64,000 bases of DNA from Clostridiales bacterium (GTDB lineage Bacteria; Bacillota; Clostridia; Oscillospirales; CAG-272). The translations under genes and the position numbers were made by a program. The DNA is taken from NCBI GenBank assembly GCA_021202555.1, contig JAJQCT010000029.1:66287-130286 (forward strand), written 5' to 3'. This document shows positions 1 through 64,000 of the stretch, one piece after another. The notes below the pieces were generated by a model. That model was not told the origin of the DNA and ran no database searches. It saw nothing but the letters and a program-made list of their open reading frames with translations. The first letter of the stretch is position 1. Each line of letters begins with the position of its first letter.

Positions 1-1019
1 ATGCGCTTATGCTCGGATGAGCATACCTCGCCGTAACCGATTTTGTCATATTCGCAGTCATCCGCAAACATTCCGAGACGGAATCGCGCCGTGAAAAGCC
101 GCACGCACGCCTCCGTTATCGTTTCCTCATCGACAAGTCCCGACTCAAACGCCGAGAGCATCGATGCATAGGCGCTGCCGCAGTTCAGGTCGCATCCCGC
201 GTTTATCGCGAGCGCCGAGCTTTTTTCGGGGCTGTCCGTTACGTGATGGTGCGCGTTGATGTCGTTTATGGCGCCGCAGTCGGAGACGATGTAGCCGTCG
301 AAACCGAATTTTTCGTGAAGAATCCCGAAAAGCGTCGGGGACGCGCAGCACGGCTCGCCGTTTGTGCGGTTGTACGCGCCTATAACGGCAGACGGATGCG
401 CCTTTTCCACGCAGTATCGGAACGCCTCAAGATACGTCTCAAACATATCCTGCGCTGTTGCTTTGGCGTCAAATCCGTGGCGGTCTGCCTCGGGTCCGCT
501 GTGAACGGCGTAATGCTTGAGAGTTGCGTCGGCAAGCTTATATTTTGAGAGCGGATTGCCGCTGCGGTCCTTGCCCTCGATTCCAAGGACGAACGCCGCG
601 CCCATGCGCCCCGTGAGATACGGGTCTTCCCCATATGTTTCATGTCCGCGTCCCCATCTCGGGTCGCGGAAAATATTTATGTTCGGCGACCAATACGTTA
701 TGCCCTGATAAATTTCAGTGCCGCCGAGCGACCTGTACTCGTTGTACTTCGCGCGTCCCTCATATCCTATGGCGCGCGCTTCTTCATAAAGCGTGTCGTC
801 GTCAAACGTCGACGCCGACGCGATAGCCTGAGGAAATACTGTCGCCACTCCCGTGCGCGCGACGCCGTGAAGCGCCTCGTTCCACCAATTGTAGGCGGGT
901 ATGCCGAGCCTTTCAATCGCGGGCGCGTTATATTTAAGCTGCGAGCATTTTTCCGCAAGCGTCATTTTGCCGACAAGCTCCCTTGCTGCCGCCTCAAAGC
1001 CTGTATTATCAAAATCCAT
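1..1019 (-). CDS. Glycoside hydrolase family 3 protein (beta-glucosidase/beta-xylosidase type), N-terminal part; gene continues beyond window start
   Basis: Absent from the ORF track because it has no stop in the window. Own translation of the minus strand from ATG 1019-1017 (AAGGAGG 6 nt upstream): MDFDNTGFEAAARELVGKMTLAEKCSQLKYNAPAIERLGIPAYNWWNEALHGVAR...NINIFRDPRWGRGHETYGEDPYLTGRM...LKHYAVHSGPE...DGYIVSDCGAI. These are canonical GH3 N-domain motifs. Confidence 0.85.
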   Translation of the reverse strand, partial: MDFDNTGFEAAARELVGKMTLAEKCSQLKYNAPAIERLGIPAYNWWNEALHGVARTGVATVFPQAIASASTFDDDTLYEEARAIGYEGRAKYNEYRSLGGTEIYQGITYWSPNINIFRDPRWGRGHETYGEDPYLTGRMGAAFVLGIEGKDRSGNPLSKYKLADATLKHYAVHSGPEADRHGFDAKATAQDMFETYLEAFRYCVEKAHPSAVIGAYNRTNGEPCCASPTLFGILHEKFGFDGYIVSDCGAINDINAHHHVTDSPEKSSALAINAGCDLNCGSAYASMLSAFESGLVDEETITEACVRLFTARFRLGMFADDCEYDKIGYGEVCSSEHKR

Positions 1020-1059
1020 TGCTGCCTCCTTTCGCAGTACGGATAAAATGAAGCCGTCC

Positions 1060-1935
1060 TTATATTTCAGGCTTCAGCGTTTCTGCCACTTTCTTTCCTG
1101 TCGGCGTCGCGGCAAGACCGCCCATCGCAGTCTCGCGCAGCTCGTGCGGTATGCGCAAGCCGACCTCTCCCATGCAGTCTATAACCTCGTCAACGGGAAT
1201 CCGACTTTCAATTCCCGCAAGCGCCATGTCGGCGCAGCTTACGGCATTGACGGCTCCGACGACGTTCCGCTTGACGCACGGCACCTCTACAAGTCCGGCG
1301 ACAGGGTCGCACACAAGCCCCAGAAGATTTTTGAGCGCCATCGCCGCCGCGTGACCGACAGCCTCGCCTCCCCCGCCCGACACGGTTACAAGCGCTCCCG
1401 CCGACATTGCTGACGCGGAGCCTATCTCCGCCTGACAGCCGCCGTAAGCGCCCGAAATTGACGCCCGAGAGCTGATGACGGCGCCGATTCCCGCGGACGT
1501 GTAAAGCCCGTGAATTATATCGTCCTCGCTCGCTCTGCCTCCGCGGTAAAGCGGAACAAGCACCGCGGGCAGAACGCCGCAGGCGCCCGCAGTCGGTGCC
1601 GCGACGATTTTCCGCATACAGGCGTTTGATTCGCCGACAGACAGCGCGACCGCGATTACATTTTGAATGTACTCACCCGAAAGCGGCGAGCCGTTTTCGC
1701 AGAAGCTTCTCATCTTCGCCCCGTCGCCGCCCGCAAGACCGCTCATCGAGCGCCTTTCGGGATCGTATTCTTCAAAGGACGTAAGCATCGCACGCCATAC
1801 GCCGCGCATTTTTGAAATCGATTCCTCGCGCGTCACCTGACGTTCCTCAATGTCCGCGTCAAGCACGATTTCCCAGAATTCGCGCCCCGTCCGACGCGCG
1901 GCGTCGATTATCTCCGCGACGGAATAAAGCTCCAT
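1060..1935 (-). CDS. sdaAA: L-serine dehydratase (iron-sulfur type), alpha subunit
   Basis: 291-aa ORF. SVGESNACMRKIVAAPTAGACGVLPAVL and GGCQAEIGSASAMSA stretches are typical of the SdaAA family. It lies directly downstream of the beta-subunit gene. Confidence 0.9.
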   Translation of the reverse strand: MELYSVAEIIDAARRTGREFWEIVLDADIEERQVTREESISKMRGVWRAMLTSFEEYDPERRSMSGLAGGDGAKMRSFCENGSPLSGEYIQNVIAVALSVGESNACMRKIVAAPTAGACGVLPAVLVPLYRGGRASEDDIIHGLYTSAGIGAVISSRASISGAYGGCQAEIGSASAMSAGALVTVSGGGGEAVGHAAAMALKNLLGLVCDPVAGLVEVPCVKRNVVGAVNAVSCADMALAGIESRIPVDEVIDCMGEVGLRIPHELRETAMGGLAATPTGKKVAETLKPEI

Positions 1936-1980
1936 ATCAAAAACCCCATTTTCCGAAATTAATGCTTTAAGGATTATCCT

Positions 1981-2646
1981 TCACGCCTTCTTCTCACAGT
2001 ACGAAACTCTTAAAATGCCGTCAAGCCCTTCAATTTTTTCACGCACAGAAGACGGTACCCTCTGGTCTGTTTCAATCACCTCGAGCGCGTCTCCGCCTCG
2101 TGCCGCGCGGCAAAGGCTCATATCGGCGATATTTATGCCCGTGGCGCTGATAACGCCAGCTATGTCGGCTACCCTGCCCCTCACGTCGCGGTGACGGACT
2201 ATGAGAGTGTTTTCCTCGCCCGTAAAGCTCACGTCAATCCCGTCGATTTTTTCTACCCGAATCCTGCCGCCGCCGGTCGACGCCGCAGTCATCGAAAGCG
2301 TTTCGCCGTCAAAGCTCACAATGTCAAGCAGCGCCGTATTCGGATGCGCGTCGCGAAGATACGCCGTGTAAAACTCAAATTCAAGACCGCGCTCCCCGGC
2401 GATTTCAAAGCTTCTCGGAATGCCCTCGAAATCAGGCTGAAAGCCTAAAAGCCCCGCGACAATCGCCCTGTCCGTTCCGTGCCCGCGCCCCGTTTCGGCA
2501 AATGAACCGAAAAGCCCTATTTTCGCGTGCTTCGGCTCGCCTTCAAGAAGCGTTCTTCCGATAAGACCGATTCTCACGGCTCCCGCCGTGTGAGAGCTTG
2601 ACGGTCCTATCATAACGGGACCGAGAATATCGAAAATGTCAGTCAT
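1981..2646 (-). CDS. sdaAB: L-serine dehydratase (iron-sulfur type), beta subunit
   Basis: 221-aa ORF with N-terminal FDILGPVMIGPSSSHTAGAVRIG motif and an ACT-like C-terminal half. Paired with sdaAA. Confidence 0.9.
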   Translation of the reverse strand: MTDIFDILGPVMIGPSSSHTAGAVRIGLIGRTLLEGEPKHAKIGLFGSFAETGRGHGTDRAIVAGLLGFQPDFEGIPRSFEIAGERGLEFEFYTAYLRDAHPNTALLDIVSFDGETLSMTAASTGGGRIRVEKIDGIDVSFTGEENTLIVRHRDVRGRVADIAGVISATGINIADMSLCRAARGGDALEVIETDQRVPSSVREKIEGLDGILRVSYCEKKA

Positions 2647-2693
2647 GTTAGCCTCGTTTTAATTCAAAAAATATTTCTGATTCTGCCAAAAGC

Positions 2694-3149
2694 TTATTTT
2701 CCGGCACTCACGCCGTCAATCATCCCGTCTACCGTGTGCCACGCCAGAAGCGCGCATTTCACCCTCGCCGGCATATGCGAGATATTTTTGAACGCTATCG
2801 CCTCCTCAAGCGACGAAAGCTCATCCTCGTCCTTTATCTCGCCCTTTATCATTCCTATGAAATCGGCGATTATATCCTTTGCCTCGGCGAGGGTTTTCCC
2901 GCGAAGCACGTCTATCATAATCGACGTGCTGCTCTGCGATATGGCGCAGCCGTGACCCGTGAACGCCATATCCTCGATAACATCCCCGTCAAGCTTAATC
3001 TCGATTTTGATTTCGTCGCCGCAGTTCGGATTATGCCCCTCCTCGCAAAGGTCGCACGCCCCAAGCTCATGCTTGTTGTACGAATTCATGCTGTGTTCCA
3101 TTATGAGATCGCTGTAAATCGCGTCAAATCCGTCAGTCATTCCAATCAT
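2694..3149 (-). CDS. sufU: SUF-system Fe-S cluster scaffold SufU (IscU/NifU-like)
   Basis: Motifs HNPNCGDEIKIEIKLDG, GHGCAISQSS and PARVKCALLAW carry the three Cys ligands of SufU. The track ORF opens at a TTG (3206), but comparison with about 147-aa SufU proteins favours ATG 3149 (or 3140). Last gene of the suf operon. Confidence 0.8.
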   Translation of the reverse strand: MIGMTDGFDAIYSDLIMEHSMNSYNKHELGACDLCEEGHNPNCGDEIKIEIKLDGDVIEDMAFTGHGCAISQSSTSIMIDVLRGKTLAEAKDIIADFIGMIKGEIKDEDELSSLEEAIAFKNISHMPARVKCALLAWHTVDGMIDGVSAGK

Positions 3150-3233
3150 ATTTCGCCCTGCGAAAGGCTTCCTTTCTCCCGTAATGATGTAAGGCTTCAA
3201 AAGCAATGCGCCAAGGTGTATTCTTCAAGCCCA

Positions 3234-4454
3234 TCAGCTTCGGGTAAGATATTTTTCAAACAGCCCGTATGCCTTCTCAACGCCCGCGGCAAGTCGGTTT
3301 ATATCGTCCTCGTTATTGTAAATTCCGAGGCTTGCGCGGCAGGTGGAATCTACTCCCAGATAGCGCATAAAGGGCTGCGCGCAGTGATTGCCGGCGCGCA
3401 CGCATACGCCGCACCCGTCAAGTATGCTTGCCACATCGTGCGGATGAACGCCGTTTATATTAAACGATATGACGGACGTCCGCTTTTCCCTGTCGGGCGG
3501 CGCATAAATCGTCACATAAGGAAGCGCCGAAAGCCTTTTTAAGGCGTAATCGTAAAGCTTCCCCTCGTGCGTCTCTATCGCCTCAAAGCCGATTTCCGAG
3601 ACATAATCGAGCGCGGCACCAAGTCCGATAACGCCGCCGACATTCTGCGTCCCCGCCTCAAGCCTCATCGGAATCGGCGCGAACGTCGCCCTGTCCTCGT
3701 AAACGTATTCTATCATTTCCCCGCCCATAAGAAAAGGCGGGATCGCCTCAAGAAGCTCGGGTTTGCCGACAAGCACGCCGACACCGAGCGGCGCATATAT
3801 TTTATGACCCGAAAAGACGAAAAAATCCGCGTCCAGCTCCTTCAAATCAACTCTCATATGCGGAACCGACTGCGTTCCGTCCACAATTAAAACAGCACCG
3901 ACCTCGTGTGCGCGCTTTGCGATCGCCTTTATGTCGTTTATAGTTCCGGTTACGTTTGAAACGTGCGTCACGGCGACAATTTTCGTGCGCTCCGTGATTT
4001 TTTTATTGATTTCATCCGGCGTAAGCTCATAGCTTTCGTCCGTGTACATATAAACAAGGCGGCTGCCCGTCTTTTTTGTCACATACTGCCACGGCACGAG
4101 ATTTGAGTGATGCTCCGCTATCGATATTACAACCTCGTCGCCCTCGGAAAGGCTATAAAGACCGTAGGAATACGCCAAAAGATTGAGGCTTTCGCTCGCG
4201 TTTTTTGAAAATACAACGCCATCCTCGGGTACGCCGCCGAGAAAATCCGCGACTTTTTTGCGGACAGCGCCGTAAGCCTCCGTTGCCTCAATCGAAAGCG
4301 CGTATGCGCCTCTGTAGATATTAGCGTTTCCCCTCTCGTAAAAGCTGCGCTCCGCGTCAATGACACACCGCGGCTTCTGCGTCGTCGCGGCGCTGTCAAG
4401 ATATGCGATGTCGGTATTATCGAAAATCGGAAAATCGCGTCTTGGATTTGTCAT
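3234..4454 (-). CDS. sufS: Cysteine desulfurase SufS (class V aminotransferase)
   Basis: 406 aa. Contains HHSNLVPWQ, FSGHKIYAPLGVGVL (PLP lysine region) and RAGNHCAQP (catalytic Cys). Sits between sufD and sufU. Confidence 0.9.
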   Translation of the reverse strand: MTNPRRDFPIFDNTDIAYLDSAATTQKPRCVIDAERSFYERGNANIYRGAYALSIEATEAYGAVRKKVADFLGGVPEDGVVFSKNASESLNLLAYSYGLYSLSEGDEVVISIAEHHSNLVPWQYVTKKTGSRLVYMYTDESYELTPDEINKKITERTKIVAVTHVSNVTGTINDIKAIAKRAHEVGAVLIVDGTQSVPHMRVDLKELDADFFVFSGHKIYAPLGVGVLVGKPELLEAIPPFLMGGEMIEYVYEDRATFAPIPMRLEAGTQNVGGVIGLGAALDYVSEIGFEAIETHEGKLYDYALKRLSALPYVTIYAPPDREKRTSVISFNINGVHPHDVASILDGCGVCVRAGNHCAQPFMRYLGVDSTCRASLGIYNNEDDINRLAAGVEKAYGLFEKYLTRS

Positions 4455-5497
4455 GAAAGCCTCCCGTCCGCCATATCGGACACAAGAGCGCGGATTTCCT
4501 CATCAACTATCATATCGAGCACCGCCGAAAAATTCGCGCGGACAATGAGCTTCACCGCGTCGCGGTACGAAAGCCCGCGCGACATGATATAAAAGAGGCG
4601 CGACGGGTCTGCTTTGCCTGACGCCGTTGAGTGATTTCCCTCGACATCCTCCTCTGTGCAGAGCATCATCGGAAGCGCTGTCGATTTTGCGCCGTCTGAG
4701 AGAAGCAGGCAGTATTCGTCCTCCGTGCCGACCGCTCCCCTGCATCCGCGCAGAAAGTTTATCGTCCCCTTGAAGGATTTTCGGCACGCCCCGTCAATTG
4801 CGCCCTTTACATCGAAAACGGCGTTCGTTTTCTTCCCGTAAAGCTCCGCTATGCAGTTTATATCCTTGACCTCGCTGCCGCCCCCGAGATAAATCATCCC
4901 GAAATGACAGTCGGAATTGTCTCCCCGCAAATCGAAAAAGTAATTTGTCGCCGAGACGCGACCGCCGAAATCGACCGCCGCAAAATCGAGACGTGAATCC
5001 CTGCCGAGCGTACATTCCACCGAATCAAAATTAAACGACGCGCCGTTTGTCATATTGATGACGTTCAGCCTCATCCTGCACCCATCGTGAATATTTATGC
5101 GCAAGGCTCCGTTATGAAAGCATTCCGCTTCGTCAGAGCATTTATATATAACAGTGAGGGACGTGTCGGACTGCGCTTCAATATCGAGCACATTGATAAG
5201 TCTGGGATTGTCACTTCCCATTGTATATTCGATACGTGAGCCGTCGCCCTTGAGATAAAGCTTATATTTGCTGTTGCAGTGCTCGCTTATGTTTCGGGAA
5301 AGCTCCTCGCCCTGACCGTATCTGAGCGTCGGCACGCTTACACCCTCGCTTGTGAAAAAGGCGTCATCTCCGCAGAAAACCTGCGCTCCGCCAAAGTCTA
5401 TGCTCTCGTTGATATTCTCCGGAAGCTCGACCTTTATATTGTTGATTCCAAAATTTCTCGACGTGCGCATCGGCGTCGGGTTAGCCTTGATAAGCAT
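4451..5497 (-). CDS. sufD: Fe-S cluster assembly protein SufD
   Basis: 348 aa with a SufB/D-family C-terminus (EGNHSTASGKADPSRLFYIMSRGLSYRDAVKLIV). Overlaps sufB and sufS by 1 and 4 nt, suggesting translational coupling. Confidence 0.85.
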   Translation of the reverse strand: MLIKANPTPMRTSRNFGINNIKVELPENINESIDFGGAQVFCGDDAFFTSEGVSVPTLRYGQGEELSRNISEHCNSKYKLYLKGDGSRIEYTMGSDNPRLINVLDIEAQSDTSLTVIYKCSDEAECFHNGALRINIHDGCRMRLNVINMTNGASFNFDSVECTLGRDSRLDFAAVDFGGRVSATNYFFDLRGDNSDCHFGMIYLGGGSEVKDINCIAELYGKKTNAVFDVKGAIDGACRKSFKGTINFLRGCRGAVGTEDEYCLLLSDGAKSTALPMMLCTEEDVEGNHSTASGKADPSRLFYIMSRGLSYRDAVKLIVRANFSAVLDMIVDEEIRALVSDMADGRLS

Positions 5498-6936
5498 TAT
5501 CCGATACCTCCTTCAAGCTCGAGATTTATAAGATTGTTCATTTCAGCCGCATATTCCATCGGCAGCTCCTTTGATATAGGATACGCGAACCCGCGCACAA
5601 TCATCGCCTTGGCGTCCTCCTCGGAAAGCCCGCGCGACATAAGGTAGAATATTTCCCTGTCGCTTATTTTCCCGATTTTCGCCTCGTGCGAAAATGTTAT
5701 ATCGTCGACATCCGTCTCACACGTCGGTATCGTGTCGGAGCGCGATTTATCGTCAAGCATAAGCGATTCGCATGAAACGGAGCATTTCGCGCCGTGCGCG
5801 CGGCTTGTAAGCTTTGTCATCGAGCGGTATGTGCATGAGCCGCCGCCCTTCGATATTGATTTTGAATTTATCACGGCGGAGGTGTTCGGCGCGTTCATAA
5901 GCACCTTAACGCCCGTATCGAGCGTCTGTCCCGCGCCGGCAAACGTGATTCCCGTGTATTCTGTCTTTGAGCCCTCTCCGTTAAGAATGCTCATAGGATA
6001 AAGCATCGACACCTTCGAGCCGAACGAGCCGGTCACCCATTCCATCTCGCCGCCCTCATCGACAATAGCCTTTTTGGTATTGAGATTCATCATGTTTTTC
6101 GACCAATTTTCGATTGTGGAATAGCGCAGATATGCGTTCTTTCCGACAAAAAGCTCGACGCAGCCCGCGTGGAGATTCACCTTGTTGTATTTCGGCGCGG
6201 AGCAGCCCTCGATAAAGTGAAGGCTTGCGCCGTCCTCGACGATTATGAGCGTATGCTCAAACTGTCCCGATTCGGGCGAATTGAGCCTGAAATAGGACTG
6301 AATCGGAATATCCACCTTCACATCCTTCGGGACGTAAACAAACGACCCTCCCGACCATACAGCCGCGTGAAGCGCCGCAAATTTGTGATCCGTCACGGGA
6401 ACGCATTTCATGAAGTGGGATTTCACAATCTCGGGGTATTCGCGCACAGCCGTTTCCATATCGGTGTAGATAACGCCCGCCGAGAGAAGCTCCTCCTTCA
6501 TATTGTGATAGACGACCTCGGAATCGTACTGCGCACCTACTCCCGCAAGATAGCTGCGCTCCGCCTGCGGGATTCCGAGACGCTCGAACGTCTCCTTTAT
6601 TTCGGACGGGACGTCGTCCCAGTCGGCGCTCTGTTTTGCCTTAGGCTTGACATACGTCGATATATCGTCCATTTTAAGCTCGGAAAGATCGGGACCCCAT
6701 GTCGGCAGCGGTGTTTTGCCGTATACCTCAAGCGCGTGAAGCCTTATATCCCTCATCCAGTCGGGGTCGCCCTTCATTTCGGATATTTCAAGGACGATTT
6801 CTCTGTCAAGCCCCTTTTTCATTTTGTAGTCGTAGCTGTCGGCGTTTTTTACGTCGTAAATGTTGCGGTCAATGTCATCGACCTGCGTTTTGACCTTCGC
6901 CCCCTCGACCTTGATTTCGCCTGCCGTCTCGCTCAT
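5497..6936 (-). CDS. sufB: Fe-S cluster assembly protein SufB
   Basis: 479 aa. Contains HFIEGCSAPKYNKVNLHAGCVELFV and FSHEAKIGKISDREIFYLMSRGLSEEDAKAMIVRGF, both typical of SufB. Confidence 0.9.
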   Translation of the reverse strand: MSETAGEIKVEGAKVKTQVDDIDRNIYDVKNADSYDYKMKKGLDREIVLEISEMKGDPDWMRDIRLHALEVYGKTPLPTWGPDLSELKMDDISTYVKPKAKQSADWDDVPSEIKETFERLGIPQAERSYLAGVGAQYDSEVVYHNMKEELLSAGVIYTDMETAVREYPEIVKSHFMKCVPVTDHKFAALHAAVWSGGSFVYVPKDVKVDIPIQSYFRLNSPESGQFEHTLIIVEDGASLHFIEGCSAPKYNKVNLHAGCVELFVGKNAYLRYSTIENWSKNMMNLNTKKAIVDEGGEMEWVTGSFGSKVSMLYPMSILNGEGSKTEYTGITFAGAGQTLDTGVKVLMNAPNTSAVINSKSISKGGGSCTYRSMTKLTSRAHGAKCSVSCESLMLDDKSRSDTIPTCETDVDDITFSHEAKIGKISDREIFYLMSRGLSEEDAKAMIVRGFAYPISKELPMEYAAEMNNLINLELEGGIG

Positions 6937-7679
6937 TTTAATTTGTCCTTATATTTTGCGAAGCCCTCCGCCTCGATTTCATACGCGAGCGACGCGGGTC
7001 CCGTCTCCACGATTTTTCCGTCGCCGAAAACGTGAACCGCATCGATTTTCACCGTGTCGATGAGCCGCAGATTGTGCGTGATGATAATAAGCGCGTTTTC
7101 GTCGTTTTTGAACATTGCGATTCCCTTTGCAACAGCCGCTATCGCGTCAACGTCAAGCCCCGAGTCGGTTTCGTCGAGAATGGCGAGCTTCGGATTCAGA
7201 ACGAGCATTTGCAGTATCTCGTTTTTCTTTTTTTCACCACCGGAAAAGCCGACGTTAAGCTCGCGCTCCGTCATTCCCTCGTCCATTCCGAGCTCGTCCC
7301 TGTATTTTTTCACGTCGTCGCGAAGCGCGAACATACGAACGGGCTTGCCCGTCACCTTTCCCTTTGCGGTCTTGAGAAAATTGAAGGTCGATATTCCCGG
7401 GATTTCCTCCGGCGTCTGAAACGACATGAAAATCCCACGTCTCGTAATCTCGCCTGTCGGAAGATTTGTTATATCCTCTCCGTCAAATTCGATTTTGCCC
7501 GCAGTTTTAGTGTATTCGGGATTTCCGAGCAGCACGTTCGCGAGCGTCGATTTGCCCGAGCCGTTCGGTCCCATGATTACGTGAATTTCCCCCGCTTTGA
7601 CCGTGAGATTCACGCCCTTAAGTATGGGCTTGTCCCCCGCCGAGGCGAAAAGATTGTTTATTTCAAGCATATTCCGCAT
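6933..7679 (-). CDS. sufC: Fe-S cluster assembly ATPase SufC
   Basis: 248 aa ABC ATPase with Walker A GPNGSGKST, signature FSGGEKKK and Walker B LAILDETDSGLD. First gene of the suf operon. Confidence 0.9.
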   Translation of the reverse strand: MRNMLEINNLFASAGDKPILKGVNLTVKAGEIHVIMGPNGSGKSTLANVLLGNPEYTKTAGKIEFDGEDITNLPTGEITRRGIFMSFQTPEEIPGISTFNFLKTAKGKVTGKPVRMFALRDDVKKYRDELGMDEGMTERELNVGFSGGEKKKNEILQMLVLNPKLAILDETDSGLDVDAIAAVAKGIAMFKNDENALIIITHNLRLIDTVKIDAVHVFGDGKIVETGPASLAYEIEAEGFAKYKDKLK

Positions 7680-7787
7680 TTATATACCCCTTCGGTTTAT
7701 TATACAGTAATTTATAGCCTTGTGACTGCACCGTATGTGTCCGTCAGTTTCATCGCTCAACATCTCGCGTGCTATTATTATGCCTGC

Positions 7788-7816
7788 ATTATATCACGTG
7801 TAGTTGAGGCTGTCAA
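7788..7816 (-). promoter_or_regulatory. Sigma70-type promoter of the suf operon
   Basis: The minus strand reads TTGACA - 17 nt - TATAAT, about 100 nt upstream of the sufC ATG. Confidence 0.55.
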
Positions 7817-7881
7817 GAATTTTTTTCAATCAGCATATCAGAGAGGTGATTCCCCTCCGGTGAGACTTCCGTTCAAACGAC

Positions 7882-7916
7882 GAAAGAGCCTGCGTTCTCT
7901 TTACAGGCTCTCTTTC
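7882..7916 (-). terminator. Possible terminator hairpin after relE
   Basis: Arms GAAAGAGCCTG / CAGGCTCT(CT)TTC, 11 bp with a 2-nt bulge. The U-tract on the minus strand is weak (GTCGTTTG). Confidence 0.35.
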
Positions 7917-7922
7917 ATGCGC

Positions 7923-8192
7923 TTATCCCTTGTATACTTCCCGCCTATGACCCACTGTCAGCGCCGTAATTACAAGCCTGTCGTCCTCTATGAAGCATAA
8001 CAAGCGGTAATCGCCGATTCTGTATCGCCATTCGCCGCTGTAATTGCCCTTCAGGGCTTTGCCGTGTAATCTTGGATTTTCGCATCCGACTAAGTTTTTT
8101 ACAATCCACGCTTTCAGCATTTTCTGCGTGGAAGCGTTCAGCTTCCTCATGTCCTTCTCAAATTGCGGGGTTGCCTCCAGCCTATAACTCAT
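7923..8192 (-). CDS. relE: Type II toxin, RelE/ParE superfamily (mRNA interferase-like)
   Basis: 89 aa with the C-terminus WRYRIGDYRLLCFIEDDRLVITALTVGHRREVY typical of RelE/YafQ-like toxins. Overlaps the upstream antitoxin ORF by 4 nt. Confidence 0.8.
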   Translation of the reverse strand: MSYRLEATPQFEKDMRKLNASTQKMLKAWIVKNLVGCENPRLHGKALKGNYSGEWRYRIGDYRLLCFIEDDRLVITALTVGHRREVYKG

Positions 8193-8410
8193 ACTCCAAG
8201 CTCGTTCCAGAACTCCTCAATAGGTCTGCTTTTCTTTCCGCTCTTCACGTATTCCTCATATGCTTCATCCGCGACTTTAACGTCAAGTTCGTCCTCTATC
8301 TTCTCGAAGAGTGCGCTCTTGAAAGCCTCGCCTATAGAGATGGAGTGAAGCTTTGCATAGCTGTCCGCCAGCTCCCTTTCGTTCTCGGTCAGTCTGATCG
8401 TAAATACCAT
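8189..8410 (-). CDS. relB: Type II antitoxin, RelB-like (ribbon-helix-helix type)
   Basis: 73 aa. FTIRLTENERELADSYAKLHSISIGEAFKSALFEKIEDELD resembles streptococcal/clostridial RelB-family antitoxins. Has the upstream-antitoxin geometry. Confidence 0.7.
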   Translation of the reverse strand: MVFTIRLTENERELADSYAKLHSISIGEAFKSALFEKIEDELDVKVADEAYEEYVKSGKKSRPIEEFWNELGV

Positions 8411-8442
8411 TTCGCATTCTCCTTTCCGCTTCTATGTAATAC

Positions 8443-8471
8443 ATTGTATCACATTTTCCCGCGCTTGTCAA
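8443..8471 (-). promoter_or_regulatory. Sigma70-type promoter of relBE with adjacent near-palindrome
   Basis: The minus strand reads TTGACA - 17 nt - TACAAT, followed by ATGTATTACAT, a near-palindrome that could be an autoregulation operator. Confidence 0.5.
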
Positions 8472-8524
8472 CAGATATAACGAATATTTTCCCGCCGTCA
8501 GCACTTTTTTATTCGCGTCGGAAA

Positions 8525-8980
8525 TTATTCTTCCGTTTCATCCGTTTCCTCCGTTGTCGGAGTGTCTCCGCTGTACGTAAGCTCAATGTAAAACGAATCC
8601 TCCTCCTCATCATAAAGGAATGTTATCGTTTCAAGCATCGAGCCATCCTCGCATACGATTTTGTCTACGGTCTTTCTCAGATACCTGTTGCCGTATTCGT
8701 CATGAAGCGCCGTCACAGAAATCACAGCCGAATCCTCAAGGTATTCGTCCGTCCAGCGAATCCTGTAGGTCAGCGTCTCCCCTGCCTCAATTTCGCTGTT
8801 TTTCAGTATCACGCTCTCGCCGTTGTCGGCGTTATAGAGTATCAGCTCGTCAATCGTGAAGGGCGACGAGTTTACAAACGTCAGCTCCGTCACGTTTTCG
8901 TCGCTTTCCTCGCATGAAAGCATGAAAAGCGCCGACAGAATCAAAAGGAGCGCAAAAATACATCTTCGTCCGGATTTCAT
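8525..8980 (-). CDS. Hypothetical lipoprotein
   Basis: MKSGRRCIFALLLILSALFMLSC is a signal peptide with a lipobox. ATG 8980 has AGGGGA 9 nt upstream; the track ORF starts further upstream. No recognisable domain. Confidence 0.55.
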   Translation of the reverse strand: MKSGRRCIFALLLILSALFMLSCEESDENVTELTFVNSSPFTIDELILYNADNGESVILKNSEIEAGETLTYRIRWTDEYLEDSAVISVTALHDEYGNRYLRKTVDKIVCEDGSMLETITFLYDEEEDSFYIELTYSGDTPTTEETDETEE

Positions 8981-9171
8981 AAAACCAATCCCCTGCACCC
9001 GCACTTTCGCGAAGCGAAAGCCTTCTTTTCAAAATAACACCGCGTTATATTATACAGCTTTTGCGCCAAAAAGTAAAGTGCCGCGGCGAATAAATAATCT
9101 TTCCCGCGCGCTTTTGTACAATTTGACCGCGAGCGGGCGGTTTCCGCGTCGAAAAATTTCTTTTTTTCACC

Positions 9172-9200
9172 TTTACAATCACCGAAGATTATGATAAAAT
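9172..9200 (+). promoter_or_regulatory. Sigma70-type promoter of the pur operon (with PurBox-like sequence in the spacer)
   Basis: TTTACA - 17 nt - TAAAAT. The spacer holds ATCACCGAAGATT, which matches 11 of 13 positions of the B. subtilis PurBox AWWWCCGAACWWT as I recall it. Confidence 0.45.
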
Positions 9201-9326
9201 ATCTGTGGGATGAAATTCGTCCGCTCCGCACCCACGCCGCCCGAAATCGGGGCGATGTTTTCCGCCGCACGGTGGGGGTCGCGGCAATGCAGTCAGTCAT
9301 AATCATAAATCAAAGGGAGATGATAG

Positions 9327-9824
9327 GTGATGAAAAAGGTCGCTATTATCATGGGCAGTGACAGTGATTTGCCGGTGGTCGAAAAGACCGCTTTTATGCT
9401 CGACGAGCTTAAAATACCGTATGAAATGCACGTGTATTCGGCGCACAGGACGCCGGAACAGGTGCGTTCTTTTGCGTTATCGGCAAAAGATAACGGATTC
9501 GGCGTCATAATCGCCGCTGCGGGAATGTCCGCGGCGCTTGGCGGCTCGCTCGCCGCCTCGACGACGCTTCCCGTCATAGGAATACCGATAGGGGGCAAGC
9601 TTTCGGGAATGGATTCGCTTCTCTCGACGGTGATGATGCCGTCGGGGATTCCCGTTGCGGCAGTTGCTGTTGACGGGGCGAAAAATGCCGCTATTCTGGC
9701 GGCGGAAATACTCGCCGTTTACGACGACGATATAGCGGACAGGCTCACCGCCATGCGCGAGCACGACCGGGCGGCGGTGCTTTCAAAGGACGAGAAAATT
9801 TCGTCCGAATACAGCAGAGCGTAG
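9327..9824 (+). CDS. purE: 5-(carboxyamino)imidazole ribonucleotide mutase PurE
   Basis: GSDSDLPVV, SAHRTPE and IIAAAGMSAALGG motifs. Start is GTG 9327 or ATG 9330. Confidence 0.9.
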   Translation: MMKKVAIIMGSDSDLPVVEKTAFMLDELKIPYEMHVYSAHRTPEQVRSFALSAKDNGFGVIIAAAGMSAALGGSLAASTTLPVIGIPIGGKLSGMDSLLSTVMMPSGIPVAAVAVDGAKNAAILAAEILAVYDDDIADRLTAMREHDRAAVLSKDEKISSEYSRA

Positions 9825-9881
9825 CAGCAGCAAAACAAGGTTTTGCTATAAAAAATATTTTATGTAAGGGAGACTATCATC

Positions 9882-10607
9882 ATGCAGAAGCTTGAGGAGC
9901 TTTACGAGGGCAAGGCAAAAAAGGTTTACAAAACGGACGATGAAAATATGTACATCGTCTCCTACAAGGACGACGCGACCGCGTTCAACGGGCTGAAAAA
10001 GGGCACCATTTCGGGCAAGGGCGTCATAAACAACCGTATGTCGAATTATCTCATGCAGAAGCTTGAGGCGGACGCGGGAATACCTACGCATTACGTAAAG
10101 GAGCTTTCCGAGAGGGAGACGCTCGTTCGCCGCGTCGAAATCGTGCCGCTTGAGGTTATCGTGCGCAACATAGCGGCAGGCTCGTTTTCAAAGCGCTTCG
10201 GCGTCGCCGAGGGCACACCGCTTTTAATCCCGACAATCGAATTCTGCTACAAGAGCGACGAGCTTGGTGACCCCATGGTGAACGATTATCACATCATCGC
10301 CTGCGGCTGGTCAACTCGCGAGGAGCTTGACACTATAACGGACTACACCTTTAAGATAAATGATTACTTGAAGAAATTTTTCTCGGAGCGCGGAGTTCTG
10401 CTCGTCGATTTCAAAATCGAGTTCGGTCGTGACGCCGCAAGCGGCGGCAAGGTCATTCTCGCCGACGAAATTTCGCCCGACACCTGCCGCTTCTGGGACG
10501 CAAAAACTCATGAAAAGCTCGACAAAGACCGTTTCCGCCGCGAGATGGGAGGCGTCGAGGAGGCTTACGAGGAAATGATGCGCCGCGTATTCGGCGGCAA
10601 CGAATAA
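9882..10607 (+). CDS. purC: SAICAR synthase PurC
   Basis: 241 aa with LYEGKAKKVY, PLEVIVRNIAAGS and LADEISPDTCRFWD. Confidence 0.9.
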   Translation: MQKLEELYEGKAKKVYKTDDENMYIVSYKDDATAFNGLKKGTISGKGVINNRMSNYLMQKLEADAGIPTHYVKELSERETLVRRVEIVPLEVIVRNIAAGSFSKRFGVAEGTPLLIPTIEFCYKSDELGDPMVNDYHIIACGWSTREELDTITDYTFKINDYLKKFFSERGVLLVDFKIEFGRDAASGGKVILADEISPDTCRFWDAKTHEKLDKDRFRREMGGVEEAYEEMMRRVFGGNE

Positions 10608-10622
10608 TCAAGCGGAGATTTT

Positions 10623-12080
10623 ATGGGACACATACATGAGGAATGCGGCGTTTTCGGAATTTATACGAAGGAGCCGCGCGATGTCGCGACTGATGTGTAT
10701 TACGGTCTTTTCGCGCTTCAGCACAGGGGTCAGGAAAGCGCGGGAATCGTAGTCTGCGACGACGGAGTTTTCAGCGTATATAAGGACGTCGGTCTTGTAA
10801 ACGACGTCTTTGACGAAAAAGCGATGAAAATGCTCGGGCAGGGTACGATGGCTGTAGGTCACGTGCGCTACGGGACGACCGGAACGGACGGCAGGCTCAA
10901 CGCGCAGCCGATAGTAGTCAATCACATAAAGGGGCGCATGGCGCTCGCGCACAACGGAAATCTGACAAATTCCGCCGTTCTACGCGAAAAGCTTGAGCTT
11001 TCCGGAGATATATTCCACACGACGTCGGACACGGAGGTAATATCGTACATCACGACGGAAAAGCGGCTTGCCGCGCCGTCGGTTGAGGCGGCGATAAATC
11101 AGGCGATGTATGAGCTTGAGGGCGCGTATTCGCTCGTGTTCATGTCGCCGACAAAGCTTATAGCCGTGCGCGACCCGCACGGATTCCGCCCGCTCTGCTA
11201 CGGCTCGCTCCCCGGCGGGGAGGGATACGTCATCGCGTCCGAATCATGTGCGCTCGACGCGGTGGGCGCGAAATTTGAGCGCGATATACTTCCTGGCGAA
11301 ATTCTCGTATTTGACAAAAGCGGCATTCGCTCGATTCGGAATCACTGCGGTGAAGAGCCGCGTTCAATGTGCGTTTTTGAATACATTTATTTCGCGCGTC
11401 CCGACTCAAAAATCGACGGCTGCTCCGTTCACGAGGCGCGTATTCGCGCGGGACAATTTCTTGCAGAGGAGCATCCCGTTGACGCCGACGTCGTTATAGG
11501 CGTGCCCGATTCGGGGCTTGACGCGGCGCTCGGATATTCGATGAGGTCGGGAATCCCGTATAACATTGGATTCATCAAAAACAAATATATAGGCAGAACA
11601 TTTATAGCCCCGGGACAGTCCTCGCGCGAGGATCAGGTGAGAAAGAAGCTCAACCCCATAGCAAGCGTCGTCGAGGGCAAGCGCGTTGTGCTCGTCGATG
11701 ACTCAATCGTGCGAGGCACAACCTGCGCCCGAATCGTAAAGCTTCTGCGTGAGGCAGGTGCCGTCGAGGTTCATATGCGCGTCTCGGCGCCGCCGTTTAT
11801 AAATCCCTGCTATTACGGCACGGATATAGACTCGCACGAGCATCTTGTCGCGTACAGCCACACGATTGACGAAATCGCGAAAATAATCGATGTTGATTCG
11901 CTCGGATATATTTCCGTCGAGAATACGAAGAAAATTGCCGCGACAGAGGGCTGCACGGGCTTTTGCACCGCCTGCTTTGACGGAAAATACCCGACGGAGA
12001 CGCGGTATGCCTCAAAGAAAAACCGCTTTGAGGAAAAAATCTCCGCAAATCACTACGGAGGAGGAAGCAGCGAGCAATGA
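10623..12080 (+). CDS. purF: Amidophosphoribosyltransferase PurF
   Basis: [14 protein letters not shown] (Ntn cysteine after a short propeptide), [16 protein letters not shown] loop, and a C-terminal Cys cluster. Confidence 0.9.
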
Positions 12081-13117
12081 ACGAAAACGAAAGCTTCAGC
12101 AAAGCATACGCCGAGGCGGGCGTCGATATAACGGCGGGCTACCGCGCGGTCGAGCTTATGAAATCTCATGTGGCGCGCACGAAGCGCGTCGGCGCTATTG
12201 ACGGAATAGGCGGATTCGGCGGTCTTTTCCGCCCAGACATCGCGAAAATGAAGGAACCGATACTTGTATCGGGCACGGACGGGGTCGGAACAAAATTAAA
12301 GCTTGCATTTCTGACGGACAGGCACGACACCGTGGGAATCGACTGTGTTGCGATGTGCGTGAACGACATAATCTGTTCGGGCGCGGAGCCTCTCTTTTTC
12401 CTCGATTACATTGCCTGCGGCAAAAACGTACCCGAAAAAATCGCCGCGATTGTCAGCGGCGTCGCCGACGGCTGCGTTTCGGCGGGATGCGCTCTTATCG
12501 GCGGGGAAACAGCCGAGCATCCGGGGCTTATGCCCGAGGATGAATACGATATTGCGGGCTTCGCGGTCGGCGTCGTAGACAGGGAAAAAATCATTGACAC
12601 GAGCGAAACCGAGGCGGGAGACATTATAATCGCGCTGCCCTCGTCGGGCGTTCACTCAAACGGTTTTTCGCTTATCCGAAGGATTTTCGTCGGAAAATAC
12701 GACCTTGAAAAGCCGCTTGACGAAAGCGAAATTCCGCTCGGCGAGCTTCTTCTGACGCCGACGAAAATCTACGTCAAGCCGATTCTGGCGCTCACCTCAA
12801 AGCTCCGCATACACGGTATTTCGCATATCACGGGCGGCGGATTTTATGAGAATATCCCGAGGGCGATTCCCGACGGGCTCGGCGCCGTAATCAAAAAATC
12901 CGACATCAGAACGCCTTACGTCTTTGATTTGATAAAAAAATACGGCGGCGTATCGGAGCACGATATGTACAACACCTACAACATGGGCGTCGGAATGTGC
13001 GTGACGGTAGGCAAAAACGACGCGGACGAGGCGCTTGCGATTCTTCGCGAGTGCGGCGAGGAACCGTATATAATCGGAAAAATCGAGGCGGGAAGCGCCA
13101 AAATCAGGCTTGTCTGA
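12077..13117 (+). CDS. purM: AIR synthase PurM
   Basis: [20 protein letters not shown] and GGETAEHPG motifs. 4-nt overlap with purF. Confidence 0.9.
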
Positions 13118-13132
13118 ACGCGGGCGGACGAT

Positions 13133-13756
13133 ATGGACGATATGAAAGAAAGAAAAATAAACGTCTCGGTGCTTGTTTCGGGCGGCGGAACGAATCTCGG
13201 GGCGATAATCGAACGTCAAAAAAGCGGCTTTATGCCACACGTAAATCCGGTAGCCGTAATATCGAGTAAGGCGGACGCATTCGCGCTCACGCGGGCAAAA
13301 AACGCGGGTATTCCCGCGTATACGGTAGTGCGCAAGGGTGCCTCCCGCGAGGATTTTGAAGCGGGAATCGAAAAGATTCTCGAGGTGACGAAAACAGAGC
13401 TTATTGTTCTGGCTGGATTTATGTGCATTCTCTCGGCGGATTTCACATCAAGGTGGGAAAATCGCATAATCAACGTCCACCCCTCGCTCATACCGTCATT
13501 CTGCGGCGAGGGATATTACGGACTTCGCGTACACGAGGCGGCGCTTGAGTACGGCGTCAAGGTGACGGGCGCAACTGTACATTTTGTAAATGAAATTCCC
13601 GACGGCGGGAAAATCATCGCACAGCGCGCGGTTTATGTAAAGGACGGCGACACGCCCGAAGCTCTTCAGCGGCGCGTCATGGAGGAGGCGGAATGGATAA
13701 TTCTGCCCGAAGCGGTCGAAAAGGTCGCGGCAGAGCTCGCGCGGGACGACGCATAA
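13133..13756 (+). CDS. purN: GAR formyltransferase PurN
   Basis: VLVSGGGTNLGAII, NVHPSLIPSFCG and GATVHFVNEIPDGG. Confidence 0.9.
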   Translation: MDDMKERKINVSVLVSGGGTNLGAIIERQKSGFMPHVNPVAVISSKADAFALTRAKNAGIPAYTVVRKGASREDFEAGIEKILEVTKTELIVLAGFMCILSADFTSRWENRIINVHPSLIPSFCGEGYYGLRVHEAALEYGVKVTGATVHFVNEIPDGGKIIAQRAVYVKDGDTPEALQRRVMEEAEWIILPEAVEKVAAELARDDA

Positions 13757-13778
13757 ATAAATTTTGGAGGAACGCATC

Positions 13779-14486
13779 ATGGAGACTGTAAAGTCTGTCA
13801 AAGAGGAAATCGGTTCAATTTCCTATGTTGGGCGCGGCATTGCGCTCGGAACGACACCGGATGAAACAAATAGCGTTATCGCCTATTTCATCATGGGAAG
13901 AAGCGAAAATTCGAGAAACAGGGTATTCGCGAGCGACGGCGGCGGCACGATATACACAAAGCCCTACGACGAATCGAAGGTTTCCGATCCCTCGCTCATA
14001 ATTTATAACGCGGTGCGTTCGGTCGGAGATACCACTGTCGTGACAAACGGGAATCAGACTGACACGATATGCCGCGAGATTATGAACGGAAACACGTTTG
14101 AGTCGGCGCTTTTAATGCGCGGATACGAGCCTGACGCGCCGAACTACACCCCGAGAATAAGCGGAATCGTACATATTGACGGCAATTACCGCTACAAGCT
14201 CTCGATTCTCAAGCGCTCATTCGGCGGCGGATGCGACAGATTCACATATGCGTATTCACCGACGCCCGGTATCGCTCATCTCATACATACATATAACGGC
14301 GACGGCTCGCCTCTGCCGTCGTTTTCGGGAGAGCCGAGAATGATAGCGGTGCCCGACGAAATTGACAAATTCGCAGACGAGCTGTGGGACGCGCTCAACG
14401 CTGACAACAAAATTTCGCTTTACGTGAGATATACGTCAATATCAAGCGGCGAATACAGAGACAAAATTATAAACAAATACAGATAA
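13779..14486 (+). CDS. IMP cyclohydrolase, PurO-like (stand-alone)
   Basis: SYVGRGIALGTTPDETNSVIAYFIMGRSENSRNRVF resembles the archaeal-type IMP cyclohydrolase that replaces the PurH N-domain in many Clostridia. ATG 13779 follows GGAGG; the track ORF opens at an upstream TTG. Confidence 0.8.
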   Translation: METVKSVKEEIGSISYVGRGIALGTTPDETNSVIAYFIMGRSENSRNRVFASDGGGTIYTKPYDESKVSDPSLIIYNAVRSVGDTTVVTNGNQTDTICREIMNGNTFESALLMRGYEPDAPNYTPRISGIVHIDGNYRYKLSILKRSFGGGCDRFTYAYSPTPGIAHLIHTYNGDGSPLPSFSGEPRMIAVPDEIDKFADELWDALNADNKISLYVRYTSISSGEYRDKIINKYR

Positions 14487-14500
14487 GGAGCGTGACTGTC

Positions 14501-15685
14501 ATGAACGAATTTTCTCTCAAATACGGATGTAATCCGAATCAGAAGCCCGCAAGGATTTATATGGAGGACGGCAGCGAGCTTCCAGTCGAGGTTCTGAACG
14601 GGCGACCGGGGTATATAAATTTCCTTGACGCACTCAATTCGTGGCAGCTTGTCCGCGAGCTTGCGGCGGCGACGGGAAATGTGGCGGCTGCGTCGTTCAA
14701 GCACGTCTCGCCCACCTCGGCTGCAATCGGAAAAAAGCTGTCGGACGCGCAGAAACGTGCGTTTTTCGTTGACGGGATTGATGGACTTGATTCATCTCCC
14801 GCCGCCTGCGCCTACGCGAGGGCGCGCGGAACTGACAGACAGTCCTCCTTCGGCGACTGGATTGCGCTTTCCGACGTGTGCGACGTTACAACGGCGAAAA
14901 TAATCAAGCACGAGGTTTCCGACGGTATCATCGCGCCCGCATACGAGCCTGAAGCGCTTGAAATTCTCAGGTCAAAGCGCAAGGGCGGCTACAACATCGT
15001 AAAAATCGACCCCACATACGAACCTGCCGAAATCGAGCGTAAGCAGGTGTTCGGAGTAACCTTCGAGCAGGGTCACAACAACATAAAAATCACGCGCGAA
15101 ATGCTCGAAAATATCGTAACGGAAAATAAAGATATTCCCGACTCAGCAAAAACAGATCTCATCGTCTCGCTTATAACGCTTAAATACACGCAGTCAAACT
15201 CGGTGGCGTTTGCTTACGACGGACAGGCGATAGGCGTAGGCGCGGGTCAGCAGTCGAGGATTCTCTGCACGCGGCTTGCGGCGGGAAAAGCTGATTTGTG
15301 GCATCTGCGCCAGAGCGAAAAGGTGCTTGCGCTTCCCTTCCTTGATACGACGGGAAAGCCCGAGCGCGACAACTGCATTGACGTTTATCTTTCGGACGAG
15401 CCGGAGGAGGTGACGGCGGAAGGCGAATGGCAGAAATTCTTCCGTTATCGCCCCGAGGTGATGACGGCTGATGAAAAGCGCGAATATCTTGACAAAATCA
15501 CAGGCGTTTCCGTCGGCTCCGACGCATTTTTCCCGTTCGGCGACAACATCGAGCGCGCAAGAAAGAGCGGAGTTTCATACGTCGCAGAGCCGGGAGGCTC
15601 CGTGCGAGACGACGAGGTAATCGCCGCGTGCAACAAATACGGAATCGCAATGTGCTTCACCGGCACACGTCTTTTCCATCACTGA
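14501..15685 (+). CDS. purH: AICAR transformylase (PurH C-terminal domain only)
   Basis: LKYGCNPNQ, SFKHVSPTSAA, GAGQQSRILCTRLA and GSDAFFPFGDNIERA...YVAEPGGSVRDDEVI. No IMPCH/MGS domain. ATG 14501 lies 10 nt after AAGGAG. Confidence 0.85.
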   Translation: MNEFSLKYGCNPNQKPARIYMEDGSELPVEVLNGRPGYINFLDALNSWQLVRELAAATGNVAAASFKHVSPTSAAIGKKLSDAQKRAFFVDGIDGLDSSPAACAYARARGTDRQSSFGDWIALSDVCDVTTAKIIKHEVSDGIIAPAYEPEALEILRSKRKGGYNIVKIDPTYEPAEIERKQVFGVTFEQGHNNIKITREMLENIVTENKDIPDSAKTDLIVSLITLKYTQSNSVAFAYDGQAIGVGAGQQSRILCTRLAAGKADLWHLRQSEKVLALPFLDTTGKPERDNCIDVYLSDEPEEVTAEGEWQKFFRYRPEVMTADEKREYLDKITGVSVGSDAFFPFGDNIERARKSGVSYVAEPGGSVRDDEVIAACNKYGIAMCFTGTRLFHH

Positions 15686-15712
15686 TAAATCATTCCTTTG
15701 GGGGATAATGAC

Positions 15713-16981
15713 ATGAAAATACTCGTTGTCGGCGGCGGCGGTCGCGAACACGCCATAATAAAAAAGCTTAAGGAAAGCCCCAAGGCTGACGTAATATACT
15801 GTCTGCCGGGCAACGGCGGCATCGAGAGCGATGCCGTGTGCGTTCCGATAAAGGCGACGGACATAGACGGAATAGTTCGCTTCGCTGTCGAAAAGGAAAT
15901 CGATTTTGCCGTCGTCGCACCCGACGATCCGCTCGTTTTAGGCTGCGTTGACAGACTTAACGAGGCGGGAATCAAGTGCTTCGGTCCCACCTCCCGCGCG
16001 GCTATAATCGAGGGGAGCAAGGTGTTTTCAAAGGATTTAATGAAAAAATACGGTATCCCCACGGCGAAATACGAGACGTTCGACAGCTTTGAGGAGGCTC
16101 TCGAATACACAAAAACAGCGCCGCTGCCGACTGTTATAAAGGCGGACGGGCTTGCGCTCGGAAAGGGCGTAATCATAGCCGAAACGCGCGACGAGGCTGA
16201 GGCGGCGCTCTCCTCAATGATGATAGACGGCAAATTCGGCAAAAGCGGTTCGCGCGTCGTAATCGAGGAATACCTGACGGGACCCGAGGTATCAGTGCTT
16301 TCGTTCACTGACGGGAAAACAGTCGTGCCGATGGTGTCATCTATGGACCACAAGCGCGCGCACGACGGGGACGAGGGACTCAACACCGGCGGCATGGGAA
16401 CCGTCGCACCGAATCCTTACTATACGGAGGAAACGGCGCGCGAGTGCATGGAGAAAATCTTTTTGCCGACGATAAAGGCGATGAACGCGGAGGGACGCGA
16501 ATTTCGCGGCTGCCTTTATTTCGGGCTTATGCTCACAAACGCGGGACCCCGCGTCATCGAATACAACTGCCGCTTCGGCGATCCCGAAACGCAGGTTGTG
16601 CTTCCGCTGCTCAAATCCGATCTGCTCGATATAATGCTCGCCGTCGCCGACGGGAGACTGTCGGAAACAGAGGTGGAATTTGAAAGCGCATATTCCTGCT
16701 GCGTCGTCAAGGCGTCGTCGGGCTATCCCGAAAAATACGAGACGGGATTTGAGATTCATCAAAACGGTGAAATATCCGGCGAGGTTTTCTTTGCGGGCGC
16801 GAAGAAAACGGAGGACGGGCGTCTTCTTACATCGGGAGGACGTGTTCTCGGCGTTGTCGCGAAGGGCAAAACGCTTAAGGAAGCGATTGAGCGGGCTTAC
16901 GCGGACGCGGAAAAAATAACATTTGAAAACGAGTACATGAGACGCGACATCGGTGCGCGTGCTCTGTCGGCGGGGGCTTAA
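15713..16981 (+). CDS. purD: GAR synthetase PurD
   Basis: MKILVVGGGGREHAI with an ATP-grasp core. The track ORF opens at TTG 15698; ATG 15713 is more likely. Confidence 0.9.
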   Translation: MKILVVGGGGREHAIIKKLKESPKADVIYCLPGNGGIESDAVCVPIKATDIDGIVRFAVEKEIDFAVVAPDDPLVLGCVDRLNEAGIKCFGPTSRAAIIEGSKVFSKDLMKKYGIPTAKYETFDSFEEALEYTKTAPLPTVIKADGLALGKGVIIAETRDEAEAALSSMMIDGKFGKSGSRVVIEEYLTGPEVSVLSFTDGKTVVPMVSSMDHKRAHDGDEGLNTGGMGTVAPNPYYTEETARECMEKIFLPTIKAMNAEGREFRGCLYFGLMLTNAGPRVIEYNCRFGDPETQVVLPLLKSDLLDIMLAVADGRLSETEVEFESAYSCCVVKASSGYPEKYETGFEIHQNGEISGEVFFAGAKKTEDGRLLTSGGRVLGVVAKGKTLKEAIERAYADAEKITFENEYMRRDIGARALSAGA

Positions 16982-19900
16982 ATGGTATACAGAATTTACG
17001 TTGAAAAGAAAGAGGACGAGGCGCTCGAGGCAAAATCATTGCTTGCGGACATATCCGACACGCTCGGGATTTCCGGCGTCGAAAAGGTACACGTTGTCAA
17101 CCGGTACGACGCCGAGAACATAGAAAGGGACACCTTCGAGTCCGCCGTCGGCACGGTATTTTCGGAGCCGCTCATCGACCGCATATACAGGCACTATCCT
17201 TACGGCAGTCTTGCGGGATTTGCGTCCGAGTATCTGCCGGGGCAGTTCGATATGCGCGCGGATTCCGCCTCACAGTGCATACAGCTTTTGTCTCAGGGCA
17301 GCCGCCCCGACGTAAAAAGCGCGAAAATTTACGCATTTGAGGGAAATCTTTCGCAAAGCGATCTTCTCAGAATAAAGCGCTACATAATCAACCCCGTTGA
17401 ATGCCGCGAGGCTGATATGAGCGACATCCCGCCCGAAACCATATCGATAACTCATCCGACGCCAGACGACGTTCCCGTGCTTTTCGGATTTTCGGCGCTT
17501 GACGAGGCGTCGGCGGATGATTTTATCGCGAAATACGGACTTGCGATGGACAGAGCCGACCTTCTTTTCTGCCGCGACTATTTCCGCGGCGAGGGACGGG
17601 AGCCGACGCTCACCGAGGTTCGCATGATAGACACATACTGGTCGGATCACTGCCGCCACACGACTTTTCTCACGGAAATCGACGGTGTTTCTATAAGCGA
17701 CCCGACGATCAAGGAAACATACGAGGAATATTTGTCAATTCGCCACGAGCTTGGACGCGAAAAGAAGCCCGTCACGCTTATGGATATAGGCACGATTGCG
17801 GCAAAATATCTTTCGTCGAAGGGAATGCTCGAAAAGCTCGACGTTTCCGAGGAAATAAACGCCTGCACGGTCAGAATCAAGGTCAATCACGACGGAAATG
17901 ACGAGGACTGGCTGCTTCTTTTCAAAAATGAGACGCACAATCACCCGACGGAAATCGAGCCCTTCGGAGGTGCGGCAACCTGCATCGGCGGCGCGATACG
18001 CGATCCTTTATCCGGGCGCGCCTACGTTTATTCGGCTATGAGAATCACGGGTGCGTCCGACCCGACGCGCCCTATATCAGAAACTCTCGAGGGCAAGCTC
18101 CCGCAGCGCAAGCTGACGGTAACTGCCGCCGAGGGATATTCGTCATACGGAAATCAGATAGGTCTTGCAACCGGTATGGTTGACGAGGTATATCACGACG
18201 GCTACGTCGCAAAGCGAATGGAAATAGGCGCAGTCATTGGCGCGGTTCCTGCCGAAAACGTGCGCCGCGAGCGCCCCGACGCGGGAGATATTGTGATTCT
18301 TCTCGGCGGAAAAACGGGTCGCGACGGCTGCGGCGGCGCGACAGGCTCGTCAAAATCGCATACGACCGCTTCCCTTTCGGTATGCGGCGCGGAGGTGCAG
18401 AAGGGCAACGCGCCCGAGGAGCGCAAGCTTCAGAGGCTCTTCAGAAACAAGGATGCCGAGGCTATGATAAAGCGCTGCAACGATTTCGGCGCGGGCGGCG
18501 TTTCCGTCGCCGTCGGCGAGCTTGCGGACGGACTTAAAATAAATCTCGACCTCGTGCCGAAAAAATACGAGGGACTGACGGGTACTGAGCTTGCGATTTC
18601 CGAATCGCAGGAGCGAATGGCTGTCGTCGTTGAGGCAAAGGACGCGGCGGCTTTCATCGCTATCGCCGAGAGCGAAAATCTTGAGGCGACGGCAATTGCC
18701 GAGGTTACGTCGGAGCCGAGGCTCGTCATGACGTGGCGCGGAAAGGAAATCGTAAACGTCGGACGCGAATTTTTAAATTCAAACGGCGCGCCGAAGCATA
18801 TAACAGTAAACGCGGCGTCGGGGGCATCATGGCAAAGGGAAATCCCGTGCGGCAGCTTTTCCGAGGCGATGACGTCGCTTTCGGGAAATCTGAACATCTG
18901 CTCAAAGCGCGGTCTTGCGGAGCGCTTCGATTCCACAATCGGCGCGGGAACGGTGCTAATGCCGTTCGGCGGAAAATATCAGCTCACCACGCCGCAGGCG
19001 ATGGTAAACCTGATTCCGACGGAGCATGGTCACACCGACACCTGCTCGTTCATGTCATGGGGCTTCAACCCCGAAATATGCGAGAGAAGTCCTTATCACG
19101 GCGCGTATCTTTCCGTGTTTGAGTCAGTTGCCAAGCTTATTGCGGCAGGCGCCGAATTTTCGGACGTTTATCTCACGTTCCAGGAATATTTTGAAAAACC
19201 GAATCAGGATCCCGACCGCTGGGGAAAGCCGTTTTCGGCGCTTCTCGGCGCGCTGCGCGCGCAGTGCGCGCTCGGCGTCGCCGCTGTCGGCGGCAAGGAT
19301 TCGATGAGCGGCAGCTTTGAAAATCTCGACGTGCCGCCGACGCTCGTCTCCTTCGCCGTAACGACGGGGCGTGCCGCCGACGCGAAATCGCCCGAATTCA
19401 AGGCGGCGGGTCACGATATTGTCATGCTCACCCCCGAATATGGCGAGGACGGGCTGCCGACAGCCGAATCGTTCATAAAAACGGCGAATGCCGTCACCTC
19501 CCTTCTGAGGAGCGGAAAAGCCGTTTCCGCATGGTCGCTCGGCGCGGGAGGCGTCGCCGAGGGAATTATGAAAATGTCCTTCGGAAACAAAATCGGCGCG
19601 GAAATATCACCCGAGCTGAAAGATGACGCGCTTTTCGGATACCGTTACGGCAGCTTTTTGCTTGAAATTGATAGAAATTGCGATATTTCAGACGCCGTAT
19701 ATATCGGAAAAACAAGTGATGGCGGCAAAATATCGCGCGGAGATGAGAGTGTCGCGATTGACGCGCTGCTTTCCGTGTATGAGGGGCGCCTTGAGAGCGT
19801 ATTCCCGTGCAATATAAAGCAAAAGCCGCGTGAAATCCCCGCATTTTCATATACCGAACGCTCAAGCGTTACGCCCGCGAGTGTCTGCGCGAAGCCGCGC

Positions 19901-20686
19901 GTGCTTATTCCCGTATTCCCCGGCACAAACTGCGAATATGACACGGCTAAAGCGATGGAGGACGCGGGCGCGGAGCCGCACATTTTCATCGTGAATAACC
20001 TCTCGAAATCAAAGGTTGAGGAATCCGTCAGGGCGTTCGCGAAGCTCGCGCGGGAATCCGAGATAATCTTCATCCCGGGAGGCTTTTCGGGCGGCGACGA
20101 GCCTGACGGGTCAGGCAAATTCATAACCGCATTCTTCCGTGCCGGCGAGGTATCGGAGGCTGTCAACGACCTTTTAACGGTGCGGCGCGGGCTTATGTGC
20201 GGCATCTGCAACGGATTTCAGGCGCTCATAAAGCTTGGACTTGTCCCATACGGCGAAATCGTCGATTTCACGCCTGAATATACTCTCACATACAACACGA
20301 TAGGACGTCACCAGTCGCGCCTTGTGCGCACAAGGGTCGCATCCGTCAAATCACCTTGGATGTCGCGCGTGAACGTGGGTGATGTCATCACTGTGCCGAT
20401 TTCACACGGCGAGGGCAGATTTTACGCATCCGACGAGCTTATCGAAAAGCTCTCCGCGTCGGGTCAGATAGCGACACAGTACGTCGGGACAGACGGCTTG
20501 CCGTCGTCGGATATAAGCATCTGCCCGAACGATTCGGCGTTCGCGGTAGAGGGAATAACGTCCCCCGACGGCAGAGTTCTCGGCAAAATGGGGCATTCGG
20601 AGCGCACGGGACGCGGGCTTTACAAAAACGTCGAGGGCAATTACGACATGGGTCTTTTCGCCTCGGCGGTCGAATACTTTAAGTAA
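16982..20686 (+). CDS. purL: FGAM synthase, single-chain PurL (synthetase plus glutaminase domains)
   Basis: 1234 aa. The C-terminal GATase has [12 protein letters not shown] and PISHGEGRF. Two PurM-like repeats lie in the middle. Confidence 0.9.
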
Positions 20687-20709
20687 ATCATTCTTTGGGG
20701 GAAGCTTTT

Positions 20710-22389
20710 ATGAAAACGGATATAGAAATCGCTCAGTCGGTTGTGCCGAAGCACATAAGGGAAATTGCCGAGGCGGCGGGAATTCCCGAGGATAATCTTG
20801 AATATTACGGCAAATACAAGGCTAAAATTGCGCTTCCGCTCTCGGGTGACGCGAAAAAATCAAACGGACATCTCGTCCTTGTTACCGCTATAACGCCCAC
20901 CCCTGCGGGCGAAGGCAAAACGACAACGACGATAGGACTCGCCGACGCGCTCTCGCGCATGGGAAAGCACACCGTCGTCGCGCTTCGCGAGCCGTCGCTC
21001 GGTCCCGTATTCGGAATCAAGGGCGGAGCCGCCGGCGGCGGATACGCGCAGGTAATCCCGATGGAGGACATCAATCTTCATTTCACGGGCGATTTCCACG
21101 CTATAGGCGCCGCCAACAACCTGCTCGCGGCAATGCTCGACAATCACATATATCAGGGCAATTCGCTCGGAATCGATCCGCGCAGAATCGTACATAAGCG
21201 CTGTGTTGACATGAACGACAGGCAGCTTCGCGCCGTTGTTGACGGACTTTCGGGACGTGTGAACGGCGTTCCGCGCGAGGATGGCTTTGACATAACCGTC
21301 GCGACGGAAATTATGGCGATTCTTTGCCTTGCGGAGGACATGAATGACCTGAAGGCGCGTCTTTCACGCATGATTGTCGCGTATACATACGCAAACGAGC
21401 CCGTTACGGCGGCGGATCTTCACGCAGTCGGTGCGATGGCAGCTCTGCTTCGCGACGCGATAAAGCCGAATCTGGTCGGCACGCTTGAGGGTACGCCCGC
21501 GATTGTGCATGGGGGACCTTTCGCGAATATCGCGCACGGCTGCAACTCCGTAATCGCGACAAAGACGGCGCTTTCGCTCTCCGAATATACCGTGACGGAG
21601 GCGGGCTTCGGCGCCGATCTCGGAGCGGAGAAATTTTTCGACATAAAGTGCCGCGGGGCGCATCTTGTACCGTCTGCCGTCGTCGTCGTGGCGACCGTCC
21701 GCGCGCTCAAAATGCACGGCGGACTTGCAAAATCCGAGCTTGAGCATGAGGATATGGACGCGCTTTTGGCGGGAATACCGAATCTGCTCCGCCACGTTTC
21801 AAATATAAAGGACGTGTACGGACTGCCAGCAGTCGTGGCTATAAACCGCTTCCCCACCGACACCGACGCGGAAATTGCGTTCATCATGGAAAAATGCAAA
21901 AATCTCGGCGTGAACGCCGTGACATCGACCGTCTGGGCTGACGGCGGCGCGGGAGGCATCGAGCTTGCCCGCGAGGTCGTGAGGCTCTGCGAGGAAAATA
22001 CAAATCCCGCCGAAAGATTCCGCTTCGCGTACTCGGATGATATGAGCATTGAGGAAAAAATTGAGGCGGTCGTCCGCCGCGTTTACGGAGGCGACGGGGT
22101 AAGCATATCACCTGCGGCAAAGACGCAGATTGAAAAGCTTCGCGAATCGGGCTTCGGCTCGCTTCCCGTCTGCATCGCAAAAACGCAGTACAGCTTTTCG
22201 GATGACCCGAAAAAGCTCGGCGCGCCGACGGGCTTCACCGTGAGCGTGAAAAACGTCAAGGTGTCGGCGGGCGCCGGATTTATCGTCGTTTTAACGGGTG
22301 ACATCAACACAATGCCTGGGCTTCCGAAAATTCCCGCCGCCGAGAGCATAGACGTAGGCGAGGACGGAAGAATTGTGGGGCTGTTTTAA
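20710..22389 (+). CDS. fhs: Formate-tetrahydrofolate ligase
   Basis: [16 protein letters not shown]-loop and overall FTHFS layout. ATG 20710 (MKTDIEIAQ) is preferred over the track TTG at 20695. Confidence 0.9.
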
Positions 22390-22390
22390 A

Positions 22391-22473
22391 GACTTTCCTT
22401 TATGAATCACAGATTCATAAAGGAAGTCTGTTGAATATATGATTCAAAGCGTAGCTTTGAATCATATATTCAC
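22391..22473 (+). repeat. F1 multi-hairpin module, copy A (H2 + H3 only), at the 3' end of the pur-fhs operon
   Basis: GAC-T-TTCCTTTATGAATC ACA GATTCATAAAGGAA-GTC, then G-T-TGAATATATGATTCAAAGC GTA GCTTTGAATCATATATTCA-C. Shares the 17-mer AAGTCTGTTGAATATAT and ATATATTCACG with copy B. Confidence 0.8.
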
Positions 22474-22531
22474 GTATTCACACGTATTCACACATACTCA
22501 CACATATTCGCGCGTATTCACGTATTCGCGC
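22464..22531 (+). repeat. Degenerate tandem decamer repeat (RTATTCRCRC, about 6.5 units)
   Basis: ATATATTCAC GTATTCACAC GTATTCACAC ATACTCACAC ATATTCGCGC GTATTCAC GTATTCGCGC. It extends the right arm of hairpin H3 of copy A. Confidence 0.8.
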
Positions 22532-22551
22532 GGCGGCGCTGTAAATAAAAA

Positions 22552-22580
22552 TTGCTTTCCGGCTCATTTTATAGTATAAT
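22552..22580 (+). promoter_or_regulatory. Sigma70-type promoter of ppa
   Basis: TTGCTT - 17 nt - TATAAT, about 40 nt upstream of the ppa ATG. Confidence 0.5.
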
Positions 22581-22619
22581 ATACATATCAAAATTCCACA
22601 TTTACGGGAGAATATTATC

Positions 22620-23147
22620 ATGAACCTCTGGCACGACGTACCTCGAAAGCATATGAAGCCCGATGATTTCTGGGCTGTCATCGAAATTGAAAAGGGATCG
22701 AAAAACAAATATGAGCTTGACAAGGAAACAGGCGCACTCTACCTTGACCGCATTCTCTACACCTCGACCCACTACCCCGCGAATTACGGATTTCTTCCGC
22801 TCACCCTCGCGCCCGACAACGACCCTCTCGATGTTCTCGTTTTATGCAGCGAGGGGATTCGCCCACTCTCACTCGTGCGCTGCAAACCCATCGGTGTAAT
22901 CGTCATGAATGACGGGGAGAGCGCCGACGAGAAAATCATCGCCGTGCCGTATGAGGACCCGTTTTACAACGATTATAACGACATATCTGAGCTGCCGCCG
23001 CACATAATGGACGAAATGCAGCACTTTTTCACGGTGTACAAAAATCTCGAGCGCAAGCTGCCGACAGTCGTCAAGGACGTTCGCGACAGGTCATACGCGA
23101 TAGAAACCATCGTCGAATCCTTAGCCGAGTACAGCAAATATTATTGA
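22620..23147 (+). CDS. ppa: Inorganic pyrophosphatase, family I
   Basis: 175 aa with EIEKGSKNKYELDKETG, YPANYGFLPLT, DNDPLDVLVL and DEKIIAV. Confidence 0.9.
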   Translation: MNLWHDVPRKHMKPDDFWAVIEIEKGSKNKYELDKETGALYLDRILYTSTHYPANYGFLPLTLAPDNDPLDVLVLCSEGIRPLSLVRCKPIGVIVMNDGESADEKIIAVPYEDPFYNDYNDISELPPHIMDEMQHFFTVYKNLERKLPTVVKDVRDRSYAIETIVESLAEYSKYY

Positions 23148-23292
23148 TGCGACACGCAGTTTGCGTCGCGCATTATGGCAGCGGCACAATGCTTACGGCT
23201 TTTTTTACATTCATCATATTGCATAAACGCCCATCGCGTGAAAAACAAAAATTGTGATTTTATCTGAAATCGCAAAAATTCGCGATTTGCCA

Positions 23293-23323
23293 CTTGAATA
23301 ATTATTCCGAAAGGTATATTATT
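23293..23323. promoter_or_regulatory. ARG box 1 overlapping a candidate argF promoter
   Basis: CTTGAATAATTATTCCGA fits the ArgR/AhrC operator core TGAAT-N4-ATTCA. TTGAAT - 17 nt - TATTAT gives a -35/-10 pair. Confidence 0.55.
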
Positions 23324-23367
23324 TAGTGTATGCGGCTCGCGGGGCTTTTTTGCGGTGTGCCGCGAAA

Positions 23368-23398
23368 CGAATAAATATTCGGTGCGAATAAATATTCA
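23368..23398. promoter_or_regulatory. Tandem ARG boxes 2 and 3
   Basis: CGAATAAATATTCG gtg CGAATAAATATTCA. These are two near-identical ARG-box cores 3 nt apart, about 40 nt upstream of the argF ATG. Confidence 0.6.
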
Positions 23399-23435
23399 TT
23401 CGCTTAAATGCATAATTTTTCATCGGAGGACACAA

Positions 23436-24428
23436 ATGGACAATATAAATCTGAAGGGACGCGACTTTCTTTGCCTGCTCGATTTCACACCCGAGGAAAT
23501 CTCATATCTGCTCGACCTTTCGGCTGATCTGAAGGCAAAGAAAAAGGCGGGAATCCCGCACAGAATACACGAGGGAAAAAATATCGCCCTGATTTTTGAA
23601 AAAACAAGCACTCGCACACGATGCAGCTTTGAGATTGCGGCGCGCGACCTCGGCGCCGGAGTTACATATCTCGACCCCGCAGGCTCCCAGATAGGAAAAA
23701 AGGAATCGATTGCGGACACCGCCCGCGTTCTGTCGTCGATGTTCGACGGAATCGAATACCGCGGCTACGGTCAGTCAATCGTGAACGAGCTTGCCGAATA
23801 TTCCAAGGTCCCCGTATGGAACGGACTTACAAACGAATTTCATCCAACGCAGATTTTAGCGGATTTTCTGACGATTCGCGAGCATTTCGGGCATCTTTCG
23901 GGCATAAAGCTCGTCTATATGGGCGACGCGAGGTACAATATGGGCAACTCCCTCATGGTAGGATGCGCGAAAATGGGGCTTGATTTTGTCGCCTCTTCTC
24001 CAAAAGAATATTTCCCGAACGCAAAGCTCACCGCACGCGCGGAAAAAATCGCCGCTCAGACAGGCGCGACGCTCAGTTTTGAATCCGACCCCATAAAAGC
24101 CGTCAGCGGCGCCGACGTAATTTACACCGACATCTGGGTTTCTATGGGCGAGCCGACGCGGGTATGGGAGGAGCGAATTGAAGCACTCTCGCCCTATCAA
24201 GTCAACATGAAGCTGATGAACGCCGCGGGAGAGGGTGCCGTATTTATGCACTGTCTGCCGTCATATCACGACCTCAAAACCGAAATCGGCGCGGAGATGG
24301 GGAAAAAATTCGGAAGGACAGAGATGGAGGTCACGGACGAGGTCTTTGAATCCGAACGCTCGCTCGTGTTCGAGGAAGCCGAAAACAGAATGCACACAAT
24401 AAAGGCTGTCATGGCGGCGACGCTGTGA
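23436..24428 (+). CDS. argF: Ornithine carbamoyltransferase
   Basis: STRTR, HPTQ, SMG and HCLP motifs. ATG 23436 follows GGAGGA. The track ORF (23355) extends over the ARG boxes. Confidence 0.85.
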
Positions 24429-24468
24429 CATTTGAATAAAAATACGTGAAAGGGGTAATTCACCCGAT

Positions 24469-25560
24469 ATGAAACGGTATCTGATACTTTCCGACGGGAC
24501 GGTATACGAGGGGAACGCTCTCGGTCACGACGCTCCCGTAACGGGAGAGCTTGTATTTACGACGGGAATGTGCGGCTACATTGAGACTATGACCGACCCG
24601 AGCTATTACGGGCAGATAGTCATGCAGACGTTCCCGACAATAGGCAATTACGGGATTATCGAAAGCGATTTTGAGGGGAAGCCCGCGCTTTTCGGATATG
24701 TGGTGCGCGAGGCCTGCGAGCATCCGTCGAATTTCCGCTGCGAGTATACGCTCGACGAATTTCTGAAGAAAAACAAAATTCCCGGAATCAGCGGCGTTGA
24801 TACGAGGGATATAACCCGCCGTCTGCGCGACTTCGGCGTAATGAACGCGATGATTTCCGACACGCCTGACGCAGACCTTGATAAAATCGCGAAATACAGC
24901 GTAAACACTGCGGGCGCGCGCTCTGCCGTCATGAGCGTGACATCTGACGCGCCATTTGAAACTCCAGCCTGCGGCGAGGAAAAATTCCTCGTCGTCCTTT
25001 ACGATTTCGGAGAGAAACGCAATATCGCCCGCTCGCTTGCGAAGCGCGGCTGTCGTGTCATAACCGTCCCCGCCGACACAAAGGCGGCGACGGCGCTTTC
25101 ATATAATCCTGACGGCATCATGCTCTCAAACGGTCCCGGCGACCCGTCCGACAACGAGGAAATTATAGCGGAGCTCCGGTGTCTTATGGGAAAGGTGCCG
25201 ATGTTCGGAATCTGCCTCGGTCATCAGCTTCTGGCGCTTGCGGCGGGAGGCAGAACGGTAAAGCTCAAATACGGTCACAGGGGCGTAAATCAGCCCGTCT
25301 ATGATCTTCTTACGGGGCGCACATACATCACCTCGCAGAATCACGGCTACGCCGTCGTCGGCGACAGCGTAAAGCTCGGGCGTCAGCGCTACATTAACGC
25401 AAACGACAAGACGTCGGAGGGAATCGATTACGACGAAATATCGTCGTTTTCCGTGCAGTTTCACCCCGAGGCTTGCTCGGGACCGCTCGACACGGGCTTT
25501 CTTTTCGACAGATTCTGTGACAATATGGCAACGTCGAATTTAACGCATAGGGAGGCATAA
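24469..25560 (+). CDS. carA: Carbamoyl-phosphate synthase small (glutaminase) subunit
   Basis: 363 aa with GICLGHQLL (catalytic Cys) and SVQFHPEA. Confidence 0.9.
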   Translation: MKRYLILSDGTVYEGNALGHDAPVTGELVFTTGMCGYIETMTDPSYYGQIVMQTFPTIGNYGIIESDFEGKPALFGYVVREACEHPSNFRCEYTLDEFLKKNKIPGISGVDTRDITRRLRDFGVMNAMISDTPDADLDKIAKYSVNTAGARSAVMSVTSDAPFETPACGEEKFLVVLYDFGEKRNIARSLAKRGCRVITVPADTKAATALSYNPDGIMLSNGPGDPSDNEEIIAELRCLMGKVPMFGICLGHQLLALAAGGRTVKLKYGHRGVNQPVYDLLTGRTYITSQNHGYAVVGDSVKLGRQRYINANDKTSEGIDYDEISSFSVQFHPEACSGPLDTGFLFDRFCDNMATSNLTHREA

Positions 25561-25564
25561 GGTC

Positions 25565-28500
25565 ATGGCGCAGGATATGAGCATAAAAAAAGTCGTCGTA
25601 ATCGGTTCGGGACCGATCGTCATAGGTCAGGCAGCCGAATTTGACTACGCGGGAACACAGGCGTGCCGCGTGCTTCACGAGGCGGGAGTGAACGTCGTAC
25701 TCGTAAATTCAAATCCCGCGACGATAATGACGGACGCGGCGTTCGCAGACGAAATATACCTTGAGCCGCTCACGGCGGAAACGCTGAAGCGAATCATAAT
25801 AAAGGAAAAGCCGGACAGCCTTCTCGCGGGACTCGGCGGGCAGACGGGACTTACCCTTTCAATGCAGCTCGACCGCGATGGATTTTTAACAAAGCACGGC
25901 GTGCGCCTCATCGGCACGAACGTGGAGGCTATCGACCGCGCGGAAGACCGCAAAATGTTCCGCGACACAATGGAGGAAATAGGCGAGCCCGTCATTCCCT
26001 CTGAAATCGTGACTGACGTCGAGGGAGCGCTTTCTGTCGCCGATGCGATAGGCTATCCCGTAATCGTGCGCCCCGCGTTCACGCTCGGCGGAACCGGCGG
26101 AGGGGTTGCATACAATGCGGACGAGCTTAAAGTCGTCGCTCACGGCGGGCTTGACGCATCTCCGATAACGCAGATTCTCGTTGAAAAATATATATACGGC
26201 TGGAAGGAAATCGAGTTTGAGGTCATGCGCGACGCCGTCGGCAACGCAATAGCGATATGCTCGATGGAAAATGTAGACCCCGTAGGCGTTCACACGGGCG
26301 ACAGCATCGTCGTTGCGCCCGCGCTTACCCTCTCCGACAAGGAATATCAGATGCTCCGCTCGGCGGCGCTCAACATAATATCAGCGCTTGGAATCGTCGG
26401 CGGCTGCAACTGCCAGTTCGCGCTTCATCCGACCAGCTTCGATTACGCCGTAATCGAGGTAAATCCCCGTGTTTCGCGTTCATCGGCGCTCGCCTCGAAG
26501 GCGACGGGCTACCCGATAGCGAAAATCACGACGAAAATCGCGCTCGGCTACACGCTCGACGAGATAACGAACGACATCACTGGAAAAACCTGCGCCTGCT
26601 TCGAGCCTGCAATCGACTATATAGTCGTAAAATTCCCGAAGTGGCCGTTTGACAAATTTGCAGGCGCGTCGCGCACGATAGGTACACAGATGAAGGCGAC
26701 GGGAGAGGTCATGGCGATAGGCTCATCGTTCGAGTCGGCGCTCATGAAGGCGGTGAGAGGCGCGGAAATATCGCTCGATACATTAAACGCGCACCCGCTT
26801 CACCGCGCGCCCGTGAGGGAGCGTCTGCACGAGATAAACGACAGACGCATTTTCACCGTCTTTGAAGCGATAAAAGCAGGCGTGTCGATTGACGAGATAT
26901 TCGATATAACGAAAATTGACCGCTGGTTTTTGTATAAGCTCAAAAATCTCGCGGACTTTGAGGCGTCGATTGCGGACGGAATAAAATGTGAGGACGACTA
27001 TGTGCGCGGCAAATATCTCGGCTACACGGATGCGTCATTGATGTCGCTGTCCGGCATGAAATCGCTTCCGTGGTCGCGGGCGCTGTCGTATAAGATGGTA
27101 GACACCTGCGCCGCCGAATTTGACGCGGAAACGCCGTATTTTTATTCGACCGCAGACAAAGCCTGCGAATCGCGGAATTTCCCGCGTTCGGGAAAGCCCG
27201 TCGTTATAGTCATAGGCTCGGGACCTATACGCATAGGTCAGGGAATCGAATTTGATTATTCCTCCGTCCATTCAGTCTGGTCGCTTCAGAAGCAGGGATA
27301 TGAGGTCGTCATAATCAACAACAACCCCGAAACTGTGTCTACGGATTACGACACGGCGGACAGGCTTTATTTCGAGCCGCTCTGCCCCGAGGACGTGATG
27401 AACATCATAAAGGTCGAGCGCCCTGTCGGCGTCGTTGTGGCGTTTGGCGGTCAGACCGCAATTAAGCTCACCTCATTCCTTGACAGGATGGGAATAAAAA
27501 TTCTCGGCACGTCAGCCGAGGGAATCGACGTTGCGGAGGACCGCGAGAAATTCGACGCGCTGCTTGAGGGAATCGGAATCACGCGTCCGAAGGGAGCCGC
27601 CGTCATGACGACGGAGGAAGCTGTTGCAGCCGCAGAAAATCTCGGATATCCCGTGCTTCTGCGCCCGTCGTATGTCATCGGCGGTCAGAATATGCAGATA
27701 ATACGCACCGAGGACGATGTAAGACGCTACATGGAGCGCATTCTCGAATCGGGAATCGAAAATCCCGTTCTCGTTGACAAATACATGATGGGAACGGAGC
27801 TTGAGGTCGATTGCATTTCCGACGGCAAGGACGTTTTAATCCCCGGAATCATGGAGCATATTGAGCGCTCGGGCGTTCATTCGGGCGATTCGATAGCCGT
27901 TTATCCGCCGTACAGTCTCAGCGACGATATGGTGGAGATAATCTCCGACCGCACGAAAAAGCTTGCGCTCGCGCTCGGCACGAAGGGGCTTGTGAACATA
28001 CAGTATCTCATTTACGAGGGCGAGCTTTACGTAATCGAGGTCAATCCGCGCGCGTCGCGCACAATTCCCTATCTTTCAAAGGTGACGGGAGTTCCGATGG
28101 TTGACATCGCCTCTCGCGTCATGACGGGGCATTCGCTCGCCGAGGCGGGCTACGGCACGGGACTTTACAAAATCCCGCCCTACTACGCCGTCAAGGTCCC
28201 CGTTTTCTCGTTTGAAAAGCTCGACAACGTAAATTCGTATCTCGGACCCGAAATGAAATCGACGGGAGAGGTGCTTGGCATGGGAAAAACGCTCGGCGAG
28301 GCGCTTTTCAAGGGAATTTCCGCATCGGGCGAGCATATTAAAGCGCCGGATCCCGACAGGAAAACGAGAGTTCTCATAAGCGTTGACTATGAGGACAGGC
28401 TTGAAATTATCTCCATTGCGAAAAAGCTCGACGATCTGGGATATAAAATCACCGCGACGGCGATTGCAGCCGAGTCTATTTCGGGGCTTGGAATCGACGT

Positions 28501-29599
28501 GGAGCTTATAGAGGACGTTGCGCGAGATGCGTATTCGATGATTGACGAGAAAACCGTCAGCTTCATCATATACACGGGCGCGCTGCGCAACTCCGAGATG
28601 ACCTCCGAGTACATTTCCCTTCACCGCTTCGCGCTGCGCCATTTCGTTCCCGTCTTTACCTCGCTTGACACGGCGAACACCTTCGCCGATATAATCGCAA
28701 GCGGCTACAGCCAGTCGAACACGGAGCTTGTGGACATCAACCATATGCGCAAGGAAAAGCTCGACATCCGTTTTTACAAAATGCAGGCGGCGGGCGACGA
28801 TTATATCTTTATCGACAACCGCGACGGGAACATAACCTGTCCCGAGTCTCTTGCGGCAAGCCTTTGCAGCCGGCATCTCGGAATCGGCGCGGACGGTCTT
28901 ATTCTCATTGAAAATTCGAGCGTCGCCGACGCGAAAATGCGCGTATTCAACCGCGACGGCTCGGAGGCCGGAATGGCAGGCAACAGCGTGCGCTCTGTCG
29001 GCAAATACATTTACGATATGGGAATTGCGCCGCGCCGCACGGTAACTGTCGAAACGGGCAGCGGCATCAAGGAGCTGAAGCTCTCGACGAGAAACGGCAG
29101 GGTAAATTACGTCGGCGTAAATATGGGCAAGGCAGATCTTTCGGTGAAGAGCCTTCCGACGACGATCGACGCCGACAAAATGATAAATTACCCATTAACG
29201 ATAGGCGGTGTGACATATTACGTGACGTGCGTTTCCGTCGGAAACCCGCACTGCGTAGTGTTCTGCCCGAGCGTCGATGCGGTTGATGTCGCGCGGATAG
29301 GACCTCTGTTTGAGCATTCACCGTATTTCCCCGAGAGGATAAACACGGAATTTGTGCGTGTCGTAAACCGCGGCATGGTAAAAATGCGCGTCTGGGAGCG
29401 CGGAAACGGCGAAACGCCCGCCTGCGGAACGGGCGCCTGTGCCGCCGTTATCGCAGCCGTCGAAAACGGCTACTGCGACCGCGGCGCGGACATTGCAGTG
29501 AAGCTTCGCGGAGGCGATCTCACCGTGAATTATACTGACGAGCGCGTCATTCTTTCGGGCAACACAAAGCTCGTATTCGAGGGGCGGATAACGCTTTAA
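25565..29599 (+). CDS. carB: Carbamoyl-phosphate synthase large subunit fused in frame to a DapF-like (diaminopimelate epimerase fold) domain
   Basis: Residues 1-1060 form a full CarB (two ATP-grasp repeats, GSGPIVIGQAAEFDYAG and GSGPIRIGQGIEFDYS, plus an MGS-like end). No stop follows. Residues 1061-1344 (nt 28745-29599) align with DapF (FYKMQAAGDDYIFID, VGNPHCVVF, NTEFV, WERGNGETPACGTGACAA). Confidence 0.85.
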   Translation: MAQDMSIKKVVVIGSGPIVIGQAAEFDYAGTQACRVLHEAGVNVVLVNSNPATIMTDAAFADEIYLEPLTAETLKRIIIKEKPDSLLAGLGGQTGLTLSMQLDRDGFLTKHGVRLIGTNVEAIDRAEDRKMFRDTMEEIGEPVIPSEIVTDVEGALSVADAIGYPVIVRPAFTLGGTGGGVAYNADELKVVAHGGLDASPITQILVEKYIYGWKEIEFEVMRDAVGNAIAICSMENVDPVGVHTGDSIVVAPALTLSDKEYQMLRSAALNIISALGIVGGCNCQFALHPTSFDYAVIEVNPRVSRSSALASKATGYPIAKITTKIALGYTLDEITNDITGKTCACFEPAIDYIVVKFPKWPFDKFAGASRTIGTQMKATGEVMAIGSSFESALMKAVRGAEISLDTLNAHPLHRAPVRERLHEINDRRIFTVFEAIKAGVSIDEIFDITKIDRWFLYKLKNLADFEASIADGIKCEDDYVRGKYLGYTDASLMSLSGMKSLPWSRALSYKMVDTCAAEFDAETPYFYSTADKACESRNFPRSGKPVVIVIGSGPIRIGQGIEFDYSSVHSVWSLQKQGYEVVIINNNPETVSTDYDTADRLYFEPLCPEDVMNIIKVERPVGVVVAFGGQTAIKLTSFLDRMGIKILGTSAEGIDVAEDREKFDALLEGIGITRPKGAAVMTTEEAVAAAENLGYPVLLRPSYVIGGQNMQIIRTEDDVRRYMERILESGIENPVLVDKYMMGTELEVDCISDGKDVLIPGIMEHIERSGVHSGDSIAVYPPYSLSDDMVEIISDRTKKLALALGTKGLVNIQYLIYEGELYVIEVNPRASRTIPYLSKVTGVPMVDIASRVMTGHSLAEAGYGTGLYKIPPYYAVKVPVFSFEKLDNVNSYLGPEMKSTGEVLGMGKTLGEALFKGISASGEHIKAPDPDRKTRVLISVDYEDRLEIISIAKKLDDLGYKITATAIAAESISGLGIDVELIEDVARDAYSMIDEKTVSFIIYTGALRNSEMTSEYISLHRFALRHFVPVFTSLDTANTFADIIASGYSQSNTELVDINHMRKEKLDIRFYKMQAAGDDYIFIDNRDGNITCPESLAASLCSRHLGIGADGLILIENSSVADAKMRVFNRDGSEAGMAGNSVRSVGKYIYDMGIAPRRTVTVETGSGIKELKLSTRNGRVNYVGVNMGKADLSVKSLPTTIDADKMINYPLTIGGVTYYVTCVSVGNPHCVVFCPSVDAVDVARIGPLFEHSPYFPERINTEFVRVVNRGMVKMRVWERGNGETPACGTGACAAVIAAVENGYCDRGADIAVKLRGGDLTVNYTDERVILSGNTKLVFEGRITL

Positions 29600-29618
29600 A
29601 ATCAGAGCATATTGAAAA

Positions 29619-29653
29619 CCACAGGAACGGATTTTACCGTTCCTGTGGTTTTT
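29619..29653. terminator. Bidirectional rho-independent terminator between carB-dapF and the yolD-like gene
   Basis: CCACAGGAACGG ATTTTA CCGTTCCTGTGG is a perfect 12-bp stem, with an A-run before and a T-run after. Confidence 0.8.
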
Positions 29654-29867
29654 ATGCGCCTTCAAAATCAGATTCATCGCTCACCGCCGCCTCGGTTTTA
29701 TCCTCGTCGGAGGCTTTGACCGCGTCGTCAAAGCCGGAAAGCGCTGCAAACGGCGAAAACTGCGCCGCCCTGTCGCGATTTGACATTTTCGGACGCCACG
29801 ATGACTGCTTATGCGGCAGATACATTATGTCCGCGTATTTTTTCACGTCATTCCCAAGCCTCATCAA
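29652..29867 (-). CDS. YolD-like protein (small partner of Y-family polymerases)
   Basis: 71 aa, 4-nt overlap with the upstream polymerase gene. The SNRDRAAQFSPFAALSGFDDA core resembles YolD/YqzH-type proteins that accompany UmuC/UvrX-like genes in Firmicutes. Confidence 0.6.
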   Translation of the reverse strand: MMRLGNDVKKYADIMYLPHKQSSWRPKMSNRDRAAQFSPFAALSGFDDAVKASDEDKTEAAVSDESDFEGA

Positions 29868-31375
29868 GCCCTGTGACCTCCGATTTTTTCGTTTCGCGAC
29901 ATTCCCGTCGCGCCCTCTTCGAGATTCATCCCCTTTACAAGCGAATTTTTGCCGTATTTTTTTCGTATCGACGAAATCACGCCCTGCATCCGCTCCTCTT
30001 TCTCATTCGCCGCCCGCTCGGCGTCGAGCTTTTTTTGCTCCGCCTCCCCGTCCGCGAATATATCGAGCTGGTCTGCCCGGTACGACAAGGGATTTTCCCT
30101 CTCCGCTCCCGCGGTGACAACATCGTTTGCCGCTATGTTGATTCGCCGAATCAAAAGCTCCGGATTTGTCACGCGATCGAAAATTTTCGTTGCCGCCGAC
30201 GCGATAAGTGAGGTCGAATGCGAAAAACAGCCGAGATTTTCCGAGCCGTGAGACGATTTCGGCACACGCCTGCCGTATCTATCAAGGGAAAAATCGCCGT
30301 CGTATGAAGTGTTTGCTGCATCATACCCGACGGTAAGCACAATTTGGGAGGTCAGAAGCCCGCGCTCGAAAAGCTCCATTGAAAGCGCGTCCGCCATCTC
30401 TCTCACGATGAGCCGCGCTTTTTTGCAGCTGTAAGGCTCCCTCAATACCTGCCCCGAGCTGATGCTCGAGCTTTCCGGGCGATACGCCTTTATATCCGCG
30501 ATTTCGCACGGCTCCCAGCCCCATGCGTGGTCGACCAGCAGCTCCGCCATCACGCCAAACTCCCGATAAAGCATTTCCTCGCCCGCATCCGACATCGAGC
30601 ATCTCGCAATATCTCCCATAGTGTAAAGTCCCATCGATTCGAGCCGCCTTGCATATCCGCCGCCAACGCGCCAGAAATCCGTTATCGGTCGGTGTCCCCA
30701 GAGTGCTTCCCTGTAGCTTATCTCGTCAAGCTCCGCGATTCTCACCCCGTCCGCGTCTGCCGGAATATGCTTTGCCACAATATCCATTGCAACCTTTGCA
30801 AGATAAAGGTTTTCGCCGATTCCGGCTGTCGCTGAAATTCCCGTTGTTTCATAAATGTCGCGTATAATCCGTCTCGCAAGCTCATGCGCCGTCACGCCGT
30901 AAAGGGAGAGATACCCTGTCGCGTCAATAAACACCTCGTCAATCGAATAAACGTGAATATCGTCGGGGGAGATATACTTTTTGTATATTTCGTAAACATC
31001 AACGCTCCGCTTCATGTAAAGCGACATCTGCGGGCGCGCCGCTATGAAATCAAGCTCGAGGGCGGGATTTCCCGCCAGCTCATCGGCATCGCACGATTTC
31101 CCGACAAAACTATGATTCGGAGCCGCCGCCCTTCTTTTCGCGTTTACCTCGCGCACCCGCTCCTCAACCTCAAAAAGCCGCGACCTGCCCGAAAGACCGT
31201 ATTTTTTCAGCGGCGGGGACACGGCGAGGCAAATAGTCTTTGACGTGAGGCTCACGTCCGCGACGACGAGATTCGTCCGCAGCGGATCAAGCCCGCGCAG
31301 CACGCACTCGACGGAGGCGTAAAACGACTTCAGATCTATCGCAAAATATGTGCGCTTCAATTCTCGGCTCTCCAT
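29864..31375 (-). CDS. Y-family DNA polymerase (UmuC/UvrX/DinB-like)
   Basis: YFAIDLKSFYASVEC and HVYSIDEVFIDAT catalytic acidic motifs, plus little-finger-length C-terminal part. ATG 31375 (MESRELKRTYF) is preferred; the track ORF starts 78 nt upstream. Confidence 0.85.
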   Translation of the reverse strand: MESRELKRTYFAIDLKSFYASVECVLRGLDPLRTNLVVADVSLTSKTICLAVSPPLKKYGLSGRSRLFEVEERVREVNAKRRAAAPNHSFVGKSCDADELAGNPALELDFIAARPQMSLYMKRSVDVYEIYKKYISPDDIHVYSIDEVFIDATGYLSLYGVTAHELARRIIRDIYETTGISATAGIGENLYLAKVAMDIVAKHIPADADGVRIAELDEISYREALWGHRPITDFWRVGGGYARRLESMGLYTMGDIARCSMSDAGEEMLYREFGVMAELLVDHAWGWEPCEIADIKAYRPESSSISSGQVLREPYSCKKARLIVREMADALSMELFERGLLTSQIVLTVGYDAANTSYDGDFSLDRYGRRVPKSSHGSENLGCFSHSTSLIASAATKIFDRVTNPELLIRRINIAANDVVTAGAERENPLSYRADQLDIFADGEAEQKKLDAERAANEKEERMQGVISSIRKKYGKNSLVKGMNLEEGATGMSRNEKIGGHRA

Positions 31376-31376
31376 A

Positions 31377-31446
31377 GCACAAATGTTCGTTTTCCGGATT
31401 ATATTGTACACCAAACGAGGCAAAATTGCAAGCGAAAATTTGTTCC
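31377..31446 (-). promoter_or_regulatory. Promoter of the Y-polymerase operon flanked by two Cheo-box-like (LexA) sites
   Basis: The minus strand reads TTGCAA (31431-31426) - 17 nt - TACAAT (31408-31403). CGAACATTTGTGCT (31390-31377) and CGAAAATTTGTTCC (31433-31446) each match 8 of 10 specified positions of CGAAC-N4-GTTCG. Confidence 0.45.
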
Positions 31447-31554
31447 TTTTCAAAAAGCGCTTAGAATTTTATTATAAAAGACCTCCCGCGGCGCGAACCT
31501 TTGTGAGGCTCGCAGAGAAGCTCAAAAATAATTTTGATTTTTTCGTTTTTTCTC

Positions 31555-31583
31555 TTGCAAAAATGCCGCGGATATACTATAAT
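31555..31583 (+). promoter_or_regulatory. Sigma70-type promoter of asnS
   Basis: TTGCAA - 17 nt - TATAAT, about 70 nt upstream of the ATG. Confidence 0.5.
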
Positions 31584-31656
31584 ATAAGCGTCATGCGGGA
31601 CGTTTTTTGAATTTTGAAATCTCAAATCCTGCAAAATCGGTTGGAAAAGGTTTATC

Positions 31657-33060
31657 ATGGAAAGAGTCGGAATCACATCTGTCAGATCGCTTTACGAAAG
31701 CCCCGAAAAATATTCGGACGCGACGCTTCACGTTGCCGGCTGGGCACGCAATATACGTTCAAGCAATGCCGTAGGATTTATCAGTCTGAACGACGGCACG
31801 TATTTTTCAAACGTGCAGATAGTCTTTGAAGCGTCAAATCTCGAAAATTACGAGGAAATCGCAAAGTGCAACGTAGGCGCGTCATTTCACGTTACGGGAA
31901 AGTTCATTCTAACGAAAGACCGACCGCAGCCCTTTGAGATTCACGCCGACAAAATCGAGGTGGAGGGCGCCTCCGCACCCGATTATCCGCTTCAAAGCAA
32001 GCGTCATACGATGGAATATCTGCGCACGATAGCGCATCTTCGCCCGCGTTCAAACACGTTTTCCGCTGTTTTCCGCGTGCGGAGTGTCGCCGCCTACGCG
32101 ATACACAAATTTTTCAACGAACGCGGATTCGTCTACGTTCACACGCCGATAATTACCTGCTCCGACTGCGAGGGCGCGGGCGAGATGTTCAGAATAACGA
32201 CGCTCGACCTCGATAATCCTCCGCGGGGCGAGAACGGCGAAATAGACTTTTCAAAGGACTTTTTCGGAAAGCCCGCGAATCTGACCGTTTCGGGTCAGCT
32301 CAACGTCGAAACCTTCGCGATGGCTTTTTCAAACGTCTACACCTTCGGTCCGACGTTCCGCGCTGAAAATTCAAACACGACGCGGCACGCAGCCGAATTC
32401 TGGATGATCGAACCCGAGATTGCGTTTGCAGACCTTGAGGACGACATGAATCTTGCCGAGGACATGATAAAGTACATCATCTCCTACGTGCTTGAAAACT
32501 GCGGCGCCGAGATGGAATTTTTCAATAAATTCGTCGATAAAGGGCTTATTGATCGCCTCACCGCACTTGTGGAGAGCGATTTCGGGCGCGTGACATACAC
32601 CGATGCCGTGAAGCTTCTTTCCGAATCGGGCGCGCAGTTCAAATTCCCCGTATACTGGGGGATGGATATGCAGACGGAGCATGAGCGCTATCTCACGGAG
32701 AAAATCTTCGGAAAGCCCGTATTTGTCACGGATTATCCGAAGGAGATAAAGGCGTTTTATATGCGTCAGAATGACGACGGAAAGACGGTCGCAGCCTGCG
32801 ATATGCTCGTTCCGGGCGTCGGCGAGATGATAGGCGGTTCGCAGCGCGAGGAAAGGCTTGAGCTTCTTGAAGAAGCGATACACCGCTTCGGGCTTAATCC
32901 CGACGATTATCAATGGTATGCGGAGCTTCGCCGATACGGCGGAACAAAGCACGCCGGCTACGGGCTCGGCTTTGACAGGCTTCTCATGTATATGACGGGA
33001 ATGTCGAATATACGCGATGTGCAGCCGTTCCCGCGCACGGCGGGACTTGCGGATTTTTAA
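31657..33060 (+). CDS. asnS: Asparagine-tRNA ligase
   Basis: 467 aa with [21 protein letters not shown] (AsnRS signature) and class II motif 3 [12 protein letters not shown]. Confidence 0.9.
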
Positions 33061-33099
33061 TAAAGCTCCGCAAAACAAAAGCGTTTATAGGGGGGACTT

Positions 33100-34368
33100 A
33101 TGAAAGACGGAATTTTTTCAGACAGCGAAAGAGAGGCGCTTCGCGCTCGCTATGAGGATATAAAGTCGAAGGGCTATAAACTCGATCTGACGCGCGGAAA
33201 GCCGGGAAAGCGCCAGCTTGATCTTTCAATGGGAATGCTGAGCGTCGTTTCAAGCGGCGAGGACTGCTACTCCGAGGCGGGAGTTGACTGCCGGAATTAC
33301 GGCGTTCTTGACGGACTTCCCGAGACAAAGGCGATTTTCGCCGAGCTGCTCGGCGTCCCGAGCGATAACATCATCGTTGCGGGCAACTCAAGCCTCAATC
33401 TCATGTACGACATGGTGACGCGCGCGATGATATTCGGCGTTCCGGGCGGAGAGCGCCCGTGGGGCGAGCAGAAGGGAATCAAATTTCTCTGCCCCGTTCC
33501 CGGATATGACAGACACTTTTCAATATGCGAGGCGTTCGGAATCGAGATGATACCCATCCGCATGAACGAGGATGGACCCGACATGGACATTGTCGAGGCG
33601 CTTGTGAAAACGGACGAGCGTATAAAGGGAATCTGGTGCGTTCCGAAATTCGCGAATCCGTCGGGAATAACGTACAGCCGCGAGGTTGTGGAGCGCTTCG
33701 CAGCGCTCACGCCGAGAGCGCCCGATTTCAGGATTTTCTGGGACAACGCCTACATCGTACACAGCCTTTATCCCGATGATCCCGATCCTGCCGACTGGAA
33801 CATCTTCGATGAAATAAAGAAATACGGCAGGGAGCATGAAAATATGCTCTACTGCTTCGCATCAACGTCAAAAATCACGTTCCCAGGCTCGGGCGTCGCG
33901 ATTCTTGCCGCGAGCGGCGAAAACATCGAATACACGAAAAAGGTTATGTCGTATCAGACAATCGGTCACGACAAGATAAACCAGATGCGGCACGTGAAGT
34001 ATTTCGGTTCGGCGGAGGGAATACGCAATCATATGAGGCTTCATGCGGAGCTTCTGCGCCCGAAGTTCGAGATTGTATGCGGAACACTGGAGCGTGAGCT
34101 TGGCGGGCTTGGTATCGCGAAATGGTCAAATCCGCGCGGCGGATATTTTGTGAGCCTCGACGTCATGCCGGGATGCGCCAAGCGCGTATATGAGCTTTGC
34201 CGTGAGGCAGGCGTTGCGCTCACTCCCGCAGGCGCGACATTTCCCTACGGTCACGACCCGAACGATTCAAATCTCAGAATCGCGCCGACCTTTCCCGAAA
34301 ATGACGAGCTTCAGACGGCAATGGATGTGCTTTGCCTCTGCGTCAAGCTCGCCGCGGCAGAAAAATAA
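33100..34368 (+). CDS. PLP-dependent aminotransferase, class I/II fold (aspartate-aminotransferase-like)
   Basis: 422 aa with LDLTRGKP, GNSSLNLMYD and STSKITFPGSGV (PLP lysine region). Substrate not assignable from sequence alone. Confidence 0.7.
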   Translation: MKDGIFSDSEREALRARYEDIKSKGYKLDLTRGKPGKRQLDLSMGMLSVVSSGEDCYSEAGVDCRNYGVLDGLPETKAIFAELLGVPSDNIIVAGNSSLNLMYDMVTRAMIFGVPGGERPWGEQKGIKFLCPVPGYDRHFSICEAFGIEMIPIRMNEDGPDMDIVEALVKTDERIKGIWCVPKFANPSGITYSREVVERFAALTPRAPDFRIFWDNAYIVHSLYPDDPDPADWNIFDEIKKYGREHENMLYCFASTSKITFPGSGVAILAASGENIEYTKKVMSYQTIGHDKINQMRHVKYFGSAEGIRNHMRLHAELLRPKFEIVCGTLERELGGLGIAKWSNPRGGYFVSLDVMPGCAKRVYELCREAGVALTPAGATFPYGHDPNDSNLRIAPTFPENDELQTAMDVLCLCVKLAAAEK

Positions 34369-34384
34369 GAAAATATTCAAAAAC

Positions 34385-34418
34385 GGCACGACGGAATCAC
34401 CCCGCCGTGCCTTTTTTT
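34385..34418. terminator. Bidirectional terminator between the aminotransferase gene and pilC
   Basis: GGCACGACGG AATCACC CCGCCGTGCC (10 bp, one mismatch) followed by TTTTTTT, with an A-run upstream. Confidence 0.7.
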
Positions 34419-34473
34419 CGCTGAAAATATAAAAATCCCGCGTGAAAATCCGATTCAAAGCCGGCGCTTTGAA

Positions 34474-35688
34474 TCAAATCAGCTCGCCAATGGCATCCGT
34501 AACGCCCAAAAGCGGCAGGAAAACGGAAAGCACAACTAAAAAGACGGCAGCGGACATAATTATTATCACCGCAGGCTCTATAATCGACGTGAGCTTTGCG
34601 GAAAACGACTTAATCTCCTCATCGTAAAATTCAGAAAGTCCGCCCAAAAGCCCGGGAATATTGCCCGAATTTTCGCCTATATACGCGGCGTCCGACAAAA
34701 GCTTCGGAAATACTCCCGCGCTGCGTATCGCTGCCGAAAGCTCCGAGCCGTTTTTAACCATTTCGGCTGTTTTGCGGACAGCGCCGTTAAAGCAGGAGTT
34801 TCGCATAGACGACGCCGCAAGTCCGAGCGCATCGACAATCGGAAGTCCTGCCCCGAGAAGAAACGACATCGTGCGGCAAAATTCCGCTGTGGCGTAATTT
34901 TCGGAGCATTTTGATATTATCGGAACGCGGAGCAGCATAACATCGAAAAAGTGCTTTACGGCTTCGATTTTAGAAACTGCGGTGAAAATTCCAACAAGCG
35001 CCGCCGCCGTCACGAAAAGTGGAATCGCATTTGAAGAGATAAAATCCGAGGCAGCTATCACCGCACGGGTAACAGACGGCAGCTCCGCGCCCATTTCTTC
35101 AAGCATACCCGATATTTCCGGTATAACAAAAGCAAGCATCGCGAAAATGACGGCTACCATGAACACGAGCAGCACGGCAGGATATGCGAGCGCGTTTTCA
35201 ATGCTTTTTCTTGTTTTATTCCGCTCCCTGAAGTAGCCCTCCATGCGCGAAAACGAATGCTCGAGATTGCCTGATGCCTCTCCCGACGCCGCGGCGCATA
35301 TCATAATTTCGGGAAAAACGTCCCGCCTGCTTTTCATCGCCTCCGAAAGACGTATCCCACGGCGCAGATCCGAAAGCATTTCGCAGAGCGCTCCCGCAAG
35401 GCAGGACGAGCTTGTCATTTCGCTCAAATAATGAATCGCGTCCGACACTGTGATTCCCGCGCGAAGCAGCGCCGCCGCCTGACGGCAAAATACGGACATT
35501 TCGCCGTCGCTCGGTCGCCTTTTGAAGCCGAGCTTTATCCCGCCGCGCCGTTCTTTTTTCTCTTTCAGGCAAAGTACAAGATAGCCGACAGCGTGAAGCG
35601 AGCTTTTCGCGTCGTCCTTTGTGGGTGCTGTAAGATTGGATGTTACAATTCCGCCAAGGGAGTTTATCGCTTTGAATTTATACGTCAT
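34474..35688 (-). CDS. pilC: Type II secretion / type IV pilus platform protein (GspF/PilC family)
   Basis: 404 aa with two T2SSF-type repeats and hydrophobic segments. Lies directly downstream of the GspE-family ATPase. Confidence 0.85.
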   Translation of the reverse strand: MTYKFKAINSLGGIVTSNLTAPTKDDAKSSLHAVGYLVLCLKEKKERRGGIKLGFKRRPSDGEMSVFCRQAAALLRAGITVSDAIHYLSEMTSSSCLAGALCEMLSDLRRGIRLSEAMKSRRDVFPEIMICAAASGEASGNLEHSFSRMEGYFRERNKTRKSIENALAYPAVLLVFMVAVIFAMLAFVIPEISGMLEEMGAELPSVTRAVIAASDFISSNAIPLFVTAAALVGIFTAVSKIEAVKHFFDVMLLRVPIISKCSENYATAEFCRTMSFLLGAGLPIVDALGLAASSMRNSCFNGAVRKTAEMVKNGSELSAAIRSAGVFPKLLSDAAYIGENSGNIPGLLGGLSEFYDEEIKSFSAKLTSIIEPAVIIIMSAAVFLVVLSVFLPLLGVTDAIGELI

Positions 35689-35694
35689 CGCAGC

Positions 35695-37383
35695 CTAATC
35701 CCTTTCGTACATTATATTTGTCAGCGAGAGCCTTTCCGCTTCCTTTGGCGATGTTATTCCCGAAAGCACAAGACTGCGAATGCCGGAATCGAGCGTTTTC
35801 ATTCCCTCGCTCACCGCCATGCGCTTCAGCTCCGCTGACGGCGTGCCTGACGCTATCGCGTCGCGTATTGTCGGCGTTATCTCCATAATTTCAAATACTC
35901 CCGTCCTGCCGTAATATCCCGTGCCCTCGCATTTCGGGCAGCCTGCGGCGTCATATACGTACACATCCTTCGCCTCTTGCGGCGTGAGATTCAGAAATTT
36001 AGCCTCGCCGCTTGTCACGCGCCTTTTCCTTTTGCATTCGGTGCATAAAATGCGCGTAAGCCGCTGCGCGATTATGCCCGCAGCGCCGTCGGCGATGAGA
36101 TATTCCTCGATTCCCATGTCGCGAAGCCGCGTAATGCTGCCGGCAGTGTCGCTCGTATGAAGCGTACTCAGGACAAGATGCCCCGTTATGGATGCCTGAA
36201 TCGCGATTTCTGCCGTTTCGTTGTCGCGTACCTCGCCTATTAAAATCACGTCGGGGTCCTGACGCAGAATTGAACGAAGCGTTTTTGAAAAGGTCAGACC
36301 CGCGCCGCCGTTTACCTGCACCTGATTTACGCCTTCAATCATAACCTCAACCGGATCCTCGACTGTGACAATATTTATTCCCTCGCGCCGAAGCTCCTCA
36401 AGAGCCGCGTACATTGTCGTAGTTTTTCCGGAACCCGTAGGTCCCGCGACAAGCACAAGCCCGTTCGGGCGATGAAGTATTCTGTTGAATTTTTCAAGAT
36501 CGTCTCCCGAAAATCCGAGCGTTTCCCAGCTTTTGCTGATTGTATATTTCCGAGACACGCGAAGCATACATTTTTCGCCGTTTACCGTCGGAAGAACAGA
36601 TACGCGGATGTCGTATTCGCTCCCGTCCACAGTCATTGAAAATTGTCCGTCCTGCGGCAGCCTCTTTTCGGATATGTCGCACCCGCTCATTATCTTTATT
36701 CTCGCCGAAATCGCAGGCAAAAGACTTATCTCGTAGTTCTCAATTGTCAGAAGTGTGCCGTCAATGCGGTAGCGCACACGGATTTTGTCGGGGAGCGGCT
36801 CAATGTGAATATCGGACGCGCGGCGGCGCACCGCCTGCTTTATTGTCTCGTCCACAAGCTTTACAAGCGGCGAATATTTCACCTCCTCGCGCAGCAGGCG
36901 TTCCTCGTCGTATGTCATTTTCGCCTCTCCGGCGACGCTCGCGGCATTTTTCATTTCCTCGCTGCCGTAAATTTTGTCAATCGTCCTCACTATATCCGAT
37001 TTTGACGCAAGAAAAACGCGGATGCGATAACCGCGTGAATTTGCCATGTCTCTGACATACATATTCAGCGGATCGCATACCGCGACAGACAGTATATTCG
37101 TATCCTCGTCATACTCAAAGGGGATAAAGAGATTTTTCAGAAGCTCATCGGCGCGAAAGCTCTCCGACAGCCCATGCGAAACCTCGCGCTCGTAAAGCCT
37201 GACGGTGGGCAAGCCCGACGCATCCGAGATGATTTTCGTCAGCAAATCCTCGCTCACGGCGTATGAGGACAAAAGCATATCCGATATGCTCTCCCCGCCC
37301 TCGGCAAGCTTTAAGATTTCCTCCGCATCAGTATCGGAAAGCAGTTTTTTATCCATCAGCGCTTTCAGTATGCGGGCGTACAT
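35695..37383 (-). CDS. pilB: Type II secretion / type IV pilus assembly ATPase (GspE/PilB family)
   Basis: Walker A GPTGSGKTT, Walker B/His box region, C-terminal tetracysteine CTEC...CPKCEGTG and an N-terminal T2SSE_N-like domain. ATG 37383 follows GGAGGA. Confidence 0.9.
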   Translation of the reverse strand: MYARILKALMDKKLLSDTDAEEILKLAEGGESISDMLLSSYAVSEDLLTKIISDASGLPTVRLYEREVSHGLSESFRADELLKNLFIPFEYDEDTNILSVAVCDPLNMYVRDMANSRGYRIRVFLASKSDIVRTIDKIYGSEEMKNAASVAGEAKMTYDEERLLREEVKYSPLVKLVDETIKQAVRRRASDIHIEPLPDKIRVRYRIDGTLLTIENYEISLLPAISARIKIMSGCDISEKRLPQDGQFSMTVDGSEYDIRVSVLPTVNGEKCMLRVSRKYTISKSWETLGFSGDDLEKFNRILHRPNGLVLVAGPTGSGKTTTMYAALEELRREGINIVTVEDPVEVMIEGVNQVQVNGGAGLTFSKTLRSILRQDPDVILIGEVRDNETAEIAIQASITGHLVLSTLHTSDTAGSITRLRDMGIEEYLIADGAAGIIAQRLTRILCTECKRKRRVTSGEAKFLNLTPQEAKDVYVYDAAGCPKCEGTGYYGRTGVFEIMEITPTIRDAIASGTPSAELKRMAVSEGMKTLDSGIRSLVLSGITSPKEAERLSLTNIMYERD

Positions 37384-37404
37384 GACAGTTCCTCCGAAAA
37401 TCAA

Positions 37405-38241
37405 TTAATTTTTTGACGATTCATCGCACATTCGCACGTAATCGACAAATTTCGTACAAATGCCGAAAAGGCACTCATCAAGATAGGCAAATGCTTTTGC
37501 CGCTATGTCGTCGGGAACTCCATAATATGCGCCCGCAATTGAGCCTGCAATCGCCGCAAGCGTATCGCTGTCACCGCCTATCGAGACGGCAAGACGAACG
37601 GCTTCCTCGTAGCTTTTCGCCTCGCGGAAGCATACGAGCGCCTGCGGGATTGTTCCTGAGCAGGTTTCGTCAAACTTATACGTCTGTCGAATTCCGTCGG
37701 TCGTGAAATCAAGCGCGTAATAATTCTCTGCCATAGAGAGAATTTCTTCCTTGGAAAATCCGTGAAGCGCCATATAGACCGCTGCCGCCGTCACCTCCGC
37801 GCCCTTGATTCCCTCGGGGTGATTGTGCGTCGGTGATGTCACAAGGTCTGCCTTCCGCCTCGCCTCATCTATCGAGCGGGACACATATGCAACGGGACTT
37901 ACTCGCATCGCAGCACCGTTTCCGAGGCTGTTATAGGGCTTCGGCTCGTCCGAAAACATCCACACCCTGAATCTTCCGCCGTAGCCGCACGACGGATAAT
38001 TCCGTCCTATTTCGCGCATCGCAGACACCGCGCATTCATAAAGCTTTCCATCGTCGCCGTCCGAATCGATAAGAGCCTTCATCACGGCAACAGTCATCAC
38101 GCTGTCGTCAGTTGCCTCACAGTCAGGCGCAAACAGGGGAAATTCGGTCGAGCGATGATTGTTAAACTCGTATTTCGAGCCGATTATGTCGCCCGCCAGC
38201 GCGCCGACGACGTTTTTTGCATCCTTCACATTTAATGCCAT
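37405..38241 (-). CDS. ADP-ribosylglycohydrolase family protein
   Basis: GDIIGSKYEF, ATDDSVMT, GNGAAMRVSP, THNHPEGIKG and GGDSDTLAAIAGSIAGAYYG. ATG 38241 is the start conserved with the second F2 copy. The track ORF extends 168 nt further through the leader. Confidence 0.85.
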   Translation of the reverse strand: MALNVKDAKNVVGALAGDIIGSKYEFNNHRSTEFPLFAPDCEATDDSVMTVAVMKALIDSDGDDGKLYECAVSAMREIGRNYPSCGYGGRFRVWMFSDEPKPYNSLGNGAAMRVSPVAYVSRSIDEARRKADLVTSPTHNHPEGIKGAEVTAAAVYMALHGFSKEEILSMAENYYALDFTTDGIRQTYKFDETCSGTIPQALVCFREAKSYEEAVRLAVSIGGDSDTLAAIAGSIAGAYYGVPDDIAAKAFAYLDECLFGICTKFVDYVRMCDESSKN

Positions 38242-38381
38242 GACTTTCGCATTAGCGAAAGTTTCCTTTCGTTCGGAATTGTGTCCGGTTCCGCGTAGCG
38301 GAATCATCGCACCGATTATTGTGCGATGAAGGACACAAAACGAAGAGAAACCGCAAGGGTTGAAAGATTTATCTTTCAAAC
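38242..38381 (-). repeat. F2 structured leader, copy 1 (5' UTR of the ADP-ribosylglycohydrolase-pilBC operon)
   Basis: About 85 percent identical by eye to 53765-53977 apart from indels. Contains palindrome TTGAAAGAT-AA-ATCTTTCAA, a long helix enclosing two hairpins, AAAGGAAAC, the 8-bp hairpin ACTTTCGC TAAT GCGAAAGT, then C-ATG. Confidence 0.8.
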
Positions 38382-38451
38382 TTCCCTCCACTGTGCCGTA
38401 AATTGACAAAACACATTCGGTTTATTTTGTCGAACTGTGTCATTATATGGC

Positions 38452-38480
38452 ATTATACAATGAAAAAACGCAAATGTCAA
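38452..38480 (-). promoter_or_regulatory. Sigma70-type promoter driving F2 copy 1 and the ADP-ribosylglycohydrolase operon
   Basis: The minus strand reads TTGACA - 17 nt - TATAAT, with a second TATAAT 4 nt downstream. Confidence 0.55.
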
Positions 38481-38572
38481 GTGTGGCGGGCACTGTTTTT
38501 ATAAAAAAGCGTGATTTTGTGCATTTCTCGCCTATATTCAATCGAAAATATAAATTCCTCGGTCAAAAACAT

Positions 38573-38601
38573 TTGCAGTTTTGCGCTGAATATGATATAA
38601 T
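38573..38601 (+). promoter_or_regulatory. Sigma70-type promoter driving F1 copy D
   Basis: TTGCAG - 17 nt - TATAAT, immediately followed by AACATTGAA. Confidence 0.55.
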
Positions 38602-38735
38602 AACATTGAATAATGAATCGCAGATTCAAAGACATTCCATTGTGACCCCATTGGTTCACAATGGAAGTCGTCAAGTTGGTGAATATCGAATCCGAATCAC
38701 AGATTCGCCTTCAATATTCACGGTTCAGCATTTAG
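38602..38735 (+). repeat. F1 multi-hairpin module, copy D (full: H1 + H2 + H3 + tail)
   Basis: AACATTGAA; TGAATC GCA GATTCA; GAC-A-TTCCATTGTGA..TCACAATGGAA-GTC; GTGAATATCGAA..CGAATC ACA GATTCG..TTCAATATTCAC; GGTTCAGCATTTAG. Collinear with copy C. Confidence 0.8.
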
Positions 38736-38785
38736 TTTATAGTAATAACGGCTTATTAATTTTTATTTCCGGAGGATACTTAATT

Positions 38786-39415
38786 ATGGAAGAAAACAAG
38801 TACAACTGCGATTATTCAGTCGCAAGAAAGCACGAGGGAGCGTACCTCGCCGCGAAAATTCTGCTTCAGGTGGGATATGTCGCGCTCTTTATCATTTTGA
38901 TTGCCGTATTCTGGGGTCCGCTCGGAATGCAGTGGGCAGGCGTTATCATGGGGCTTGCTATCGGCTTTGTAGTTATCGTGCCGATAATAAGACCTCTCAC
39001 ATGGCGCTATGTCAACTACGACCAGCGCTACGAGATTTTCAATGCGGGAACGATTCGCTTCACTCGCAACTACGGCAAGAAAATCAAAACCGACAAGGGC
39101 GATGAGCACGCAAGCGAGCATAACGCGGAAAAGCTCATTCTCGAGATGAAAATCAAGGATTTTGAGCTTATCGCGCCCTACAGCAGCGAGGAATACAAGA
39201 AAAAGCTCGACGAATCGGGAGCGAGGACTATAAATCACTGCTCCTCTCCGTCCGCACCGAATGTTTATTACGGACTTTACACCGACAAGGACGGCTCCAA
39301 GTGCGCGATTCTTTTCGATATGGTTGATAAATCGCTCGAAATCATCGAATACTATAACCGCGAGCATACAGTCGTGACAAAGCTTCACTTCGCGGGCGAG
39401 AATCTCGGAAAATAA
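38786..39415 (+). CDS. Hypothetical membrane protein (two predicted TM segments)
   Basis: ATG 38786 follows GGAGGA. Hydrophobic stretches LLQVGYVALFIILIAVFW and GVIMGLAIGFVVIVPII. The track ORF (38447) runs through promoter and F1 repeat sequence and is rejected. Confidence 0.5.
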   Translation: MEENKYNCDYSVARKHEGAYLAAKILLQVGYVALFIILIAVFWGPLGMQWAGVIMGLAIGFVVIVPIIRPLTWRYVNYDQRYEIFNAGTIRFTRNYGKKIKTDKGDEHASEHNAEKLILEMKIKDFELIAPYSSEEYKKKLDESGARTINHCSSPSAPNVYYGLYTDKDGSKCAILFDMVDKSLEIIEYYNREHTVVTKLHFAGENLGK

Positions 39416-39498
39416 AAATGTCATGCGAGGCGTACCCCGTGAGTATAAATATTACGGCGCGTCAAATCCGCCGCAGTATTTACACGGGGTATGCTTCA

Positions 39499-40014
39499 AT
39501 GACATTTGCAAAAGGAATAAAAATCATCGCCGTGCTTCTGACAGCCGCTTTTCTCGTTTCCTGCTCTTACAGTGTGCCCGATATTGTCGGAGAGAGCGCA
39601 TACGTGACGGGTGAGCTGACGACTGACGCGGGCGTTTTTGCGGTTGCGGCAACGCTCGACGAATGGCACGACGTGACATCAGTCCGCACGGGGAGCCTCG
39701 ACTATTACGATGAAAACGGTAACTTCATTTTCACCGTCACACTGACAAAAACGAGCGTGACGCTCTTTTCGGGAGGTATATCCGTCCCGGTGAGCAAGAG
39801 CGCCGCCGAAACGTACAGGACGGTCATGCGTCTTTTTTCGGTATGCGCCGACTCGATTTTAACGCGCGAGGTTTCGGGCGGCACGGCTTACACGTCCTAC
39901 GGAGGTGAGCCGGCGATATACTGTGAGGCGAACGCCGAAACGGGGATTCCGTCAAGGCTATACTGTGATGGGGCGGATTTTTGCGTTTCGGAATGGAGCT
40001 TTTCCGGCGGATAA
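39499..40014 (+). CDS. Hypothetical lipoprotein
   Basis: MTFAKGIKIIAVLLTAAFLVSC is a signal peptide with a lipobox. No recognisable domain. Confidence 0.5.
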   Translation: MTFAKGIKIIAVLLTAAFLVSCSYSVPDIVGESAYVTGELTTDAGVFAVAATLDEWHDVTSVRTGSLDYYDENGNFIFTVTLTKTSVTLFSGGISVPVSKSAAETYRTVMRLFSVCADSILTREVSGGTAYTSYGGEPAIYCEANAETGIPSRLYCDGADFCVSEWSFSGG

Positions 40015-40047
40015 AATAACAGGACCTTGGGAGCGAATTTTTGTTTC

Positions 40048-41184
40048 ATGAACGAATATAATATAAAGCATAAGGCGTGGGCGGACATCAATCTCGACGC
40101 GCTCGGTTCAAATTACACGGAAATATGCCGTCTTGCGGGACAGGACACGAAGGTAATGTGCGTCGTCAAGGCGGACGCATACGGTCACGGTGCTGTGAAA
40201 TGCGCGACGGCGCTTTACCGCGCGGGTGCGGAATGGTTCGCCGTCTCCTCGCTCGAGGAGGCGGTGGAGATACGCGAGGCGCTCGCATCGCGTCTCATGT
40301 ACGGCGCGAAAATTCTCATTTTAGGGTATACCCCCGTTGAAAACGCGGGCATTCTCTCGCGCCTCGACATAAGACAGACCGTATTCTCCGCCGAATACGC
40401 GCGGGCGCTTTCACGTGCTGCCGAGCATCAGAGCTGCCGCGTCAAGGTTCATTTCAAGCTCGACACGGGCATGAACAGAATCGGATTTGACTGCGGTCCC
40501 CTGGCTGCGGAGGAAATCGCCGAGGCATCCGGATACAAGGGGCTTTTGCCCGAGGGGCTTTTCACGCACTTCGCCTGCTCCGACGAGGACGATCCCGAGC
40601 CTACGAGGCTTCAGTTCGAGCGATTCATGAGGGTAGACGAGGAGCTGGAGGTGAAGGGCGTGCGGCTTCTCTGCCACGTCTGCAACAGCGCCGCGATTCT
40701 GAAATTTCCCGAATATCACCTCGACATGGTGCGTGCGGGAATCATTCTTTACGGGCTTGAGCCGTATTTCCCCATGGAAAACGAAAAGCTCTTTCAACCC
40801 GTCATGAGCTTCAAAAGCGTTGTATCGCACATACATACGGTGCACGCAGGTGAGAGCGTCGGCTACGGCGGGACTTATACGGCTGACAAAAATATTACAG
40901 TCGCCACAATCCCGATAGGATACGCCGACGGATTTATGCGCAAATTTTCATCGGGCGGCGTCGTTTACATCAAGGGCAAGCCCGCACCTATAATCGGCAG
41001 AGTGTGCATGGACCAGTGCATGGTCGATATAAGCGGAATTTACGGCGTGGAAATCGGCGACGAGGTGACGATATTCGGCGAGGACAAATCAATGCTGCGA
41101 AATCTCGCAAGGGTCGCGGATACGATAAATTACGAGCTTGTCTGCCTCATCGGAAAGCGCGTACCGCGAATTTACACGGACTGA
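40048..41184 (+). CDS. alr: Alanine racemase
   Basis: VVKADAYGHG (PLP lysine) and CMDQCMVD, with typical length. ATG 40048 is preferred over TTG 40027. Confidence 0.9.
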   Translation: MNEYNIKHKAWADINLDALGSNYTEICRLAGQDTKVMCVVKADAYGHGAVKCATALYRAGAEWFAVSSLEEAVEIREALASRLMYGAKILILGYTPVENAGILSRLDIRQTVFSAEYARALSRAAEHQSCRVKVHFKLDTGMNRIGFDCGPLAAEEIAEASGYKGLLPEGLFTHFACSDEDDPEPTRLQFERFMRVDEELEVKGVRLLCHVCNSAAILKFPEYHLDMVRAGIILYGLEPYFPMENEKLFQPVMSFKSVVSHIHTVHAGESVGYGGTYTADKNITVATIPIGYADGFMRKFSSGGVVYIKGKPAPIIGRVCMDQCMVDISGIYGVEIGDEVTIFGEDKSMLRNLARVADTINYELVCLIGKRVPRIYTD

Positions 41185-41198
41185 ACGGAGACAAACAC

Positions 41199-41909
41199 AT
41201 GGTACTTGACAAAAAGGAAACAATCGTCGCATACCGCTGCCCTCACTGCGGCGCCGGAATAATGAGCATGGTGGGGGTATTCTCCCTGTCGGGAGATTTG
41301 CTGCGGCTCAAATGCGACTGCGGCGAAAGCGAGCTTACAATTCAATATATGCGCGACGGCAAAATCAAGCTTTACGTACCGTGCCTTTTCTGCCCGAATC
41401 CGCATACCTACACCGTCTCGGACAGCGTATTTTTCGGGCGCGAGCTTTTCACGCTCGGCTGCCCCTACACGGGGATTGACATCGTATTTGTCGGCGGACG
41501 CGGCGAGGTCGGGCTTGCGCTCACGAAATCCGAAAAGGAGCTGCTGGAGCTGCTCGGCGACGTGACGCTCGACGAAATTAACGAGGTCAAGGGCAAGCGT
41601 CACGCCGACAAGGGTCATGCTGACAAGGGTCAGATTCCATCTGACAAGGGTCAGCATCCCGCAGACAAGGGTCAGATTCCATCTGACCCCGAAATATTCG
41701 ATATAATAAATTTCGTCGTGCGCGACCTTGAAGAGGAAGGCAAAATTTCATGCCGCTGCGAGGACGGCTGCGGCGATTATCACGTCAATGTTGACGAGGA
41801 AACAGTGAAAATCACCTGCTCGGAGTGCGGCGCGTCGAAGGTGTTCCCCATCAACAGCACAACATCGGCGCTTTCGTTTCTCGAAACGGACTTTATCCGA
41901 TTGACGTAA
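41199..41909 (+). CDS. Hypothetical cysteine-rich protein with zinc-ribbon-like CxxC pairs
   Basis: CPHCG...CDCG, CLFCPNPH and a C-terminal CRCEDGCG...CSECG, with an internal ADKGH/ADKGQIPS/DKGQHPA repeat. ATG 41199 follows ACGGAG. The track ORF (41004) overlaps alr and is rejected. Confidence 0.5.
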   Translation: MVLDKKETIVAYRCPHCGAGIMSMVGVFSLSGDLLRLKCDCGESELTIQYMRDGKIKLYVPCLFCPNPHTYTVSDSVFFGRELFTLGCPYTGIDIVFVGGRGEVGLALTKSEKELLELLGDVTLDEINEVKGKRHADKGHADKGQIPSDKGQHPADKGQIPSDPEIFDIINFVVRDLEEEGKISCRCEDGCGDYHVNVDEETVKITCSECGASKVFPINSTTSALSFLETDFIRLT

Positions 41910-42010
41910 CAAACGGCGGAGTCTGACATATCATGATATTAAGCGTTCGCGGCGGCGGCACGGGGTGCCCTCCGCATTGCGACCGCATCCATAAAACGGA
42001 GGATCAAGAT

Positions 42011-42112
42011 ATGTCCAACTGCATAGGCGGAGCGTTTGAAGACAACAACCTTTGTTGGATTCTCATAATCGCGCTTGTTGTAATATTCTGCTGCTGCTCA
42101 GGCAACAACTGA
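42011..42112 (+). CDS. Candidate 33-aa cysteine-rich membrane microprotein
   Basis: Below the track size cutoff. GGAGGA 7 nt upstream of the ATG. Translation MSNCIGGAFEDNNLCWILIIALVVIFCCCSGNN. Followed 23 nt later by a strong terminator. Confidence 0.45.
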   Translation: MSNCIGGAFEDNNLCWILIIALVVIFCCCSGNN

Positions 42113-42135
42113 AGCGCATCAGCAAAACACTGATA

Positions 42136-42172
42136 TTCGGGTCGCCGGACGGCGACCCGAATTTGCGTTTTT
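42136..42172 (+). terminator. Rho-independent terminator
   Basis: TTCGGGTCGCC GGAC GGCGACCCGAA is a perfect 11-bp stem followed by TTTGCGTTTTT. Confidence 0.8.
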
Positions 42173-42224
42173 AGCGCAAAAAATAACGCTGAAAAAATTT
42201 TTTTGATTTTTTTTGCAAAAACGC

Positions 42225-42253
42225 TTGACACAATAATAATGTTATGGTACAAT
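42225..42253 (+). promoter_or_regulatory. Sigma70-type promoter driving F1 copy E and the bactofilin cluster
   Basis: TTGACA - 17 nt - TACAAT, immediately followed by AACATTGAA. Confidence 0.6.
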
Positions 42254-42306
42254 AACATTGAAGAGCAAAGCACAGCCTTGTTATTCACGGTACAGCGCTT
42301 AGAATT
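42254..42306 (+). repeat. F1 module, copy E (minimal: AACATTGAA + one hairpin + ATTCACGG tail)
   Basis: AACATTGAA GAGCAAAGC ACA GCCTTGTT ATTCACGGTACAGCGCTTAGAATT. The tail matches copy D (ATTCACGGTTCAGCATTTAG). AACATTGAAG recurs at 42316-42325, abutting the SD. Confidence 0.65.
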
Positions 42307-42338
42307 AAGCAATAAAACATTGAAGAAGGAGAGAAGCG

Positions 42339-44126
42339 ATGTTTACGGATCAATTCAATCAAAACGGAAGCGGCGAGGAGCAGGATAATCCCCTGAAGGT
42401 GGATTCAATGCTTCACGCGGAGGACGACCTCGAGTGCGGCTCGCTTGATGTGTCGGGCACTTTTGAGCTGGACGGGGATCTTTCGTGCGCCGATATGAGC
42501 GTTTCGGGAGATGCGAAAATCAAAGGCGACATGGGATGCAGCACGCTTGGCGTGCCGGGAGAACTTTCGTGCGACGGAGACATTTCGTGCGCCGACTTTT
42601 CCGTTTCGGGTCACGCCTATGTTCGCGGGGACACAACTTGCGCGTCCTTTGATATGTCGGGAGAGTTTGACGCCGAGGGAGATTTCACATGCGTAAACGC
42701 AAAATTTACGGGTGCCGCCTCAATCGATGGGGACGTCACCTGCAATTCCCTTTATGTGAGCGAGCGCTTTTTAGGCAGTCAGGGTGATTTGTCGTGCAGC
42801 GTTTTGAATGTTTCAAAAAAAGGAAGCGCAAGCTTTAACGGTGACGCGAAATGTTCAGCTTTAGTTGTAGATGATGACGGTCATTTTTCCGCAGAAGGAG
42901 ACCTGACGTGCAAAGCCTCGGCGAAAATTTCGGGGAAAGCATATGTTACGGGAGACACCGAGTGCCAATCGCTCGACGTAAGCGGTAAATTTTCGGCAGC
43001 GGGAGACATCGAGTGCCGCGTGATGAACGTATCAGGCACACTTGAGACTGAGAGTGACATTGAATGCAAGGAAGCCTTCAAGGTCACGGATAACGGAAAA
43101 GTCAATGTAGGAGGCGACCTGCAGTGCGGATCAATTGACATATCCGACGGGGACGTCAATGTCGGAGGCGACGCTAAGTGCGACGATTTCAGCTCATCTG
43201 GAGCGGTCAATATCAAAGGCGACCTTTCATGTGACGACATTATCGCCAACGGAGAAATTACGGTAGGGTGCGACGTAAAAGCGGAGAAACTTTACGCAGA
43301 GAACGCGAAAATCGGAGGCTCACTTTATTTGGGAGAAGGCTTTTGCGTAGAGACAACGGCTAATATCAGCGGCGACGCGGAATGCGAATATCTCGCGTCG
43401 GACGGCACTGTATCGGTTGGAGGCTCGCTTTTATGCGGCACTCGATCCGCAGCTTCGGGCGGTTCCCCCTTCGCGCGCGAATCTATCACCTCATCCGGCA
43501 CAATCAACGTCGCAGAGAGCATCAAATGCGATGGCTATATAAGACACAACGGCACAATCACTGCCGGCGACAGTCTCGCGTGTGAATGCCTGATAGCGGA
43601 CGGAAATGTCAATGTAGGCGACAGCGTAAAATGTGACGGCGTCTTTCAGGCAAGCGGAACCGCGAATATCGGGGACTCGCTTTCCTGCGGATCTGTCAGC
43701 GTAAACGGAACCTTGCGCTGCGGGGATTCCGTTTCATGCGTCGGAGATATTACGGCTGACGGAAATGTCAGTGTCGGCGAAGATATTCACGCAAAAAGCG
43801 TTCATATCAAAGGCGAGGCGCTTATCGGAGGTCTTCTCGCCGCAAATATCGTGCGAATCGAAACGGAGCGCGGCGAGGTGCAAATCGAAAAGGTAACGGG
43901 CGACACCATAAGCATTGCGCCCTCGGACAATACGCCGCGAAAGGCTCCCACCGCAAAGGTGAATACAGTCGAGGGAGGCAGCGTAACGCTTGAATGCGTC
44001 CGCGCAGCGCTCGTCATCGGGGACACTGTCAGAGTTGGAGACGGATGTGAAATTGAAACTGTTCGGTGCAGCGGAACGCCCATAATTTCAGACGGGGCGA
44101 AGGTCGCGAACATCGAACGCGCATGA
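42339..44126 (+). CDS. Giant bactofilin-like beta-helical repeat protein with a cysteine in nearly every repeat
   Basis: 595 aa with roughly two dozen 17-20-residue repeats of the form GD-x-x-C-x4-(V/I)SG. The C-terminal 120 aa is collinear with the C-terminus of the short bactofilin at 44900. No signal peptide. Confidence 0.7.
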   Translation: MFTDQFNQNGSGEEQDNPLKVDSMLHAEDDLECGSLDVSGTFELDGDLSCADMSVSGDAKIKGDMGCSTLGVPGELSCDGDISCADFSVSGHAYVRGDTTCASFDMSGEFDAEGDFTCVNAKFTGAASIDGDVTCNSLYVSERFLGSQGDLSCSVLNVSKKGSASFNGDAKCSALVVDDDGHFSAEGDLTCKASAKISGKAYVTGDTECQSLDVSGKFSAAGDIECRVMNVSGTLETESDIECKEAFKVTDNGKVNVGGDLQCGSIDISDGDVNVGGDAKCDDFSSSGAVNIKGDLSCDDIIANGEITVGCDVKAEKLYAENAKIGGSLYLGEGFCVETTANISGDAECEYLASDGTVSVGGSLLCGTRSAASGGSPFARESITSSGTINVAESIKCDGYIRHNGTITAGDSLACECLIADGNVNVGDSVKCDGVFQASGTANIGDSLSCGSVSVNGTLRCGDSVSCVGDITADGNVSVGEDIHAKSVHIKGEALIGGLLAANIVRIETERGEVQIEKVTGDTISIAPSDNTPRKAPTAKVNTVEGGSVTLECVRAALVIGDTVRVGDGCEIETVRCSGTPIISDGAKVANIERA

Positions 44127-44145
44127 GGGAGAGTGATTACTGATA

Positions 44146-44907
44146 ATGGCAGAGAATAAAATCGCACTTTTTGACCCTGCGAGCGACCCATCGCTCATAT
44201 CAAAGCAGGACGTGCTTAAAATGTACAATATCTCCTACGGCACGCTTTACAGATGGAAGCGCATGGGACTGCTTCCGGGAGAATGGTTCATCAAAAAAAC
44301 GGTGTTTACGGGACAGGAAACCTTCCTTCCCCGCGAGCTTGTCATCGAAAGAATCAATCTCATCTTAAAGGAGCAGTCAAAGGGGAAATCGCTTGACGAA
44401 ATTTACGCCGCAATTACGAACGAAAGCGTCGAAAAAAAGGTTCTTATCGTCACAACAAAGCTCGGAAGCGCGCGATTTTTCACGGATGATATAATAAAAA
44501 TATCATTTGAGGCGGGAAATCAGACGGAGGATATCACAAACAGCGTTATCGCTCTCTTTGGAGACGATGCCATAAACGGACAAGCTGCCGTAAACGGACA
44601 AAATGCCGTAAACGGACAAAAAGAGGAGACGCCCGGTGCGGATGCGGAAAATAAAGCCGGCAGCGAAACGAAGGATGAGACGGCGGCGAAGGACGCGCCC
44701 ATGGCGGAGAGCGCGCCCGCGGCGGAGGAGACAGGCGCGGCGGAGGAAAAGCCCCGCGAGATGCCTCATATCAAGCCCGGCATAAGCGATTCGGAAACAG
44801 CGGACAAAATCATCGCCGCCGTTCTTGATTCGGTCGAGTATGAGCTTAGAAGTCTTGGAATAAACATAAACCTTTCGGACAGAGTAAGGAGGACTACAAA
44901 TGAGTAA
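44146..44907 (+). CDS. YhbD-like protein (DUF4004, MerR-like HTH) with acidic low-complexity C-terminal half
   Basis: ISYGTLYRWKRMGLLPGEWFIKKTVFTGQETFLPRELVIERINLI matches my recollection of B. subtilis YhbD, encoded next to the bactofilins YhbE/YhbF. Confidence 0.65.
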   Translation: MAENKIALFDPASDPSLISKQDVLKMYNISYGTLYRWKRMGLLPGEWFIKKTVFTGQETFLPRELVIERINLILKEQSKGKSLDEIYAAITNESVEKKVLIVTTKLGSARFFTDDIIKISFEAGNQTEDITNSVIALFGDDAINGQAAVNGQNAVNGQKEETPGADAENKAGSETKDETAAKDAPMAESAPAAEETGAAEEKPREMPHIKPGISDSETADKIIAAVLDSVEYELRSLGININLSDRVRRTTNE

Positions 44908-45574
44908 TGACATCAACAGCGCGGGATGCGGCATCTTCGGCGGCGGAAAATACGACAATGTAAGGATGAGCGGTTCGGGACAGATAGACGGAGACATTGA
45001 ATGCGCCTCGTTTTCGTCGAGCGGGTCGATGCGCTGCAACGGAAATCTCAGATGCCTTGGAATCGTAAAGGGCGCAGGCTCGTCGACCGTCACAAAGGAC
45101 ATCATTTGCGACGATACGGTTTCGTTTGCGGGATCGGCCACCGTCGGCGGCAGCATTAAATGCCGCGGGCTTTCCGCAGCGGGAAGCATTATTGTAAAGG
45201 GCGACGGAATTGAGGCGGAAACAGTGAAAATCGCGGGCGGCGCGACAATTTCGGGACTGCTCAACGCCGAGAGCGTGACGATACACCACCAAGGCGGCGT
45301 GACGATTGACAGCATAGGCGGCAGCGAGATAACAATTCTGTCGAAGAGCGAAAATCACGGCTTTTTCACCAAATCGAAGAAAAGTGCTAAGAAGCTCGTC
45401 GTCAAGGAATCCATCGAGGGCGACACAATCACGCTTGAGGGAGTTAAAGCGAAAACTGTCGTCGGCAGAATCGTCAAGGTTGATGAAAACTGCGAAATCG
45501 GGACGATTCGCTACACGGAATCGGCTGAAATTGCCGACGGCGCAAAGGTAGGAAGCGCCGAGATGTCGTCATAA
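44900..45574 (+). CDS. Bactofilin-family (polymer-forming cytoskeletal) protein, YhbE/YhbF-like
   Basis: 224 aa with repeats GDIECASFSSSGSMRCN / GNLRCLGIVKGAG / GSIKCRGLSAAGS. 8-nt overlap with the yhbD-like gene. Confidence 0.7.
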   Translation: MSNDINSAGCGIFGGGKYDNVRMSGSGQIDGDIECASFSSSGSMRCNGNLRCLGIVKGAGSSTVTKDIICDDTVSFAGSATVGGSIKCRGLSAAGSIIVKGDGIEAETVKIAGGATISGLLNAESVTIHHQGGVTIDSIGGSEITILSKSENHGFFTKSKKSAKKLVVKESIEGDTITLEGVKAKTVVGRIVKVDENCEIGTIRYTESAEIADGAKVGSAEMSS

Positions 45575-45593
45575 ACAGAAAAACTATCGGAAA

Positions 45594-45630
45594 ACGCCCT
45601 CTGCGGAATACCGCAGGGGGCGTTTCGTGA
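45594..45630. terminator. Bidirectional terminator between convergent genes
   Basis: ACGCCCTCTGCGG AATA CCGCAGGGGGCGT (13 bp, one mismatch), then TTCGTGATTTTTT. Confidence 0.65.
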
Positions 45631-45647
45631 TTTTTTGCCGTGATTTT

Positions 45648-46154
45648 TTATTCAATCACGTCATATCCGCAGCTCTCAATCTCGGAAATAGCTCTCTCGT
45701 CAATGTCGTCGACACTCCCATGCTCGAGAATTTCAAGCGTGTACACGCTCATCTGCCCGGGATAGGATTCCGCAATACTGCCGTCCGTTCCTACCTCCAC
45801 AAGGTCTCCCGTCGCAAGGTCGTCAAAGCTCGCATCCGCCGAACGCGAATGTATTGTGACGAGCTCACCGTAGTCGTAGTCGCCTTCAAAGATGAAAAAG
45901 TACGCCCCATCCGTTTTAACAATCCTTCCCTTCGACGCAACGTAAGCACCCGTCGAAACGACGGTCGTCGAATCGTCATCCGTCGATGCGTCGTCTGTGT
46001 CCGTCTCGCCTGTCGTGCCGCCCGTCGATGCGTCGGCGCCCTGCCAGTCGAGATCCTTGTCGCCCGCGTCGCTGCTGTCCATGCATGACACAGCGAAGAG
46101 GCAAAGCACTGCAATTGCAAGCATCAGCGCGGCTTTTTTGATTTTTCGTGTCAT
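45648..46154 (-). CDS. Hypothetical lipoprotein (last gene of the ECF sigma operon)
   Basis: MTRKIKKAALMLAIAVLCLFAVSC is a signal peptide with a lipobox. Confidence 0.5.
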   Translation of the reverse strand: MTRKIKKAALMLAIAVLCLFAVSCMDSSDAGDKDLDWQGADASTGGTTGETDTDDASTDDDSTTVVSTGAYVASKGRIVKTDGAYFFIFEGDYDYGELVTIHSRSADASFDDLATGDLVEVGTDGSIAESYPGQMSVYTLEILEHGSVDDIDERAISEIESCGYDVIE

Positions 46155-46179
46155 AATTCGTTCCTCCTTACTTGATTTT

Positions 46180-46896
46180 TTATTCCGCGGCTTCGTACTC
46201 GTCCGTTATCTCCAGCTCAAAACGTCCGAAGCCTTCATCGGGGCAGGTCACCCCGTCTATTACGGCAGGCTCGCCGTTTACGGTGAGAATTACGGAGGAC
46301 GACATCTGATAGTCAAGAAGCGTATTCACAACGCATTTCAGAATGTCGTCGTCAAGTCCCACACCCGTAAGCTCAACATTCCATATATAGGTCGCTTTCA
46401 CATACGAGTTGTCCTCATCGTCAGAGAATGTCTCCTCAACAAGCGTTCGCTCAGCCTTATCAACGGACATGGTGCACCCGTCAAGCTCGCCGAGAGTTAC
46501 TATACGGCAGAGAATCACCCCGACACCGACGTCAAGCGTATCATTGTAGGTATACGTATACGTCACATACCCGTCCGACGTCGGAACGTATATCACATAT
46601 TCCTGTACGATTGCGGTTTCACTCGACACAAATGTTTCGTATTCGCTTTCCCAGATTCCCCAGTTAATATCGACATCTCCCACGGCTTGCATCTCCCCGT
46701 CGCCGTCGTATCCCGGTTCAAAAAGACCTGTGAAAAGTGAGCCGCCGCCCACAAGAAGCGCGAGCAGAAGGCACGCCGCCGCAGCCGAAATCATACCGCT
46801 TCGTCTGTAAATCGGCACACGTCTCACCGCCGCAAATTCCGCCGCGTGAGCGTCCGATATGCCGCCAATCGCGTCAAAAATATCTTTATTTGTCAT
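46180..46896 (-). CDS. Putative anti-sigma / sigma-associated single-pass membrane protein
   Basis: 4-nt overlap with the upstream ECF sigma gene. Short cytoplasmic N-terminus, one TM segment (ISAAAACLLLALLVGGG) and an extracytoplasmic domain. Assignment rests on position only. Confidence 0.45.
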   Translation of the reverse strand: MTNKDIFDAIGGISDAHAAEFAAVRRVPIYRRSGMISAAAACLLLALLVGGGSLFTGLFEPGYDGDGEMQAVGDVDINWGIWESEYETFVSSETAIVQEYVIYVPTSDGYVTYTYTYNDTLDVGVGVILCRIVTLGELDGCTMSVDKAERTLVEETFSDDEDNSYVKATYIWNVELTGVGLDDDILKCVVNTLLDYQMSSSVILTVNGEPAVIDGVTCPDEGFGRFELEITDEYEAAE

Positions 46897-47447
46897 AAAG
46901 CCTCTCCTTTCCTTTCGAGAAATTTCTTAAGCCTTGAGCGTATTCTCGAAAGGCGCGTCCGGACAGCGCCCTCGCGAAGACCCGCAGCCTTTGATAAATC
47001 GGAGATTGAATCGAGATACCAGTACCTGCGCACAAAAATCATGCGGTCGGTCTTTCCGAGTGTGTCGATAAACGCGTCAATCGCGTGCGACAGCTCGCCT
47101 GATTCAAATTCGCTCTCCGTTCCGCCGGGGGACGGAACAGCTTCTTCAAGCTCGTCAAGACAGAGCGTATACTCACCGCGCTTTTCGGCGGTATTGTATC
47201 TTACGCGGTTTACGGATATATTGCGCACTATACCGTAAAGATACTGTGACATAGGCGACGGCTCCTTTGGCGGCACCGTGTTCCACACTGCGAGATACGC
47301 GTCATTGACGCATTCCTCCGCGTCTCTCTCGTCTCCGACGATATTTTTTGCAAGCTTGCTTGCCGCACGTCCGTATTTTTCCGAAAGCACCTCTATTGCG
47401 CGCTCGGAGCGTTCGAGGAAGAGCTTCAGTATTTCCGCGTCGTTCAT
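46893..47447 (-). CDS. RNA polymerase sigma factor, ECF (sigma70 group 4) family
   Basis: 184 aa. Region 2 has ECVNDAYLAVWN and region 4 HTH has ISDLSKAAGLREGAVRTRLSRIRSRLKKFL. Confidence 0.85.
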   Translation of the reverse strand: MNDAEILKLFLERSERAIEVLSEKYGRAASKLAKNIVGDERDAEECVNDAYLAVWNTVPPKEPSPMSQYLYGIVRNISVNRVRYNTAEKRGEYTLCLDELEEAVPSPGGTESEFESGELSHAIDAFIDTLGKTDRMIFVRRYWYLDSISDLSKAAGLREGAVRTRLSRIRSRLKKFLERKGEAL

Positions 47448-47545
47448 TCGGCATACCTCCTTATGCTTATTTTCCCCTTCACATATTAAATCACAAAATT
47501 CCGCCGAATGTTACAGGGAAATTGTAAAAATCAAAAAGAATATTC

Positions 47546-53977: not shown

Positions 53978-55054
53978 ATGGTATTAAGAATGAATCTCTG
54001 CGCAAAATTCAGAAAATCGGCGCGCATGACGGCGCTTTTGCTCGCCGCAGCCGCTTTGGCATCGCTTTTTTCATGTTCAAGCCCGTACATACGCGAAAGC
54101 ACGGATGAGGAGCTTGAAACGATACTTTATATCGGGGACTACGAGGTACCCTTCGAGCAGTTTTATTATTTTTTCATGAATTACAAAAACATCGCCGACG
54201 AGGGCGACGATTCGTACTGGGAATCGGACGACGTTGACACGGAGGCGCTCTTTGAAAAATACAAGGAGCAGACAATCAGCGCTCTTCTGCGCGCATACGC
54301 GACCTTCTCGCTTTGTCTCAAATACGACATCGACCCCGACGGGAGCAAAGTGACTAAGCTCGTGAACGAGACCGTGAACGAATATATCAACGAGACGTTC
54401 GGCGGCGCGAAATCATACGCAGAGGGGCTTGAGAGCGCTTTCATGACGGACAGCGTTTTCCGCTTTTACATCAAAAAAACGGAATGCGACACGCTTTTGA
54501 ACGAGGCGCTCATCGAGGCGGGCGTAATCAAAACGGACGACAACAGCATATACAGCGCGATTATGGATCCCGACGAATTCTGTCACGCGAAGCAGATTCT
54601 CATTCAGAATGACGAGGGCGACGACATCGAGGAAAATTATCAGCTTGCGCTCGAGGCGCTGACAAGCGCGCAGCTCGGCGCGGATTTTGACACTCTCGTC
54701 GCCGAGTACGGCGAGGACCTCGATATGATAGCGAATCCGAAGGGATATTATTTCACGCACAACGAGCTGCTCGAGGAATTTGAGGAGGCTGCGTTCGCGC
54801 TTGAAATAGGCGAGCTCAGCGGAATCGTCGAGTCCGACATCGGGTATCATATTATCCTGCGGCTTGAAATGGACCGCGATTATGTGACGGAATATTACGA
54901 TACGCTTTCGGAGGCGTATCTCATATGGAAGTATCAGGAGGCGGTCGAGGCTGAAATGGCAAATCTCACCGTTACGGAAACAGAGCTGCTCAAATCGCTT
55001 ACAATGGAGGATTTTTATTACTCCGACGAGGCGAGCGAGACTTCGGGAAATTGA
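53978..55054 (+). CDS. prsA: PrsA/SurA-like peptidylprolyl isomerase lipoprotein (parvulin domain)
   Basis: Signal peptide ending LASLFSC (lipobox). Parvulin core HAKQILIQ...FDTLVAEYGED...GYYFTHNELLEEFEEAAFALEIGELSGIVESDIGYHIILR. ATG 53990 is an alternative start. Confidence 0.8.
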   Translation: MVLRMNLCAKFRKSARMTALLLAAAALASLFSCSSPYIRESTDEELETILYIGDYEVPFEQFYYFFMNYKNIADEGDDSYWESDDVDTEALFEKYKEQTISALLRAYATFSLCLKYDIDPDGSKVTKLVNETVNEYINETFGGAKSYAEGLESAFMTDSVFRFYIKKTECDTLLNEALIEAGVIKTDDNSIYSAIMDPDEFCHAKQILIQNDEGDDIEENYQLALEALTSAQLGADFDTLVAEYGEDLDMIANPKGYYFTHNELLEEFEEAAFALEIGELSGIVESDIGYHIILRLEMDRDYVTEYYDTLSEAYLIWKYQEAVEAEMANLTVTETELLKSLTMEDFYYSDEASETSGN

Positions 55055-55069
55055 CGCAAAGGGAGCGCA

Positions 55070-56572
55070 ATGGCAAACGATCACGTACCGATAAAATACA
55101 GAAGACGGCGTATAAAGCGCAGGAAAAGCACCGTCGGGCGGGCAGGCAAAAGGCAGATTCCCACGGCAGTTATTTTCGTGTGCGCTTTTGTCGTTTTTTG
55201 CATTGTCGGCACGGTGGCGCTCGGAAATTATCTTCTCGGAAAGGTTGATGAGGGCGGCGTCACGGACGCATCATCCTCTACATCAACCACATCCTCGACG
55301 CGCTACACGTCGGGGATTTCAAGCATAGCGGCTGCCGAGGGAAACGTGCGCTCGGGATGTCTTGATATCAGCGACACATCAGACCTTGCGGTCATCAGGG
55401 AGCGCGTCGATTTTCTCTTTGAATGCGGCTACAACGCGGTGACAATTCCCGTATCAAAATACGACGGAACGCTTTATTATATGTCGGATGCTGCCGTCGC
55501 GCTCTCGCGTATGTCGGAGGATGAAAATTTGGCGTCGCTTTCCGATATTCTCGACGTGATTGACGCATCCGCCGAATATTACGGAATCGACGCGGACATA
55601 ACCGTTTATTATACTGCGACATGGTGCGGAATTTCCGACAGCGTACTTCGCGAGGCGGCGATTTTATATGACACCGCAGTAATTGCCGAATGTGACGCCG
55701 CGGGGGTCGATGAGGTGCTGATTTCATATTTTGAGGTTACGGCGGACGAGAGCGGCATTGACGAGCTTATGTCATTCACGAACAAAATAAAGGAATCCGC
55801 GCCTGATATAAATCTCGGGCTTTCGTTCCTGATTGATATTTACTCCGACACAAACTATGCGACACTGCTGGAGGCTGCCGCGTCATGCGTGTCGTTTCTC
55901 ACGGTTGACATATCGTCAATTGACCTGACATACGTCAGCACATACGGGAAGGTTTACACGGAAAACGAGGACAGCTCCGAAATTGCGGAGGACGAAAGCA
56001 CGGCTGAGGAAACGGCAGTCATTGCGCGCGATTCCTCGATATACAGCGACCTTTCGGAGGCGGCGGAAGCGATAAAGGGGAGCGTTTCCCTTTACGGTCT
56101 GCGTTTTCTCTTATACGGCGAGGACACGTATGTCCTCTCCGAATCGATAAACGCGATTTATTCGGCGGGAGCTTATAATTTTTACGTCATAACGCCGACC
56201 CCGACGAATACGCAGGAGGCTGACACGGAAACGGGCGATTCCGGCGAGACGGAGGAGGACACGGAGACTGAAGCCCCCGCAGCAACAAAGGCGGAAACAA
56301 CGACGACAACTGAGGCGCCGGAGGAGACAACAACAGAGGCACCCGTTGAGACGACAACGGAGACTCCTGTGGAGACAACGGCGGAATCCGCCGAGGAGTC
56401 TACAGCGGAGACTCCTGTGGAGACAACGACGGAATCCGTCGAGGAAACAACGACGGAGGAGGAGACCACAACCGCTGAGACGACAACCGTCGCGGAGACG
56501 ACGGAGGAGGCACCCGAGGAAACGACCGACGCTCCCGAGGAAACGACAGGCGAGGCTGACGGCGAGGAATAA
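55070..56572 (+). CDS. Hypothetical membrane-anchored protein with acidic Thr/Glu-rich C-terminal repeats
   Basis: Basic N-terminus, one TM segment (AVIFVCAFVVFCIVGTVALG), an unassigned central domain and a C-terminal ETTTEAPVETTTETPVETT low-complexity tail. Confidence 0.5.
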   Translation: MANDHVPIKYRRRRIKRRKSTVGRAGKRQIPTAVIFVCAFVVFCIVGTVALGNYLLGKVDEGGVTDASSSTSTTSSTRYTSGISSIAAAEGNVRSGCLDISDTSDLAVIRERVDFLFECGYNAVTIPVSKYDGTLYYMSDAAVALSRMSEDENLASLSDILDVIDASAEYYGIDADITVYYTATWCGISDSVLREAAILYDTAVIAECDAAGVDEVLISYFEVTADESGIDELMSFTNKIKESAPDINLGLSFLIDIYSDTNYATLLEAAASCVSFLTVDISSIDLTYVSTYGKVYTENEDSSEIAEDESTAEETAVIARDSSIYSDLSEAAEAIKGSVSLYGLRFLLYGEDTYVLSESINAIYSAGAYNFYVITPTPTNTQEADTETGDSGETEEDTETEAPAATKAETTTTTEAPEETTTEAPVETTTETPVETTAESAEESTAETPVETTTESVEETTTEEETTTAETTTVAETTEEAPEETTDAPEETTGEADGEE

Positions 56573-56825
56573 CGCATTCCCGCAAAAAAAATTGAAAATT
56601 TTCGAAAGTAGTGAGTACACGATAACTTTCGTCGGGACAAGCCCTCCGAAAGGTTATCGCAACGCGGAACAAGTGAAGTTACACGCAATTTTCGCGCTCA
56701 AAAAAATATTTTTATTTTTTGCGAAAGTAGCGAGACTTTTTGCGATTTTTTTCGACTAATAGGGTGAAACACAAAAATGCGCGGCGTCACGCGCGAAAAA
56801 TTCAATCATGAAGGAGGGTTTCACC

Positions 56826-57953
56826 ATGAAAACCACAAATCGAAGGATTGCGGCGCTTATTTTAGCGCTCGGCACTGCTCTCATGTTCGTACCGTCGTGT
56901 ATGGACGCAGCAGAAGAGGACAAAACGTCGGGGACGGAAAATGCGGCGATTGAAGCCAGCACAACAGGTGAAACAAGCGCGGCTGAAATCACCGAAAATG
57001 ACGAAACAGACGAAACCGACGATGCCGCGGAAACCACGGAAACCGCAGAAACTACAGAAACTACAGAAACTACAGAAACTACAGAAACCGCTGAAGCCTC
57101 GGAAATCGTCGAAACCGCAGAAACCGAAATAACGGCGACGTTTACAAACGGAGTATATTCGGGAGATATTGCCGCGTTTGAGTTGGGCATTGCTTTCGAC
57201 GACGGAGGAGACAACGGAGTTCACAGCTCGGATTATTCCCTGTGGTCTGATGAGAACACTTCAAGGTATAAACGGGAAAATGCCGATGAGACGTACTCAA
57301 TCACATTTGACGGTGTTGAATATACGGGAACCTACTATTATACCGAGCTATTGAGGTATACCGCCTTCGAGATTGACTGTTATCGAATAGATTCGGGCTG
57401 GTTTTCCGTAAAAACGAACAGCGGAGAGCTTGTTGAGTTTTTGCTCGTTGCCAATGAGGGCAGCGGAACGGGAGCGTATACGCTCGAGGGCAGTCAATCA
57501 ACAGCGGAAGCCTTGGCATCACAGTATTTCGACACGACGGCATATGAACTTGAAACATCAGAGGACGAATACTGGAATGTATATTGCTATACGGTATATG
57601 CGTGTGGAATCGCCACAAGAGATACAGTGAACATCTGTGTGTCGAAATATACGGGAAAGGTTGAGATTTTCAGCTCGGCAGATCTCGGGGCTTTCTCATC
57701 GGATACCGCAAGCATGGCATCACTCACTGATTCGGCGTCGGCGCTCACGTCCGAAAATGCGACCTTGGCGCTTGAAGCAAAGCTTGACGCGATATATGAC
57801 GAATATGAATCGTATGAAATAACATATCAGACGCTGGCGAAGCTTCCAAGCGGTAATGTATGTTTGATTTCAAACGTCAGCGTTAAAATAAAGGAATGGG
57901 ATGAACACATGGTCGTGATTCTCCTTTGCGAAGCATCATCCGTAACGGAATAA
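56826..57953 (+). CDS. Hypothetical lipoprotein with acidic Thr/Glu-rich linker
   Basis: MKTTNRRIAALILALGTALMFVPSC (lipobox). ATG 56826 lies 8 nt after AAGGAGG; the track ORF starts 18 nt earlier. Confidence 0.5.
   Translation: MKTTNRRIAALILALGTALMFVPSCMDAAEEDKTSGTENAAIEASTTGETSAAEITENDETDETDDAAETTETAETTETTETTETTETAEASEIVETAETEITATFTNGVYSGDIAAFELGIAFDDGGDNGVHSSDYSLWSDENTSRYKRENADETYSITFDGVEYTGTYYYTELLRYTAFEIDCYRIDSGWFSVKTNSGELVEFLLVANEGSGTGAYTLEGSQSTAEALASQYFDTTAYELETSEDEYWNVYCYTVYACGIATRDTVNICVSKYTGKVEIFSSADLGAFSSDTASMASLTDSASALTSENATLALEAKLDAIYDEYESYEITYQTLAKLPSGNVCLISNVSVKIKEWDEHMVVILLCEASSVTE
57048..57083 (+). repeat. In-frame 9-nt tandem repeat (GAAACTACA x4) encoding ETT repeats
   Basis: Read directly from the sequence. 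Flanked by diverged GAAACCNCN units. Confidence 0.85.
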
Positions 57954-57959
57954 ATCTTA

Positions 57960-58016
57960 CCATCATAACCCCCTCGCCGCAGGCAACCCCTTTGCCTTTG
58001 GCGAGGGGGTTTTATT
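57960..58016 (+). terminator. Conserved terminator-type hairpin R1
   Basis: CCATCATAA-CCCCCTCGCC GCAGGCAACCCCTTTGCCTT TGGCGAGGGGG-TTTTATTTT. Near-identical to R3 (59308-59366). Confidence 0.65.
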
Positions 58017-58039
58017 TTCACATTTTGAAAATAAAAGCC

Positions 58040-58068
58040 TTGACAAAACAAAAAATATATGATACAAT
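58040..58068 (+). promoter_or_regulatory. Sigma70-type promoter of the AT-rich islet
   Basis: TTGACA - 17 nt - TACAAT, followed by AAACTTGAAAAT. Confidence 0.55.
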
Positions 58069-58115
58069 AAACTTGAAAATAAAAATTTGAGTTAATTTCG
58101 AGGAGAAAAAGCTCC

Positions 58116-58229
58116 ATGAAAGATGTTTTTGAAATTGTACCGTATCATATTCTCGAACTTTTCCCTGCGCATGAATCACAGGCACGGGGAATCATGCGCG
58201 AAAACATCGAGCCGCCGCTGAATGACTGA
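58116..58229 (+). CDS. Candidate 37-aa small ORF
   Basis: Below the track cutoff. GAGGAG 9 nt upstream of the ATG. Translation MKDVFEIVPYHILELFPAHESQARGIMRENIEPPLND. No similarity that I recognise. Confidence 0.3.
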   Translation: MKDVFEIVPYHILELFPAHESQARGIMRENIEPPLND

Positions 58230-58256
58230 AAATATGACGGCATAAAGGAGAATATC

Positions 58257-58787
58257 ATGAAAAAATCGAAAAAAATTGTAGTAGCAGCATTTTCGGTTAC
58301 TGCGCTTTTAATTGCAGTGTTTTTGCTGTACACATACCACTCTTGGCTCAACGATTCCGTTGAAGAAAACGATATTGTCGGTTTTGGTTTTTATATTGCT
58401 GTAATTTGCAGTCTTTATTTCATTTTCACTTGGATTTCAATTGGTGATGATGTTGTATATTATCTCATCGACAAATCAAACAAAACCCCGTTTGAGACAA
58501 TTTTGCATATTATTTCGACCATTTCTGCTGCATATCTTTTTGTATTGGGCGTATATTTACTCGATTCAGCCGGAGTGCTTAGTTTAGGAAATACCGTTTT
58601 ATATGCATTCAAAATTTTGTTTCCCGAGAGTGGAATATATATTTTAATTGCAGTTGCATTCGGAGCAGCTCTTCCGATTATAAAAATTGTAAGCTTCATC
58701 ATCCGGCTTACTCGCCGCAGCATAAAGACGCGCAAAATTATAAAAGCATACGAAGCTGAACACACGTCAGATTCCTGTGAGTTATAA
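58257..58787 (+). CDS. Hypothetical multi-pass membrane protein (AT-rich islet)
   Basis: 176 aa with AAGGAG RBS and four or five hydrophobic segments. Codon composition is visibly more AT-rich than neighbouring genes. Confidence 0.5.
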   Translation: MKKSKKIVVAAFSVTALLIAVFLLYTYHSWLNDSVEENDIVGFGFYIAVICSLYFIFTWISIGDDVVYYLIDKSNKTPFETILHIISTISAAYLFVLGVYLLDSAGVLSLGNTVLYAFKILFPESGIYILIAVAFGAALPIIKIVSFIIRLTRRSIKTRKIIKAYEAEHTSDSCEL

Positions 58788-58792
58788 TCATC

Positions 58793-58864
58793 CCATCCAT
58801 CACACAACCCCATCGCGCAGGCAACACCTTGCCATAGGCAAAGTGTTGCCTGCGGCGAGGGGGG
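58793..58864 (+). repeat. Conserved hairpin R2 (extended variant of R1/R3, no T-tract)
   Basis: CCCCATCGC GCAGGCAACACCTTGCC ATA GGCAAAGTGTTGCCTGC GGCGAGGGGGG. Lies between the two islet membrane-protein genes. Confidence 0.6.
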
Positions 58865-58881
58865 TAAGGAGGCAAATCGTC

Positions 58882-59298
58882 ATGAAAAAAAGTACTGCAA
58901 AAACAGCTTTTGTAGCTGTTTTGCTTATCACATTAGTATGCATGGTAATTTTCGCTTATATTGACGAGTCAAATGGCAAAGCAATTTTAGGCGACGATTA
59001 TTACAAACCGCTCGGAAGAGGTTTTGACTATTTTATTTATTTTCTCATAACGCTTCCGATTATTTTGCTTGAAACTGTCGCTTATCAGGCGGCATCCTGT
59101 TTCTTCATTTGTAAACCATCTTACAAATCGAGCCGGCTTTTTGTCGCCGTCCTTCTTGTGCTTTCCGTCGCCGAAATCATGAGCGTAATTCTTGGAATCG
59201 CTGTCAACGAAAGCTTCTTGCTTGCGATGCTTTTAACCACGCCTGTTATGCTCTTCGTCGAGCTTGCGTATTTCATCACATGGGTGAAGGCGCGGTGA
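58882..59298 (+). CDS. Hypothetical multi-pass membrane protein (AT-rich islet)
   Basis: MKKSTAKTAFVAVLLITLVCMVIF... with four hydrophobic segments. ATG 58882 follows AAGGAGG. The track ORF (58777) runs through hairpin R2. Confidence 0.5.
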   Translation: MKKSTAKTAFVAVLLITLVCMVIFAYIDESNGKAILGDDYYKPLGRGFDYFIYFLITLPIILLETVAYQAASCFFICKPSYKSSRLFVAVLLVLSVAEIMSVILGIAVNESFLLAMLLTTPVMLFVELAYFITWVKAR

Positions 59299-59307
59299 TT
59301 TAACTGC

Positions 59308-59366
59308 CCATCATAACCCCCTCGCCGCAGGCAACATCTTGCCTATGGCGAGGGGGTGACTTTTTT
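59308..59366. terminator. Conserved terminator-type hairpin R3 (between convergent genes)
   Basis: CCATCATAA-CCCCCTCGCC GCAGGCAACATCTTGCCTA TGGCGAGGGGG-TGACTTTTTT. Confidence 0.65.
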
Positions 59367-59373
59367 ATCAAAT

Positions 59374-59859
59374 TCAGCAGAAAAGCAAAATGACAAGCAT
59401 AAGCATGAGAAGATCATCGCCGCCGTTTACAAAAAGCATGACGATAAGCGCGGCGATTATAATTTCATCTGTTGAAATATCCTTGATGATTCCGAGTACT
59501 GCGTCAAGTGCGCCGCCGGATTTTTTTTGCGGCGGCGGGCTGTGCGTCCCGCGAACATTTGCGCTCGCCGTTTCCGGTGTGACCGTTTCCGGCGCTGCTG
59601 CTGCCGGCGCGACTGCCGCTGTTACGTCTCTAATTTCGCCGCCGCGCGTCTCCCCGCTCTCCCTGCGGTCAAAAACATATCCGCGCCGAAACATCCGCTC
59701 CGCCTCGGAAATTGCCTCGTCGGCTGCCTCTGTGGGTGCGGCGTCGGTCGCGGCGTCGGTCGCGGTGACCGACGCTTTGTCATCCTTGACGGCAAAAGCA
59801 ATACCGCTGTATTCGTCGGGTATATGTATTTCTTCCTTTCCGTTTGTTCCGATATACAT
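59374..59859 (-). CDS. Hypothetical protein with C-terminal TM anchor
   Basis: 161 aa with GGAGG RBS. Ala/Thr/Pro-rich middle and a C-terminal IIIAALIVMLFV...LMLMLVILLF. Third gene of a three-gene operon. Confidence 0.45.
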   Translation of the reverse strand: MYIGTNGKEEIHIPDEYSGIAFAVKDDKASVTATDAATDAAPTEAADEAISEAERMFRRGYVFDRRESGETRGGEIRDVTAAVAPAAAAPETVTPETASANVRGTHSPPPQKKSGGALDAVLGIIKDISTDEIIIAALIVMLFVNGGDDLLMLMLVILLFC

Positions 59860-59869
59860 ACTTGCCCTC

Positions 59870-60397
59870 CTATCCCCTGAATAAGCCCGAGATGCGGTTG
59901 ACGCTTATCATCGCGTCAGCCGCAGATCTGCGGGATTCGGAAAGATACGGCTTTATCGCCAAGAGAAGCTGCTCGCGGTTCCCCTCCGCCATGTTCGCAT
60001 CCGACGCCTCTGACGGGGGCGAATCAACGAGGCTCATTACCTCCGATGCGCCGCCGTCGTCGGGTGCGGGTGTCTCGTCGGGCGGCTCCTCTGAAATCTC
60101 ATGGGCATCCCCGCTTTCATCGGCAGCCGCATCGCTTTCAGCCAAAGCCGACACTGACGGCACCTCGCCGTCGGAGGCGCGAAAAAGCCCGAGCAGCGGG
60201 ATTATACGCGGCAGCATATCAAGCAGCCCGCCTGCGCCGTCCGAATCGGGTGAATCCTTGTTTTTGACGCGGCGCGACGCCGCGAGCGCGGACACACCCG
60301 CAATAACGGCTTCGATTACGGTGGGATTTTGCAGTATTCCGCCGATAAGCTCGCCGAGCGCTCCGACGCCGTCAAAGCGCGTCTTTCCCTCATTCAT
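59870..60397 (-). CDS. Hypothetical protein (acidic, C-terminal LLLAIKPYLSESRR motif)
   Basis: 175 aa with ATGA overlap to the upstream 73-aa ORF. I recall the KPYLSE.RR motif from uncharacterised clostridial proteins, but with no assigned function. Confidence 0.45.
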   Translation of the reverse strand: MNEGKTRFDGVGALGELIGGILQNPTVIEAVIAGVSALAASRRVKNKDSPDSDGAGGLLDMLPRIIPLLGLFRASDGEVPSVSALAESDAAADESGDAHEISEEPPDETPAPDDGGASEVMSLVDSPPSEASDANMAEGNREQLLLAIKPYLSESRRSAADAMISVNRISGLFRG

Positions 60398-60615
60398 CTT
60401 CCGTTCCTTTTATACGATTCGATTATTTCCGTCGCGCGCTTTATGTCGCCGTCTGTCATGCTTGAAAGTGCGGAGCGCAGCTTCGACAGATCCTTCGGGC
60501 GATTCACTCCCGAGAGATTCAGCCCGCTTGAGGACGCGATCAGCTGTATCGTGCGCCAGAGCTGCTCGTCATTTTGCTTCAAAAGTCTGTCTACCGTCGC
60601 CTTATCTATTTTCAT
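60394..60615 (-). CDS. Hypothetical small protein
   Basis: 73 aa, first gene of the three-gene operon. Preceded on the minus strand by TATAAT-containing sequence and AAAGGAA. Confidence 0.45.
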   Translation of the reverse strand: MKIDKATVDRLLKQNDEQLWRTIQLIASSSGLNLSGVNRPKDLSKLRSALSSMTDGDIKRATEIIESYKRNGR

Positions 60616-60847
60616 AAAAACCGTATTCCTTTCGTTTCGGATTATAATATACTCGGGGGCGTTTCAGTAAAGCCCCTTTTCCATTATATGCGGAAATCGG
60701 AATATGTAACTCATTTTTTTGTCATCGTGCAAAATTCGTCGTTTTTTCGATTTGCGAAATTAGCACGATTTACAATGTTTAATCGACGCGCGTCAAATGA
60801 AAAATAACGATGACGGGATATTCAAATGAAAGGATCTAAAAACAAAT

Positions 60848-61699
60848 ATGAATCCGAAAAAACCAAATCAGAATATATTCGCATTTTTTGCGCTTGCAGC
60901 GCTTTTGATGCTGCTTGCGCAGAACGCCGCGGCTGCAAATTCAGGCGGCGATCGCGACGCGATGTCAAGACTTTACGAAACGGTCGGCGGCGAGGCGACA
61001 CCGTATAGCTGGTATACAGTCCGCACCAAGGACCACTCAACCCCGCCGATAGCAAGCGAGCTGTCGTTTATAACCGAGCATGGCGGCTATTACGCCGACA
61101 CGGATGCAGAAACACGCGGCGACCGTGTTCTTTATCTCACGTTTGACGCCGGATATGAAAACGGAAACATTGAAAAAATCCTCGACACGCTCAAGGAAAA
61201 GGGCGTAACAGGCGCGTTTTTTATTCTCGAAAACATGATTGAGCGCTTCCCCGCCCTTGTTCTGCGGATGAAGGACGAGGGACACCTCGTATGCAATCAC
61301 ACGAGCGATCATCACGACATGAGCAGCGTCACGGATTTTGAGGTGTTCTCGGAGGAGCTGACATCTCTTGACGAAAAATACCGCGCACTCACAGGCGAGA
61401 GCATAGCCCCGTACTACAGACCTCCCGAAGGGAAATTCACGGAGCTTAATCTGGAATATGCTCAGAAGCTCGGATATGACACGATATTCTGGAGCCTCGC
61501 ATACGCCGACTGGGATAACGACGCTCAGCCGAGCCGTGAATATGCGATAAAAAAGCTTTCCGACAACACGCACAGCGGAGCTGTGATTCTGCTTCACCCG
61601 ACTTCAAGTACAAATGCCGAAATTCTCGGCGAAATGATAGACATTTGGCGAAATGACGGGTATCGCTTCGGCACGCTCGACGAGCTGACGGGAAAATGA
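60848..61699 (+). CDS. pdaA: Polysaccharide deacetylase (CE4), PdaA-like
   Basis: Signal peptide, then LYLTFDAGYENGN, GAFFILENMIERFP and HLVCNHTSDHHDMS, as in the spore-cortex delta-lactam de-N-acetylase family. Confidence 0.75.
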   Translation: MNPKKPNQNIFAFFALAALLMLLAQNAAAANSGGDRDAMSRLYETVGGEATPYSWYTVRTKDHSTPPIASELSFITEHGGYYADTDAETRGDRVLYLTFDAGYENGNIEKILDTLKEKGVTGAFFILENMIERFPALVLRMKDEGHLVCNHTSDHHDMSSVTDFEVFSEELTSLDEKYRALTGESIAPYYRPPEGKFTELNLEYAQKLGYDTIFWSLAYADWDNDAQPSREYAIKKLSDNTHSGAVILLHPTSSTNAEILGEMIDIWRNDGYRFGTLDELTGK

Positions 61700-62397
61700 T
61701 GCGTTTTTGGAAAAGGGCGGCGCGGGTTCTTCTCGCCTCGGCACTTCTTGCGCAGTGCATAATTCCGCGCTGCCGCGCTGCCGTATGGGACGAGGGCGAC
61801 ATATTCAAGGGCTGCGGGGAAATGTGCGTCGCCCTCACGTTCGACGACGGTCCGCATGAAACAAAGACCTATGAAATACTCGATATTCTCGACAAATACG
61901 GCGTTGCCGCGACGTTTTTCATGATAGGCGAAAACGTCTCGCTTTATCCTGACGTGGCGAGAAGCGTAGCCGAGAGGGGACACGAAATCGGCAATCACAC
62001 ATACTCTCACGCCTATCTTTCGGACGCTTCCTTTGAAACCGCCGCGATGGAAATCGAGATGTGCGAGGATATTCTCTATACGACCGTCGGCGAGGTTCCG
62101 CATATTCTTCGACCACCCGGCGGAATTTACGGCAGCGCCGCTATTGAGGCAGCACGCACCTTTTGCGATATTGTTGTGCTGTGGAGCATTGACACTCGCG
62201 ACTGGGACCACGCAAGCACAGAGAAAATTGTAAATACGGTTGAAAAAAACGTCCGTGGCGGCGACATCATACTCATGCACGATTACGTTTCGGGAACATC
62301 GCATACTGCGGAGGTGCTCGATATAATAATACCCTTGCTTTTGTCGCAAGGGTATACATTCGTAACCGTATCGGATATGTATCTGAATTACCGCTGA
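61696..62397 (+). CDS. Polysaccharide deacetylase (CE4 NodB domain)
   Basis: VALTFDDGPHE, ATFFMIGENV, HEIGNHTYSH, LRPPGG and IILMHD. 4-nt overlap with the preceding gene. Confidence 0.8.
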   Translation: MMRFWKRAARVLLASALLAQCIIPRCRAAVWDEGDIFKGCGEMCVALTFDDGPHETKTYEILDILDKYGVAATFFMIGENVSLYPDVARSVAERGHEIGNHTYSHAYLSDASFETAAMEIEMCEDILYTTVGEVPHILRPPGGIYGSAAIEAARTFCDIVVLWSIDTRDWDHASTEKIVNTVEKNVRGGDIILMHDYVSGTSHTAEVLDIIIPLLLSQGYTFVTVSDMYLNYR

Positions 62398-63005
62398 AAT
62401 TTTGGAATATAGCCTCTCTTTTCAAAAAATTCGCGTGCGAGCATTGAGGCGACCCCGACGGTGCGGTATCTGTCGCCGACCCTTACCGCATCGCGGAGCG
62501 TCCCCTCGTATGTCATTCCGACCTTTTCGGTAACGCGGCGCGAGCGCTCGTTTTCTATCATGTATCTGCATTCGATTCTGTGAAGCGAGAGCGTGGTGAA
62601 GCCGAAATTCATAACGGCAAAGAGCGCCTCGCACGCAATCCCCATTCCCCAATAGGCGCGGTTCAGTACGTATCCGCATTCAGCCGAGTCGTCGTCCGGG
62701 GAAAAGCGCGTAAAGCCGCAGGTGCCTATCATTTTGTCCTCTTCCCGCAAAATTACGCCCCAGTCGTAAAATTTGCCGTCGCGGTAGCGCTTCATTACGT
62801 CCGCAAGGTAAGCGGACGTATATCTTTTGTCGGGATGCGGCTCCCACAAAAGATAGCGCGTCACCTCGGGATCCTTTGAGTATTCGAACATATCGTTCGC
62901 GTCCGAACGCCGGATTTTCCGCAGGGTCAGCCTTTCTGTCTCAAGCGTCGGGGGAGATGAAAAAATTTGCCTTATCGATTCTCTGTTCAAGGTATCACCT
63001 CGCAT
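62388..63005 (-). CDS. GNAT-family N-acetyltransferase (RimJ/RimL-like)
   Basis: 205 aa with TERLTLRKIRRSDANDMFEY, NRAYWGMGIACEA and the acetyl-CoA-binding region. Confidence 0.8.
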   Translation of the reverse strand: MRGDTLNRESIRQIFSSPPTLETERLTLRKIRRSDANDMFEYSKDPEVTRYLLWEPHPDKRYTSAYLADVMKRYRDGKFYDWGVILREEDKMIGTCGFTRFSPDDDSAECGYVLNRAYWGMGIACEALFAVMNFGFTTLSLHRIECRYMIENERSRRVTEKVGMTYEGTLRDAVRVGDRYRTVGVASMLAREFFEKRGYIPKFQR

Positions 63006-63241
63006 TCTGATATATCTATATTCTATACCATATACATCGATTTTGCAAGCCCGATTTCAAAAAATACGGCGCTCACGCGGTTTTTTCAACTGTTTTCGAA
63101 ATATTCATTGATTTGCGCGCGCCTTTGTGCTAAAATAATATAAAGTATCGGCGTGCCTGCTGTATGCGTGCCGCACTGTCATATATTTTGCCCCGCCTGC
63201 GTAATATCATATTGAATGTATATTTACGGGGTGATGAGGAT

Positions 63242-63973
63242 ATGACGGAGAGTACCGAGCTGGAAGGCAAGCCGACGGAATGCGGGAGTGATGTCGGGAA
63301 TCTGCAAATAAAAGAGTACGAAAGTACACCGGCGGAGCTGACGCTTATAAATGAAATCGAATCGGAAGGCATATCACCCGACCGTGCGGTCGGTGAGGGC
63401 GCGCAAGGCGAGAGCGCGGACGGCGGCAGCACAGACATTTTGCCCGCGACGGTTCCCTTGATTTGTCTTTTTTCGGGCGCGGCTGCCGCGCTCGCTCTGT
63501 TTAACAGCGACATCACGGCGTTTGATTATTTGCTTTCGGTGCTTGCGTCTGCCTTCGCGGATGAAATCACCTCTGCCGTCGGATTTGCGGACGCGGCGAT
63601 TATTTCGGCGTCGCGCCTTCCCTTCATTTTTGCGTCTGCCTTGCTGATTTTTCTTCTTTCGACGTCAGTTTTCGCAAACCGGTTTATCTCCGCATTTTCG
63701 TTTCTGCGCGGATTTCTCGCCGGCGCGGCTCTTTCCTCGTATATAATTTTGTGGAGGATGGGCGCCGGCGCCGCAGTGTTCGCGCTTCAGCTTACACTAT
63801 TTTTCACATCATTGGCGGCGACTGTTTTCAAAATAATTCTTGCCGCCTCTGCGGGAAGAATGCCTACGTCGAAAAAATCGGCACGGCTCTCCCTTTTTCT
63901 GGCGATAGCGCTCGGCGCGGAATGCGCTGTTTACACGGTTGTCATCGCGCTTTTTGCGTATGTCAGCCGATAA
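63242..63973 (+). CDS. Hypothetical multi-pass membrane protein
   Basis: Acidic N-terminus followed by five or six hydrophobic segments. ATG 63242 is preferred over the track start at 63164. Confidence 0.45.
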   Translation: MTESTELEGKPTECGSDVGNLQIKEYESTPAELTLINEIESEGISPDRAVGEGAQGESADGGSTDILPATVPLICLFSGAAAALALFNSDITAFDYLLSVLASAFADEITSAVGFADAAIISASRLPFIFASALLIFLLSTSVFANRFISAFSFLRGFLAGAALSSYIILWRMGAGAAVFALQLTLFFTSLAATVFKIILAASAGRMPTSKKSARLSLFLAIALGAECAVYTVVIALFAYVSR

Positions 63974-64000
63974 AATTTTATTTTTTGAAAGGACTGCTTG

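Follow-up and report, generated by a model that had tools for sequence, protein, structure and literature searches.

A bacR-linked operon encoding an elongated BacE/F-type bactofilin with a regular cysteine repeat in an uncultured gut Clostridia-type bacterium

Introduction

What is a protein of 595 residues whose cysteines recur mostly every 17-20 residues doing next to a bacR gene, and do these cysteines have a chemical task? A preliminary description of the locus had read it as a yhbD-linked cluster of BacE/F-type bactofilins headed by a giant beta-helix protein, whose cysteines would stack into a continuous ladder along one face and there serve metal, Fe-S or redox chemistry. Here, we follow up this description by profile searches, structure prediction and a survey of related loci.

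Results

A bacR-bactofilin operon with an unusual gene order

Three co-directional genes lie on the + strand of the window (the whole 64,000-nucleotide stretch of DNA under analysis), preceded by a near-consensus promoter and followed by a strong terminator:

42135 to 42162, + strand: intrinsic terminator of an upstream tiny-peptide gene, delimiting the cluster on its 5' side; 12-pair stem (8 GC), then a T-run
42225 to 42253, + strand: sigma-70-type promoter; TTGACA, 17-nt spacer, TACAAT, extended -10 TG
42238 to 42259, no strand assigned: candidate operator, a 22-bp near-palindrome (AATGTTATGGT/ACAATAACATT) over the -10 box; arms 91% complementary
42254 to 42338, + strand: 5' leader; ribosome binding site AAGGAG at 42326-42331, direct repeat AACATTGAAGA twice, at 42254 and 42316
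42339 to 44126, + strand: gene read as an elongated BacE/F-type bactofilin, 595 aa, predicted ~31 windings (open reading frame, Pfam Bactofilin, AlphaFold2 solenoid)
44146 to 44907, + strand: bacR/yhbD-like gene, DUF4004, 253 aa, no cysteine; C-terminal half acidic and of low complexity
44567 to 44621, + strand: 18-nt tandem repeat within bacR, 3.1 copies (Tandem Repeats Finder), encoding AVNGQx in the disordered linker
44900 to 45574, + strand: BacE/F-type bactofilin gene, 224 aa, ~13 windings; 8-nt overlap between its start and the bacR stop
45592 to 45625, + strand: intrinsic terminator that ends the three-gene unit; stem of 15 pairs (10 GC), then a T-run

All three reading frames were confirmed; Pfam, the locus survey and hhalign agree that the cluster is an operon of the bacR (yhbD, DUF4004)-bactofilin type. 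It belongs to an uncultured gut bacterium of Clostridia type. The 253-aa product matches Pfam DUF4004 (PF13171, E 1.2e-30) over residues 17-99 (44194-44442), its N-terminal HTH region, in which the segment ISKQDVLKMYNISYGTLYRWKR is similar to the HTH of B. subtilis BacR as given in PMC13649987. Among 84 other loci (L001-L084) from Clostridia, Bacilli, Methanobacterium and others, the DUF4004 gene adjoins a bactofilin gene in nearly all, the exceptions being L035 and L042, where the bactofilin sits at a contig end. In about 80 of them, DUF4004 comes first and is followed by one or two bactofilin genes of 220-270 aa. A long bactofilin upstream of DUF4004 was found in the window's clade only (595, 595, 444, 353 and at least 257 aa), while the other open reading frames matching the family profile in L001-L084 span 207-277 aa, apart from one of 158 aa in L040 and one of 388 aa in L059. 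The likeness to yhbD-yhbE-yhbF thus extends to the bacR linkage, but not to the order of genes, which is long bactofilin-bacR-bactofilin here. The two cysteine-rich reading frames noted earlier upstream of the cluster are real; yet a terminator separates them from it, and no link was found.

The promoter had been called a consensus promoter and indeed matches 11 of the 12 consensus positions; the orthologous loci L001, L003 and L005 keep both its -35 and its -10 box, and the terminator at 42135-42162 is likewise kept in orthologous loci. Of these three loci, the near-palindrome is conserved in L001 and 7/8 in L003, but not in L005. What had been listed as an "F1 leader" matched no Rfam family and is not conserved: its inter-repeat segment (~60 nt) is absent in L001, and L003 and L005 diverge.

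The short bactofilin scores 27.3 bits against Pfam Bactofilin, just under the 27.9-bit cut-off, and 21 relatives of it were found. Its family profile matches the solved bactofilins BacA (2N3D, E 2e-4) and TtBac (6RIA, E 3e-3), and AlphaFold2 models it with pLDDT 91.3 and pTM 0.86.

The long protein carries a bactofilin signature and a predicted solenoid fold

The bactofilin model proposed earlier as a check (PF04519, DUF583) matches the 595-aa protein in five stretches with E 7.5e-26 and 90.7 bits (cut-off 27.9). AlphaFold2 predicts one continuous all-beta solenoid (pLDDT 91.7, pTM 0.78), which is consistent with the suggested beta-helix of one unit per turn, and the rung profile has six inward hydrophobic positions per ~17-residue unit. 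One part of the chain ties it to the BacE/F type:

43767 to 44123, + strand: C-terminal BacE/F-type windings with diverged GLLNAE, SIEGD and GxGCxI motifs

These motifs are invariant in the alignment of the 224-aa BacE/F-type family, and hhalign aligned aa 477-595 (119 aa) to that family's profile with a probability of 98.3%, E 2e-14 and 40% identity. With ~31 predicted windings, the long protein falls outside the ~13 windings (220-270 aa) of the BacE/F subgroup. We therefore regard it, as the best reading, as a lineage-specific elongated BacE/F-type paralogue whose unusual features are the length of its helix and its position upstream of bacR.

As previously stated, neither bactofilin begins with a hydrophobic signal-like segment when the N-termini are read directly, and the long protein contains neither a signal peptide nor a transmembrane segment. 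The N-terminal membrane-targeting consensus of bactofilins is MFSKKKK, of which F2 and K4/K7 are critical in BacA (PMC12448750). The long protein starts with MFTDQFNQNGSGEEQD (MFTDQFNQ...), thus with M1 and F2 in place but with the first lysine at K20, so that the canonical motif is not matched because its lysines are missing; the short one starts MSNDINSAG, also without the motif. Targeting motifs of this type are common among bactofilins, not universal.

Twenty-five units share one cysteine

Cysteine makes up 5.2% of the long protein (31 residues), compared with ~1.9% in the other long open reading frames of the window. Eighteen of the 30 Cys-to-Cys gaps measure 17-20 residues, where 8% would be expected at random (binomial tail 9e-13). 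The roughly two dozen units counted at first sight turned out to be 25, mostly of 17-20 residues, with the pattern G-D-h-x-C-x-x-h-x-h-x-G (h, hydrophobic). The cysteine is present in 25/25 and Asp occupies its position in 16/25; otherwise, the units share 22% amino acid and 38% nucleotide identity. The units are arranged as follows:

42423 to 43253, + strand: block 1 (aa 29-305), made up of 16 regular Cys rungs; ladder from C33 to C298, pLDDT 89-98
43254 to 43514, + strand: irregular rungs and a loop (aa 306-392); A315 at the ladder position, Cys 311 and 336 out of register
43515 to 43790, + strand: block 2, five regular G-D-S-x-x-C rungs (aa 393-484); ladder Cys 397 to 467

The cysteines are in register, as proposed, but the ladder is not continuous, being broken at about residues 300-395 between the 16 and the five regular rungs. 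A low-confidence loop lies at residues 370-378 (pLDDT down to 51 in the block 371-380). The short paralogue has cysteines at the ladder position in four consecutive rungs (C35, C52, C70, C88), in agreement with the four turns described before.

A survey of orthologues, suggested as a further check, found the ladder cysteines conserved in all of them, including the 55% identical protein of L005, which keeps every one. The L001 orthologue lacks exactly 453 nt (151 aa), in frame and in register; the missing piece covers most of aa 282-432, and its breakpoint falls on a Cys codon, in a GACG microhomology. Against orthologues, dN/dS of the long gene is 0.27-0.35 (0.27 in the helix). Every known copy of the long protein stems from metagenome assemblies.

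The ladder position probably points into the core

Relative to the ladder cysteine (0), hydrophobic residues occupy positions -6, -2, 0, +3, +5, +9 and +11. The rung motif superimposes on BacA numbering and places V70, A87, S102 and H119 at the ladder position, with A87, S102 and H119 directly preceding E88, K103 and E120. In the solid-state NMR structure of BacA, E88, K103 and E120 are stacked externally, and the core contains L122 and M124 (PMC4672760). The latter two correspond to +3 and +5 relative to the ladder position. Across 523 rungs of BacE/F-type relatives, the ladder position is Ala in 33%, Cys in 26%, Gly in 17% and Val, Ser or Thr in 18%, with charged residues at ~0.4%. Rather than running along a face, the column hence coincides, by rung profile, BacA alignment and the BacA structure (PMC4672760), with an inward position for small residues.

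Cysteine at this position is a habit of the family, which, by the criterion set in the preliminary description, removes part of the novelty. A first-rung Cys occurs in 99 of 102 relatives and a second-rung Cys in 65 of 91 from outside the Bacilli, but in none of the 11 Bacilli proteins (from Heyndrickxia, Parageobacillus, Paenibacillus, Fictibacillus and others, taken as proxies for B. subtilis); in later rungs, Cys is frequent in Clostridia and rare in Bacilli. What remains exceptional is full occupancy over 25 rungs: uninterrupted chains of 16-17 rungs were seen in the window's clade only, the next best value being 7 and the typical one 1-2. On these grounds, the ladder is an extreme form of the family habit and probably a buried packing element, burial being deduced from periodicity and BacA homology.

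Discussion

Does the ladder do chemistry? It might bind metal or Fe-S at a chain of sites, or act as an oxidation-sensitive switch of rod stability or polymerisation; as a switch, it could link contact with oxygen to BacR release by way of cooperative oxidation or of disulfides between rungs. In-register residues on adjacent parallel strands lie ~4.8 Å apart, and neighbouring thiols could in principle react. Such a role would fit the invariance of the cysteine in units that otherwise have little in common, which exceeds even that of the corner Gly/Asp, its retention in orthologues, the clade-restricted long chains and the cytoplasmic location of a protein without a signal peptide. We nevertheless consider it unlikely, since the position is inward both in solved BacA and by the hydrophobic periodicity of the rungs (PMC4672760), and the triangular core of bactofilins is tightly packed, without a cavity for ions (PMC4672760). 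Besides, in place of the clusters of three or four accessible thiolates expected of such sites, there is a single thiol per rung, with no CxxC and no His partners, and searches of Pfam and NCBIfam matched no metal or Fe-S family. An inward site that relatives freely fill with Ala, Cys, Gly, Val, Ser or Thr, and hardly ever with polar or charged residues, speaks for core packing and not for metal, Fe-S or redox chemistry, so the chemistry postulated in the preliminary description is not supported. On the other hand, packing by itself does not obviously explain 25/25 cysteines at a position that tolerates Ala and Gly in the family, and a thiol-specific property may be under selection in the long paralogue. 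Less likely still is that the 25-thiol stack is selected for its chemistry, as a "fuse" in the core that makes a strict anaerobe's 15-nm cytoskeletal rod sensitive to oxygen or redox state; the rod would unfold or become cross-linked upon cooperative oxidation and free BacR, and polymorphism in rung number would tune it as a molecular ruler.

It is highly improbable that the long protein resembles bactofilins in its repeat only and is in truth an adhesin or surface protein with a generic beta-helix. Its best Foldseek matches in the PDB are surface beta-helices (tapirin, RsaA, TPS domains), the best remote match of the exhaustive search, P0023 (601 aa), has hydrophobic N- and C-terminal stretches, and NCBIfam gave a weak choice-of-anchor A match of 26.2 bits, below the 29-bit cut-off. 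The Foldseek matches to the PDB, however, are generic beta-helices alone with non-significant E-values (> 0.02), bactofilin entries not being retrieved by this search, whereas the Pfam Bactofilin score is far above cut-off. Moreover, the chain has no signal peptide or transmembrane segment, its C-terminal windings share homology with those of the cytoplasmic BacE/F type, and it shares a transcription unit with a cytoplasmic regulator and the short bactofilin.

That length and ladder are functionless by-products of recent repeat amplification, mis-assembly or pseudogene decay may come to mind given the 353-, 444- and 595-aa versions among close relatives, the metagenomic origin of all copies and the proneness of repeats to mis-assembly, but it is scarcely credible: the units are 38% identical at the nucleotide level (maximum 65%) and Tandem Repeats Finder detected no rung-period array in the gene, its sole repeat being a two-copy 27-nt one at 43851-43903, which renders recent amplification and repeat collapse unlikely; two Logan contigs, of which one was read from run SRR15221328, carry an identical 595-aa protein, and a collinear 595-aa orthologue is 90% identical; and the uninterrupted reading frame has a good ribosome binding site and promoter, with the helix dN/dS of 0.27 given above.

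We thus favour an elongated BacE/F paralogue upstream of bacR that has a buried structural cysteine stack, co-assembles with its short neighbour and takes part in feedback through BacR, an explanation to which, as a whole, we assign a probability of about 0.65. The beta-helix would have grown from the usual ~13 windings to ~31 (bactofilins elsewhere range from 6 to 13) by old, in-register duplications of single rungs, giving a rod of roughly 15 nm at 4.8 Å per winding, and whole-rung recombination may still be altering its length, as the three length versions suggest. Each rung would place its cysteine at the inward small-residue position beside a corner of the triangular core, so that 25 thiols would form a buried stack. 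Much like the Asn/Cys ladders known from other solenoid proteins, this stack could improve the packing and stability of a solenoid of such unusual length; in a strict anaerobe it would be affordable, as the thiols would remain in the reduced form. If B. subtilis is a guide, the long and the short paralogue probably co-assemble via their homologous C-terminal windings, and the long one probably binds the BacR regulator, which would place the operon under feedback control from the promoter at 42225-42253.

The closest known system is the yhbDEF (bacR-bacE-bacF) operon of B. subtilis, which shares with ours the C-terminal windings (hhalign 98.3%), the tight DUF4004 HTH linkage (PMC13649987) and two bactofilin paralogues per operon; BacR-bactofilin binding and operon regulation have been shown in B. 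subtilis and Geobacillus (PMC13649987). The role of BacE/F itself is disputed, motility defects in B. subtilis being reported as strain-dependent (PMC9103452). The rung-1 Cys and the GxGCxI Cys are common to the long protein and the BacE/F type, including all 11 Bacilli proteins. In contrast to BacE/BacF, with the 13 windings of the BacEF group (PMC11459167), the long protein has a predicted ~31, its gene lies upstream and not downstream of bacR, cysteine occupies 25 rungs and not essentially one, and the accompanying BacR bears a long acidic repeat linker. Caulobacter BacA (2N3D) and Thermus TtBac (6RIA) likewise have ~17-residue rungs, corner Gly/Asp and six inward hydrophobic positions; yet canonical bactofilins comprise six windings, with disordered tails and MFSKKKK-type targeting (PMC12448750), and BacA carries no Cys at the ladder position. 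The archaeal halofilin HalA also lengthens the bactofilin fold within one polypeptide (PMC11459167), but joins two six-winding domains head-to-head via an alpha-helical hairpin, whereas the long protein appears to be a single uninterrupted helix extended rung by rung.

The relative P0087 (586 aa), a tandem fusion of two BacE/F modules, differs from the long protein as well. Leucine-rich-repeat solenoids, for example ribonuclease inhibitor, have Asn/Cys ladders to which each repeat similarly contributes a conserved buried residue, polar or small, in a stack along the solenoid. Many reduced cytosolic cysteines of ribonuclease inhibitor are structural, and oxidation destabilises the protein. Its alpha/beta horseshoe is unrelated to a triangular beta-helix, and the likeness is one of analogy, not homology.

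In summary, neither the fold nor this type of operon, in which bacR is combined with bactofilins, was new, and nothing is overturned. Bactofilins, though, have mostly been portrayed as small bricks of six windings, for which polymerisation is the sole way to gain length, while here some 31 windings appear to reside in one chain. The 353-, 444- and 595-aa variants form a natural length series with which to relate subunit length to filament mechanics, membrane binding and BacR sequestration. Similarly, the fully occupied and presumably buried cysteine column would be a clean test case for the contribution of stacked thiols to beta-solenoid stability, and the tendency of Clostridial members to carry Cys at this core position, where Bacilli members mostly do not, is a trend worth wider checking.

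Gene cluster and family assignment

The three co-directional reading frames named in the preliminary description were confirmed in the window sequence, and their surroundings can be laid out as follows.

Features of the bactofilin cluster (window coordinates)
42135-42162: strong terminator 5' of the cluster, preceding the promoter; it is the terminator of an upstream tiny-peptide gene
42225-42253: near-consensus sigma-70 promoter (TTGACA, 17-nt spacer, TACAAT, upstream TG; 11/12 consensus positions)
42238-42259: 22-bp near-palindrome AATGTTATGGT/ACAATAACATT, overlapping the -10 box
42339-44126 (+): long bactofilin gene, ORF of 595 aa
44146-44907 (+): bacR (DUF4004) gene, ORF of 253 aa
44900-45574 (+): short bactofilin gene, ORF of 224 aa
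45592-45625: terminator 3' of the short bactofilin gene

Because they share one direction, a promoter and flanking terminators, the three genes look like a single transcription unit, whose co-transcription we infer. The short bactofilin gene starts 8 nt inside the end of bacR, and a ribosome binding site (AAGGAG) lies 7 nt upstream of the ATG of the long gene.

The long protein matched the Pfam Bactofilin model (PF04519; E 7.5e-26, 90.7 bits, five stretches), while its short neighbour scored 27.3 bits, just under the 27.9-bit cut-off, and BacR matched DUF4004 over its N-terminal HTH half (E 1.2e-30). A profile built from the short bactofilin and 20 relatives (alignment A2) matched the solved bactofilins BacA (2N3D, E 2e-4) and TtBac (6RIA, E 3e-3), and the last 119 residues of the long protein aligned to its C-terminal part with 98.3% probability and 40% identity. 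Given this alignment and the Pfam match, the long protein can be assigned as a paralogue of the short one with a much longer helix. Searching PDB sequences by phmmer with the long protein gave no match; BacA and TtBac were reached only by the family profile. The BacE/BacF group of B. subtilis forms a separate bactofilin cluster, present in Methanobacterium too, whose members have 13 windings (PMC11459167), against about 31 in the long protein. In the same species BacR, formerly YhbD, binds BacE/F and controls the yhbDEF operon (PMC13649987).

AlphaFold2, run on an alignment of both paralogues and 22 relatives, modelled the long protein as one all-beta solenoid that runs without a break from about residue 19 to 594 (pLDDT 91.7, pTM 0.78); the short one reached pLDDT 91.3 and pTM 0.86. 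At about 17.5 residues per winding, the model would comprise about 31 windings and, at 4.8 Å each, a rod of roughly 15 nm. Foldseek searches of both models against the PDB returned generic, non-significant beta-helix matches only.

Upstream of the cluster, the promoter boxes are kept in orthologues and the leader is not. A perfect 11-nt direct repeat, AACATTGAAGA, occurs twice within 42254-42326 and brackets a ~60-nt leader segment. These ~60 nt are missing in L001, one of the fetched loci, as if the flanking repeats had mediated an indel in the 5' UTR; in L003 and L005 the leader has diverged. Since Rfam gave no match across the entire window and the leader is poorly kept among orthologues, the 'F1 leader' described earlier could not be upheld as a conserved element, and a conserved leader RNA was rejected. 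The near-palindrome, only partly kept and in the closest relatives alone, is a possible operator for BacR as a MerR-like HTH protein.

The bacR gene itself carries an 18-nt tandem repeat (44567-44621, +; 3.1 copies, 89% matches in TRF) encoding AVNGQx within a long acidic low-complexity linker. The window BacR has 253 aa; the L004 and L005 versions are shorter (~204 aa), and many Clostridia MAGs encode one of only 123-148 aa.

Cysteine register of the long bactofilin

Cysteine makes up 5.2% of the long protein (31 residues), compared with ~1.9% across the window's other long ORFs, and 18 of the 30 Cys-to-Cys gaps measure 17-20 residues, where 8% would be expected at random (binomial tail 9e-13). 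We delineated 25 Cys-anchored units of the form G-D-h-x-C-x-x-h-x-h-x-G-x-h-x-h (h, hydrophobic); Cys is present in every one, the corner Gly or Asp being less conserved. The units share on average 22% amino-acid and 38% nucleotide identity, and TRF detected no rung-period tandem array in the gene; its only find was a 27-nt repeat, in two copies, close to the 3' end. The rung duplications therefore appear to be old, and recent tandem amplification was rejected. The ladder is not perfectly continuous.

Rung organisation of the long bactofilin
C33 to C298: 16 regular rungs
~residues 300-395: irregular stretch in which one rung has Ala (A315) at the ladder position, two Cys fall out of register and a loop has low confidence
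C397 to C467: five further regular rungs
After the rungs ending at C467: BacE/F-type C-terminal windings

The short paralogue indeed repeats this Cys placement in four turns (C35, C52, C70 and C88). Searches of the literature on bactofilins and cysteine turned up no account of a Cys ladder; 'cysteine' in the BacE/F paper refers to engineered flagellin labels.

Orientation of the ladder

The preliminary description had the cysteines line one face of the helix and suggested metal or Fe-S coordination or redox-controlled polymerisation. Three lines agree, however, that they would point inward. First, hydrophobic positions in the rung profile of the long protein, counted from the Cys, are -6, -2, 0 (the Cys itself), +3, +5, +9 and +11, with polar residues between, and the Cys shares strand and face with position -2, which is 88% hydrophobic. 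Second, in the A2 profile alignment, which after renumbering of BacA agrees with all residue identities given in the solid-state NMR study (PMC4672760), the ladder position corresponds to V70, A87, S102 and H119 of BacA, a set including the residues immediately before E88, K103 and E120. The latter form a charge stack on the outside, whereas L122 and M124 (+3 and +5) belong to the core and A123 (+4) faces outward (PMC4672760); by strand alternation relative to these residues, position 0 would face the core. Third, across 523 rungs from 170 relatives the ladder position is occupied by Ala (33%), Cys (26%), Gly (17%) and Val, Ser or Thr (18%), charged residues making up ~0.4%. We infer that the cysteines form a buried column beside a corner of the triangular core rather than a ladder on a face.

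Such a column fits a packing role and is a poor fit to metal, Fe-S or surface redox chemistry. The 25/25 occupancy, which suggests specific selection for Cys in this protein, might speak for a chemically functional ladder, but each rung contributes one thiol, CxxC and His partners are absent, and no metal-binding family in Pfam or NCBIfam matched the cluster proteins; together with the inward orientation, this makes chemical function quite unlikely. Packing or stability of the core is the only explanation that we can offer for the selection.

Relatives and evolution

In almost all of the 84 fetched loci annotated by ORF and HMM calls (L001-L084), DUF4004 comes first and a single bactofilin gene, or a pair, of 220-270 aa comes next. 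A long bactofilin upstream of DUF4004 occurs, among these loci and the window, only in the window (595 aa), L001 (444 aa), L003 (595 aa), L004 (at least 257 aa, at a contig end) and L005 (353 aa). These orthologues were found via the neighbouring short gene and a GTDB genome scan; a word-indexed homologue search with the long protein had yielded one weak match and missed existing orthologues, which were recovered via the short gene. An exhaustive phmmer search of 1.84 billion proteins returned 1035 relatives, none with E < 1e-30 or above 27% identity over the helix, the clade's own cluster evidently being absent from that library, and two scans of JGI metagenome contigs (with the long protein alone and with the orthologue alignment) added no further orthologues. 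The long form is rare.

The gene is genuine and under constraint, because dN/dS is low (0.35 against L003, 0.27 in the helix part; 0.30 against L005) and the identical 595-aa protein lies on two Logan contigs, one from run SRR15221328, so that an assembly artefact was rejected. The window and L001 orthologues are 91% identical yet differ in rung number: the L001 gene (5899-7233) has an exact, in-frame and in-register 453-nt deletion relative to window 43182-43634, removing ~8.5 rungs; the junction is a GACG microhomology that falls on the codon of a ladder Cys. The L005 protein lacks roughly the distal 11 rungs. Besides, L004 (1351-2184) and L005 (3455-4288) encode a middle bactofilin (227 aa from its likely start) between bacR and a 223-aa gene; as far as these loci indicate, it was lost in the window lineage, of which they represent the nearest sister lineage.

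Further relatives with an unusual build are P0079 (472 aa; a long charged N-terminal segment, coiled-coil-like by eye, ahead of a bactofilin whose rungs mostly have Cys), P0087 (586 aa; two BacE/F modules fused in tandem), P0023 (601 aa; by eye, signal-peptide-like N-terminal and membrane-anchor-like C-terminal hydrophobic stretches) and a Verrucomicrobiota BacE/F-like protein (L059 7884-9050; 388 aa) whose C-terminal segment is hydrophobic.

The neighbourhood holds further conserved genes. Between alr and the cluster, 41199-41909 (+) encodes a 236-aa protein whose ends both carry CxxC/CxC pairs and whose middle is an ADKG(H/Q) low-complexity repeat; Pfam gives weak zinc-ribbon matches only. 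The protein is kept at the same position in L001 (222 aa) and L003 (215 aa), and its gene is cut off from the bactofilin operon by a terminator. It is followed by a tiny hydrophobic peptide with a CCC motif, MSNCIGGAFEDNNLCWILIIALVVIFCCCSGNN (42012-42112, +, within ORF 41933-42112; own terminator 42135-42162), which matches no Pfam or NCBIfam family and whose C-terminal part is also kept in L001 and L005, 5' of the cluster. Downstream, a divergently oriented set (45648-47447, -), kept beside the cluster in L001, L002 and L004, comprises an ECF sigma factor (TIGR02937, E 1e-18), a 238-aa protein in anti-sigma-factor position with a by-eye transmembrane-like N-terminal stretch, and a 168-aa probable lipoprotein (weak DUF3221 match in an orthologue).

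Discussion

The cysteine repeat noted in the preliminary description is confirmed, and its interpretation is supported in part. We propose that the long protein, which lacks the lysines of the canonical membrane-targeting motif, would be a cytoplasmic, elongated BacE/F-type scaffold whose long core is stabilised by the Cys column and whose rung number would evolve through unequal in-register recombination. By analogy with BacE and BacF, which co-assemble in a heterologous system (PMC4627819), it probably pairs with the short bactofilin via their homologous C-terminal windings, and it probably binds BacR too, giving feedback as in B. subtilis (PMC13649987). Flagellar assembly, envelope stress and other processes are all possible settings.

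How distinctive the cysteines are depends on the rung. The fetched loci supply 102 BacE/F-type proteins of normal size (91 non-Bacilli, 11 Bacilli). Among them, rung 1 (C35 of the short protein) is Cys in 99, so this part of the pattern is typical of the family, and the C-terminal GxGCxI Cys (C198) is present in 100; both columns of A2 are nearly invariant family-wide, aerobic Bacilli included, the other ladder positions being variable. At rung 2 the Cys counts are 65/91 in non-Bacilli and 0/11 in Bacilli; at rung 4 they are 38/91 and 1/11. Unbroken Cys chains at rung spacing reach 1-2 in most relatives, 4-5 in a few and 7 in the unrelated P0079; long chains are restricted to the window clade (9 in the truncated L004 copy, 13-17 in the others). 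On this sequence survey, the ladder is an extreme form of a tendency strongest among Clostridial members of the family, which is consistent with anaerobes using Cys as a small core residue.
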